Part shown: positions 1 through 64,000 of the stretch, piece by piece | How the letters are laid out: each line of letters starts with the position of its first letter | Numbering within the stretch: the stretch's first letter is position 1 | NCBI RefSeq assembly: GCF_035594765.1 | Contig: NW_026943824.1 | Location: 9,743,451 to 9,807,450, forward strand | Direction of reading: 5' to 3' | Length of the DNA: 64,000 nt | Origin: Anolis carolinensis | Taxonomy: Eukaryota | Program-made: the position numbers and the translations under genes | Notes under the pieces: model-generated | The model's input: the letters and a program-made list of their open reading frames with translations, nothing else | Databases searched by the model: none | What the model was told of the DNA's origin: nothing

Positions 1-1199
1 CATCATCTTCTATCTCTGATCTGTTTTAGTACTGTACATAATCCAAATTCTAACACCAGATCGTAATTTAGGTAACAAAGAATTATCCTAGGGCCCTCCT
101 CCCTCCTTTAAGTAAAATTAAACTAATCTATTTTGATAGAGAAGCACACTTTGGAACTACTAAGTGAGTCTTCCAAATATGAAGGAAATATGAAGCGGTA
201 AAGCAGTAACCCAAATGTCAATTACTTTTCCAACAGTGGACAAATTGCTGGAGTGCTAATACAATTTAAGCACAATAATTAGATAAGAGGACTACAGACT
301 GTGGCTGGTGACAGAGCTTCTGAGATAATAGAATCTAGTGTCCTACTTCTTAAATATTAACATCATTCTGCTTCAGTCAATCGGTTTATGGTAATTTAAA
401 AAGGGCAAAGCAAATTCTTTTTATTGCTAATAATATTGTGCTGCTGCAGTGTTGGCTTTGAAGGTTAGCAAAATTTATCAGGTCAAAATTCAATTATGCA
501 TTATTATATATTTTATTTGTTTCTCTTCTTTCATCTCTCCTCTTGTTAAGTCTCTCTTTCATAGCAGATATTGAAATGTGCTTATTAGAGGGCAATTCAC
601 CTCCCTTCCCCCTTCATCCACACTCACATTCCAGCCAATTGTGATTGCACCAGAATACAACATAATATCCTTGGTTGCCCACTGCAGGGCTTTTCCATGG
701 AGCAAACTTCAGAGCATTGTAAAACAACATAGTGACTTCTTAAATGCAGCATGCTGGGTGGCACAAACAGTTTAACTGCCCCCACCTCCGGGAAAATAGA
801 TACATGGATGCTATGCGAATGCTACCCTCATTTATTTCAGCAGGGCTTATAATTGGTTCTCACAGAAGCTCTTTTGGATGGTTGAAGTTAGCCCTTTAAT
901 AAATATTGTAATCATTGGAAGTCTACAGTTTTAGTCAAAATATTGAGCTACAAAGACTAAAAAGCCATTGATTGGGATAAAAACTATACCTTAACTCATG
1001 GGCTTGTGCAGTTCAGTTGGAGGGCGATCCACTTTTGGTATTCGAATTTCAATGAGTACCCAGATCCATTTTCAGGAGCCTCCCGAAAATCGCCTAATGG
1101 AAAAATCTGTTTTTGGCTAAACAGCCGAAAGATCTGGGAAGATCCAGCCCACTGGTAGGAATGGGGAATTTATGAGGCTCTCCTTTCCATTTCTGGGAT

Positions 1200-1400
1200 T
1201 CTTTCCTTCCTTCCTTTCAAGGGAGCTTGGGTTTGAGCAATGGGCTTAAGGAAGCATCCTTCCTGGGACCCTTTCCTATCTTCCTTTCAAGGGAGTCTGG
1301 GTTTGAAGAATGGAGTTAAGGAAGCACACCCCCCCCCCCCCCCCCGGACCTTTCTTCCTTTCAAGGAAGACTGGGTTTGAACAAAAGGGTTAAGGAAACA
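1200..1400. repeat. Three degenerate tandem copies of a ~70-75 bp unit
   Basis: Core CTTCCTTTCAAGG(G)AGnnTGGGTTTGA..AAnGG..TTAAGGAA.CA recurs near 1206, 1280 and 1354; a poly-C tract lies between copies 2 and 3. Confidence 0.75.
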
Positions 1401-1405
1401 GTGAA

Positions 1406-1665
1406 TTATTATTACTATTATTATTATTATTATTATTATTATTGTTGTTATTATTATTATTATTATTTTATTTTTATACCCCGCCCCATCTCCCCAAAGG
1501 GCGGCTTACATGGGGCCAAACCCGAACATCAACAATATAAAAACAAAGCAATAAAATAAATGAATCAACAACAACAATAAAACAATAAAACAAGTCATGA
1601 AATCACATACAAATATAATGATAAAATCTAGGGTTGGCTCCAAAATATACTGGGCCAAAAGTGCA
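1406..1665 (-). mobile_element. L2 LINE 3' end with (TAT)n microsatellite tail
   Basis: (TAT)n 1406-1468, then TTTATACCCCGCCCCATCTCCCC..GGGCGGCTTACATGGGGCCAA, which matches the 3' end of the L2 copy at 59761. Confidence 0.75.
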
Positions 1666-1734
1666 TTTTGGCCTGGCTCTCCTGTCTGGGCTCACAATGC
1701 ATCCCCAATACAAAAAGGTTTGCCCATGCCTGTA

Positions 1735-2250
1735 CTAAAGCATCCCTTTACTGGGGCTATCCATCCTCTTTTTTGAAAATGTCCAGACAAGGGGGCTGCA
1801 CCACCTCTCTAGGCAATTGGTTCAATCGCCAAGCTTCTCTCCAAGCTGCTTCTTTCTAACATTCAATCAAAATCTACGCTCTTGCATGTCCAACCCTTAG
1901 ACCTAGCATTACTCTCTGGGGCTATAGAGAACAGCCTTGCCCATCCTCTTAATGGCAGTTCTTGATGAATTTATAGAGGGCAATAATGTCCTTCCTTCAG
2001 TCTTCTCTTAATCAAGCTGAACAGACCCACCTCCTGCAGTCTTCCTTCATATCTTTTGTTCTCTGATCATTTTGTCATCCTTATTGCCCTTTTTGAACCA
2101 TCTGCAACTTGTCTGTATCCCTCCTATAATGAGGTGTCCAGAATTGCACTCCAGCACAGAATATAATGTACCGAGATATGTATCCACTATCCAGATGCCC
2201 ATAAAATCTCAGTATGGTATTCTTTTCTTTTCACATCCCTACATTGAGTT
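1735..2250 (-). mobile_element. Degraded CR1 LINE ORF2/3' fragment
   Basis: CR1-like antisense motifs (CACCACCTCTCTAGGCAATTGGTTC, GGTGTCCAGAATTGCAC); similar to 37200-37720. Confidence 0.6.
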
Positions 2251-2892
2251 AGGTCTGATTACCGGTTTAGGACCAGCAGATAGAAGGAATGCCAGAAAAT
2301 TACTTTCTTTGTTAAATTTAATGCACATTACAGCACAGAATACAGCACAATAATGATAAATGATTAGCAGAAGTAATGCTTTGCACTATTACAGAGAAAA
2401 AGATTTTTTCCAGAAATAGCTGCACAATACAGAATTAATTCAGAGACTATGTGTTATCTTCTCACTTGGTTCTCTCAACAGAAGTGTCTGGCTTTTGATC
2501 TTTGCTGAGGTGTCTGCTGCCAATGTACCTTCAAAACACTTTGTCTGTTCCTGACAGTAATGAGAATTGACTCCATCCTTGATGGATAATTTAATATTGT
2601 CACCTTATTTCTCTTGCCTTGTAATTTCATTAGTGGCTCCACCAGCCCACATTATTCAGCAAGGCATTTTGCATATAAACCTTAGTTTGTGCCTTTCATT
2701 TTCTAATAAAATAATCACTAGTAAAATATATTGATTTAAAAAAAAAACGAGGCTGTTTTAAACACACATATTGGTTGTCCAAAGTTTTCTGCATTCATTA
2801 ATCTTGCTATAATTTTGTAGATGAGTTTCAAGAATAGAAAGAAGAAAGAAACCATTATTCTATTCCAAGCTTAATACAATATGATGAGATTT

Positions 2893-3135
2893 TTTGTGTG
2901 TCAGATGTGACTTGAGAACATACTACAAGTCACTTCAGGTGTGAGAGGATTGGCTGTCTACAGAGATGTTGCCCAGGGGACACCCAGATGTGTTACCATC
3001 CTGCTAGGAGGCTTCTCTCATGTCACTGCAAGCTAGAGCTGACAGACGGGAGCTCACCCCGTCTTATAGATTGGAACTGGCAACCTTCAGGTTAGCAACC
3101 CAACCTTCAGGTCAGTAGTCCAGCTGGCACAACTT
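2893..3135 (-). mobile_element. tRNA-derived SINE (Anolis SINE-like)
   Basis: Same family as 54181-54425 (GGTGTGAGAG.ATTGGCTGTCTACAGAGA.GTTGCCCAGGGGACACCC.GATGTGTTACCATCCTGCT). Confidence 0.75.
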
Positions 3136-3686
3136 GAAGACATACAACAATAACAATATTGGTTGCAGAGTTTCTTAGGATTGATTATTGGTTGAATGTC
3201 GACATGGAAATAGTTCAAACAAAATAAACAAATACTGATTTAATTCAGGGTGTAATATTATTTGGATTTAATTCAATATTTGATAAATAACCAAATAATA
3301 TTTTCAGCATCAGGAGGATGTGCCTAATTAAAAATAAATTAATATGGTAACAGCGGGTTAAACTGCTGAGTTTAACCCAGTAGTACTCCACATTTTTTGA
3401 ATTAATTTATCATCACATTACAGAGATTTGGCCCCACCCACCATCCCTCCCTTAACATTATTTGTTAAAAACTCATCCTCTTTGAAGTCCCAGCTTCCCT
3501 ACCTACTAAGGCGAGATCTGAGAAGTTTCTGAGCATGCTCAGTTTGTCCAAGCACTACAGGCTGCCGAGAGGAGAGGGGGGAGGATGGAAGAAAGAGAGG
3601 CATTTCAGTGGCATTTCTGGTGGGGAAGGGGAAACACAGGTGCATCTACAATGTATAATAAATTCATAATCTTATACAAACATGTT

Positions 3687-4011
3687 AGCCCCTGGTGGCA
3701 CAGCAGATTAAACCGCTAAGCTCCTGAACTTGCTGACTGAAAGGTCGGTGGTTCAAATCCAGGGAGCGGGGTGAGCTCCCTCTGTTAGTTCCAGCTTCTG
3801 CCAACCTAGCAGTTTGATAACATGCAAATTTTAGCAGATCAATAGGTACCGATCTGGCGGGAAGGTAAAGGCACTCCATGCAGTCATGCCGGCCACATGA
3901 CCTTGGAGGTGTCTACAGACAACGCCGGCTCTTTGACTTAGAAATGGAGATGAGCACCAACCCCCAGAGACAGACACGACTTAATGTCATGGGGAAACCT
4001 TTACCTACCTT
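3687..4011 (+). mobile_element. Sauria SINE, near full length
   Basis: A/B-box head (GGTGGCACAG...GGTTCAAATCC), body ATGACCTTGGAGGTGTCTACAGACAACGCCGGCTC, ACCTTT tail. Confidence 0.9.
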
Positions 4012-5045
4012 TTTAACAAAGTGTGCGTACTGCGTCATTCATGGCAATGACTCCATCACTTGATTATCAGTTTGAGGAAACAGTTGTTTTTGTGTCTGAA
4101 AGAGGTTTACATACTAGCCACCCCTTGTAAAGTTTATGAATTGTCATGTCTTTGGGAGACTGGATATAATGTAATTAAAATTAGAACAAGTGTTCTCATC
4201 TGTCACTTGTTCATTGTCTACTTGCCACACCACCTGAAGTGTTTTGTTCTTTCAAATTACTGTGACTGCACTCTTCACTTCAACACCTGTCAAACAATAT
4301 GGATTGCAAAATGTGTTTTAAGTAAGTGATTTGCACAAAACTAAGTAACAGGAACAGCTAATTCTAGATTTCTCTGATCAAGTCATGAATTCTTCTTGCC
4401 GTTTCCATCTTTAATTACTGTACCTTAAACATGCTCTGGGGGAGACTGGCCATTTTTAATATAAACTTTATATTTTTCACCAAGGCTTTGAAATGCTATC
4501 AGGCCAAACAATTCTGTCTTTTCTGCAACACCTTAACCAGAGCATAATTCCTACTTTTTAGAGGAACTTAATGCTTCTGTGCTGAATGTTTTTCAGTTTA
4601 CACTTCCAGGCAAAATGTAGCAATTTCACTTAAAAGGTTAAAAATAAAGCCATTATTGTGCAAACATTCACAACTTTTTGGATCAAGTTTTACTGTGAGA
4701 GGAAACATACAACAAATGACAACAAGTGAAGTTAGCAGATGCTAAGCAGAATAGAATCATTCAGAGAAACTGTGTTGTAATAGTTTCAGCAATGGATTGG
4801 GACTCTGGAGGACAAAGGTTCAAATCCTCTCTCAAATCCTACATTATATAATCTAATTCAGTGCAGTTGAACTGCATTACACTGACCATATAATGCAGTT
4901 CAATCTGTATCATAATGGCAGTGTAAAAAGAAGGAAACAGCCAACCTCCTCTGAATAAATTTTGTCAAGAATCTAGGAAAACACCAAAATTGCAATGGTG
5001 GTAATTAGATGATGGACTAGAAGTCTGAGAGACCACAGTTTGGAT

Positions 5046-5172
5046 CAGGCATGGGTAAACTTCAGCCCTCCAGATGTTTTGGACTTCAACTCCCACAATT
5101 CCTAACAGCCGTTAAGCTAACTGGGATTTCTAGGAGTTGAAGTCCAAAACATCTGAAGTTTGCCCATGCCTG
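5046..5172. mobile_element. hAT-type palindromic MITE nested in an old tRNA-SINE
   Basis: TIR CAGGCATGGG...CCCATGCCTG and internal inverted repeat CAGATGTTTTGGACTTCAACTCC/GGAGTTGAAGTCCAAAACATCTG. Confidence 0.85.
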
Positions 5173-5235
5173 CTTTAGAACCTCCTCAGCCATGGAAACT
5201 CACTGGGTGGCTGTAGGCAAGTCACACTTTTCTCA

Positions 5236-5487
5236 GGTCCCATTTGCACTGACCGTTTAACGAAAATTAAAGCTAGTTTCAAACAGTGATGGCTGAACAC
5301 CAAGCTCCCGTGAAAGTGTGCAAAAGAAATTCCTTCATGTGAATCAGTGTTCTGTGTTTTGTGTCATCATCATCCAGGCCTCAAATTGGTTCCAGGATTT
5401 TCTGTGCAACCATCTGTTCAGAAAAGAAAAACACTTTTATCAATACCTGATTGAAACTGATTTAGGTGGTCAATGTAGGTGTGCCCT
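5236..5487. mobile_element. Harbinger/PIF-like MITE
   Basis: Imperfect TIRs GGTCCCATTTGCACTGACC / GGTCAATGTAGGTGTGCCC. Confidence 0.55.
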
Positions 5488-5654
5488 AATTTTCAGGTGA
5501 AGACAAATCTAAGCCTCTACTGAACAGATCTTGCCAAGAAAGCTGCAGGAGAGGAATCCCATACATGAGGGTCTACTTGGAAACACATAACAGTGACCTT
5601 GGTGTTACCAAGACCATTGCATCATGAGGACTGTTTAGTATTATTTGATCTACA

Positions 5655-5763
5655 CAGTGGTTCTCAATCTGTGAGTCTGCAGATGTTTTGGCCTACAACT
5701 CCCAGAAATCCCTGCTGTTAAGATGACCAAAACAAGATGAACCACTGTTAAGATGAACCACTG
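5655..5763. mobile_element. hAT MITE (CAGTGGTTCTCAA family), internally deleted
   Basis: CAGTGGTTC...GAACCACTG ends; same family as 18091-18222. Confidence 0.7.
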
Positions 5764-6601
5764 ATCTATACCACTTCAGGCTATGGGCTAAGATGTTTTA
5801 TTCTCCTATAGCAGAAAGGAGGGCTGGAGAAGAAGAGGATAATTCCCTCCAGTGAGTTTCAGTGTCTTGTAATGTGTGCACAGCACGACAGCTTTTGTTT
5901 AGTTACCTTCACTTCTAGTTAAACAAATAAATATAGTGACACAGGGAAGGGATATTTGGAAACAGATGTTAGCATTTTGGGAATACGCTTACATCTATGA
6001 TCTAATACATTGTTTGTTTTACCTGTGTGGGTTTTTGTTTAAGAATGGAGCAGAAGTGATGCCAACTTCGGAGTCTCTGATTTTCGTTCGGTGTTCTCCT
6101 CAAGTCAAGCAACAAAACAGCATTTTTTTAAATTCTGACAATCTGTCCCATAAAAAGAGATGGAGAACTATAATGCACATAATGTGTTTAAATACATAAT
6201 AGATCAAGTAAGTGGCAAGGAAATGAAATAGCTTGGAATTAATTCTGGGCATGCAGCGTAAGGGAAAAATGAAATTATACAGTTGCACAGCAGGTGCAAA
6301 TTTCTCTGGAGAAATTATACTCTTAAAAGTGCAGTTGGACTATTTAATGATTGGCAGGTTTATGGAATATTCTCTTAAGCACCCAGGCATTTCTGTTATT
6401 GGTAAGACAAAACACTGCATAAATCATTATAGGGTGCCACAGTAGTTAACTCTTCCCCTGTTTTGTTCACAGATTGATATTCTAATATACCTCTGTTGTG
6501 CTTCTAACCCAGCAAACCTGTTGCCATAGAATGTAAGTGTTAATGAGTGTTTTAGCTAAGGTTTCTCATCTGTTTCTGCTGTGACTGGTATGTTCCTCTA
6601 T

Positions 6602-6741
6602 GGCTCCTTCCACACAGCTGAATAGAATTCTGCTTTGAACTGAATATATGGCAGTGTGGACTCAGATAACCCAATTCAAAGCTGATATTGTGGGATTTTC
6701 TGCCTTGATATTCTGGGTTATGTGGCTGTGTGGAAGGACTC
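6602..6741. mobile_element. Harbinger-like MITE
   Basis: TIR CCTTCCACACAGC / GCTGTGTGGAAGG; inverted relative of 20146-20372. Confidence 0.8.
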
Positions 6742-8841
6742 ATTGTGTTTTCCTGGCTTGACTTCTGTGCCCTTGGTGGCAGATGAGAAGAAGCATTAAA
6801 AAGATTTTTTTTTTCCTAGCACAGAGATAAAGTAGAGAATAAATCTTCACTTGTCAAGCTTCTCTAAGGACTTCATGCCACGTGCAGAGGAAAAGCAGAC
6901 AGAAGTATTTTACTTCATTGCCTACCATCAAGGTCCATCTTTTGGGATGGTCAGCCATCCCACGTCTTTTCCCTGTCATTTGCTATCTGACTCCTGAAAA
7001 CTCATTCTGGGCTTTGTCTCGTTGTGCTGTGGAAACAGAGTCCCACTGAAAGTGCCATTATGTCATATGATGGCCTCCGTGGCACTTAGTTTCTGAAGCG
7101 TATGGAGACAATCCAAGCTGTGTGGGATGAGATCTTATGCAATAATTCTCACAACAGAATAACCATTACTCCATAGAACTGAACTCAATTCCTGTCACTT
7201 CCAGATAGAGCTGGGAAAAACTCCTACCCCAAGAACTAGAAAGCCACTGCCAGACAGAGTAGATTAGGAAGGGCCAACCTGTACTTTTGGGGCAACGTGC
7301 GGCCCTTTTTGTGGTTCCAAAAGCTCTCCACCCATCAGCCAAAGCACGCTTCTCCCCTATTTTTAAAAAAAATATTATTACATTTTGGTAATGTTGGGCC
7401 CCAAAGACATACTAAAAGTACTCAAAAACATGTAAAAACATTTCACCACAACAAACATACTTAGAATCCAATGCCGCCCCCCAATCAAAAAACCCTTTAT
7501 TTTCCTCTGCAGTCCCTCTCAAAATGGTGAAATCATATTGTCATTTGGAGAGGATTTGTAGAGGAACACATTTGGGTTTGTTGTGGTGGGTATGACCCAT
7601 AGGAGTGTGAATCTCTAGATAAATTGACCTCTGGATTTTTCCATTTGTTATCATTTTTAAATACTTTATTTTTATTTTATGAATTTATTAACCTGTTCTA
7701 AGCCCTCCTACATCCTGAACTGTGAATAAGTAGGGATATAAATGCAATAATACATGGGACCACTACCCATGTTTCAGTGAAGAAAGTGGAAACAAAGAAT
7801 TTTATTGCGTTCTGTAAGTTGTAATGGATTTACTATCGCTTTGTGAATTGTGTAATTCACAAAATTATTCCGTAATGTATTTGAGGATTTCAGCACACAA
7901 AACTGCATGCTAAAATAATTCTATATCTTTAAAAAATATCACAGAGCACCCTTTCTTCTTCCCTTTTATACCAGCATAGAAAGCTATGTGGCTGGCATTT
8001 ATGAGCTTGCATTATACACTTCATAGCGGATGGTTCTTTTTTTTTTTTTTTTTAAAGATTGATTGCATAGACCATCATGTGGACAGGTGTTTTTCTTACA
8101 TTTTCTTCATGATGTTTAACTCAGAAGTGGAGTTAATTTTGATCTTGTTGTTGTCATTTTGTTAAGTCCGACACAAAAACCTCTCAAATCAAATGTAAAT
8201 GCCTTTTAATATAATGTTATGTGCTCTAAATGCAAGTCTTTCAAAATGCATTGGAAAAGGCGCCCCATTAATCATGCATAATGTCCCTGCTAACATCTAT
8301 CTAGATCCATGATCTTAAAAAATTGAGCATGCCACTTCTCACAGTATGTAACAAGAAATGCTTTTCCACTAAGCATCTGTCGTGTTTAAGTTCCTTTATA
8401 TATTCATGAATTCCCAAGACCAAACTGACAGCAAGTCTGAGCATTAGGCAAAGTAGACAGAAATGCCCCTGTCATTACATGAAATTTCAGGTATAAATGT
8501 CCATTGAGTGCTATTATCTGAATAAAAAAATTGGAATGACCTAGTCTATTGTAATCTTAGCAAGCTCGTGGGAGTCTTTGGTTTGTGACAGAATAGAACC
8601 TGTGCCTGTTTATAAGTAAATGTGATCTTTTTCCTTGAGTCAGCCTGTATTTGATGTGTGAGTCAATTTTCATTTCTCCCCCAAGTGGTTTGGGGCCTAT
8701 ACTTGCATGAATTTCATATTAATAAGACCTTTCCCTGTTACGAAACTGGACCTGAATCCAAATCATCCCCAATTTTATAGAGCAGTTTGCAGACAGTTGG
8801 GTTGTTTTCTCCCCTTTGAGGGGAGGGGGTAATATATCTTA

Positions 8842-9410
8842 TTAGCTGTGCCTGGCCACGCGTTGCTGTGGCGTTGTCAGGAAACTGTAAGGGTTGCCAA
8901 ATCCAACTGGAGTCTTCAGAAATTGTTTAAATAGTGGAGACTACTTGATATGTTTTGACTTTAGTCCACATTTAAGCCTTGATAATTAGAGTTTCCTTTA
9001 AACATTACAGTCTGGAAGAGACTACTGTGAATTGCAACAGTTGACTGTACTTATTATTTTCATTATTGTTGTTAACTCTCAGGTAATAATGTTTGTACAT
9101 GCTGCTCTAAATAACATAGTGCATTTTGTGTTTTGAATCTTTATAGTATTTGCTTATCTTTTTCACATAGAAAGAAGATAGCTCTATACTTAGAGAGGCC
9201 TGACTATTTGTGTGGCCCTTACATGTCACATCTCTTTTTATGTTTTGAACCTTTATGGTGTTTGCTTATCTCTTCGACATTGTCTAGTATAGACATTTGT
9301 GTGTATTTATCATCTGTCAGGAGTGTTTGGATTGTGTCCTCCTGTGTGGTAGAAGGAAGTTTTACTGGATGATTCTTAGGGGTCTCTGCAAACCTTAGGA
9401 TTGTATGATG

Positions 9411-9463
<53 letters not shown>

Positions 9464-10005
9464 GAGAGGCTGGGTGGCCATCTGTTGGGAGTGCTTGGAT
9501 TGTGTCCTGCATGGCAGATCGTGGGAGGTGTTAGCTGGCCCCGATTGTTTAGTGTCTGGCATTCCCGTGTTTTAAGAGTGTTGTTTTTTATTTGGTGTTG
9601 TGATTTTAAGCTTGTTAAAATATTAGGAGTCAGATTGTGTTGATTGTCATGGTTCATAGCATATATTTAAAATATTGAGTATTAAAATGGGTTGGATATT
9701 GTAGAAGGTTGGAGTGGAGATAAATAATTCGGATGATGGGCGGGCGCTAGGACCCAGGGGACAGCTTTTTCCCATTGCCTGCCTTTCCTCTTGCCGGCGG
9801 CCATGAGACTTCTGTTTCCCTCCCTCCCAGCATGGCTCCCGATGGTGCGTTGTGGGTTCTGTTCATGTGGAGGTGTGTGACATGATTTTTTGTTGTTTCA
9901 ACCTTAAGGCGTGCATGATGGGTTGTGTTGTCAAATTTCGAGGTTGGGGGGCCTTTACTTTTGTTGCTCGGTGCCGCGATTCCATCACCCTTTTATATAT
10001 ATAGA
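8842..10005 (-). mobile_element. Non-autonomous Helitron
   Basis: Minus strand starts A|TCTATATATATAAAAGGG and ends with hairpin GCCACAGCAACGCGTGGC followed by CTAA|T (CTRR); inserted between A and T with no TSD. Confidence 0.85.
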
Positions 10006-10169
10006 TTAGAAGAGAGTGTCTGTTGTGTACTTTCTTTCCCTTCCATGTCTTCCCCATTCCCCTATATGTAGTAGGGGAGAGAGTTCATTTTGTTACTGGC
10101 CTGGCAACAACCTCATGGGACAAGGTAGCTGACCAGCAAAACCTTGGACAACCATAAGAATGTATTTAT

Positions 10170-10322
10170 TGTAAGACTATTGAGCAGTGGAGGGAGACGG
10201 ACTCTCCTTCTATTGAGATCTTTAAAGAGATGGGGCTTTTAAGGATTGCTTTAATTGTGTATTCCTGCATAGCAGGGGATTGACTAGTGTCCCTTGTGTT
10301 TTCTTTTACCTCTAGGATTCCA
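10170..10322 (+). mobile_element. CR1 3' end fragment
   Basis: ACTCTCCTTC...GTGTATTCCTGCATAGCAGGGGATTGACTAG...CTCTAGGATTCC resembles the squamate CR1 3' UTR. Confidence 0.6.
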
Positions 10323-12344
10323 TGGGTCTCTAGCCTCATCTCTACCTGCTGCTCAGTTTGGGGCCTGTTTCATTGATTCCCAGTAGGCTCCTGAAATGAC
10401 CAGGAGCTCTTATAGAGCTTTGTGGCCATTTATAAGCAGGGACAGCAGTGACATGTGCCTGATCCATTCCCTTTTCCCTGCACAGATGAGTACAGGGAAA
10501 AGGAGGTGTCAGCAGTGACCCATTTGGATACCAGTTGAGTCCAAACAGGACCCGATTCTACTGCCCATTCTATGCCAGAGCCACAGAACTGGTCCAGAGT
10601 TTCAGACAAACCCAAGAGCATCCTTTGACTTTTCTTAACTCAGGACTAAACAAGATCAACTAAGTGTACCCCATGATATGCACTGGAAGTGCAGGAACAT
10701 CTTGGGACCAGCCAGGATCACATGCACAGTGGGTATGGGTTATTAGGTCCATGTAGATGAGCCCAAGAAGAAGCCTTTACCAGCAAAACCCTTTAATCAC
10801 TGTTCAGAGACACAGATGCCATATTTCACTTTTCCAAGACACAGCATACTTATTAGTTTCAATGTAAAGAGGTATATGGGAATCCCGTGGCACCTTTGAG
10901 ACTAATCAACAAAATTACAATGCAGGCATTAGCTTTTGTAATGTCTAGTCATTTTATTGAATGCAGGATTGGGTGTTGCATCTGATGAAGGGGACTGGTG
11001 GTCACAAAAGCATATGCTAACACCTTGTCTTTTTTCCTTAATTTCAAAATATGGTACCCTAAATATGGAGACCCTAAAGCAGCATTATCTGAGACTGAGA
11101 ATGCATGACTCACCCACTGATTTTCTACATGGCCAAGCAGCCAATTATACCCTGGTCTCCAAAATCATCGTTGAACATTAAAACTATTATGATGTGCTGA
11201 TTTTCTCAGAATACACAATTATAATTGTGTGGTTGTAGGCCTTGAGAATAGGATGACTTGGAGGTCTCTCATTTAATGGACCTGTCATAAGTTGAGATCA
11301 ACTTGAAAGGCAACTAACAACAAACATACCAGTAATTGTAGACCCTAGTTCTTGGGAATGCATATATAGAGGTGGGTGCTGCTTCAAGACTCAAGGATCC
11401 AAACCACAAGTTTGTGGCTTAGGTTTACTTATTTTAAACCAATCCAAGTAATGTTTGTTTTGAGGCGGTGTTCCTTTTTTTCTATGTCCCATTTTCTGTA
11501 ATCTATTTATGTGGTTATTCTGTGACACATAATTTTGGGAAAAGGTCAGTTTTATCTTTTATGCTGAATTTTTATATATAAAAAAACAATTGCTCTTTTC
11601 ATCTTGGCGTCTGCATATCCCATACTAACACTGAGGTCATTATGGTCAAATATTCAGAATCTTTGTGTGAGTTTATCAAAGTCGTTAAAGGGAAGCAGTG
11701 GAAAACTAATGGGGTGATAGAAGAACTTTTCAGTCAAAGCATGGCATAGCTTTTTTTCCTCCTTCCAGAATTCTTCCCATCAGCAGCATTTTAATCAATG
11801 GCTGTAAAATTTACTGTCTTGTTAAATGGCCTCAAAATACACACAGATGATCAAATAAAAGTCTGTACTTCTTTTGTGATGCCTTCAGCTAATTGTTTTG
11901 CTGCCAGTTCTCTGAAAGATTTATGACAACCATCTTAATAATGACTTTCCAATATATTCATTAATGGAAATAATGGCTTTCTCCAAGAGGTCACAGGAAG
12001 AATAAGGGAACACATGTATCTTATGTGAAAGCAAAGAGCCCATAGTTTTCCTGCTGTAGAAAACTAGAAGGAAGAATGGTTTAGTCATTCTCTCCACAAT
12101 AGTTTGTTTCGTTAAGGCACTGCTGAGTCCCATTTCTTATAGTTTGGGTAAGTTTGAGACTTGAAAGACTCTGGGGACTATTTTTTTCCATAAATTTTTC
12201 ATCAATGGATTTCAAAGAACTTTGGTCAAAACCACAATCTGAAGCAATTTACAGTCTAAGTACTTTCTTGAGAAAAAAAAAATGGACGTATCAACAAGTG
12301 CATGAGACAACCTGACATGGATGAGAAATAGATTGAAGTGGTTG

Positions 12345-12810
12345 CAGTTGTTGCTGTTGTTAAGTGCCATCAAGTTAATTTCAATGGACAGCAGTGCTAT
12401 GGATGAGATATTCCCAAGTCATCCTATCCTCAATAGGTCTATCCATCTAAAATCTGATCTTCTTTTCCTACTACTTTCTATCTTACCAAACATTATTGTC
12501 TTTTATAGCGAGTCGTACCTTCTCATATGGCCAAAGTATAACAGCTTAGTTTAGTCAACTCTGTTTCAAGAGAGGGCTTCGTCTTGATTTCCTCTAGGAT
12601 CTATTTATTTATTTTTAGCAGTCCATGGGATCTATAGAGCACCTCTTTAGCACCACATTTGTCAGTCAGACATTTGTTTTTCTTCCTATCAGTTTCCTTC
12701 ACTCACCAACTTTTACAGCCGTGCATAGAAATTTGAAATATGATAGCCTAGGTTTCCAAGCTAGGATCCAAGCTTTATATTCAATTGCATATTTTGACAC
12801 TTCAGAATTT
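12345..12810 (-). mobile_element. Degraded RTE (BovB-like) LINE 3' fragment
   Basis: Antisense GGCCAAAGTATAACAGCTT (YFGH motif) and a GTT-rich tail; similar to 19970-20770. Confidence 0.55.
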
Positions 12811-13014
12811 TGCCTTGTTCCTTCATAACCACTCTTCTAATTCCTAGTCATGTCACATTCTTATTCCCTGCTGAGGAGAAGCCTGGACAGAAGAGAATGC
12901 TCATAAATTTGGAACTTATTATATGCAGAATTTCAACTTATTTTGCACAGAACATATTTGCTTTGCAGGAAACAGGATTACCTGTGAAGAAAATAATATT
13001 CTTGCTCTTGCCCA

Positions 13015-13112
13015 TGATCCTCTGAAGATGCCCGCCACAGATACAGGTGAAACATCAGGTAAAATTGCTGGTAGAACATGGCCATACAGCCCAGAAACCA
13101 CACAACACCCTC
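13015..13112 (+). mobile_element. Penelope-like element terminal fragment with hammerhead ribozyme motif
   Basis: CCT-CTGAAGA-TGCC..CAGGT-GAAAC-ATC-AGG followed by ACATGGCCATACAGCCCAGAAA; homologous to the antisense copy at 49411-49820. Confidence 0.75.
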
Positions 13113-14291
13113 CAAAAAAACCCACTGTTTTCTATAGAGAAATGCCACATGGGATTTGTGTGCAGATTATATCTTGAATTTCAGATACTATGCAGTATTT
13201 GAATATTTTCTTGCAGCAGGAGGAAAATTGCTCAAATCACATTGGTTCCTTTAGAAACAAAATAAGTATATTCTCAGAATGCAAAGAAAGTTGGTGACTT
13301 GTTGAGTGCTGCAGAATCATTACGGGTTGAATAGCATCCCACTCATTCCACTGTACTCTGGAAATGTTACATGCATTTTGCATTTTTAAGTTCTACATAT
13401 GTAATGCTGCTGTAGTTCACATTGAGACTGAAGATATGGTGAAATGTCTATCAGATATCTACCAAATTGTGTATTTGTTTTAAAGAAAGTTGAATTTAGG
13501 ATCTAAAATACAATGGTAAACTGTTATAATTTATTATTAAAATTAATGGTCTTCCTGATAGAGCAAGCACATTGTTAACGTTGTAGCATATATCCCAACC
13601 CAATTCTTAAGACTTTATTGAAGACCTAGGTGTTCATTGAGCAGAGAACAGCTGAATAATCTGAAGCGCTGGAGGAAAGGGAAGAAAATGCAGACAAATC
13701 ATTATTTCTTCAGAAACTGGGATTGCTCTGTGAATTGTGTAAAATGTCCCTCTAGGGAGGCCTTATGTTAGGCCAGAAGGCCAGCTAGCAGGTTTTATTT
13801 GTGGAATTAGGTTTCTGAAATGAAATATGGTTCTGTAAAGGATCTGTACTCTTTCTTTGTTCTTAAAGGCTTTCCCCCTATTCATCTCCCCACCTTCTTT
13901 TAGAATTATAGATGTGCATTGAATATATTCAGTTTTTTGATTAGACATAAGAGGTGCTCTGGGGATCTTTGCACTTACTCTGTGTGTGAGGGAGTATGTG
14001 GGCATGCTACCTACGTGGCTTCCTTGAGAACATTTACCAGCATCGAGACAACGATGTTAAAATGAAAAATTGTGTTAGATACAGGTTTTGTCTTAGAGGA
14101 CAAGAATAATTGTAGGTTTCAAATTTTAATTTGTATTGCTTTTAGTGGTGCTAGCTGCTGTAAGACAGGAAAGCAGGATAATAATGGTATTAATAATAAT
14201 GATTGCAAACAACCCCAATTTATTTAACTTTCCCCCAATAACGTTATGTGTGGTCAGAGACTGAAAGAACACTTTAAAAAAAAAATACTGC

Positions 14292-14778
14292 GGTTAGGTG
14301 ATCCCTAGTTGTCTGAGTATGATGGCCTTCCAAGTGTAGTGTTTTGGTGGTGGATACGTAGGTGACTGTGGAGACCTATTCTTAACCCGCATGTTCTTCC
14401 AGGTGAAAGGCAGTCCCGGTCAGAGGGTTTTATTTTTCTTGGAAGACACCTGTGTATGAGTTTTTTTATGTGTGGAGGTTGGTGCACAGCCAGTCAACAC
14501 ACAGTCTTCACAGAGTGAGGGTCCTAACTAGTGACATGGTTAACATGACAACGGTGGCTTCTCAGTCTGTTGCAGCCTTCTTCCACCTTCCACAGCCATT
14601 GTAATAGGTACCAGGTTGTCTTCCGCCTGCTCCACTGTTGAGGTCTTCAGATTGTGCTTAGTCTGGAACTTCCCCTGTGGCCCCTCCTGGGAGTACATGA
14701 TTCCAACATTTACACCCGCAGATTCATTAGGACATGCAAGCCCTTTCACCATGATGAGGTGACAGTCCATCAAGGGGA
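14292..14778 (-). mobile_element. RTE-clade LINE 5' region or short derivative
   Basis: Minus strand starts TGGACTGTCACCTCATCATGGTGAAAGGGCTTGCATGTCCTAATGA, an RTE/Expander-like 5' UTR motif. Confidence 0.55.
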
Positions 14779-16079
14779 TTGTCTGGCAAGGTATTCTGGT
14801 ATAAAAATAGCAGAAAGGGAGGTCTGACAAGGAGAATCTTAGATAAAAAAATATCCTTTTTGAAAAATTCATGGGTTTTTCAGATACAAAAAAATCATGT
14901 TATGTGCAGAAAGGAATAGTTTCCACAACTATTCCTGCTGGGTTTTTTGTATACAAAACTTCTGTCTTCTAAAAACATGCATACAGAAGATCAACAAAGC
15001 ACAACACACAATCTTGCCTCCTCTTCCTCTTTAATCTTGAATTGTGATTAATCTACGGAAACTGTAAAACTTTGACTGACTTGTTTTTCATGAGTTGAGT
15101 TGCTATCATCCAGAACTAGGGCAAAAGATGTGTGATTGCATGGAGAGATAGATCGATAGATAGATAACAAAGAGATAGAAGTGAATCCTCTAATTTTATC
15201 TTCCGTGATACAATCATATCATCCATTCATCTCTAGTCTAGAAACTTGGGGAAAATAATTGTTATTCACATACTAATGAAACTTTAATGCCACTAAACAC
15301 AATAAAAGAGGAGTAAAACATTAATTCCAATTGTTTTGCATTAGGGTTTCTCTTGCTTTTGGAGCAAACGAGATACTGTACAACCACTTGGAGGGAAACA
15401 TTGTGTTATAGGACTTTCTTTTTCTATTAGCAGTTACACTCCATTTTTGTTTGCTCAGAGAGATTATAGTCGATGCTAAAGATAGTCTGGCACTTTCGAA
15501 AAAGCCATTTGGAGCAATTTCATCAACTTTTTATACACATTAAGCTGAGTGATATGCATTTTGCTCTGGATAAAGGAGCAGGATAATGTGTGTGTACTCT
15601 TATCTGCAGATTCCTTGGGGAAAATTCTCTGTGTTGGTTATCCAAAACCAAAAGTAGAAGCAATACACAACTATATTGCAATGTTTATTTCTGCAGAACT
15701 GCAATATCTGTCCCAGTGATTAGTTCAGACCAGACTTTTAATAATCCATTCCTGGAATTTACTGTTGAGCCAGTGTTAACCCATGTGTTGTCTTCTTTAT
15801 GGCCTACATTTTACTGTGATAATGGGCTGCCATTATCTGGGTAACACAGTATTGCATAAAGTATATGATATGACCAGATACAGTAAAAAAGTATGTGCAA
15901 TCAACTATTCTGAAACACCATATGTATTGGTTTCATTTATCACAGACTCTGATTTTAGTGTATGTTTGTTCTTATACTAGGAAAGTCCTGTCACCAAAGA
16001 AGCCATCTCTCTTTCTCTGAAGTTCTTTGGGATTGCACTGGCTTCAAAAATGAATACTTTACTGAAATCCTATCATTGG

Positions 16080-16262
16080 GAGAGGTGATGTGAAAGGCAC
16101 TAGGCTCTAGAGGCCAGGGTTCAAATCTCTGCTCAGCCATGAAAACCCATTGAGTGACCTTGGGTGCGTTTTGCACTCTCATCCCAAGAACACTTTGTGA
16201 TAGGTTCACCTTAGGGTTGGCATAAGTCAGAAATGAGTGGAAGGCACACCCACAATGACAAC
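16080..16262 (+). mobile_element. tRNA-head SINE with RTE-like tail
   Basis: B box GGTTCAAATC, GTGACCTTGGG core, tail GTCAGAAATGAGTGGAAGGCACAC. Confidence 0.65.
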
Positions 16263-18090
16263 CGAAAAGCACTAGGGTCTTCATCTAGTTAACATAAGCT
16301 TCACTGGCACACAAATGAAATAGGGTAATAACCAGCTGCTCTCCTATCTAAATAATGTGGTGGTGTTGGCAGCCTAAATCTATGGCTGGATTCTTATTGG
16401 TAATCCCATCTTGAATAGAAATATTGAATCTACTGTTGAATGGTGTATCATCAGAGAGGTAAATCCAGTTGATCCCATAGTTCAGGGTAACAGATTAAGA
16501 TTTATAGGCTTTCTTTTCCAGTCTTGCTGAAATATCTCGTCATACTTTAAAGAACCAAAACAACCTCCCTCCCCAACCCTCCTTACCAGCAGCATGCTAT
16601 TGGGATAAGACTGCATTTTTCTAAAAGAGTTGCTGTCCTGTTCAAGCCAGCTGTTAAATTGTTTCAATCATACCTTTGGTGAATTGGTGGCTGACAAATG
16701 TTGTCAGTAAGCACACAGTCTTCAAGACTCTCAGTGTGGCTGGCAAGGTGATAACCCCTTTGTCATAATAGGAGAAAATGCATCAGTTTGTCTCATGAGG
16801 GTGGCTAATTGGAAAGAAGCACAGAGTATTCATGAGAATACCCACGCGCTACCTTGTGTTGAGCTTCTCCCTTACTGTTATTCACCTAGATAGGAAGTTC
16901 ACAAGGCTTAAAGGCAGTGATAAATAATTACAGTATGGCTGCTGTATTTGCTGGAGATACGTTGCAAAGCCCCCTGTGAATACCAGAAACTACAATTAAT
17001 GGTAAACACTGTATTTTAATTATAATTGGGCTGGGAGGATACTGTAGAATCACACTGGAGGACGTAGAGAGGCTCACAAAACACTTGCCCATAGTTAACC
17101 AATGGTTTTCGTAGTCAAGTGGGGATTTGAACCCTGAGTTTTAGTTCAGCCTCAGACTACTACACCATATGGGTTCCTTTATGTTTGTTCAAATTGAGTT
17201 TGCCATGGCTTTCCATTTGGGCTTAGTGTGTATGGCTTGTCCAAGGTAATCTGGGGAGAGAGGGCAGTCTAGAAATTAGTTTTGTTATTATTTATTATTA
17301 TCCGGTGGCAATATGTGGTCAAGCAGGGATTTTAATCCTGGTCTCCTAAGAGTTCCAGGCCAACACTCAGACTGGTATGCGATCCTAGTTTTACTTATCA
17401 TTATCATAACCATCTCCAACATTACCATGTTCGGATGAGCTTGAATTAATAGCTCTTAGAAGGATCTTCTTCTGATGGAAGGTTATGTCTTTTGGTCATT
17501 GACATTGATATTACTATCAGCTGGCAGGGAGCTTCCTAGTCAATATCTAGAAGTAACAAAGGACTGTAATTTGAAGGCTGTCATTTAAGAAGTGCCCCTG
17601 TTTTGTAAGAGTACTGCATCCTTTATTCCTTTCAGAATAGAAAACCTTGTGCTTGTAAGTTGTGTTTGGCCCGGCATCAAATAAAGTCTGTTAAACTGCT
17701 TGTGTATATGTGTGTGTGTGTGTGCGCACGCATACATGTACATAGACTCCTGAATTACAGGTCTGGAATGCATAATTGGTTACAAATAGATTTTTGCTGT
17801 AGATAGCTTGAGAAATCATCCTTTTTTACATGGCCATACACATTTTGGGATACCAGGAGAGCTCAGTAGAGTCCCATCTCACTCTAGTTTCAGCACATAT
17901 CAGCATGTCCAATATTCCCTCAGCTGATAGATACACCAGTATTCAGCAGTACTGTCAGGTTACTTTCCAAACCAAGCTAAAACTAAAATAAAATCAAAAT
18001 AACATCAAAAAGTCTGAAGAGAGAGATGGGTTGTATGTGGATTACGTGTGATGACCAGATATTTCATGTGTGGGTCTTGAAGATCTAGGT

Positions 18091-18222
18091 CAGTGGTTCT
18101 CAACCTGTGGGTCCCCAGATATTTTGGCCTTCAACTCCCAGAAATCCTAACACTTCGTAAACTGTCTGGGATTTCTGGGGGTTGTAGGCCAAATCATCCA
18201 GGGACCCAGTTGAAAACCACTG
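18091..18222. mobile_element. hAT MITE, palindromic
   Basis: CAGTGGTTCTCAAC...GTTGAAAACCACTG; degenerate 8-bp TSD ATCTAGGT/ACCTAGGA. Confidence 0.85.
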
Positions 18223-19969
18223 ACCTAGGATTACTCCACACCTACTTAATCCAGTCCTATCCAAACTTAGTTCTCAGAACCTCTTTAAGCATGGTATCAA
18301 AACACCAAGATATAGCAGTGAGTCATCTAGAAACCTCATGCATGTGATTCAATTAAACATTTGTTTAATTAAGAGGGGGAATAATTTTTCTGAAGCTGTG
18401 GTTCTCAACCTAGAGGGTGGAGACATTGTTATATTTTACATTTTCCAACATCTGAGTTGCCTAGTAGTAGTAGTAGTAGTAGTAGTAGTATTTGTTGTTG
18501 TTGTGTTTTCCCCCCGTTTTTTGTGTGTGTTTTTCAAAGATGACCCAAACTATCGGCTTCCATCACTGCTTTCCCTATACTTGAATCTTTATCATAATTC
18601 TACCAGCCTTCCTTATTTCCACCAACCTGTATGGTCAAGCATAATAAAATGTATCTTAGACTGTCTCCTTTTGCAAAAGAAACTTGATGAAATTAGTTTT
18701 GATAACATGATAAGTGTGACAAGATGGAAAAGCAAAGCTAACCATAATATACATAAGCTCCAACATGGAGAGAATGCTGTAGCTTTGTATTAGGACTGAT
18801 AGGGATTTCTGCACCAATGCTGGCTTTGTTTTACTATTCATGTACTCGATTCATGCAGTATTTGGTCTAAGGGCTCTCACCATTGACACGGTCCCCGCAT
18901 CTCTTCCCTTTCTCCCTGAGTATTCCATCTGTTTTAAGTGCTCTGCGCTATCTGCCTGCATGTCTATTTCCCTTGAACAACTTCTATGTTCTGTAGGTCA
19001 GTGCTGAAAATGTAATTTAATTTACCGTTGCTCAGGTTTCAAGATGAATTCATGTATATGCATTTCCCCCAGGCATTAAAAAAAACACCCTTCTGCCCTT
19101 CTGTTTTCCGAAACAGCTGGTGTGTATGTGAGTGTATAGACACTATAATGCATTCCTCCCCCCTTGGCATACCAGGATTTTACAGTGTGGAGATAGTAAT
19201 TCAAGTTAACATCAATATATTATGGCATTATTATGAAGACATCAACCAATTCAGCAATTTTAGTTGATCAGTCATCTGCCTTTTAACGAATGAATAGTTT
19301 ATACTTAAACAAAATTAAATGTTATCAACAACTAAATATGAAAATTTAATTTAAATATCCCAGGTTTTTTTCTAGAGGTCAGCATTTTAAAAATTTCATC
19401 CACACTTTATTTTGTCTTAGAGCAACACATCACAATCAAAATAGCCAAATCATGTGTGGTTGTTCTCTGCTGGCAAGTAGCTTAATCTCCTTGAGTTGAT
19501 TAATCTGCTGATTAAATTGATTAATCCTCCCATCTCTAACTGCAATGCAAAATGATGCTTGAGCATGCTCCGGTCAAAGTCAGGCATTTTTAAATCTCAT
19601 TGATTTCAGCAAGAGTGTTTCAAAGTACGCACTTCACTCTCCTGTCAAAATCGGTGTAACTTATAGGAGCTTAACTTTGGCTAGATCTTTCCGACTAAGC
19701 AAACAGTGTGACTGGCATTGTAAAAAGTTGAGTGTGAGGTGGTGACAGAGAGATGGCTTCTAGGAAATGGAGTTAATAAATAGGATGGTTATTATCATGC
19801 CGGGTTTGCATGGTAATGCAGTCTGAATATTGCACAGCAGGCATAGGGGATTGTGGCTCTCCAGATATCATTGTAGTACAACTTCCAGAATCTACCTCTT
19901 CTAGAAAATAAGGGCATATATAATAGAGGCATGTAAAATGATAAGATTGATAGGGGAGAATGTTTTGTT

Positions 19970-20770
19970 GTTTGTTTTTAGCTACTGTTAAGTTGACATC
20001 AACTTGTGGCAACCCTATGAGTGAGGGCCCTTCAAATCAACATCTTTGCTCAGGTCCTACAGATTCAGAGCCATAGCTGCCTCAATTGAGTCTATTTATG
20101 TACAGTGCACTCTTACTATTTTTCTACTATCTTCCATCTTACTAAGGGCCTTTCCACACAGCCATATAACCCAGAATATCAAGGCAGAAAATCCCACAAT
20201 ATCTGCCTTTCTTGTAATACTAATCTGCGAAGTTCTTATAGTCAGTAATTTCAGATACTAAAATAGGGCTATCATATCCCCTCTTAACTTTATCTTCTCT
20301 GTGCCACACTGCTATATATTCCAGTTCAAAGCAGATAATGTGGGATTTTATTCATCTGTGTGGAAGGGGCCTCAGAATTACTGTCCCCCCTCCCCCCAAT
20401 GAGTCGTGTCCTTAGATGATACATCCAAAATATGGCAGTCCCTGTTTAATCATCTTGACTTCTTGGGAAGGTTCAGGCTTGATTTGTTCTTAGACCTATT
20501 TATTTGTCTATTTAACTGTCTAGAGTTTCCCCAGAAATTTTCTCTAGCAACTCATTTGAAATTATTTTCTTCCTTGATAGCTTTTTTCACTGTACACAAG
20601 AGATGGGAAATATGATCATATGGACCATTTTAACTTCAGTATTAAATAATATATCTTTACACTTGAGGATCTTGTCTAGTTCCTTCCTAATTGCCCTTCC
20701 AAGTCCTAGTCTTCTGATTTCTTGACTGCAGCCTTCATTCTGATTATTGACTGAGCCAAGGTATAGAGGC
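19970..20770 (-). mobile_element. RTE/BovB-like LINE fragment interrupted by a MITE
   Basis: ORF 20587-20859(-) contains YLGS..CSQEIRRLGLGR..ELDKILKCKDI..IFPI, typical of the RTE ORF2 C-terminal region. Confidence 0.75.
20146..20372. mobile_element. Harbinger-like MITE
   Basis: GGGCCTTTCCACACAG...CTGTGTGGAAGGGGCC TIRs. Confidence 0.8.
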
Positions 20771-23237
20771 ATCCCTTCAGATACTGAAATAGGGTTATCA
20801 TATCCCCTTTTAACCTTCTCCATGCTAAACATTCTTATCATAAGGCTTGGTTTCCACACCTTTAATGATCTTTGGCAGTCAGGGAAATTTTCCGTCTGAA
20901 CTCTTAATTTTCAGAATGCTTCCTAGATTCCCGAACATGTCCATACTGGCTTCCAATTTGCTTCTGAGCTTAATTCAAAGTACTGTGTTTGAGCTAAATG
21001 ACTTGGGACCAAGATATTTTCCTATATGAACCTGCCAAGAACGTGAAATCTTCAGAGGAGATCCCGTTTGTGTCCTACCATCTCACGGTTAGGTTGGTGT
21101 ATCAGGGCTTTGGTTATATAATCCCTTACCCAAGAAAGTTAGGCTGGCTCTACTGCTTTTAAGCTTATGTTAGATGACCAAAATTATGATGTTCCATGTG
21201 GCATTCAGTGTCAAAAACTGCTGTTTTAACTGTTTCAAAACTGAGTTATAGGATGGCTTTTGGACTACTTTTAGTTTTTAAAGAATATGTTAATGTATTT
21301 TAATGCGTTTTTGTCTTTGTGTTGTTTCAAATGGTTTTATTTGTTTATTGCTTTGAGAGTTCCTTGTAGACTGGAAGGTGTTACAGAAATAATTTAAATA
21401 AATCAATAATTAATATTTGAGAAAGAACAAAATTATGCTGTAGTAATGTATGATACAGATTAAGATTTGTCCCTTCTTTGCAAAACAGTTTGAAGTCATT
21501 AACCTTCATTCTTCAAAATGAGAAGGATTCTGTGACTTTGTTCTTAAACTCTCATAAGAGTCCATTAATATTAAAATTGCTTCTGTCTTAGACTTAAAGT
21601 CTTAACATCCTTGTGCTGTGTCAACAGAGACTCTTGGTAGAGCCAGGCACTCAAAATGCATGGAATGCCAATGCTCTGCTGTCAGGTTTTTTTTAATTAG
21701 ATGAATGTATTCATTTGGTTTATTTTTTCTTTTACTATAACACAACTATTTCCATTTCATTGTTCTAATGTGGATTTGGAACTTTCTTGTTTTATTTGCC
21801 TTTTAAATGTGTATGGTAAATTTATTGCTATCTCCGTATGAAGTTTCCTCATAGAAAAAACAGAATTTTAATGAAAATGGTCAATGTAAATTATAAAGGA
21901 GCTCTCCAAGGTGCAAAAATGTATAGCCTTAAATAGATGCAGAACCTTGGAGAGTTCCATTAAAGTTCATTAAAACTTGAGTGGATTAACCAGACCAGTT
22001 ATATGGGATCAACCAGACCTTTCAACACAATACACACATACCTCTGATAACAAAGCCTCGGATAAAGCTTTTTTTTTTTTTGAGTTTTCCAAACTCAAGG
22101 CCATTGCTTTGTTTATAGAGTCAATCCACTTCTGCATCTTCTTACTGCCATTATTTTCCCCTGTAGTTGCTGTTTTTTTCCCATCAGTGACTCATATCTT
22201 TTTTGGTATGTTCAAAACATGATATCCACAGTTTAATCATATTGGTTTCAAGTAAGACTTCAGTGTTAACCTTGTTTGTTTCATCTTATTTAATAACTGT
22301 TGAAAACAAAACACAGTGCTAGAGTTTATCACTTAATGAAACCCACTGGACTATTATTTAATGTCCTTGGCATCCTTCTCATATGCATCATGTTGCTCAT
22401 TGAGAAGACTGGAAGTAAACAATATTGTTCAGACAACATTGAATTTTTACTAAGAAGCAAACCCTATTGTGTTTCAGCAAGACTTCTGTTACCCAGTTAA
22501 GCATATTGTAGGACTGCAGTCTGTTTCAGTTCTGGTGCCCAGGCCTTCGGTCTTTGAAGTCCATCCTATAAGTATCCATTTTCTCTTTCTTTCCAGAGTC
22601 AGGTAATGAAGTTCTGTTTAGGGCCTCAATGAGAATAAAACAGCCATTTCCTTAGCAATGTGCCAGATACCAAGATTGATAACAAGACTAATCCTAATAT
22701 AATTCTCTTCCTAATGCCTGGGAGCTGTTCAAGTGGCTTAATGCATCAAGATTTAAATGTTTTATAATGCCCATAAACACTCCTGGAATCTAACATAGTT
22801 AATACTATGAAGACTAAAACAAGTGAAAGGTGTTGTAAAAATCAATTTCTTTCCCCAGCCAGTGATGTATTTTTGCTGGTGAACAAATTAATTTCACACT
22901 AAGAAAAGGATAATGCTGTTTCAGAGGCACAGTATATTATACTAAAGTTTAATATCATCTTGCTTTTGTCCAGTGTTATGGCTGTGATGCAGACAAATTT
23001 TTAAGCTGCTCAAAGCCCAAGTGATAACAGTTTTTGCTTGAAGCTGAGAGCTGGGATGCAGTACAGGAGCATCACTGCATTTTGTCCTTTACACTTACAA
23101 TCCATATTTTTCCACACTAAATTCAAAGCAAAAGGAGTTAGAAACAGATTTCTTTCTTTCTTTTTTATAAAAGGAAGCTGTCTTATCAGTCCCAAACAAA
23201 AGTGCCCGGTTTTGTCAGAATGGGCTCTTCTATGATA

Positions 23238-23507
23238 CCGTGTTTCCCCGAAAATAAGACAGTGTCTTATATTAATTTTTGCTCCCAAAGATGCTTTAGC
23301 TCTTATTTTCAGGGGATTTCTTGTTTTTCCATGAAGAAGAATTCACATTTATTGTTGAACCAAAAAAATGAACATTTATTATATACTGTACAGTAGTTGT
23401 CATCACAAACTAGCATAACCAGACAAACTTTGAATCCTATCAAGAATTTCTTGTTACTACCATTATTTCCATGTACAACACACTATCTTATTTTAGGGGA
23501 AACAGGG
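23238..23507. mobile_element. Tc1/mariner-type MITE
   Basis: TIR CCGTGTTTCCCCGAAAATAAGA / TCTTATTTTAGGGGAAACAGGG flanked by TA on both sides. Confidence 0.85.
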
Positions 23508-25094
23508 TAGTGGTTTGGCCTACAGGTGTTTTGGCCTACAACTCTCAGAAATCCCAGAACATCTGGGGACCTACATGTTGAGAACCACTGGCCTATATAC
23601 TTGGACCAGAAGTCCTTCATTTCAATTGGGTTAATTATTATCCATGGTTTCACATGGAGTCTGGGAATACATCCCCTGCAGATACGGATACCATACTCTA
23701 TAGATCTACCTGTAACATCTTCTAGAAAAAAATCCCAGAGTGCAGTAAAGCAAACTGACTTTTCAAACCATTAGGTTTTTGCTGTATTCCAAAAACTGGC
23801 ACTTGAATACATCTAGCAGTCTATTGTGGATTCCCAAAGGCCTGCTACTGTAAATGGAGAGCAGAAACTTTCTGGGTTCCTGAGAGGGAGCAGATAACTT
23901 ATAGAACTTCATAACATTCTAACTATCTGTTTCACAAGCTGTATAATATTTAATGTTCCATTCACAGACAAGCTTATGAAGATAGGTTATATTCATGTAA
24001 GTACCGGAGAGTTTTTTTAAAAAGCAATAGAGCAGCAAATGAATCCCTCTGGTTGGTTCTCTTGAATGTTAGCATTATTCAGGGGAAAATGCTCTCCATC
24101 TTTAGGGGACAGGATGCTATCCTTTGCACAAAGCAGATGGAGTCGAAGTACTTCTCTGCTATGTACTGCTTATTACGAAATCAAAGAGTGGCAAGGAAAT
24201 CAAACAAAACGAACGAAATAGGGTTGGTGAAATACTGACTCCATCTCATCTGTCAAATCCTTGCCTCTCATCTGTTGAGTTGATATGAACATCTTTCATC
24301 TCAAAATCTAAGTACATAAACTGGTGTGTTCACAGATAAATTGAGGAGGTTTACATGTGAGGGTTAGAGATTTATGAATTCCCTCACTTAAGGAAGAAGC
24401 AAGTGTGTGTGTGTGTTTTTTTCATTTTCTTTCCGCTGCTAGAAATTCTTTGAAAACAGTTTGGTAAACAATTTTTGTACAAAAGAAACAGCATTTTCTG
24501 TGCAGAAAATATTTACATGGGAAGGGAAGACAGAAAGAAATAGAATTCAAGCCAATTCAGTTTTATCATATTTATTTACAGTATTGTTATAAGTGTTTTA
24601 TTCAACTTACTATAGGGTGTGTAAGCATGTTTTACCAAGCCTTTTTAATACTGTGATATGGTCTAAGGGTTAATCAATAAATTTACTTACTTATCAATGA
24701 GGAAAAGATTTCTGAAAATGATTTCATAAAATGTAACTCATCTGTGTAATTAAATATTGAGTTTCATAATTTAATAAGGATAGAAAGAATATTAAAAAAT
24801 GTTTGAAAAATTGATAAAACAATGTTTCTCAAGTGTTGAGAAACACTGACAAAATTGATTGGCATCTTCACTATCAGGATTTATTCTGTGCTAAAATTTG
24901 CATAGTTTTAGGTAAGGTGTTTATTTCTTACAACTCTTGAGAGGTGTAAAAATATTAATGTAGCTGGTGCTGTCAAGTATTCTTTCCATATCTGTTCTCA
25001 CAGCTAGGCTTTTATTAGCTGCAAAGAGGGACAATTGAGAAGAAGATTCTGGTTCTTCAGAATGTAACAACTAAAATTATTGTCCATAAGAACA

Positions 25095-25540
25095 AGCAGG
25101 CAGTGGTGTCAGACATTTTCGAGTGGATCTGCTACAGTAGCAGCATCATATTTGCTGTCAAGCGGAGCAATTTCATCCTCAAAGTGCTTTACAAAAAGAT
25201 CTCAGTGGGTTCTTGAGGTGTCAAGGGCTTCATTTATGGAACAACGTGTTAACCCCAAGACCTCTCAGAATAACTTCCTTGGGCAGCTAATTGAGGATGC
25301 AGTGGAGACAGAAACACAACTTTTATTTGCTCCATACACAGTCATGCCGTGCATCTGGTTTCCTTACCTTCAAGTATTTGGCAATTCCTTCTCCTGCTGT
25401 TGTCCAGTTTAGTTCATCCTAAATGGATTGCAGTTGACAGCATCAGATGGGGCACTCAGGTGCATGACTCTCCATCAGTATTCTACAGCAAGATCAGGTT
25501 CCAACAGGGATATCAACTCTCTTTGATTATCAAAGGAGAT
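25095..25540 (-). mobile_element. Ancient, decayed L2 ORF2 fragment
   Basis: Antisense translation gives F(V)KHFEDEIA and APECP, resembling L2 ORF2 linker motifs; multiple stops. Confidence 0.4.
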
Positions 25541-26317
25541 TAATAGTTTTCTGAGCTGCATACTTTAAATAGGTTTCTCACTCTAAGGACCTTCTCATCC
25601 CCAGACAACCCTGTAATAGGTTCATCTTAGACTTGACCCAGGCTAGAAATGACTTGATGTCACACCACCACTACCACAACAGAAAGTGATGTGAAAGACT
25701 AGGGTCTCTATTTAGAAATGCTCCAATTTAGAATCAGATAGTTCAGAATTTTTAAAGAAGAGTGAAGCTTAGGCTGCATAAATAAGGTGGGGTTGTGACC
25801 AGCCACATTTCTATCTGAAGAACATGGTTGCAATCATTAACCTAAATCTGTACCAGGAATACTACTGATGATAGTAGCAGTTTAAATTGAAACAATTAAT
25901 TGGTCGTTGAATGATGTATCATCATATAGGTAAATCCAACTCATTCATGATAAGAGTAGTGATAAATCAGAAATAACTTGAAGGCACACAACAACAATTA
26001 ATAAAAGTGATGATGGGAATGATAATGATGATGATGATGATGATGCATGAGAAACCCAACTAACAAATCACACATTGGGATTTACAGTTGGTATCCCAAA
26101 GTTCTCAAATGTCATGTTGCTGGCTCACGTACACTTTTCTCCATAACAATTAATACAATATATTGTAGTTTAATTTAACTGCAGCTAACAAAAACAGTGT
26201 GAAAACTGAAGAGGGCTCTTGCTCACAATGTTTGGAGATAACCCATGAAACCATCAAGACCAGGTCTTGAAAGCTGGCCACCCTAGACCAGATTTCAGCT
26301 TGTGTGCCACAAATTGA

Positions 26318-26366
<49 letters not shown>

Positions 26367-26368
<2 letters not shown>

Positions 26369-26830
26369 GCACGCAAAGATACTGTGGGACTTCCGAATCC
26401 AGACTGACAAAGTTCTGGAACACAACACACCAGACATCACAGTTGTGGAAAAGAAAAAGGTTTGGATCATTGATGTTGCCATCCCAGGTGACAGTCGCAT
26501 AGATGAAAAACAACAGGAAAAACTCTGCCGCTATCAGGACCTCAAGATTGAACTTCAAAGACTCTGGCAGAAACCAGTGCAGGTGGTCCCGGTGGTGATG
26601 GGCACACTGGGTGCCGTGCCAAAAGATCTCAGCCGGCATTTGGAAACAATAGACATTGACAAAATCACCATCTGCCAACTGCAAAAGGCCACCCTACTGG
26701 GATCTGCACACATCATCCGAAAATACATCACACAGTCCTAGACACTTGGGAAGTGTTCTACTTGTGGTTTTGCGAAACGAAATCCAGCATATCTGTCTTG
26801 TTTGCTGTGCCATACAACGTCGTTGTGTTG
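26367..26830 (+). mobile_element. 5'-truncated R4-clade (Dong-like) non-LTR retrotransposon: restriction-like endonuclease domain and 3' UTR
   Basis: KILWDFRIQTD..NTPDITVV..IIDVAIP..EK..YQDL is a PD-(D/E)xK RLE signature; stop at 26741; (AAT)n on both sides (26319-26368, 26831-26865). Confidence 0.9.
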
Positions 26831-26865
<35 letters not shown>

Positions 26866-26930
26866 TTATTTATATACCGCCCTATCTCCCGGATGGGACT
26901 CAGGGCGGTTTACAGTCATAAAAGCAACAC
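26866..26930 (-). mobile_element. Very short L2 3' end
   Basis: TTATTTATATACCGCCCTATCTCCC..GGGACTCAGGGCGGTTTACA is the reverse complement of the L2 3' stem-loop. Confidence 0.75.
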
Positions 26931-28869
26931 AACCTCAAGTTTCATCCATTATATGTTTCTCAAAACAAAAAAAAAATTGGATAGAACTAAAAGGAGACTC
27001 CCCTGTGGTTCCTAAATGATACTTTCTACTCATAATCGAACTGCACAAAATCCCAGACTGACTTTCCTGTATGTGCGAGTGCTTCGTCCTGCCATTAAAA
27101 TTAATTCTGGCATTGAAATGATCCATAGCTTCCCATCTATGAGATGATGGTGGTTGGTGGTGGTGTGACACTATGGACCTCATGACTTGGAGGTCCAGAA
27201 GCCCGGGGACAGTGTAGTCCAGAACGCATCTTCATACCCTTGCTGTTGTGCGTCGTGGGCTGCCAACTCATGATGTTTCCATGCTGTCCCTGGCTTCTTC
27301 AATGAGATGGGTAGTTACCCAACTCCTCAGGGCTCTCTCTTAGCGCATTGCTGGCATGCCCTGACACAGAGCCCAACTGAGCCCCATCGGAAGTAGCCCT
27401 GCATCATTTGATGGGCTCTGCCGGACTCTGCCGGCAGCGCGGTAAGATGGGGAAAGCCACCTGTCTGATGAGGTGGTATGTGTCTGTTACACTTGCTTTC
27501 TCTTATATTCCATGTAATGAGCCTCTTTTATTACTCAGACATGATTAGTAAGGCTAAATCCTCAAGATCAGAGCCGCCACAAAGGTGTGATTCACAGTAC
27601 AGCTGGTGAGAGATACTAATTCTTTTCTTAGGCCCTAGTATAAATTGCTGTGACTCTTGCTAGGCATGGTTTGACTTTAAAAGCTTTTGGATGTTTTTTC
27701 AGCCAAGGTTTTGTAATGCCAAACTTGATAGTTTTTTTATACATTCTGTAACTTATAAACATTTAGAGCCAAATAGCCCAGCAGAATTTAGGAGGCTAAC
27801 AATATCTGCCTCTCTGTGTATGTATGTTTATGGGGTTTTTTTAACTTGTTATTAGATTAAATAGATTGGAGAGAAATTTGATTTTAGATGGAACTAATAT
27901 TAAATGACCCTTTGCTGTCAGCCAGGGCACTGGTGAGTATTCAGAAATCAATTACTAAGTCTTTTACACCAAGGCCAAAGGAAAGCATCAATAATAAAAA
28001 CTTTGTGACTGCCAGTTTTCATGGAAAAGAGGCTGTTAGAATGAATGAACTGATTATATGCAATCTATGTGTGTGTTTGAGAGCAGACCTCCTCATGAGA
28101 GGTGAAACCATTTGTGACCACTAATTAGCTTTTATATTTTTTTCTACCTTCAGAAAAAAATCTCTTATGTTTGGCCCATTTTCTCTTATGCACAACCAAG
28201 TGCTTATTACTTTACTGAGTTTACAGTGTTGCTTTCTCTTAATGTAAATGCTCCGGTAGTAATCGTGTTGAAACTTGGTCTTGCATCTGTGTTTGTATGA
28301 GCTGAAAATAGAAATCTTCCTAGGGCCTTATGGACCTCTTCTGAAATTTCTGGTCTGTAACAGATTGATAATGCAAAATTAACCAAGACACCAAAGAAGT
28401 TGCTTACTGTTTCAGTACTTGAGATATATCTACAAAATAGTATGCATGGTTAACATACATTATGTAGGTAAAATGGTTTGAAATGATGTGTTCTGGTAAG
28501 TTGATCAGAGTTGTATTCCTGCTTGGTATTTTTTTTAATCGATTTTGCTGTTATGACACATATTTTAACACAAGTGGAGATGAGCTGTAGATGGCAAGCA
28601 TGATTTTAAAACATTAATCATTCCATGTAGGTGGGAATGTGTTATGAGCAAATAAGTTCTAATCTTGTAGCAAAGCATGGTGGGTTGTGCATCTTTGCTC
28701 TTTAGAACATTTTACTGATCCAGTGGATTTCATTGTGGATTTCATTATTTGCCAGTTTGATTGATACGTCATCTCTCGGAATCTCTTGGTTTTCTGGTGT
28801 GTCAGCTTCCAGTGGTGCTTTTGCCAGTTTTTCCCTCTAAACTATGGCTTTTTAGCATCTTGTATTCAT

Positions 28870-29110
28870 TGGCTGTCTCCTATATAAGTCCTAACCAGGG
28901 CTGAACCTCTTAGCTTCCAAGACCAGACAAGATCAGGTGCACTTACACTGACACCATGTATTTTCAATAGGGTTCCCTTGAACAAGGGTTATTTTGAGCG
29001 GGTTTTAGCAGTTCCTTCCTCTCAAATATAGCATACAGGATCTCCCATCCAGGTACTATCCAGGATTGGCCCTGTTTAGTTTCCAAGATCAGACAATATC
29101 TAGTGCCTTT
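28870..29110 (-). mobile_element. Two tandem 5S rRNA-derived SINE heads
   Basis: Minus strand TTGTCTGATCTTGGAAACTAAACAGGGCCAATCCTGGATAGTACCTGGATGGGAGA and CTTGTCTGGTCTTGGAAGCTAAG..CCTGGTTAGGACTT..GGAGACAGCC match the 5S internal control region. Confidence 0.75.
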
Positions 29111-29230
29111 GGGTTATTTAGGTCCCTACAGATCCTTCCTTGGTCCCCAGTACAGTGGTTGACCCGAAATAAAGCAGACCTGTTGAACTCACGTTGACCT
29201 ATTATTCATCAGTTGATTAAATAGCTCTAC

Positions 29231-29767
29231 TATGCTACCGAGCCCAATTCAAAGTGCTGGTTTTGACCTATAAATCCCTAAACGGTTCTGGCCCAATCTC
29301 CTTGTCCGAACGTATCTCCTCCTATGAGCCAGAAAGATCCCTAAGGTCATCTGGTGAGGCCCTGCTCTCGGACCCGCCTGCCTCACAAGTGCGGCTGGTG
29401 GGAACGAGGGACAGGGCCTTCTCGGTGGTGGCTCCCCGGCTGTGGAACACCCTCCCCAGAGAAAAATGGTAAGCCCCAACCCTTTTGAGTTTTAGAAAAG
29501 CCTTAAAAACATGGCTATGTGCTCAGGCTTTTAACGAATAAAAGACAAAGATGACCCAGACTGATGTATGGATAAAGTACGAGGATATTGGATGAGCAGA
29601 TTTTAAGCATATGTTTTATATTTTATACTGTATTTAACTGTTTGTAATAGATTTTATATGCTGTTTGTTTTTAATGATGTGTCAGCATCGAATTGTTGCC
29701 AATTGTACACCGCCCTGAGTCCCTTCGGGTGAGAAGGGCGGGATAGAAATATTGGAAATAAATAAAT
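29231..29767 (+). mobile_element. L2 LINE 3' end (young subfamily)
   Basis: VLTYKSLNG..LRSS..RAFSVVAPRLWNTLP; 3' stem-loop and (TAAA)n tail. Confidence 0.9.
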
Positions 29768-31212
29768 ACTGTTGTTCAGAGTATCAGTTGGAGCTAGAAC
29801 TATATATATTCTTTTGTTAAAACAAGCTTCCAAACCTTTCTTCCAGTACCGCATAAATGATAAGATCCTTTTTACAGAATCTGGGAAGAATGCATAATCA
29901 ACCTTTTCTGCACAAATAGATATAGCAGAAAGAGACAAGAGAGAGTTCTTTCATGGAATCATGAAAGGGTGTTGTTTTGATTCTGCAGAATTACAAGCAA
30001 TACATTTCCCTTGCAATGAAAGTGCTAGCTTGATTAAAAACAGCAATTTCCACCAAGAAACAACTAATTACATTGATAGCATATTAACAGACTATGTAAA
30101 AGAAGTGGAAATGCAGTGATAAATCTAGCAAAGTAATTATATAAATTGAAGCATTTTGTCTAAAAGTGGGATAAAAGTTGTCAGAAAAGTGTTATTTATT
30201 TCGTACCAAGCTAATATTATAGGAGCAAACATCCAGGCAGGTGGAGTGTATCAAAATATTAATTACATGGGCTCATCTTCCCGCTTATAATAAATGTTCT
30301 CTGCCTGCCTTGCTTCAAAGGAATTACTGCAGAGATGTTTGAATTATTCAGAGGTGTCTACCTCACTGCACGTGGAGCTTTATGCAAATCAGGAAATATT
30401 TGGACAGACGAACAGTGCAGAAGTAAAATTTATTTTTATTGCTATTATTTAAAAAAACCCAAATTTGCATAATTTAGTCTGGATTTTCATAGGCTGTTTA
30501 TCAGGACTCCTGGCAGTAGAATTCAAGACAAACACTTGACAGTGTGTAAACTGTCACAACAATTAGTGTTATATTTCTGCCAGCAAGACCTCACCGAGAT
30601 CCTGTGACAGCTCCGAAGGAATTATAATGGCTGCCAGTGCTCTTCAGGTCCCAAACTAACCTACCAGGAATACCATTCAAAGACTTAAACCCTTGAGAAA
30701 TTGATACTTGAAGGAGTATCTTTCTTTATATATGCCTTCCTGACCATTAAGATGTGCCAAAGAGACCATTTCTGATAGCTGCAGCAATCCATTCTGTAGG
30801 GGCTTTCTCCACTGTGGCAATCCAGTTGAGCTTCTAACCTACTAAATTGTCTTAGATTGTTATTTACTTTTAGGCCTTTATCACACTAAGGACCTCATCA
30901 CATTAGGTTCCCTAACGTGGGAATTATGGCAAATCCATGAGGCAGCAGGGGAATCCATTGCCCTATGTCCACCAGCTCCTGCAACCCTGTCTTCCTCATC
31001 ACACGGAGGAACACATCACTGCCAAGATTTCCCCTGTAATATCCCCATTGCTGGTGATGAGAAAATGGAAAGCCTCCTGTGTTGCTTAGTCATAGGATGC
31101 TAGGAAGTTTGGGGACAGAGTCCTGCCAGAAGTAGCTGTGTGTTGTTTGATGGGGTCCAGCGGGCTCTGTCTCTGAACTGTGCTAAGAGTGTCCTACAAT
31201 GAGTAAGTTTTC

Positions 31213-32338
31213 GGGGTGTGGTGTCATCTGTACGCAGATGATGTCCAGTTCTGTCACCCCTTCCCACCTGTCACTAATGAGGCTGTTCAGGTCCTGAACC
31301 AGTGTCTGGCCGCTGTGTCGGACTGGATGAGGGCGAACAAATTGAAACTGAATCCAGACAAGACAGAGGTTCTCCTGGTCAGTTGCAAGGCTGAACAGGG
31401 AATAGGGTTACAGCCTGTGTTGGATGGGGTTGCACTCCCCCTGAAGACACAGGTTCACAGTCTGTGGGTTCTCCTGGACTCATCGTTGAGCCTAGAGCCC
31501 CAGGTTTCAGCAGTGGCCAGGGAAACATTTGCACAACTAAGACTTGTGCGCCAGCTGCGCCCGTTTCTTGGGAGGTCTGATTTGGCCACGGTGGTCCACG
31601 CTCTGGTTACATCCTGTCTGGAATCATAGAATCATAGAATAGATTCTATGATTCCAGACAGGATGTAACCAGAGCGTGGAATGTTGAAGATGGCCTGGAA
31701 GCTCCAATTAGTACAACGGGCAGCAGCCAGATTAATAACTGGGGTGGCATACAGGGAGCGCACCCCCCCCCCTGCTAAGCCAGCTCTACTGGCTGCCGAT
31801 ATGCTACCGAGCCCAATTCAAAGTGCTGGTTTTGACCTATAAAGCCCTAAACGGTTCTGGCCCAATCTCCTTGTCCGAACATATCTCCTCCTATGAGCCA
31901 GGAAGATCCCTAAGGTCATCTGGTGAGGCCCTGCTCTCGGTCCCGCCTGCCTCACAAGTGCGGCTGGTGGGAACGAGGGACAGGGCCTTCTCTGTGGTGG
32001 CTCCCCGGCTGTGGAACACCCTCCCCAGATATATACGGCAAGCCTCAACCCTTTTGACCTTTAGAAAAGCCCTAAAAACATGGCTATGGGCTCAGGCTTT
32101 TAACGAATAAAAGACAAAGATGACCTGGACTGATGTATGCCTAAACCATGAGGATATTGGATGAATGGATTATAACTATATGTTTTATATTTTATACTGT
32201 ATTAATTGTTTGTAATAGATTTTATATGCTGTTTGATTTTAATTATGTGTCGGCATCGAATTGTTGCCAATTGTATGCCGCCCTGAGTCCCTTCGGGTGA
32301 GAAGGGCGGGATAGAAATATTGGAAATAAATAAATAAG
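31213..32338 (+). mobile_element. 5'-truncated L2 LINE (RT C-terminal half) with internal palindrome
   Basis: YADD, WM..NKLKLNPDKTE, LVTS, HWLP-like and RAFSVVAPRLWN motifs; (TAAA)n tail. Confidence 0.92.
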
Positions 32339-34311
32339 TACTTTCCCACAGCAGATAAGGGCAACAGACCAGGATGCTCACCCTCACTGTAAAAACTCTG
32401 CAATTACATTATTACACTAACTCGCCAATCCAAATTCCCTCAGCTGTCCTCCCACAGTAATGCTGCACTATAATTTTTAGAAATGTTTAATTCTAGCTAA
32501 AAACAAACAAACCTAAAATCAATGAATTAAGCACTGAGTTGTAGTTATGGGGGGGAATGAGAGGTAGAGAGTAAGGGAAACTCATCCCTTGACATTATTG
32601 TTGGCATGCCAGTAAACAGTAGAAGGTACCCAATTGCACCGAGGTGAGATTGGGAGCTATTGTGGAGTTGGAAGCATTGTGGGATTGATGGGTTTTGCTG
32701 ATTACTAGCTAGGGTTTATCACTGAGCTGGCCAGCAATGTGCATACTATAGTATCCTATGATATAAACCATCACCAACACTAACAGCCCTACTTCAATTC
32801 CAGTTTTTTCCCTAAGTGCAATAAGTCTACAGATTGGTTTCTTTCCATACTATTATTTTATAATATATGCCCTTTCCCAAGAACTTTAGATATTAAGCAA
32901 ATTAATAATACTTCAGTAATCAGAGTTATGGTGGGATGATACAACTATGTGCTATCCCATACTCTATTCCTATTGTTCCTAACAATTTTCTCCCCTATCC
33001 ATATTGACTTTCATTTTGGCTAGGTGAGAATTCACATGGAGTGCTGTTATGATACTCAGCATCTGATCCCTATGAATGTGCTTGTCACTTTCATGGTGCC
33101 TGAATTGCCACTTTGTGGGAGCTAGTAATTTGACAAAACACCTTTAGGATTGTATCTATCTCCCAGATCGGAATTTGCACAACAAAGGGGAGAGTGTGTA
33201 GACATACAGTATATTGTAATGCCCTGTCTGAAACAACAACTCTGAGCTGTTGCGACTTACTAGCTGCATATAGTCCAAAGTACAGAAAGAAAGATGACAG
33301 CATTTTCTTTATTTCTTCTTCCCTTCCTAAGGGTGTGCTTGAAGTAGCTAGCTATAATTTTGGTACTGGAAACTTCTGATAAAGATCAGCAGAGAGAGCA
33401 GTTTTGAAAAGCATGCACTTTTGGAATTGTTTTTAACAAGTTTGCCCTGATTTTCAGTTCTAGCTTCAAGACACTTTCTCTCCTCCCCCTCCCTTGTATA
33501 GGCAACTAAAGGAAATTATTGATCAATTCTTTGGCAGTAAATCTGATCTCCTAACACTTCCTATTAAGCAATTTGGAAGCAATACAATTTTTTCTATTAC
33601 AGTATAAGCAAGGTATTGTTTAATTGATTTCTCTTTTAAAAAAAGATGAATATGGATTGTAATTAAGACTACTAAAGTAAACACTTAATTAGCCATATGT
33701 CTGATCTATCTGGGAACATATTCAATAGAAAAATTACTATTGGGGAGATGAGGAATTCAACTCTCCTCACCCCACCTTCAGTCTTCACATTTTTAGCATT
33801 GTGATAACTAAAAACTTCAGATGACCGATTATTAATACGGTTTAGATATCCAAGAAAAAGAGCCAGGTATCTGACCAAGAGCACCTCTGTCTTCTCTGCT
33901 TCACATTTTAGTTTATTCAACCTTATCTATTATGTGTTACTGTATCAAAAAGCTCTGATTTAGTACTGAAACAGCTTCTAATTAGATGGCAAGAAAGAGT
34001 TGAGTATATCAGCATACTGGTGACATCAACCCCCCAAATTCCAGATATCCTCGTCCAGAGTTTTCATATAGATATTAAGCAGCAGAACTAATCCCTGAGA
34101 GTTCCCACTGTCCAGCGGGTTTGGCTTTGAACATGAATTTCCCAGCCGTACTTGCTAAGTTCACCCTTCCAAGAAAGACCAAGACCACAGTAAAAGATAC
34201 TTCATTCAACCCTGGTTTAGGGGACATTTCAGCCAGATCGTCCCTAAGACCAAAGTGAAAGGCACATCTTTGTATCTCAGACATTACAGAGGGATGATTG
34301 TTGAAGACTAA

Positions 34312-34505
34312 GGGTACATCTACACTGTTTGATACTACTTTAATTACCATGGCTCAATGCTACGGAATCCCAGGGGTTGTAATTTGGTGAGGCCCAGTAA
34401 TTTTTGGCAGGAACATCTAAAGACCTTGCAAAACTATACATTTCATGATTCCATAGCTTTGAGACATGTCAGTTGAAGTGGTGCCAGACTGCATTCATGC
34501 CCCCT
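34312..34505. mobile_element. Harbinger-like MITE
   Basis: GGGTACATCTACACTG end with an internal inverted repeat; same family as 56720-56918. Confidence 0.65.
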
Positions 34506-37199
34506 AAAAGAAAAAACTCGAGCCTTGGTTTCAGGAAGAAAATACCAGACCTATTTTACAATAAAATAAATTGAAGCCTCGGGTTCCCTGTATTTTCCGC
34601 AGTACATTTGAGGAGCCTGCATCTCTTGGTACTGGAGTTATGATGGTAACTGGCAAGCAGACACACAGCTCTATATCACACATGGTATTTAGATTATAGA
34701 TATAGATATATTTCTTATTCTAATTTGTGTTTAGACATCATGAGCCAAGGTCCAGAGGGATCTGTGTAGATGGGCAGGATCCATTTGGGCCACTATACAT
34801 TGCCAGTGTCCAGTTGAGTCACTCCCGTTTATGCCATTCCCATTTGTGGAAGTATGTGTAAGCTGTTTGTTTTTTTGTTATGCGCCTTCAAGTCATTCCT
34901 GGATTTTGGCAACCCCAGGACCAATCTATCATGGAGTTCTATTCATGAAAATTATTGAAGTTTGCCTTTCTCTGGGGTTAGGGATTTGTGACTTCTCCAT
35001 TGGGTTTCCATGGCTAAGTGGGGACTTGAATCCTAATCTCCATAGGCTACTTACTATGCCTTTCCAAAGTTGGGCAAAGCTCTGCTTTCCCACCAAAATC
35101 CAAGATGGCGACCCATTGACCCAGAGATAATGGTGGGAGCTCCAGCAGAGTCTTTCACAAGCCATACCAGTTTGACTATTGTATTCTGATTTTCTCTCCT
35201 CTCCTCTCCTCCTTGAGCATAGGTTCCATTGTTTAACTACTCTGTTAGGGTTTTTCATTTCATCAGTTTTATATTGGCTCTCAACCATAATTTTTAAGTA
35301 TGAGCTTGGAATTGGTTTACAATAGAGTGCAGTTTAGCATGCAATGGTTAAACAGAAGGGGTGATTTGCTTTAATGTTCCTTTATGGGAGAAGTGCTGAA
35401 TTATGAAGCAGAAAAATAGAATGTTCTCAGCAGTGTAAATAAAACCGTAATCAAAGGAAGTAAATCATAGTCTTTTTTCGCCTTCACCTCCCCCTCCCTT
35501 CCCCCTAGCCAGTTTATGCTTTTGTGCATTGTTGGGTTATTAATCTTGATAATAGAAATGGGGAAGAAATGTTGCACTGAAAAATTGGAGTTGATATAAA
35601 ACACTGATGAATGAACAAAACAATTGTGACTTCTTAATGCTTATCTTTGCCATATTTTGACATGTAATCATGCTAAATTGAAAGCTTCTTGGAAAGCAAC
35701 AATTCTATTCTTTTAAGCATTTTTTTTTTTGCAATAGTGTGCTGTGCATGCAGGGACAACACTACCAGGTGATTGTAATATGAATTAAAATTTCAGGACC
35801 AGAAAAAGGAAGCTGCCCAACAGTTTGAATAATTCAATCACATTATTGACCTCAGTGGGATTGGGCTGACAGCAAAACAAGTTGAATGTATTTTGTTCCA
35901 TTTTTTTTTTATTCTACTGAACTGAGGTAGTTGATAGTTTCCATATCACTGGGATGTGAATATAATCTGTGTTTTATTCTAAATAGAAATGGTTCCTGAA
36001 CCTCTTTTGGGAGTAGCATTCAGAGCCTTCAAATTTAGTTGCTTATTTGCCAACATTTTACATGCACTGCTTAGAACTTTGTCACATTGATGAGGTTCAC
36101 TGTTCCGATTTGCTAGCTTCCATAGCGAATCAGTAAACAGTAGGGCATTCCCAGCATCCTGCACACTGACTCACTGCCATCTGACACTTCTCCATCACAC
36201 TTGGGAAGCGTTGCCACATGGCTTTTTCCCACAGTAGCCCTGTTGCTCCAAATGGAACACTGGGAGGCTCCCGTGTTGGCGCAGCACTACAACACTTCTG
36301 CCCCAATTAACCCACAGAGCCCCACCGGAAATAAGGCTACATTGTGTGATGGGTGGCATGGGGCTCTGTGGGTTAAATGAGGCTGAAGAATCGTGATGGA
36401 CACTGACAGGAAGTCCTCCTGCAATATGGGATGGGCTCCGTCACTTTTCATTAGCTCAGTGGATTAGAACCAGGGGTGGTGGTGGGGATAAAATCCTAAA
36501 ATCATTAAGGTATTATTGTAATGTAACATGTCACAAGCCGTCTCATTTTTGCCATTATTTTTCTGTGATCCTTTCTGTAGCAACTTAATTCAGTTGCTTT
36601 GTCAGTCAATGTAAAATTCCTCCCAGAACAGCTATTGTCACTGACAGCATTTGCCAACTTTCTATCTATTTTGGCATGAGCCCCCCTCCCCCACCCTGCC
36701 TTTATGACCAGCAGCCACATGGAATGATGGAAATTTGTTCATCTGGACATCAGGACACAAGAGGGGAGGATGTTTCCATCCCTTTCCAACCAACAATCTA
36801 CAGTGCAATGAGCAATTGCAACAGGGATCCTGCTTCTGGTTGTCAGAGCCTTGCTCATTGCTGGGGCGAAGCTGGAAACATAATTTTCAAATGCTGTGAT
36901 CTCCATCTGAACAAACTTTTCTCACTCTATGTGTCTACTGGTTGTGATGCTACATTGGGTAGTGGGTTTATGATCATGCCCATGGTATCATGATGGTAAA
37001 CAAAACATGTCGGGCAGTTGCACATAGAACAGTTACAGCTTCATAACTGTAGGTTATGAATCTATATTTACAAAACAGAGTGCCTGCCATTAATTTCCTA
37101 TTAGAACAAATTGGTTATCCCTTCTCCAAAATGTTAGAAGTAGGTTTGGGTTTGTCATGTTGCTTCAGAAGATGGTGAAAGTTGTGACCCCCTTCTGCC

Positions 37200-37720
37200 A
37201 TGGAAAAGCACAATCAAAGTACCCCTGACAGATAGCCATCCAGCCTTGTTTAAAAGCCTCCAAAGAAGAAGGCTCCAACAGACCCTAAAGCAGTTCCACT
37301 GTTGCTCTTATGGTTAGGAGGTTCTTCCTAATGTTCAGATAGAATCTCCTTTTTGTTATTTGAACCCACTGTTCCATGTTTCAGTCTCCAGGACAGCAGA
37401 AATCAACCCTGCTCCCTCTTCCTTATGTTTCAGATATTGAAACATGGCTCTCATGTCTTATCTCAACCTTCTCTTCTGAGGCTAAGCAGACCCAGCTCTT
37501 TAAGCCACTCCTCCAGACCTTTGATCCTTTTAGTAATCTTCCTCTGGACAGCTTAGAATCAATATTTTTCTTGAATTGCTTTGCCCAGAACTGAACACAG
37601 TGTTATGTCAGGTGAGAAGGTTTGACCAAAGCAGAATAGAGGGGCACTATGACTTCTCTTGATCTAGACACTATGCTCCTTTTGATGCAGCCCCAAATCC
37701 CATGCATTGACTGGTTCACA
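37200..37720 (-). mobile_element. CR1 LINE fragment
   Basis: CAGATAGCCATCCAGCC..GGAGGTTCTTCCTAATGTTCAG..TGCCCAGAACTGAACACAG are antisense CR1 ORF2 end motifs. Confidence 0.75.
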
Positions 37721-39709
37721 TAATGCTGCGGTGTCACAAGATGGGTACGTTATGTGCCATACCTTTTAACATGTCTTCAGTTTCTTCCAATATTTACTGC
37801 TTCTGGTGGTTGTGTTCCCAGTGCTGCTGCCTTTTATCATTTCAATTGCATACAGAATAACAGAAAACAAACAAACAAATAAAAAAGACATACTAGACCT
37901 GGGTTTTATCATGTTTTGGAGCATTCCAGGTATTGGATTCTTAGAACAAAAAAGTGCTTTAATACAAAATGAGAGGAAAAGGGAACGATTGCTCCGGAGT
38001 ATGTTACAGCTTTTCTTGCTGCCTATGAAAGGAACTGGAATGATAATGAAATGTGCTGGAGCACTCTTTAAGTATCCCTGTATCTGTGACACATTTAAAT
38101 ATAAGCTTGCTACATCTCTTTTCCTCCTTCAGTTGTGCACACACACACACATGACATAGAGTTTTCTGCTGCTCATTTGACCTGCTGCTTCTGAGGATTT
38201 CCTTTCAGTACAGAGGAGAGTGTCTCCTTTTGACAGACAGTGCAAATTAAGAGATATGGGCAAGATTCAGGAAGCTGGATGCCTGAAAGTGTCCCCTGGG
38301 TTTTCATTTACAACTAGGGGCTGCGATAGACACAATTACTGCTGTCAGAAACTCAGAGGTTAGTGGAAGGAGCGCATGGCAGCCTCAGCTCGTGCTGCGC
38401 TGTAATTGCCAAGATTATTTTTAATCAGAAGTTATTCTATAAGCCCAAACATTAGAAATCTCTCGTTGGGGCCGACAGGAAATTAAACTGAGGCCAAATG
38501 ACAACAACAAAAATGACAACAAAAAACGTGTTGCCTCAAAATAGAGGTAATATTCCAAGTTGCCTAATCATTTTGTTGTTTCGCTTTCTTCTATAAGGAG
38601 GTGATAATCTATTGTTCGGCTGCTGATATCATTGTCTAATTTTGCTTTGGGACTGGAATTTTAAATGACCAGACACGATCTGTTTCAGTCTATTTATAAA
38701 TTGGCTGTTTTTTGCCACCAGCCAGATCAAATGTGTGAGAACGAAGCAGAGCTAATTTTATATCTTCTTTTTGACATTTAATTGGTGTTCATCTTCCATG
38801 TGTTGGCTGCTATGATTCTACCCCATTTTTCAAACTTTTTGCACAGTGAAGAGTAGATGTATCTCATTGCCTCAAATTATTGACCAAAATAAAAGAAGCT
38901 ACAGAAAATCTATGGGTTAAATCTGTCTGTACTAAATGGGAAAATGTTGTTGAATGATATATTAATAAATCATTCGTTGGGGAGAAGGAGAAAAGTAACA
39001 CAGAAGTTGAAAAGCAAGTTTGCATTTTCACCAGGATGGGTCCAGTCCATGGGAAGCCATTAGGATGAATGCCTTGTAATGCTCTTTAGGAAGAGTTGCT
39101 GTAACATGTAAAACCACTCATTAGTAGTAATAGACAGATTGCTTTAATTTTGGTCTGTGTCAGTTTCACTTGTATATCCAATTGGGTTTGGTTCCAGGAC
39201 TCCCCATGGATGGCAAAAAATCCATGGATGCTCAAGTCCCATTGTATGCAATGGCGTAGTAAAACGGAGTCCCTGCTATAAAGTGGCAACATCAAGGTTT
39301 GCTTTTTCAGTTATTTAAAATATATATATTTTCAAGCCATGCATGTGTATTCAGAACCTGTGGCTACAGAGAACTGATGGTATTCATTTGCCCATTCTTT
39401 CCTATTGGCAAATAACTCTGGACTATGAATCATAGAACGAAATAAGTGGAAGAGACTACAAGGGACATTCAGTCCAACCTTCTACTGTGCATTTAAATAC
39501 TTAATATTCATTTTGTTCTTGTTTACCCTTGAAATAAACATTTTGCATAGATTCAAACCTCAGTATTCCATTTTTTTTTGTTTTACACCAGGAATTATAA
39601 AACCAAACTGGTTCAATTAATGTATTTCATAGATGCAGTGATTCGCAAAATGTGTACATTTTAGTCATCAGAAGAAAATGACAATGTTTTCTGTTTTTTC
39701 TTCTTCTAG

Positions 39710-39772
39710 GAAACTACACAGAGGCTTCATGTAAGTGGAAGCTATACTTTTCTGGAGAGGAGCATTAATTCT
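39710..39772 (+). CDS. Candidate internal host exon (21 or 63 nt), gene unidentified
   Basis: Strong acceptor TTTTCTGTTTTTTCTTCTTCTAG|G and two GTAAGT donors (39731, 39773); phase-0 frame is open: ETTQRLHVSGSYTFLERSINS; non-repetitive flanks. Confidence 0.5.
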
Positions 39773-42700
39773 GTAAGTTCTCTTTTTGGCTCTCTTCTTT
39801 GCTACTCCACTTTTCTCCTTTCTGTTTTGGTGTGTGCCTTTCTCAAACCTGCTTCTACCTCACTTTGTATCTTCAGCTGCATGAAGTGAAAGGATTCTAA
39901 TGAAAATGGATTCTAATGAAAATAAACTGTGTTATTTAATTGTTTGTTTGCACATTTCTCAGGTTTATTTAGTGGTTGCACCTGTGTGTATTTATCTCTT
40001 GAATACAGGAGAAAACATGCCCTCCCTATCCCCATAAAAACAAAGCTAATATTCACAGTCTTTTAGGCTAATATAGCGAAATAATGTACTGAAGTGTGAT
40101 TAAGCACTTCTTAAATATTGCGTGATGTTATTAGATGTGTCACAATATGTGCGGATTAAGCTATTTTCCAAACATTTTCATAAATTGCATAATTTTACTG
40201 GTAATTTCTAAGTTGACAATGAACAATATGGCAGATGTGTATGTGATTTTCCCCAGATTCAATGGAGTGGATTATTATTGTGAAAGTTTGGCTATGAAAT
40301 GTTTTCATCCATGAACAGTTTTCTAAAAATGCAGTCATACTTGTACTTGGTTTGTGGGTTATAATTTTCTAGATGGTTGTTGTTGTTGTTCTTATCGTTG
40401 TTGTTGTTGTTGTTTGACTTGTTCTGAAGCACATACTGGGTCAGATGTGGATAGATCACAACATAGCTTGGTAGAAGAGGTCCTGTTTTATTCAGCATTC
40501 AGTCTTTGGGATGTAAATAGATTGCACAATATGATCTTATATTAATTCCAAACCAGTTTACATATCATCTGTAACTAGTGCTTTTCAAACAAAAAATGGG
40601 GAGCTAATGTTTTCAGGCATCAGAAACCACTTTGAGTCAATGTTCAATGTATTATTGGCTGTGCCGTAAAAGCCTTTCGGACATTAGTTTGGGGGCTTTG
40701 AGGTGTGATTTTGGGCATCCCTTTGAACCATTTCGCTTCCCCATTGTAGTGCTATTCATATAACCCCTGGCCATCAGGAGCTGAAACTGTGGGATTTTGC
40801 TGCTCCTTCCAGGCACTTATAGGAATTTATCCTCTCAATTGGGTATTTCCGCATTGTTTGCAAACTTTCCTTTGTTCTTTTGCAAATGTGAAATCAATGT
40901 GTTGTAACTGGATGGCTTTGTCCATGAGAAATACCCTCCCCCCCCCCCCCCCTTGCAGAATACACAAACCAGAGAAAGGCTTCCAATTGCAAAATGCATC
41001 CTTCTTTCTTTATTAAAATAATCCATTCTGCAATCAGGTACTGTAAAGTAGAAGTGTCTATGGGCTTCTTAATGAGAAGTAGCTGGTGCCAGATTTCGCA
41101 TTGTGCTTAACTTGCCAGAAGGGCCCATCTTCCTGCCCCTTGAATTTTTTTATACGATGGAGTTTGCTTATGTGGTGCAATTCTAAATGTGAAGGCATTC
41201 TGTTTCAGAGTGATTCCAGACATAATGATACAGCTGGTTGTCCATGGTAACATGCCACAAAGCAGGCAGTGTAGGTCTACCAGCCCTACCTCCTTTAGGA
41301 CCCAGTTAATTAATAACTTAATTAGCACAGGGCCTCAATTGTCCTAAATCCGGCACTGAAAGTAGCCCTTTATCTTGCAGAATACAATAACACCAACTTA
41401 CTCCCTAACTTTAGTGTTGGTAGAAAGAATTCATGTTCATGATGTGGAAATATTCTGCTGGAGTTGAATTTCTGCATTGTTTCTCTTTTGAGGGAGGACT
41501 TGAGTCCACTTCCACTCACAGAATGGTCTGTAAATGGAAGAACTTTTTGGAGAATTGCTTGCAAGGCAAAGAGTCTGTCTGATAGGCTGCTTAGTCCCCA
41601 AATGTGGACCTTTCAAATGTTTCTATCAATTCCCTATGGCTGCACATTGAAGAAAAAGGTTTCGAATGAAGAACAATTATCTCTATCGCCGCGGCATGGA
41701 AAGTCACTTTTAAGAAATAATTGATCATACGGCTCATAGCAAAGGACACTCTTCACAAAGTGACTTTAATGTCTGCACTGAACTTTTAAAAAAGACTTTC
41801 TGTTTCTTTTTATCCCCCCCCCCTTTTGGGGGGGGGATTTAAAAGAGAAAGTAGCATCTACTAAACTTTGAAAAGGAAGTCCTCAGAATGATGCCCCCCA
41901 ATCATTTTAGTGCCTTCTCACTGTAAAAAAACAACAACTAAGAAACTAAGCTATGCTTGTTACATGGAAAAGAAGCAAATTGCAAGCTGTTGATTTTTGG
42001 GGACGGAGAGAGGGATATGGCTACAGCTCTCTTGCTCTGAAAAACAATGTGCAATAGATAATGTTGTTGCTTAATTGATACACTTTTCTTCTCAGTAATA
42101 CTGGTTACCAACCTTTTTTTGTGACGGGTCCATTCATTAAACAACAGACACTTTACCCACAGGGCCAGTACTCATGGTTTCACCTACCCCCATTCAGCAA
42201 AATAAGTTTTCTCTGGGAATTTTCTAGGCATGCCATGCAATTTTGCAGCAAGTTTTGCTACAGAGTTTCCCTGGAGGACCTAATAAATCCTCAGTGAGGC
42301 TAGCTCTGTTCATTTCAATAACGTTCACTGTTATCCATGGTTTCCACAATGAGTCCAGGAACCTCTCCTCTGATTATATGGGAGTCAATCTGTGTTATTC
42401 CATTTCAGTTGCTGCATCCTGTGGATTCCTGGGATTTGTAGTTTGGTGACATACTAAGGCTCTAGAATCTAAATGTCCCTTCCCAAATTGCTTACCCCCA
42501 GGACTGTGTAGGATGGAGCTATGATAGTTAAAGCTGAATTATTTAAAAATAAAGTTATTATAAATTATTAATATTGGTCTTGGGAGAATCCTGGAGTCCC
42601 AGGAAACATCAGGGTCCTCCAGAACATGATCTGAAAAACTGTTGAGGCATCAGCATCTCATTTATTAAAAGAGGAGTGCTCTGTTAAACTCTCCTTCGTG

Positions 42701-42971
42701 CCACATGAAAAATTCATATTGCATTTTTGAGGTGGGGGGGAGTTACTTTGGTTATGCTATGCAGCCATGGTTATTTGTCTTGAGAACACCTTACACCTGT
42801 TTTTTCTTTCCTCGCCAAATGCATCTGGTCCATCTTTGTCTTTGCTCGCTGCCACCAGCTGCCCCATCTGTCATGGAGCAGCAATGTGGCAGTTAGCAGC
42901 ATTTGACAAAGTTGACAGAAAGAAGGAAAAATGGCAGGCGAGGAATTCTGCCATCAAGCAAAGCAAAGGTG

Positions 42972-43839
42972 TGTCAAAACCCAGGCTACGGAGCACCAAT
43001 AACCATGCGCAGAGGCCAGATACTATTTAATATCTTTATTAAAGGAATATATAAAGTCAATAAAAACAAGTGAAGAATGAAGTTCAGAAGTAGACCTTTC
43101 AGGAAAGGTCAAATATAGTCCAGAAAAGCAATGTCCAATATGTGATATTAGAGTCCAAAGTTATAATCCAATAACCGAAACACACACTTTGCCAAGCAAA
43201 GTGTGGGGAAATGACAAGGTCCTTTAGTCCAATGGAGCTTGACAACAAGGCTGGAAAACAAACTAGATTCTTGGCAAACAAGACTTGATACGAGGCAACA
43301 AGAAGCAAGAAGCAAGAACAAGGTCCGTGGCGAGGTCCGAAGAACAAGGCAGGCTTGGAACTAGAACAAGGTCCTGGAAACAAGGAACTGGAGTTGCGTA
43401 GTCCACACACGATCTCACTCCCGAAGCTGACGAATTGACTCCGCAAGGATCTCCTTGCGGTAAAACAGCTATATAGGATCTTGTTTTCCCGCCAAGGAAC
43501 ACTTTCCCTGGGGAACAAGAAGTGAAACCCAAGCTGTGTCCAGATGCATGACTCCTTAAGATTTCCCAAGGGAAACAGGCTTAATCAGCTAATTGTCTGG
43601 CAGCGATTCTGGTGCTTCGGCGATTCGCCTCCCTAGCGCCTCTATCTCGATTATAATTATCCCGGCGAGAGAACGGGGGAGAATTCTGCCCAAGGCTTGT
43701 TTGGCTGACTTCTTGAGGGCAAACATCCTGCAGGTGCAGGGGCTCCGATTCTGGCTGAATCGGTGGGAAACCAAAGTTTTCCTCTTCGTCTGCCACAATA
43801 GTACTAGGAACGGGACTACATGGCCCATGAGACATCACA
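42972..43839 (-). repeat. 3' LTR
   Basis: Direct repeat of 47784-48651, preceded by the PPT on the minus strand. Confidence 0.97.
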
Positions 43840-44330
43840 CTATCCCCCTCCTCAAGGCCCCTCTCAAAAATGGGCCCTCTTCCCGAGGTGCGGGGCCGCG
43901 GCTTGGCAGGGTAGGCCTGATGGAAGCGGCGGACTAAGTCGGGGGCATGGACTGTGGAAGCGTCTTCCCAAGAGCATTCTTCGGGGCCAAAACCCACCCA
44001 GTCAATGAGATACTGAAGGCGGCGGCGATGAAAGCGAGAATCCAAAATGTCCTGAACCTCGAATTCCTCCTCCCCGTCCACCAAAACAGGGGCGGGGGCC
44101 GGCTGGTCCACATCGGGGCGTACCCCATCCGCCGGAAGGAGCAGGGAACGATGAAACACTGGATGAATGCGCATAGAGCGCGGAAGTTGGAGTTTGAAAG
44201 TCACGGGGTTAAGTTGCGCCACCACTGGGTAGGGACCAATGAAACGGGCATCTAGCTTCCGGCAGGGACGGTGGGAGGGCAAAAAGCGAGTGGACAATAG
44301 GACCCGATCTCCTACCTTGATCTCGGGGCC
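43581..44330 (-). pseudogene. pol: Integrase C-terminus: GPY/F module, chromodomain, LTR-encoded tail
   Basis: KLDARFIGPY; FEVQDILDSR..QYLIDWVGFGPEECSWE chromodomain; ORF continues into the LTR to a stop at 43581. Confidence 0.9.
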
Positions 44331-46740
44331 GACTTGGTAAAAAGGTCCACCACCACTAGGATCGTGGTATATCCAAGGGAAGGTGGTAGATCAGTGATAA
44401 AATCTGCAGAAATTATCTCCCATGGGCGAGATGGAGTAGGAAGGGGATGCAGTAGCCCTGAGGGCTTCTCCCTTCTTATCTTGGAGCGCTGGCATACCGG
44501 GCAGGTATTGACATATTTCTCCACATCCTTGCGGATCTTGGGCCACCAGAAATCTCGTAGGATCAAATGCATGGTTTTGAAAAGTCCAAAATGCCCTGCT
44601 GGCTTGCTGTCATGGCACAGACGAAGTGTCTTTTCTCTGCCGGGGTCTGGAGGGATGTAAACATGATTCCTGTAGCACAGTAGCCCATCCTTAAGTGAGA
44701 AAGGGAAACGTAGTCCTTGGCAAATCTGTTCTTGAACCCAGGCATCTGCCTGTTGACTGGCTCTAATCTCTTGAGCGCAAAGGGGTTCTGGGTTAGAAGG
44801 AGTTGATTCAATTGGAGTGGATTTGGTGTTTCCCACTGTGAGCGTGGCAAAGTTCTCGGGTTGCAGCAATCGGGATTCGAAGGTCTCTCTGCGTCCTGCA
44901 GCATACTCTGGTTTTCGTGATACGAGCATCTGCTTGCTTGGTCTGAGCCGGGGTTACATAATGGATCTGGAAGTCAAAACGCTCAAAGAATAAAGCCCAG
45001 CGCTGCTGCCTCTGATTTAGCTTGCGGGCAGTTCTTAGATGTTCCAAATTACGATGATCAGTATGAACCTCAATGGGAAATTTGGCCCCTTCTAACCAAT
45101 GCCTCCAATTTTCAAAGGCTGCCTTTATGGCCAAAAGTTCCTTCTCCCAAATAGTATAATTTCTCTCTGGGGCTGTTAGTTGACGGGAGTAAAAGGCACA
45201 AGGATAAAGATGTTCTCCCACTGGTTGCATGAGTACAGCCCCAATTGCCACATCGGAGGCGTCAGTCTGCACAACGAAAGGGGTTTTAGGATCAGGGTGC
45301 TGTAGAATTGGTTGGGACGTGAACAACTTCTTTAATTGCTGGAACCCTTTCTCTGCTTGCTCCGTCCAGCGGAAAGGCTGTTTCCCACGGATGCAGCTGG
45401 TGATTGGGTCAGACCAGCGGGCAAAGTTTGGGATGAATTTGCAGTAGTAGTTCGCGAACCCCAAGAAACGTTGCACTTCTTTCTTGTTGGTTGGCGCCCG
45501 CCATTCCAATACTGCTGAAACCTTTGCCGGGTCCATGGAGAGCCCTTGTGGCGAGACACGGTATCCCAGGAAGTCTACCTCTTGTAGGTCAAAAGCGCAC
45601 TTTTCCAACTTGGCATATAGCCCATGATCCCGCAATCGTTGTAGCACCATCCTGACGTGCTTCTCATGCTCCGATTGTGATCTAGAAAACACCAAAAAAA
45701 TCGTCCAAGTAAATGATCAAGAACCGATCTAGATAATCCTGGAAGATATCATTGACAAAATGCTGGAACGTTGCGGGAGCTCCGGATAATCCGTAATTCT
45801 TGACTAGGGACTCGAATAATCCGAATTTGGTCTGGAAAGCGGTTTTCCATTCGTCCCCCTCCCTGATGCGAACTAGATTGTAAGCCCCCCGGAGATCCAG
45901 CTTGGTGTAAACCTTGGCCCCTCGAAGTCGGTCTAATAGGTCTGAGATCAAAGGCAGGGGGTAGCGGTTCCGCTTCGTGATATTGTTCAATGCTCTATAG
46001 TCCACAACCAAGCGTAAGTCCCCTGACTTCTTTTTCACAAACATCACCGGGGAGGCAGCTGGGGATTGAGAGGGTCTGATGAATCCCTTGCAAAGATTTG
46101 ACTCTATGAACTCCCTGAGAGCTTCTTGCTCTGGTTCAGTCAGGGAGTAGAGGTGTCCTCGCGGGATCGGGGCCCCCTCCGCCAAGTCAATGGCACAATC
46201 GTAGGGTCTATGCGGGGGTAGTTTCTCGGCTTCTTTTTCATTGAAAACATCCCAAAAGTCTGAGTATTTCTTGGGCAAGGTGATGATGGGTTCAGCGTCT
46301 GTGGCATGGCAGACCTTGGCTACAAGACAATGGTTTTGGCAATATTTAGAAGCAAACTGCAGTGTTCTGTTGGTCCAGGAGATGTTTGGGTCGTGGAGTG
46401 TCAGCCATGGAATTCCCAAAATCACAGGGAAGTGGGGGACCTCGGTAACAAAGAAGGAAATCTTTTCCATGTGTTCCCTTATCCACATTCTGGTGGGCTC
46501 AGTCCATTGGCTTACTGGACCCATCTTTAGGGGACGGCCATCTATAGCCTGCACCACCCGGGCATTCTTGAAATCGTGATATTGTAATCCCAGAGAGTCG
46601 GCGTACTCTCTGTCAATGAAATTGTTTGTTGCTCCTGAGTCTATCATGGCATGGATCATGACGGGTCCTTTTTTCGCTGACCACAACGTGACCACTAGGA
46701 GGAATAGGACCCCGGTTTGCGGCTCTTGAGTGGGGTTTTT
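44331..46740 (-). pseudogene. pol: pol: protease, RT, RNase H, integrase N-terminus (frameshifted)
   Basis: MIDSGAT (PR); KLDLRGAYN and YLDD (RT); TDASD and EKELLAI (RH); H..H..C..C and DFITDLP (IN); frameshifts near 45690 and 44920. Confidence 0.93.
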
Positions 46741-46761
46741 TTACCGAGTTGGCGAGCCTCT

Positions 46762-47740
46762 CTACGCCCGGTCGCTGGCTTCCCCCGCCGGCTTGGCTCC
46801 AGCCGCCTCGGCCGTCTCTGTCTCCGCGGAGGACGCCGCCGCCAGGCGAGCGGCGGGCTTTCTCTTGGCTGGACATTCTCTGGCGAAGTGGCCCCCGTTC
46901 CCGCAGTACCAGCAGAGGTTTAACCGTTGGCCTTTTCGGCTACATCTATTCTGGGGCGCACATTGCCCAACTGCATCGGCTCTTCCTCGCTTCCCCTGGG
47001 GTATGGGGCTGGTGGTGGGGGTCTCCACACTGGACGTGGCTGAATACTGGCGGAAGCAGGGGGTTTCACTCCTGCTCTTCCACTTTGGCCTCGGAGCCAC
47101 TGTTTTTTGTTGGCAAGCAGGACTTCGGCTTGTAAACAATGGTTGATAAGTCTCTCAAGAGAATTTGGAGGATCCACCTTGGAGATTTCTTCCTGCATCT
47201 CGATATTGAGACCCTCACGAAACTGTCCTCTGAGGGCTATATCGTTCCAACCGGTGTTTTGGGCCACACCCGGAACTCGGCTATGTACTGGGACAACGGC
47301 CTGTCTCCTTGGAAGAGGCGCCGGAGTTTATGGCCGGCCGCCTCCTCGTTGTCCTCGATCCCCCAGGTCGCCTTAAGGTGATTCAAGAAGTTTTGCGCGG
47401 AACTTAGGTGCATGGAGCCCGCATCAAATAGCGCCATCGCCCAATTGGCCGCTGGCCCTTCTAGGAGACTATAAATCCACGCCACCTTGACATCTTCTTG
47501 GGGAAATTCGGCTTGACGGGCTTCTATGTATGCCTGGCATTGGCAACGGAAAACATGAACCTTGGAGGCTTCTCCAGAAAACTTGGTTGGAAGTGCCAGG
47601 CCAGGGAGCCGGATACCTCGTTCCTTCAAGCCCCGTATTTCTCCCTCCTGCGTATGGAGTGTATCACGGATTCTGTCTAATTCATCCTTGGAAATAGTGT
47701 AGCTGAGTGGTTGGGCTTCCGCCCCGGTTCCTGTAGACAT
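46762..47740 (-). pseudogene. gag: gag (sushi/PEG10-like capsid and CCHC zinc knuckle), two frameshifts
   Basis: PTKFSG..LLEGPAANW..LFQGDRPLSQYIAEF, WNDIAL..FREGL, EPMQLG and CWYCGNGGHFAREC are spread over three ORFs. Confidence 0.92.
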
Positions 47741-47783
47741 CCTGGCCTTAGGTTAATTGGTGCTTAGGGGGGCGGAGTCAAAC

Positions 47784-48651
47784 TGTCAAAACCCAGGCTA
47801 CGGAGCACCAATAACCATGCGCAGAGGCCAGATACTATTTAATATCTTTATTAAAGGAATATATAAAGTCAATAAAAACAAGTGAAGAATGAAGTTCAGA
47901 AGTAGACCTTTCAGGAAAGGTCAAATATAGTCCAGAAAAGCAATGTCCAATATGTGATATTAGAGTCCAAAGTTATAATCCAATAACCGAAACACACACT
48001 TTGCCAAGCAAAGTGTGGGGAAATGACAAGGTCCTTTAGTCCAATGGAGCTTGACAACAAGGCTGGAAAACAAACTAGATTCTTGGCAAACAAGACTTGA
48101 TACGAGGCAACAAGAAGCAAGAAGCAAGAACAAGGTCCGTGGCGAGGTCCGAAGAACAAGGCAGGCTTGGAACTAGAACAAGGTCCTGGAAACAAGGAAC
48201 TGGAGTTGCGTAGTCCACACACGATCTCACTCCCGAAGCTGACGAATTGACTCCGCAAGGATCTCCTTGTGGTAAAACAGCTATATAGGATCTTGTTTTC
48301 CCGCCAAGGAACACTTTCCCTGGGGAACAAGAAGTGAAACCCAAGCTGTGTCCAGATGCATGACTCCTTAAGATTTCCCAAGGGAAACAGGCTTAATCAG
48401 CTAATTGTCTGGCAGCGATTCTGGTGCTTCGGCGATTCGCCTCCCTAGCGCCTCTATCTCGATTATAATTATCCCGGCGAGAGAACGGGGGAGAATTCTG
48501 CCCAAGGCTTGTTTGGCTGACTTCTTGAGGGCAAACATCCTGCAGGTGCAGGGGCTCCGATTCTGGCTGAATCGGTGGGAAACCAAAGTTTTCCTCTTCG
48601 TCTGCCACAATAGTACTAGGAACGGGACTACATGGCCCATGAGACATCACA
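47784..48651 (-). repeat. 5' LTR
   Basis: Minus-strand TATATA at 48282-48287; differs from the 3' LTR at one position I could find (48269 vs 43457 region, TTGTGG vs TTGCGG). Confidence 0.97.
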
Positions 48652-49410
48652 AGGTGGTGGAGAGGTTTCCAACTTACGGGACACAATAGTCCCTGAGCTC
48701 ATTAGCAGGCCTTTGTGAGGAAGACAACAATTTACCTATGATTAATATATTTCAATAACTACACATACTTTCTAGAAATAATCAGGTGTCTTGAAATGGA
48801 CCCTATGTATTTGGAGTAAGCAAAAGAAAGAGGCAATACCAATGGCCTCGAATATCTGAGGACAACAAAATGATGCCAGATCTTTGTTCCTCATTTGGGT
48901 CAAAATTTCTTCTTGTGATTGTAATGTGAAGAGCATTGTGAATATCAATCATTTTTAGGGCTCAGGAGGTCTTACTGTTTAACTGAGCTGAGACTGAAGT
49001 CCAGTATGTTGCTTGGTAACAAAAGATGTAGATGAGTGAGTGACTAAATCTACCATATGGCTGGGCATTTTGCCCTATTCACCTGTGACATGACTACACA
49101 TGTAATGCCTTACCGATTTATAGTATGCTTTATCAAATTTTACTACTCAGAACTGCAAGTTACTGACAGGTAGTCTATTGGTGTGGGAAATAAAATGATG
49201 TTTTCCCGAGTGCATCCCGAGTGAACATTCAATAATTTAAACAAGTTGCTATCTTAGAAGTTCATGTACTAAAGTTAACTTTGGAATCAAAGTAGTAATC
49301 TTCTATAATTTGAAAAAAAGATGTCTGCAAATAAATCCACAAGTTTTTAAGCCTCCATCGCAACTTACGAAATTAGAGTTGTGTGTATTGAAGGGAGCAA
49401 ATGTGATCTA

Positions 49411-49820
49411 GGTATTGTTGAAGGCTTTCATATCTGGAATCACTGGGGTGTTCTGTGGTTTCTGGACTGTATAGATGTATTCTAGCAGCATTTTTTCCTG
49501 CCGTTTCATCTGCATCTGTGACTGGCATCTTAAGAGGATTTGGTTATAGTAAAGCAAGTGAAGTATATATACCTGTGGAATGTCCAGAGTGGGAGAAAAG
49601 AATCATTATGTGTGTGCTGAGTGAGATCTACCTATTAGCATGTGAGTAACCATGAGCCTAGCATAGTCTAATAGTAAGGGCATCTGCATAGAAGTAACCT
49701 TTGTTCCCTTTGAATTGTTTCCTGTCTAGAGACATCCCTTGTTTGGTGGTGTACACTAGCCCTTGATTGCTTACTGTCTGGAGACCTCCTATGTCTGGGT
49801 GGTATTCATTAGTCACTGTC
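49411..49820 (-). mobile_element. Penelope-like element fragment
   Basis: Antisense of the 13015 motif, plus the terminal GAAAGCCTTCAACAATAC; degenerate hammerhead at ~49497-49538. Confidence 0.7.
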
Positions 49821-49887
<67 letters not shown>

Positions 49888-50622
49888 GTTTATTTATATC
49901 CCCCCTCCATCTCCCCCGAAGGGGACTCGGGGCGGCTTACAGCAAAATCAAAATACAAACAATGATAAAATATAAAACATCAGGCCAAAAACAAAAACCA
50001 ATAAAAAATATACACAATAAGTTAAAAAACACAACGCAGAATTAAAACATCAGGTTAAAAACAATGAGGTTGCAATAGTGGATAAGCAAAGTGTACGGTG
50101 CACATTATGGGTAACAAATTCATAAATAGATAAAGTGCATTAGAATCATTTAAGGTCACATTAGGTACGGTAGGGAGGAGTCCTGAGTAATATCAATCAA
50201 TCAGGAATCGGGAAGAGCGACCAGTGCAAAAGGTCGATTGTGATGGAAAAAAGATGATCTTAACCAAAGGCCTGAGTGAAAAGCCAAGTTTTCAGACTCT
50301 TCCGAAATGCCATCAAGGTGGGGGCTTGCCTGATCTCCCTAGGCAGCGAATTCCACAACCGGGGGGCCACTACAGAGAAGGCCCTGTCCCTCGTCCCCAC
50401 CAACCGCGCTTGCGATGCTGGCGGAAGCGAGAGGAGGGCCTCCCTCGATGACCGAAGAGACCGTACAGGTTCGTAGGGGGAGAGACGATCCCGAAGGTAG
50501 ATGGGTCCCAAACCGTTTTGAGCTTTATAGGTGATCACCAGCACTTTGAATTGGGTCCGGAAAATAAGCGGCAGCCAGTGGAGCTCCTTAAACATGAGGG
50601 TTGACCGCTCTCTGTGAGCGGT
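49821..50622 (-). mobile_element. L2 3' fragment with (AAT)n tract
   Basis: KELHWLP..FKVLVITYK..RAFSVVAPRLWNSLP in ORF 50260-50745(-); (AAT)n at 49821-49887. Confidence 0.9.
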
Positions 50623-51427
50623 CTTGATTCTGTGAGCTATGTTTTCTTTGGAACACTCCACTGTATATAATCTTGGAGACCTATTGCAATCTACTTTGAC
50701 AGTAGGTCTATTGATGTGGTCTGTGAAATAGATGGCTGATTGCACTTTCAGGAAAGGCTTGCAGAACCAGGCATGTTTTCAAGAAATGTCTGCATTTGTT
50801 GGAGCATGTCTAACTTCTAAGACAAGTGTATTTCATACAAGGCTGAAAGCTATGGAGATTGGGCCCAGGTTAACCATTGCCATAAACAGTTTCAAACCAG
50901 GGATTGGAGTTAAATGCTCTATTGACTGTACCATACAACATTACACATTTCTTGACATTACCAAGGGTGTTTCTTTAAAAGCCAGCACCCATAACACATT
51001 TCTTTTTTGCCAAATGTCTGAGCTTTGAGCCCTTTCCCTCCTCTCTCCTTGTAGCTGACATTACCATGTTTTTGCATCCTACATTTTTGAGTCCTTTTTC
51101 TTGTGGTTCAAGATACCTTCTCTCGAAGCACGCCAACCCTTGCCTCTTTTTATGGGATCGCTGTGCGCTCTCTTACAGCTGTCTACTGCACTAATAAAGA
51201 AGATGTTTGTGGCCATGACCTACCTGAACCATTATACGCTAATCATATTGAGCAATTGCAAGCAGATTGATTAAATGCCACGGATCTCCCTTGAGGACCA
51301 GCGAGACCACAATCCTCGGCTCACCACCCCTTAACAGATGGCATGATAATGTTTTTTAACAGCACACTGAAGGGAGCAGGTGGCTAAGAGCCATTAGGGG
51401 AAGGCTGTTTCTGAGACCAGCGAACTA

Positions 51428-51562
51428 NNNNNNNNNNNNNNNNNNNNNNNNNNNNNNNNNNNNNNNNNNNNNNNNNNNNNNNNNNNNNNNNNNNNNNNNN
51501 NNNNNNNNNNNNNNNNNNNNNNNNNNNNNNNNNNNNNNNNNNNNNNNNNNNNNNNNNNNNNN
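51428..51562. other. Assembly gap (135 N)
   Basis: Run of n characters. Confidence 1.
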
Positions 51563-54180
51563 AGTCTGAGCACTAGAACAAAGGGGCCGATCTCCCTCTA
51601 CTCTTCCGTTTGCTGCTTTCGCCTTCCTTAACTTTCCTGGTTAAAAGCTGTTTCTTTGCTTCGCCCAGGCCACAGAGGGTCAAAGCTTTGCTGAGCACAT
51701 CAGAAGAACAAGAAGTCAGTCTGGTAGAAATATTTGATTTTCACCGCATTGCAAGGGTCACCTCACATGGCTAAATGACCTGGTGGAAAATGAAATTATA
51801 CACACACACACACACACATATATTTTGGCTTTGAAGGATTGCTTTGACATTCTCCTCAAATCATGCTCTGATCAGGAACAAATGGCTAGGAGCTATCGAT
51901 TTCCAATTCTTATGGTCTCCCTCATCCTGCACAAGCTGTTTCCCCTACAGGCAATTAAATATGTTTTGCTCTCTGTTTTATGGGTCAGACCACAGGGAGA
52001 TGTGTGCCTATGTGGAAGAGGGAGATAGAAGTCTGCTTCCTCCTTCCTCATATACATTTAATCTAGCTGTTTTCTTACATCCTTGTGGACCAGCTCCATC
52101 AAGCAACCTTACTACCTACCTTTTATGCTTTCTTGTTTCTTGGAAGCAGGAATCTGATTGGGAAAGGTTTCCTCCAAGGAGCTTTGACCTTCTTTAGGTT
52201 CTGTTCATAATGAAGGCATTCATTCATTCATTCATTCTTGCCTAGATTCATGACTTGGTTGAAGGTGTGTGAAAGCAGGAAAGGACTAAGGTACAATTCT
52301 TTGGATTCATTAGGTGGTAAAAAGGTGAGAAAATGGGAAATGATATACTATGTTAATTTTCCTAAGATATATATAGCCATAAACTTCTTTGAACAAAACC
52401 TGATATATGTCAGTTAAGTTTCATTATAAACAGAACCTAAAGAAGGTCAAGGCTCCTTGGAGGCTAGAAGGCTGTTAGGAATTGTGGGAGTTGAAGCCCA
52501 AAACATCTGGAGGACCAAAGTATGCTCATGCCTGGTCTCACCCATTCTGTAGATCAGGATACTCATTTATTTGTGATAACACTTGTTCAGTAAGAAAAGA
52601 GCCAGCATGGGGTTGGACCTTAAGCACTGGAATGCAACTCTGGAAATCAGGGTTCAATTCCCTATTCTGCCTTGAAACCCTAATATGGCCTTAGGACGGC
52701 CAGATCCTTTTGGCTGGTGCTAGCTAGCATTGCTTCAGGGTCCCCACAGGTTGGAAACAACTTGAAGGCACACAGCAACGAAGAGTCAACAACTGGTTAG
52801 AAAACCATACTTTACAAGCCATGAATAGAAGAGTTACGACTCTTGCCAAATACCGTAAAGGAAAGGCTTTTTTGCAGAGAGAGGGAAAAAATTCTGTAAA
52901 ATGTGTGTGTTTAAACATCTGCTGTGGAACAGAATAAAAATCCACAGAAAGCAGTATCCTGAGGCATAGATAAAGCACTGAAAATTTCCACCTCAAATAT
53001 GAATTCAGTGGGGAAGCAAAGAGCTAGAACACAATGCTTAACCAGTATTGTTTCTTCCATGGAGAAGAAAATGACTTAAAACAAGTAGCAGTTTTCTTCA
53101 AGTTATCAGCTATGGCTAAATTATATGATAGATGTTCAAGGTCATTAATAAACTTGACAAGCTGTTCTTGGACTTCAGAAAGGGACTGTTTGAAAACTAG
53201 GTTCTTTGTACAGCATATTATAGTTTTGTTGTCTGAAGTTTGCTACATGCCTTTAGATTCCTGTTTTGCTTTTTAGAAGCTTCTGTGATTGGAATATAGT
53301 TTATAAAAAATAGATAAGTATAAAACTTGGGAAGCCAATTATGAAATTTGATGCTATTAATATTCATCAACTCGGTAATGATTTATCTTTTGGTATTATG
53401 AACTTAAATGAACAATTTTAGCTTCTGAAAAGAAAAATGCATGGTGGATGGACTTCCAACATGTATAGTATTAATACACCACAAAGTTAATGATACATCC
53501 ACCTTAGTGGTATGTGTCAATGTGTGTGTGTTTTTTTTACTGTAAGTGGTGTAGGTGTGTGTTTTATTGTAAATGTATTGAATTGCAAAATTCTGGCTAT
53601 TGTTTCTTATCACTAAATATATATTTTGTGTTCTAGAGCTAGTGGAAAAGATACTTGAGATATTCTTTGGCTGAATCCTTAGGATTCTTGGGTTGCTAGA
53701 TTAAGCTTGTTTATGGGCTGGCATTGCCTACCAGCTGTTCTTTGTGTTTCCTGCTTGCTTGATCTCTATACCTGTTAATGAAGCACATACTTCAAAGAAG
53801 CAAACACAGGGAAAGAAACCTCCAGGATCTGAAACTCTCTGAAACTTGTAACTGTTGGGAGAAGTTGGGGTTTTATTTTAATATTCTGGAATTGCATCTG
53901 TGCATATTTAACCATGCTAATAATGAATTGCCACCTCTTCCTCTTTCACTTCCTTTTTAAACACATTGATGGCAAATGGGTACAATATCATTTTTTTAAT
54001 ATGCTGTAATTTGGCAGGTGCAAATGGGACACTTTTCTCTTGTTTCTTTCCGAAAAGTATTATGAAAATGTCTTTTTATTCAGGATAGATAAAACTTTAA
54101 GCTTAGGATATACAAAAGTGGAAGAAAGCAAAACTGCTCCATCTCCTCATGCTTAATTATTGAGAAAATACTCCAGAAAG

Positions 54181-54425
54181 GAGTGTCAGAAGCAAATTGA
54201 GGCAAGCCATTTCTGGTGTGAGAGAATTGGCTGTCTACAGAGACGTTGCCCAGGGGACACCCGGATGTGTTACCATCCTGCTGGGAAGCTTCCCTCATGT
54301 TCCTGCATGGGACGCTAAAGCTGACAGACAGGATCTCACCCCATCTCATGGATTTGAACCTTCAGTCTTCAGGTCAACAGTTCAGCCAGCACAAGGGTTT
54401 AACTCATTGTACCACTGCAGCTCCA
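54181..54425 (-). mobile_element. tRNA-derived SINE
   Basis: Homologous to 2893-3135; antisense B box GGATTTGAACC. Confidence 0.75.
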
Positions 54426-54513
54426 GCCAGGCTGAATGGATTATTCTAATGTCACTCCTTGTCTGTGTTTACATTCGCATACTTCTGCCCATCCTCCTCT
54501 GGATCAATTACTG

Positions 54514-55694
54514 CAGGGGTCCTCAAACTTTTAAAGTGGAGGGCCGGTTCATGGTCCTCAGTTTGTTGAGGGGCCAAATTATCATTTGAAGAAAAAAAAA
54601 TGAACAAATTCCGATGCACACTGCATATGTTTTATTTGTGGTGCAAAAAACCCCCAACAATAACCATTTATTTATTTATTTATTTGCTACATTTATACTC
54701 CACCCTTTCTCATCCTGAAGGGGACTCAAAGCGGCTTACAAGTTGTATGTACATACAATATATTATATTATTAGCATAGCACAATATTAGCATTATATTT
54801 TACTATATTGTACTATACCACTATACCATATTATTATTAGTAATATTACATTTAATATATAATTAATATTATTAGTTAAAGGTAAACTGTTTCAAAGAAA
54901 TAGACTATGCACAAGATAAGGTAAAGGTAAAGGTTTCCCCTGACGTTAAGTCCAGTCGTGATCGACTCTGCGGGTGGTGTTCATCTCCATTTCTAAGCCG
55001 AAGAGCCGGCGTTGTCCATAGACACCTCCAAGGTCATGTGGCTGGCATGATGGAGTGCTGTTACCTTCCCACTGGAGCAGTACCTATTGATCTACTCACA
55101 TTGGCATGTTTTTGAACTGCTAAGTTGGCAGAAGCTGGAGCTAACACCAGGCGCTCACTCCGCTCCCTGGGTTTGAACCTGCGACCTTTCAGTCTGCAAG
55201 TTCAGCAGCTCAGCGCTTTAACAAACAGACACCGGAGGCTCCTATTAATATTTATTAATATTATTATATTATACAATATTATTACATTGTAGTATTATTA
55301 TTAGCCACCCTGAGTTCCCTACTGGGTGAGAAGGGCGGGGTAGAAATACTGTAATAAATAAATAAATAAATATTATATTGTATTACATTATAATATTTTA
55401 TCAATATTATATGTATACACAATATATTATATTATTACCATAGCACAATATTAGTAAATGAATGAACAATACAATATTTAAAAATAAAAACAGTTTTAAC
55501 CAACATACGGTAAACCTATCAGGATTTCAATGGGAAGTGTGGGCCTGCTTCTGGCCAATGAGATAGTCAAGTTAAGTAGGATTGTTGTTGTTGTGTGTCT
55601 TCAAGTCATTTCAGACTTTGGGCGAGCCTAAGTCTAAAACTGAGGGCAGGGACCGGGTAAATGACCTTGGAGGGACTTAGTTTGGGGACCCCTG
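54514..55694. mobile_element. Non-autonomous hAT (OC1/Charlie-like) with nested Sauria SINE
   Basis: TIR CAGGGGTCCTCAAACT / AGTTTGGGGACCCCTG; 8-bp TSD AATTACTG/AATTAGTG. Confidence 0.88.
54918..55242 (-). mobile_element. Sauria SINE
   Basis: Reverse complement of the 3687 family; (AAAGGT)n tail. Confidence 0.9.
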
Positions 55695-56719
55695 AATTAG
55701 TGCATGCATTTTCTCAATTAAAGAAGGAATCAATACAAACATTTTAATGGTTACGTAATTCAACCAAGACTTCAGTATACTTTTTATCCTAAAATAGGCA
55801 CTGTTGCATAATTTTTTGTTATTTATTTTGAGCCAAGAACATAGTTGAAAATGCAGAGAAGTCCCAAGCATTTTGAATCTGGGAGATTAAACTTGTATAA
55901 TAATGTAAGAAAGCAAAGTTCCTTTGAGGAAGGCACAGCAAGATCTGAGATGGATAATTGGTGACCAATGTCCTTGCTTAAGTCAAAGGCTGAGTTCACA
56001 GCAAATATTGATGACAAAATAAAGTACTGCTACTACAGCTATTGCATGAGCAATGGTACTTATGGGAAGGTGCATAACCACTAATTGTGTTCTTTTTGTC
56101 ATTATTATTATTATTATTATTGCTGCTGCTGTTGTTTTTGTCATTGTCATTCATTCAGCCAATGGTTTTTGAAATCTGGCAGACACCTTCTAGAAAAAAT
56201 GTGACTAATAAAGCTCTCTGAGAAATGAGCATGAATAACATTGTCTGGGTGTATCCTGCTTTCCAAAAAGGAAGGAAGGATTTCCAAAGCTCACTTATTA
56301 TAAGCATATCAACTTACTTCTTTTTTTCAGCATGCCAAAGCCGAAATCTTCCTAAGACAGCTGGGCTGCTTAGCCAGTCAGCCATCCCTGTAAACTTTTC
56401 AGAGAAGCAGTTTTAAGGAATGGCTCTTTCTCAGCAGCCGGAAATCCTCCCTACATAGAATTGCTCATTAGAACTTGTCCATCATTTCTGCTGGTGGCTA
56501 AATGGCAGGTGGGGAAGGGAGAATTTCCAGGCTGTCCTGTTAGATTTGCAACCCATGATTACCATAAAAAATGGTTTTGCAAACTTTGCTAAGCTCAATT
56601 TCTTTCTTTGGAATTATATATTAAGGCAGTTGCTGGGATTGGGTGATCAATGCAGTCCCAGACCAACCAAGATGATATCATACCATATAAGATTGGCTTG
56701 AAGTAATTTGAACTGATTT

Positions 56720-56918
56720 GGGGTGCATCTCCACTGTAGAATTAAGGCAGTTTGACACGACTTTTACTGCCATGGTTCAATGCTGTGGAATCTTGCAGCT
56801 GTAGTTATTCAAGATCTTTAGCCTTGAAAGAATGCTAATGTCTAATCAAACTATAACTCCCAAGATTCCAGAGCATTCAAGTGGTATCAAATTGCATGCA
56901 TTCTATAGTGTAGATGTG
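56720..56918. mobile_element. Harbinger-like MITE
   Basis: GCATCTCCACTGTAGAAT...ATTCTATAGTGTAGATGT inverted ends. Confidence 0.7.
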
Positions 56919-59754
56919 TGGTTGAGCCACGACACCCCCTCCCCAAAAGTTTCCAGATACTAAAGAGACTCCAAACAAGAGATATGATTTTTTCTTTATT
57001 TTTAAATCATTTTCTGTGGCTTCAAAATGGCAAAATGTTAAAACTGCTAGAGGCTCTGGGAAAGACCTAGCAGCAGCTGTACCCTAAAGACTCTTTCAAG
57101 TCTTACCGTTTAATAAATGCATCAACTTGATGTGACCGATCTAGCAAAGTGAATGGCAAAACCTTTCTGTACCTGCAGTTGGCAGAGGAACCATGTCATA
57201 TGTTTCTTGTCATCTCATAGGTTGTGATAGCATACCAGCATGTGGGCTCATTGATCAATAGGCCAGGTGGTTGATGCTTCAATCTGGGATTCATGTGAAT
57301 TGTTCAACTTTATTGGTTATTTATAACCAATGAAGTTATGGCCTTCTTTTTCAACTGTTTATATGTAGGATGTTTTCTCAAGTAGAGCAGTGTCGTCCTT
57401 GGACATGCAATGTAGTGTACTTCTATGGACACATGTTGTACCATTTTACACTTCCAATGCCTGTCTCATGAACCTCATTAAAGGGATTCTATAATGTTCC
57501 AATGGTCAACCACACAGCATTGCCACAGTGCTGTTCTGAAGTGGCTAGTTCTACTGTTGCTATTCTAGTGCTCTATTTAATCATTGCATTAAGCAAAGCA
57601 GGGCTAAATATACCTTCTGAATAGTCCCAATTATTACTTCTGTAAGCTTGGAATGTTTGTACAGCTCACAAAATCTTTTGCTAAGATTTGCTCATTTATA
57701 GACACTCTCTGTGGACTGCATTATGTGTTTACTAAGAATACATCACAACAAACAAACAAAAATTGAAACCAATTCTATCATATGGAAGCAATGTTAAAGC
57801 ACACTATTTTATTCATTGCTAGTGCTGTGAGATAGTTTCAGGCAAATCACAAATTCTAATGCAGATTGGACAAGTTCAGATCAATTGAGACTGGAGGAGT
57901 TATGGAAGACAGAAATGGGCAAATTATCATTTCAAGTCTGCATCATTTCCATGTGTTCAATCAAGTCTGATCCATCCAATTTCTGTACCAGTTTGCAATG
58001 TAAAATAAACTCTCTCTCACTTAGAATTCACCTGACATTTCCCATGCACAGAAAAACACATTTTTAACAGAACGTCAAATGAAATTTCTATTTTATTGTG
58101 TCATTTTTGAGGCAAGGTTGCATCACAAAATTTGTAACCCAAAAGATATCTGCATGTTATTCCAGGAACTACGAATCTTAACAAATAATTTTCTACTGTC
58201 CAAACAAAATGCTCCTGAATTCTAGATGGCAGGCAGACTGTTACTTTCCTTCTACCCATCACTTACTGATTATCTCTAATTGAGACTTCTTATGGCCTAT
58301 AAAAATCTTTTCAGTGTTTTTGATGGCTATTAACCTATTGCAAATGACTTTGTTCGTGGCTTATAGTTCTCATTATTACTGATCAATAGGCATACTAAAA
58401 ATGATTTGAGGCTCTTTGGCCTGTTTGGACTTTGACCAGTAATGATTTTCTGTTTTCCTGTATTAGAAAATTTCATCAGATTTCTCAATGGATATTGCCA
58501 AACCATAAAACCATAATTTTTAATGCCAGGTTCCTAACGATTCCTGCAAAAGATTTATTCCCTCATTTTGATAATTATTTTTTCTCCTGTTCCTTCTATT
58601 TTATGTTCTTTGTTTTTCTGACTGTCAGATTATATACACGACACTCCCATCATATGTATTAAGGATTTGCATTTATAATTTGTGTTGCACTTACCATTGC
58701 AGAATACTTCATATTCTCAAATAGGAATAGAAATAGTACAAAATGAATCCTCAACTGCAAATAATACAACTTTGAATGCACAGTCCTTGAAAACTTTCTC
58801 ACAGCAGCAAGGAAATTGCTCAAATTACTTGTCACTTCTTTCAAGGAAAAACAATAATGCAGAATTAAAACTTTATTCTCTATTATGTTGGCTATTTAAA
58901 CAGTAGCTTTTATAGTCTGTAGAATATGACCCTAGTTTCTGTGGTGGATACAATACTGGACTTGCTATGGGAAAGTGAAATTGCAACTAATCGTGAACCT
59001 GGTTTTAGTTAATGAGTTCTGGTGCATGAACACCATAGAATCGTGTTAGAGGACCTCGAAAATGTCTAGAGAGAATACATTGCTAGTTATTTCACAGCAT
59101 GACTCTGTGGTCAGTGTCTGGAAGAAGCATGCTATAGAAGTACACCGAAGGACCTCGAAAATGTCTAAAAAGGAGGAAATGCTCATTTTGTTTGCTGGCA
59201 CAACAGGACAAACAAGACGATATAGGGAAGCAGATTTAATGCCTGAAAATTCTCCACCTGTTCAAAATAGCCTAGTTCCTGACTTTTCAGACAAAAGTAT
59301 ACAAATTATTTTTAAAAAAATTATGTGGAGGGCACAGGGCTTCTTTTATGAAATGGCTCTCTGGGGCTTAGCCTCTGTATCAGCTTTCAGTGAAAGAGCC
59401 TAAACCTGAAGCATAATGAGAAGAGAAGAGATAAAAGTTCCACTGAGTTGATACAGACTGTATTTCTTCCTCACCACTATTTATCAGCAGAGAGTTTATC
59501 CCTTGAAGGAATGGGGGTCAAAGGCTCCAAGATCAGTGCATGTCGTGTTTCAGTACATGGTGGTTGTGTTTTGGTTGCACCGTCCACAGAGTTTCTGGGA
59601 TAAAACAGTCAGAGGATCTTCAGAAGTAATGTAGCTGAGTGTGAAAGCTCAACAACCTTAGGAAGTCCAAACTTGGTCTCTCCTGCCATTGAGTAAAATG
59701 GAATGGCAGAAATAACTGACAAGGAGTAAGAACAAATGGCATCAATGATAGAAA

Positions 59755-60583
59755 TAATAATAATAATAACTTTATTCTTATACCCTGCCCCATCTCCCCG
59801 AAGGGACTTGGGGCGGCTTACATGGGGCCAAGCCCGGAACAACAATATAAAAACAAAAGCAAACAGTAAAAACAAATCAATCAACAATAAAACATCAAAC
59901 AACGATAAAAACAGTCATAAAAGTCACATACAAAAGAAAATCTTAAAATCCCAACGATCTGGGTCAAGGTGCAAAATATGTCGATGTCAACGGGGAGGGG
60001 AGATTACCCAGCTGTCATAGTCAATTACAGTGCAATTATAATACTGGGGAAGGCATACCTGAGGGTCTAATACTGAGTAGGCAAACAGGTCAATCCCACA
60101 GGGATCAGTCATCAAAGGCCTTCTGGAAGAGCCAGGTTTTCAGCCTCCTCCGAAAGGAGAGGAGGGTAGGGGCCTGCCTGATCTCCCTGGGGAGGGAGTT
60201 CCAAAGCTGGGGGGCCACGATGGAGAAGGCCCTCTCCCTCGTCCCCACCAACCGCGACTGTGAGGGTGGTGGGAGCGAGAGGAGGGCCTGCCCGACGAGC
60301 GAAGAGATTGTGCGCGTTCATAGGGGGAAATGCGGTCTCGAAGGTAGGTGGGTCCCAAACCGCTTAGGGCTTTGTAGGTAATGACCTGCACCTTGAATTG
60401 GGCCTGGAAGATAAACGGCAGCCAATGGAGCTCCTTAAACAGTGGCGTTGAACGCGCCCTGTAATTTTCTCCAGTTAGAAACCTGGCTGTCGAGCGTTGT
60501 ACTAATTGTAATTTCCAAGCCGTCTTCAAAGGCAGCCCCACATAGAGCGCATTGCAATAATCCAGTCTAGAGGTAACTAAGGC
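59755..60583 (-). mobile_element. L2 3' fragment
   Basis: GLPLKTAWKLQLVQ..KELHWLP..FKVQVITYKAL in ORF 60140-60541(-). Confidence 0.9.
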
Positions 60584-61299
60584 CTTTTATTTTATCACAA
60601 GTATAATTTCATGTTCCTACAGTGTGGCAGTTCAGTCACACCACTAATTTATCCACTTGTTATCCTTGGGAGGCAGGGTGCATTCAAATACAGTACTTGT
60701 CTATTCTCTGACAAGGCCACGTAAAACAAATATCTGTTTTTGTATCCTATCTGATGCAATTTACAATCATTGTTTCCACTGCAGGTTTGCTCCCTTGCCC
60801 ATCAGCAAACACACATTCTATAAATTTCCCCCATATTTTCCAAAGATCATTTAATTTACAAATTCCTTTTTAGTCTTAATGACCGCATGTCATTTTATCA
60901 TTTATTGCTATTTTCCATACTTCTTTGTACCAATCTTCTAACTGAATCCTGCAAGGCATTGCCAAAAAGCCAATGCATCTATTTTAAATATGTGAATAGT
61001 TAACATTCACACACTTGGTGAAAGAGCACCACTATGCTTTAGTTGATGTGGAAAGACTGTGTGAGTTAGGTAAACTGTGCAAATAATTTAGCGCATTAGG
61101 AAAATGTGTAGAAAAGGAGTGCGATTTTCATTACAAGAGGAAAATGCCATGTCTCTCAACTTAACACAAAACAAGGATGGGTTGAAAATACAGGTGCAAT
61201 TCAGAGAAACTCAGTGAGATCCAAACTGAGAAAATTTCATCTTCCTGCTAAATAGTTATGAAAGCACCCAAATCTACAGGTTGGAAAGCAGCCCAAATC

Positions 61300-63564
61300 T
61301 GTTGTCGACCGCGTTTCTAGGGGATCGGGCCCCTTAAGGAGAGAGCCGATCCGGTCCTGAGAGAACGGACCTTGGCGGAGCCAATAGGAGAATATGAGCC
61401 GCAATACAACCTGGAACCGAAATGAAGAAGGTCCGCCAAAGATGAAGGAAAATCCGCCAAGGAGTCTTTATTGAGCGATTCAGCTGAAAAGGACACTAGT
61501 AGCGATCATTCAGTCTACTAGCGTATCATACATTCAAAATAAAGCCATATTTATACAATGTTTCGGTCTGACAGCCCTTTGAATTTCCCGCCCCGCTCCC
61601 CCGCCCATCTGATCGCGGATAGGCTAGAAGGCTGAACGAGGCGGGCTTTCGTTTCCCGCCTTGCTCTGCTGGTCCAATGGGGAGCCGCTTTTTGTCCCCA
61701 CTCGGGCCAATCAGAGAGGAGGAGCTATTGAAACAATGAAGTGCCAGGGCAGGAAATATCAGATTTACTCCTGCCAGACCGATTTCTAAAGGAATTAATG
61801 GCACCCATCAAGGATGTCCGGGTTCCTGTCACGTTCACAGATTTTAGATATGCCTTGGGGTGTCAGAGGGGAAGTGGTGATGGGTGTTGATGAGCCAAAA
61901 TTGACAGGCTCCACAGGGCGCCTTCCTGAGGTGTCCTGGAATTTCCTGGGATATGACAATGTTTGCTCTGGGGGCTGAATCACCTTTAGGACTATACTCC
62001 GAATTTGGTGACTCAAGCCTTATATTGTCCATGGAATCTGAATTAGATTGGGTTAAGCTGTGGCAGATTATCCTTTTGTTTTTTTGGGAAAGGAAGCCTG
62101 GGTCATAGGAGCAGGGGTTCATGTTGGGGTCAAAATATTTCCCATTTGATTTCATGATTTGACAATTATATGAAATAGAATGAAAATTAAAATAAAGTTG
62201 GAACATAAACCCAGCTGGGAAAAACACATATTTTCCGGGGATCCCAAAGAGTACAAATACATATAGGCAGATAGATAGATTTCAAGGAAGCAAGGGAGAA
62301 TCCATAAAGGTGGGTTACATTGCATAAAGGGGAATCATGAATGATATAAACAATTGAAAACATTTGATAAGAACGAAGTTCACAACATCTGGGGAACCCA
62401 ATATGGAAAGTCATAGGAGTGGAGTTCTAGCAGCATGATTTCACAATTCATGAAGTTAGCCCAACGATTAGAAATTCATACAACAGTGAGTCATGAGGGT
62501 GTCCAGGTACGTAGAATATGAAAATTCACGGATACATGAGGAAAAAGAGTTCATCTGTGATGGAAGGAATTCATAGAGATGGCATGGGGAAGGGGCACAT
62601 GTGGGTTGCAGTCTTGGGAAGTATAAGATTTCATAAGTCCAGGGATAGGTCTGGGGAAGAGTGTTCTTCTCCTTCATAAAATTATTAAGGTATGAATGAA
62701 ACGTGGAGGGCGCCCGTCCGGGCACCCCCTGGCAGCTGTAGAGAGGGTGAGGGTCCTTGGAGAACTATGTCTCCCCAGCGAGAGAGCGATCCCCCCATCC
62801 CCAGTTCACAGAAAGGGGCTAGGGATCTCTTAAAACCATTCCGCGGGTCGCGGGGAGAGGAAAGTCCGGGATAAGGCAGCAGTTTGGCTTGAAAGGAGCA
62901 GTCGGTCCCGTTTGACAGTCAGCTGTTGAGGTGCCGAGAACTGGACCGATTTCGGTTCCGCTGGTGGTCCTTGAGTCAGGGGTCTTAAAAAGGGTTAGGA
63001 CTAAAAGATGAGTGTGCTAGGGGTAATTTTGATAAAGATATGAGCCAATTTGTACCGTCCGCCGTATTAACCTATGGCGGAGAAGCCTCCGCCAGGGTTT
63101 TAAAGATCAGACGGGTTAGTGAGAGAGAGAGAGAGAAATTACATGCAAAGGAAGGAGTCAGAGAATGACACAAAATAACCAGATAGAGAGTGTTACTGTT
63201 AAAATAAATGCTACTTTTATTGGGGGATTTGTTACATAGTGCAGGGAAGGGGAAAGTGAAGAAAAAAAATCTTTTAATAATAGTCTGCTGCGGTCCCGTT
63301 CCGTTCCCTTTTGGTGAGTGATCTGCGGAACTCTCCGCTGCGAGTTCAAATTAATTTAAAAGCCGGGGTTTCGGTCATCAAATCCACACTAACATCTTCT
63401 CGGCAAGACTTTTTAAAACCTGCAATTATTCAAGAACGTTGTACACTGCTAAGTATCAAAAGTTTCAAAACAGAACTCAGAGTTAGCCAAGGTTTCTGTT
63501 ATGGGCGTCTGAGGGGAATTGCTATTTTAACTTTTCAATTCGAAAGCCTGAGCTCAGCTGAATA
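61300..63564 (-). mobile_element. Putative very long solo LTR of an endogenous retrovirus
   Basis: 4-bp TSD AATC (61296-61299, 63565-63568); ends TGTT...AATA (one mismatch from AACA); on the minus strand CCAAT/GC boxes, TATAAA (~61555), AATAAA (~61472) and terminal CGACAACA; CpG-rich compared with the flanks. Confidence 0.7.
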
Positions 63565-64000
63565 AATCTGAAAGGACAAATACAACAGATCTGGAGACAA
63601 TAATGAACTTCAAGGAAGAGGAAAGTAGATCAGGATTTAAGAAAAAAATGACCTTATCTTCCAGGACAAATGTGTGTGTGTGCGTGTGTGTGTATTAAAG
63701 GAGGGGGGGGTTCATTCCAAGGATACATGTAAGTGCTACAATCAAGATTATAAGTACTTACCAGTAGGAAAATATTCTTGTTTGTTTGAATTTCATGGCT
63801 ATCACAAATGGCATCATATTACTATTTTTGAAATGTAATACATTTAATACATAGGTGGAACTCAATCATCCCAGGATTTTTATGGTTTGCCAAAACAGTG
63901 AATGCTCACAGGTGTGTAAATGCCACATGGATGAAGTGGAGAGCAACAACAGGCGTAATGTGCGATAAGCAGATCCTAATCCACCTCAAATCGAAAATCT

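Follow-up and report, generated by a model that had tools for sequence, protein, structure and literature searches.

The minus strand of a 64,000-nt stretch of the Anolis carolinensis genome (hereafter the window) raises the question of whether a chromovirus integrase can continue through the PPT into the LTR and whether the HMGN-like motif at the end of such a tail could help it to hold nucleosomes. A preliminary description had proposed both, with the chromodomain and an LTR-encoded arginine anchor acting as a two-part tether. Nucleosome engagement by LTR retrotransposon integration complexes is known for few elements. The Anolis tail supplies a candidate that is short, of peptide size and under selection, and a nearly identical motif has already been tested in another protein; the question is therefore well suited to standard nucleosome assays.

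The tail forms the 3′ part of a 5,680-nt Ty3/gypsy element on the minus strand. The two 868-nt LTRs (5′ LTR, TG...CA, 47784–48651; 3′ LTR, 42972–43839, with AATAAA at LTR nt 800) differ by a single base and are flanked by a 5-bp target-site duplication, CACCT (42967–42971 and 48652–48656). Between them are gag (46762–47752), with a Ty3 capsid-like domain and a CCHC zinc knuckle spread over three frames, and pol (44312–46740), in which protease, RT, RNase H and the integrase zinc finger are broken into several frames. An integrase SH3-like (GPY/F) domain (SH3_Tf2-1, Pfam PF24626, E 8e-16; 44136–44312) is followed by a chromodomain (Pfam Chromo, E 2e-11; 43905–44075) with HP1-beta as its best PDB match (E 6e-10). 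Pfam ordered the domains as capsid, zinc knuckle, protease, RT, RNase H, integrase zinc finger, SH3_Tf2-1 and Chromo, and the features of a chromovirus were found together: PR-RT-RH-IN order between LTRs, PBS, PPT, TSD and a chromodomain in the C-terminal part of the integrase. Residues F, W and F of the chromodomain align with Y, W and F of the HP1 cage, as in type I aromatic cages, and the domain would be expected to recognize methylation on a histone tail. Ordinary repeats were recognized by eye elsewhere in the window: LINE-end-like fragments (26271–26741, 31207–31629, 50260–50778 and 60140–60586), repeats at 29231–29768 and 31800–32336, ATT microsatellites and short interspersed repeats.

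The PBS (47772–47781) is of the self-priming type; its 10 nt are complementary to LTR nt 396–405 and are not tRNA-like, a layout described for the Tf1/sushi group (PMC6317226). The self-primer sequence begins 31 nt past a TATA box at LTR nt 365 (both within 43435–43475), so transcription probably starts near nt 396, which would place LTR nt 2–259 in U3. Given Tf1-type self-priming, the U3/R boundary would fall approximately 135 nt downstream of the ORF stop. The element is young and, by its layout, a Tf1/sushi-group chromovirus, a placement made beside an SH3 and chromodomain tree built without Sushi-ichi, Amn or Tf1 sequences; the closest protein matches carry the A. carolinensis label. The window copy itself is dead. 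About half a kilobase of the integrase catalytic core is deleted at 44326–44331 compared with all eight relatives shown, and gag and pol are frame-split, so no integrase can be made from it and the read-through must be treated as a family trait, which other copies show in full.

The frame 44390–43581 on the minus strand has no stop after the chromodomain, as the preliminary description held. It encodes SH3_Tf2-1 and the chromodomain, crosses the chromodomain-to-LTR segment (43840–43904), which includes the PPT (43853–43843, read in frame as ...GLEEGDS), enters the 3′ LTR at 43839 and closes with a stop codon that ends at LTR nt 259. The U3-encoded tail (LTR nt 2–259; 43581–43839) comprises an acidic Pro-rich linker, an SPPF block and a basic tip. 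Its net charge is −7 over the first 60 aa and +5 over the last 30 aa. The HMGN-like motif RRSTRIAAR was located where it had been reported, at 43596–43622 on the minus strand, and the matching ORF was present in each LTR; the copy in the 5′ LTR (48650–48393) lies upstream of the inferred transcription start. The ORF beginning with the ATG at LTR nt 5 is 84 aa long and not 85, a figure that counts the Val preceding the ATG. Shuffling of the window tail produced RRSxR[IL] in 0.15% of cases. The T of RRSTRIAA is private to the window copy, and the family form, RRSARIAA, is closer to HMGN than had been claimed. At position 43613, another letter accounted for 84–100% of depth in four independent sequencing runs. 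No recurrent splice-like joint was found in these four runs, whose type was guessed and which covered the whole stretch as short contigs; they are uninformative on expression. A further 161-codon stop-free frame occupies the remainder of the LTR (43099–43584 and 47911–48396, minus strand) and is probably due to chance because it has no codon-position signal across subfamilies.

Retention in the genome was assessed with 113 distinct copies that have both a chromodomain and a 3′ LTR, after two duplicates were dropped and 5′ or solo LTR loci, 30 tail-less loci and histone loci were set aside; they were the best-scoring matches among thousands of candidates and are biased toward intact copies. RRSxR[IL] was present in some frame in 107 of them, across six subfamilies, five of which were recruited by protein searches, and the frame was open from chromodomain to motif in 91. 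The motif read RRSARIAA in 93 copies and RRSLRIAA in eight, six other variants occurred once each and six copies had none. Among the best 30 of 3,828 DNA candidates, 24 read to the same stop, and 26 had RRSARIAA and one, the window copy, the T variant. Most copies also had no stop ahead of the PPT or within it; an early stop in the family consensus, which would have counted against the original proposal, was not what we found. In one search, 84 of the best 94 matches lay within a single 1261-aa frame, i.e., whole pol frames ending in the motif, and a UniRef cluster (P0078) with RT, RNase H, integrase and chromodomain has the C terminus RRSARIAAKNLAN. The set least biased toward the tail, retrieved with a query of mainly SH3 and chromodomain, gave 14 of 29 copies open and 13 of 29 with an early stop, and 26 of 29 carried the motif. 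The tail beyond the chromodomain measures 105–119 residues, 83–97 of them U3-encoded; the ATG at LTR nt 5 is present in nearly all copies, and the copies found were spread along all large contigs. No further lineage in the Anolis genome appeared among the top matches of Podarcis and Rhineura queries.

Early stops came mainly from altered lengths of a tract of eight G residues at the PPT of subfamily C (L091–L112). The run is uninterrupted in this subfamily and is 6, 7 or 9 long in 11 copies, which breaks the read-through. Loss of read-through by subfamily C as a whole was considered and rejected: G-run lengths of 6, 7, 8 and 9 are interleaved on the trees, and the slips fall here and there between open copies in either tree, apart from one supported three-copy clade that shares a single slip. 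They may be assembly errors or slippage after insertion. In the other subfamilies the G run is broken by A or C, and such interruptions could be the result of selection against slippage. The chromodomain-to-LTR segment is weakly constrained (dN/dS 0.72), and in open copies of all six subfamilies it is stop-free and in phase, at 62, 65 or 68 nt.

Selection was analyzed with 27 natural copies, no more than six per subfamily, taken from 69 with an open, motif-ending frame; the subfamilies are 56–85% identical in the U3 tail region. The preliminary description had called for dN/dS and ORF retention in the first 260 nt of U3, and the frame proved open in most copies, as above, with a between-subfamily dN/dS of 0.31 for the U3 tail, compared with 0.16 before the chromodomain, 0.08 in the chromodomain and 0.18 in the tip. 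At the eight motif codons, pN was 0.09 and pS 0.79, in a set whose restriction to open, motif-ending copies lowers motif pN and forces net phase; the motif states of each subfamily in the set were the majority states in the unselected tallies. Arg alternates between CGN and AGR codons, and this silent turnover speaks against an element acting at the DNA level. When the DNA was aligned blind to reading frame, U3 pN/pS was 0.45 in the pol frame (95% CI 0.35–0.55), 1.04 in the two other forward frames and 0.60 in the reverse frame sharing third positions, whereas downstream of the stop, in the rest of the LTR, it was 0.68–0.94 over all six frames. Divergence in the U3 tail was concentrated at third codon positions (0.47 vs 0.29 and 0.28) and was flat in the rest of the LTR (0.28, 0.28 and 0.27). 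Gap runs were multiples of three in 621 of 644 cases in the tail and 935 of 5,293 downstream, pairwise counts that are non-independent and reduce in the tail to roughly seven distinct indels. Motif residues R, R, S, R and A are identical across the six subfamilies, and position 4 varies (A/L/T/V); besides all three arginines and the Ser, the hydrophobic position that follows the anchor is fixed. HGP-S, D--EN-GF and SP-F-R are further invariant blocks. The U3 tail evolves under protein-level purifying selection.

These measurements bear on two accounts in which the integrase tail is of little consequence. An unused open frame, left as a neutral by-product of constraints on LTR sequence, would fit with a U3 start that is constrained at the DNA level and with young copies that have had little time to gain stops; set against it are the frame-specific pN/pS, the third-position excess, the in-phase indels, the silent turnover of motif codons and the 2–12 stops in both other forward frames. 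This reading is largely refuted, and we regard it as scarcely credible. It is also very unlikely, although slightly less so, that the U3 ORF is a separate 84-aa protein started at the LTR ATG, for example in solo LTRs read from host promoters, with the pol fusion secondary. Such a protein would account for the near-universal ATG, for a U3 frame that stays open with the motif in most PPT-slipped copies of subfamily C and for the weak constraint on the joining segment. The ORF, however, is upstream of the TATA box and inferred start, which puts the 5′ LTR copy out of reach of the LTR promoter, and the ATG falls within the terminal bases that integrase must recognize. The joining segment, for its part, keeps its phase without stops in open copies of all six subfamilies, and proteins of Podarcis, Rhineura and snakes run in the same phase through a similar G[DR]-[SG]V stretch.

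Relatives outside Anolis were compared as proteins, and it is from protein sequence that the junction of PPT and LTR was placed for Podarcis, Rhineura, snakes and fish. Five Podarcis muralis proteins of two subtypes, distinguished by a six-residue linker indel, have a PPT-like GDGVM stretch and then an acidic Pro-rich linker that ends in [AS]PRRSARLKA; in their 15-member cluster these five have the tail at the C terminus, one member stops just past the chromodomain and nine end earlier. BLAST did not align the acidic Podarcis tail with the Anolis tail. Long acidic tails with other ends and without the motif were found in Rhineura (P0004, RGRPVSLRPKR), Crotalus (P0083) and Vipera (P0204), the snake tips being ARRRRQ... 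and arginine runs; the newt Pleurodeles and fish relatives also have different ends and no motif. The LRPKR of the Rhineura tip presumably recalls the chromatin-binding sequence of foamy virus Gag. Conservation of the motif in related families, as originally proposed, therefore held for the six diverged Anolis subfamilies and Podarcis but not for several related squamate lineages. Reading on beyond a PPT-like stretch seems to be widespread among vertebrate sushi-type elements, whose tips differ. The SH3 and chromodomain tree grouped the squamate sequences (88/92, not starred) next to those of amphibians and fish and does not resolve Anolis with Podarcis; the motif in these two may have a shared origin with losses, or be convergent.

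A wider set of 193 non-Anolis tails of at least 8 residues was drawn from 258 proteins with a chromodomain match, many of them spliced chimeras and part of them found with a profile that included Anolis tails. In this set RRSxR[ILV] occurred five times, compared with a mean of 0.30 and a maximum of 3 in 1000 shuffles; it is enriched, though uncommon. The reordered controls RRxSR and RxSRR showed no enrichment. An RGRP AT-hook core was present in 49 tails. Fish sushi-type integrases (among P0194–P0302) follow the chromodomain with an AT-hook-like RPxPRxRGRPRR, a PPT-like GGGSV and the end RxxSP[EV][YF], which was found in 19 of the 193 tails (shuffle mean 0.12) and in the named fish Labeo, Sinocyclocheilus, Astyanax and Dallia. 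This end may be a second LTR-encoded motif, the counterpart of SPPF/SPVF in the Anolis tail. Four non-vertebrate gypsy polyproteins, P0177 (Hibiscus), P0120, P0121 and P0148, end in PRRSARVK, QRTSARIAAR, PRRSSARLRR and NRRSTRRVR. The Anolis genome also holds a second abundant gypsy family (L031–L060, from the SH3 search) that stops eight residues past the SH3 domain and so lacks both chromodomain and tail at 30 of 30 loci; it has a short LTR and many open frames of 1596–1601 aa.

We consider that the RRSxR[IL] tip probably tethers integrase to the nucleosome acidic patch, by analogy with characterized binders. The family form RRSARIAA is identical at seven of eight positions to RRSARIAT of yeast Dot5 and at six of eight, including the three arginines, to RRSARLSA of HMGN. 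Nucleosome binding by the Dot5 sequence requires R6, R7 and R10 and the acidic patch (PMC13347269), and RRSAR of HMGN2, the five residues modeled in its cryo-EM structure, and RRSSR of Dsup are what was modeled on the patch, with the last Arg as anchor (10.1101/2025.01.06.631586). In HMGN, binding is weakened when the serine of this motif is phosphorylated, an effect that could mask a genuine interaction on chromosomes in mitosis. Acidic-patch tethers are also described for retroviruses, in PFV Gag and MLV p12 (PMC9040877). An HMGN-like core, RRSxR with its three arginines followed by a hydrophobic residue, was found in the 107 motif-bearing copies and in Podarcis. Genomic RNA holds U3 only at its 3′ end, so the tail would be translated as the end of Pol, and it would stay on integrase after processing. 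The last Arg of RRSxR would then occupy the H2A E61/D90/E92 pocket, as in HMGN2, Dsup and Dot5, and the first two would make a second contact. More speculatively, the flexible linker of approximately 90 residues might let the integration complex keep its grip on one face of a nucleosome as the chromodomain probes histone tails, a two-point hold that could help the complex to be captured by chromatin or kept there and not to choose a precise site. Complex prediction for the last 36 residues of copy L004 with Anolis H2A/H2B gave a score of 0.01 and a mark of 0.34, uninformative either way. The last 39 residues of the tail had no match in the PDB, and the tail had none in the Atlas. Homology to the HMGN family, with its nucleosome-binding domain, nuclear localization signal and acidic C-terminal domain, was absent, as Pfam reported only SH3, Chromo and Integrase_p58_C on the frame. 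Several points count against a tether: the motif is short, the long acidic tails of related squamates and the tails of newt and fish lack it, and 13 of 29 copies in the chromodomain-only search stop before the tip. The tail-less, chromodomain-less gypsy family is abundant in the same genome, showing that a family can multiply in this host without either part.

Two other roles for a genuine integrase tail must be weighed against the tether. The basic tip could be a nuclear localization signal (NLS) or a general DNA- or RNA-binding patch whose likeness to HMGN is incidental, which is in keeping with the other basic ends common in relatives, such as RGRP and the snake arginine runs. The N terminus of plant CMT2, needed for nuclear localization, contains RRSxR repeats (10.1101/2024.07.11.603080), although that paper gives the repeats themselves no such role, and Dot5 also binds free DNA at low salt (PMC13347269). 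A general basic signal, however, gives no reason to expect a fixed Ser at position 3 and a fixed Ile or Leu at position 6, or Arg and not Lys at all three sites despite silent codon changes, and the enrichment of RRSxR[ILV] but not of its reordered controls likewise speaks against it; we consider this role unlikely. Yeast Ty elements, which carry targeting peptides, are a precedent for the second role, in which the motif is a docking or phosphorylation site for some other partner, be it a chromatin or trafficking factor of the host or the capsid that the element encodes, and SPPF and DEENxGF are further sites. The invariance of the other blocks of the tail across the six subfamilies would be explained in this way, and the different conserved end of the fish relatives suggests that such linear motifs are interchangeable. 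No candidate partner has emerged, however, and the near-identity to a tested acidic-patch binder points elsewhere; of these two roles, docking is the more improbable.

Comparison with known systems shows which parts of the arrangement have precedents. Vertebrate Tf1/sushi chromoviruses (V-clade: Sushi-ichi, Amn) share with the Anolis family the Gag-protease-RT-RNase H-integrase order, an SH3 domain with an HP1-like chromodomain, a self-priming PBS, TG...CA LTRs and a 5-bp TSD (group features as given in the accessible part of PMC6317226). The Anolis family differs from them in its long tail ending in RRSxR[IL], a comparison made for Sushi-ichi and Amn through the group description; the accessible text of PMC3601003 makes no mention of an ORF in Sushi LTRs. 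Fish relatives are unlike Anolis in having shorter tails with an AT-hook-like start and their own end. Plant CRM group A already provides a case of a 3′ LTR that encodes the tail of an integrase, which there carries the targeting CR motif (PMC3059260; PMC5818461); CR takes the place of the chromodomain, has no identified partner and belongs to elements that gather at centromeres (PMC3059260). The Anolis family is similar in layout but not a member: CRM group A elements are plant elements with CR in place of a chromodomain and a tRNA-Met PBS, whereas the lizard family has a chromodomain and a self-priming PBS, and CR and the Anolis tail were compared by description. In HMGN (RRSARLSA), Dsup (RRSSRLTS) and Dot5 (RRSARIAT), as in Anolis, the motif lies in a low-complexity charged region, with no homology beyond the motif; compared with HMGN, the Anolis motif is at the integrase C terminus, lacks the second Ser and is preceded by the acidic region. 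The arginine anchors of foamy virus Gag CBS, MLV p12, KSHV LANA and hCMV IE1 resemble the proposed one, but in the accessible text of the review (PMC9040877) they belong to Gag products or herpesvirus proteins and not to integrase, no chromodomain accompanies them and no LTR encodes them; that text makes no mention of retrotransposons. In the literature covered, with subscription papers, Repbase notes and figures mostly outside its scope, no retrotransposon integrase was found to be described as having an HMGN-like motif or an anchor for the acidic patch. The novelty originally suggested therefore applies to the combination of a chromodomain with an HMGN-type motif and not to the encoding of an integrase tail by the 3′ LTR.

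A broader generalization is offered tentatively and is possible rather than probable. Ty3/gypsy integrases may repeatedly have gained an HMGN-type C-terminal arginine anchor as a nucleosome grip, which in squamates would be U3-encoded and form a two-point tether with the chromodomain. The tips of P0249, P0098, P0007, P0131 and P0177 (frog-clade, fungal-type and plant) would be the same device, and LTR-encoded tails, including plant CR, would be a swappable slot for chromatin-binding motifs. If the acidic-patch tether is real, a retrotransposon integrase would join the acidic-patch binders, and the HMGN-like motif would no longer be confined to HMGN, Dsup and Dot5. It would also mean that between a quarter and a third of an LTR can be protein-coding and under selection, which would bear on the way in which LTR evolution and solo LTRs are interpreted in reptile genomes.

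Follow-up and report, generated by a model that had tools for sequence, protein, structure and literature searches.

A solo LTR of about 2 kb in Anolis carolinensis and its young family of endogenous retroviruses with a gamma-like pol, an ASLV-type env and a long U3 without a conserved gene

The solo LTR and its limits

The window analysed here is a stretch of 64,000 nucleotides of the Anolis carolinensis genome (contig NW_026943824.1, positions 9,743,451 to 9,807,450 of the forward strand), which carries close to its right end a solo long terminal repeat (LTR) read from the minus strand (Table 1). Other retroelements share the window. A full-length Gypsy LTR retrotransposon of the chromovirus type lies at 42972 to ~48100 (minus strand), with frameshifted gag, protease, RT, RNase H, integrase and chromodomain, and a very recent insertion is indicated by the identity of its two LTRs over 300 nt or more. 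A LINE-type RT is represented by two 3′ relics, at 50260–50778 and 60140–60586 (minus strand), which gave no Pfam match and are presumably L2-like.

The original prediction described at this place a solo-LTR-like element of 2265 bp, bounded by a target site duplication (TSD) and ending at 63564. A solo LTR with TG...CA ends, an AATC duplication and unique flanks does exist here, but its right end had been misplaced and its actual length is 2,081 bp, as found from genome matches, from the end-by-end comparison of copies and from contig depth. A genome search with the 2265-bp stretch returned 41 matches including the query itself; 39 of the 40 others listed end at query positions 2081–2099 (one of these begins at 225), and the remaining one is a piece covering 1–233. 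Moreover, an exact 4-bp TSD was seen in 24 of the 32 LTRs examined, the other eight adjoining internal sequence. In DNA contigs from four studies the depth beyond ~63380 is that of single-copy sequence and the junction at 63380 is bridged in all four, both junctions of the element being bridged in three. An end at 63564 is thus excluded by the ends of the genome matches, by the AATC duplication and by contig depth, and the error can be traced to a 7-mer shared by chance between 61295 and 63564, which occurs 10 times within the window. The empty site that had been proposed was equally wrong, since it relied on the misplaced end; a true one would join 61299 to 63385. No such joint skipping the element was seen in the four DNA contig sets, which can show presence and not absence. 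Two short LTRs around an internal region, or a set of nested repeats, were also looked for and are excluded, as the element has no self-match and no internal duplication, and an expansion of the U3 by tandem repeats is excluded by the lack of any TRF array in the LTR.

Table 1. Features of the solo LTR and its surroundings (window positions)
Feature	Position	Strand	Basis
Solo LTR, 2,081 bp, TG...CA ends	61300..63380	-	genome matches, end comparison, DNA contigs
TSD, left copy, AATC	61296..61299		end comparison
TSD, right copy, AATC	63381..63384		end comparison
Unique host flank, included in error in the original prediction	63385..63564		genome matches, contig depth
Distal U3 module, 922 nt, non-coding	62459..63380	-	missing from the 1.32-kb sister LTR; frameshifts
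Proximal U3, common to long and short LTR types; U3/R border predicted	61530..62458	-	LTR comparison
Predicted U3 RNA stem-loop, 8-bp stem, loop of ~8–24 nt among copies	61977..62014	-	folding, z −3.5
Core promoter motifs: CCAAT (two), GC box (two), TATAAA	61550..61711	-	motifs
Predicted R region, AATAAA at 61472–61467	61450..61529	-	motif positions; borders inferred
Predicted U5	61300..61449	-	two-LTR copies: 5 nt, then the tRNA-Arg(UCG) PBS

The anatomy of the promoter end agrees with what had been predicted, namely a promoter, a polyA signal and a U5-like end within the last ~450 nt of the minus strand: two CCAAT boxes (61711 and 61678), two GC boxes (61606 and 61593), a TATAAA (61555), an AATAAA (61472) and the CA end at 61300 follow each other within ~410 nt. 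The borders of promoter, R and U5 are those predicted from motifs, and from the TATA and polyA positions and the corrected length a U3 of ~1.85 kb is predicted, so that the very long U3 first proposed holds, if not quite at its ~2 kb. Among 17 LTRs compared, positions 1701–1900 of the LTR are nearly gap-free and belong to the least variable bins. An additional AATAAA is found far upstream of R, at 63221–63216 (minus strand; LTR position 160), in all 12 variants printed for the 17 LTRs.

Proviruses of the family and the parent of the window copy

The first paired copies of the LTR enclose 3.7-kb interiors that lack a long ORF and keep only a relic of gag MA together with the final parts of pol and env. 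A search with the gag relic led to many loci with open frames of 681–696 codons, eight of which were fetched, and in all eight the LTRs flank a gag-pro-pol-env provirus, in line with the squamate ERV that had been predicted. These proviruses are ~11.9 kb long, with LTRs of 1,921–2,041 bp; every one of them has an open gag and an LTR-PBS junction, and six have an open pro-pol of 1,249 codons. The seven measurable LTR pairs differ by 9, 4, 2, 0, 0, 0 (with one gap) and 2 nt, and five of the seven measured proviruses show an exact 4-bp TSD, the 3′ LTR of the eighth being interrupted by another element. As 418 or more of the 431 env codons are open in at least 65 of the 101 matches to env, the term relic used in the original prediction undersells the family. 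Tandem proviral arrays sharing LTRs, both non-autonomous and env-bearing, were also observed (L080, L097/L102, L142–L145 and L155/L156). A protein match of 94% agrees with Anolis carolinensis as the host.

The domains recognised by Pfam in the proviruses comprise Gag_p30, zf-CCHC, RVP, RVT_1, RNase_H, rve, MLVIN_C and TLV_coat. Among PDB entries the RT is nearest to that of XMRV/MLV (E 2e-201), that of foamy virus following at 2e-47, and the best database relatives of pol among the matches listed are ERV pols from birds, crocodilians and lizards (up to 61%); no named reference virus appears among the 120 RT matches listed. With a Gag p30, an MLV-type integrase C-terminus and a 4-bp TSD, the family can be classed as a class I gamma-like ERV (ERV1), an assignment made by PDB and Pfam scores and not by a tree with named references. 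The gamma-like integrase suggested by the length of the TSD is therefore in agreement with the RT, and the spuma-like option falls, since the RT is far nearer to MLV than to foamy virus and gag and pol share a frame; spumavirus-like traits (a spuma-type RT, a pol apart from gag, bel/tas ORFs) are absent from the eight proviruses. In all of them gag and pro-pol are separated by a single in-frame UGA. This stop is followed by CUAG in each case (loci L116–L130), which we take to be a leaky-stop context, unlike the UAG of MLV.

The primer binding site (PBS) matches the host tRNA-Arg(UCG), and ERV9 also has an Arg PBS. A bulged variant that is not an exact tRNA match (for example L031:6334–6353, minus strand) was found in 80 of 96 sampled sites, a sample in which overlapping loci count more than once, and it occurs in intact and defective copies alike. 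Reverse transcription should restore such a PBS to the sequence of the tRNA, but a search for tRNA-like genes that match the bulge gave none.

The env encodes 431 aa of the ASLV type. Its TM is nearest to that of ASLV (3e-13 among PDB entries, the next at 1e-5), and its short SU can be aligned with ALV env at either end, the N- and C-terminal segments being ASLV-like, as is proper to alpharetrovirus-like envs; the Pfam match to Avian_gp85 reaches only E 0.001, below its cut-off. A rabbit protein named 'syncytin-2 isoform X2' (P0007) shows 37% identity to this env over 77% of the length. In most open copies env continues directly into the 3′ LTR, its end overlapping the polypurine tract (PPT) and the opening 32 nt of the LTR, so that the start of the distal U3 module carries the last env codons in full proviruses. 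Such an arrangement leaves no space for a gene between env and the 3′ LTR, and no extra ORF was found there in the open copies.

The LTRs of the family come in two types. A sister LTR of 1.32 kb keeps the proximal 1,159 nt and has the distal 922 nt replaced by 166 unrelated nt; it has a purine tract of its own and is a recombinant type. Counts of exact patterns, all of which are lower bounds, gave 718 starts of the short type versus 363 of the long type, about twice as many, along with 307 exact LTR-PBS junctions. Short-type LTRs sit on elements with relics of gag and pol only, and the long type was found in 30 of 30 env-bearing loci examined. No source for the distal 922 nt or for the 166-nt start was seen in the loci examined, and all 20 loci fetched with the 166-nt piece contain the same short LTR. 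The 3′ interior of the short-LTR elements (L079:3500–6170) holds a pol relic only ~42% like the pol of the family and again its own purine tract. Such an arrangement suggests that they recombined with another ERV, of which no intact form was found.

The LTR of the window is 98.7% like those of non-autonomous elements and ~90% like the intact ones, eight intact proviruses having been compared, so that an intact copy nearer to it could exist. In a tree of the 3′ parts of 49 LTRs, from which one intact copy lacking the anchor motif was left out, the window copy falls in a clade (support 100/98) of solo, non-autonomous and short-type LTRs that contains no intact provirus. From the composition of this clade, we infer that the parent of the window copy was probably a gene-less element of ~7.9 kb, later cut down to a single LTR by LTR-LTR recombination.

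Coding content and possible roles of the U3

Because long U3s are known from complex retroviruses, the original prediction had envisaged such a virus, with an accessory gene in the U3 comparable to sag of MMTV, bel of foamy viruses or nef of lentiviruses. The length of the LTR itself speaks for this reading, and chance ORFs of 85–211 codons do occur in single U3s, but they differ from copy to copy and none is common to the family. When seven intact proviruses were compared with one reference copy, 115 of 129 U3 indels shifted the frame, whereas of 5 indels in gag none did so, and five pols showed none; the multiple alignment gave 53 frameshifting runs among 62 distinct U3 gap runs. Only a few dozen bases separate one U3 frameshift from the next in proviruses whose LTRs are identical and whose genes are open. 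In eight of eight copies, none of the six frames is open across the longest U3 stretch free of frameshifts (184 nt). By comparison, pN/pS is 0.23 in gag (5 copies), 0.10 in pol (6) and 0.08 in env (18), as calculated for copies of modal length. Pfam gave no match at E<=1 for four U3 ORFs of the window and none at E<=0.1 for a 211-codon U3 ORF of another copy, and the ESM Atlas gave no usable match for U3 ORFs. A HMMER search of 1.84 billion proteins returned a single match to a U3 ORF (P0137), rejected as a homologue because it is a tandem repeat of 53 aa that owes its score to the sum of eight weak stretches. Some U3 stretches of 84–146 nt are open in certain frames in eight of eight copies, a few of them with a pN/pS of 0.33–0.38 based on few changes, so that a small spliced exon is conceivable; four sets of contigs, taken by guess to be RNA, contained no env or U3 splice joint, although contigs cannot show absence. 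Taken together, an accessory protein in the U3 appears very improbable, and the U3 is likely regulatory sequence without a conserved gene in a virus that is simple and not complex. Its substitution divergence, fairly even and not above the synonymous one, points neither to strong constraint nor clearly to neutrality.

A candidate for such a regulatory role is the stem-loop predicted in the middle of the U3, in which all stem pairs are formed in 16 of the 17 LTRs, a diverse set, with loops of 8 to 23 nt, the sense strand giving the better fold (z −3.5, against −1.9). A second hairpin, at 63074–63093 (z −3.4 in this copy), was dropped, its stem being broken in 8 of the 17 LTRs. Among the eight stem pairs of the retained one, as followed in 16 rows drawn from a motif-selected set, none changes on both sides, three vary on one side and only to G-U, and four never vary; shuffles give the hairpin no support on this account, and its function is thus putative. 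We interpret it as probably serving as an RNA signal within the viral 3′ UTR of ~1.9 kb. In non-autonomous elements another copy of this hairpin takes the place of ~45 nt of gag MA (L006:630–685, minus strand, and other such copies), and the identical loop-length variants found at the U3 and gag MA positions suggest repeated template switching. Rfam gave no match at E<=1.

The explanation that we consider highly probable is that of a young ERV with a gamma-type pol and an ASLV-type env, the ~2-kb LTR of which is non-coding, with a non-autonomous parent for the window copy and a likely regulatory U3. Intact proviruses would supply the proteins that copy the gene-less elements in trans, a copying presumably primed by tRNA-Arg, and the proximal ~410 nt of the LTR would serve as promoter and polyA unit. 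The mid-U3 stem-loop likely acts in the viral 3′ UTR, through export, stability or packaging. The distal module, on the other hand, would be dispensable in cis, given that short LTRs lacking its 922 nt were copied, and it is likely kept in env-bearing copies partly through its physical tie to env and the PPT, an overlap that may suffice to explain why all 30 env loci have the long type.

It could be argued instead that the distal and middle U3 are a decayed passenger, captured from the host or from another retroelement, with only the last few hundred bases of the LTR being functional. The many indels tolerated by the U3, including deletions of 51 and 73 nt, the wide spread of the variant without the distal module and the protein-like look, by eye, of some translated stretches would suit such an origin. 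However, searches of the loci examined, of Rfam and of protein libraries gave no source for it, and a passenger of this kind fits poorly with a hairpin stem kept paired around a variable loop and with ~930 nt of proximal U3 kept, small deletions aside, in both LTR types; we regard it as unlikely, if still deserving consideration. A rather more doubtful proposal is that the U3 is also a second transcription unit, producing a family-wide non-coding RNA, possibly antisense, as with the U3 RNAs of ERV9 LTR12. In three of the four presumed RNA runs, the summed depth of contigs at ~200–1450 of the LTR, in the distal and middle U3, is about 10–40 times that at ~1450–2040, a drop not accounted for by local divergence, DNA runs being deepest at the promoter end (with another reference and threshold), and the opposite strand has AATAAA motifs at 62191 and 63203. 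The fourth run, however, lacks the contrast, the RNA label is a guess, and contigs can show neither level nor strand, start nor end, so that the distal-U3 RNA signal is only a lead; moreover, intronic read-through could yield U3 RNA, as reported for LTR12 (PMC11853044). Improbable too, in our opinion, would be a retrovirus made complex by RNA, combining an ORF-free U3 of 1.85 kb, an RNA element duplicated into gag by its parasites and a second non-coding transcript, which if true would represent a class of ERVs with giant LTRs overlooked by standard LTR finders.

Known relatives and meaning of the family

Reptiles are already known to carry widely ERVs that combine a gamma-type pol with an alpharetrovirus-like env (PMC13568524), and the 2026 supplement of that work has env rows for Anolis carolinensis, with the label 'Mab4', whose positions fall on the env ORFs of this family. 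The ERV is hence uncharacterised only in part, its env having been printed there as the tip of a tree. Neither 'Anolis' nor 'anole' occurs in the main text, and the parts of PMC13568524 consulted describe neither the anole provirus nor its LTR. No description of the 2-kb LTR was found in the literature covered, which included parts of PMC5753468 and PMC9967133; Repbase and Dfam lie beyond that coverage and may well hold it. A gamma-like pol with a short ASLV-type env is shared with the ERVs carrying Mab-Env3/4 and CHIRalphaEnv (PMC13568524), the likeness to Mab-Env4 being a label from supplement rows and not a direct sequence comparison; Mab-Env3/4 are described as alpharetrovirus-like envs with a minimal SU (bioRxiv 10.1101/2021.11.05.467493). 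The bat elements given in PMC13568524, in contrast, have LTRs of 161–690 nt, compared with ~2 kb in the anole. In the same host, Acar.ERVi.1a/1b (PMC10435555) are likewise young class I-type ERVs, but they belong to another family of 8.3 kb with a visibly different RT.

Regarding the LTR, a long non-coding U3 with CCAAT boxes is shared with HERV9/LTR12 of class I, where LTR12 exceeds 1,300 bp through 41-bp tandem repeats, has an optional 5′ extension in some subfamilies and makes U3-derived RNAs (PMC11853044), for which the anole LTR offers an RNA lead only. Unlike LTR12, the anole LTR has no internal repeats, is longer and is paired with an ASLV-type env; expansion of the U3 by CCAAT-bearing tandem repeats of the LTR12 kind was not found in the window LTR. 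The MER52-type LTRs of ERV1, of which MER52D is ~2 kb, are ancient human relics, unlike the young anole family with its open genes, and are set beside the anole LTR, as long class I LTRs, by description only. One MER52A solo LTR measures 1,573 bp (PMC11007075, Table 1). MMTV, foamy viruses and lentiviruses share with this family a long U3 and an env that ends near or inside the 3′ LTR, but the anole elements differ from them in having a gamma-like RT and no conserved U3 ORF.

What is new is therefore a non-coding LTR of ~2 kb on a simple, recently active ERV with a gamma-type pol and an alpha-type env, the listing of the env being already known. This LTR is about four times as long as the mean of 521 bp in a gamma LTR training set (PMC3601003). 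The default maximum LTR length of LTRharvest is 1,000 bp (PMC2253517, Table 1), and a survey of ERVs with identical LTRs in 2,004 genomes names, in the sections at hand, only '-similar 100' and no setting for LTR length, its supplements listing a different anole family (PMC10435555). Given this default and these settings, families of ERVs with giant LTRs are likely under-counted, the older assembly used in the survey being another possible cause. The rule of thumb by which a very long U3 means an accessory gene is broken here by a simple gamma-like ERV with young, gene-open copies, and its natural long and short LTR variants provide a ready comparison for the role of the distal U3.
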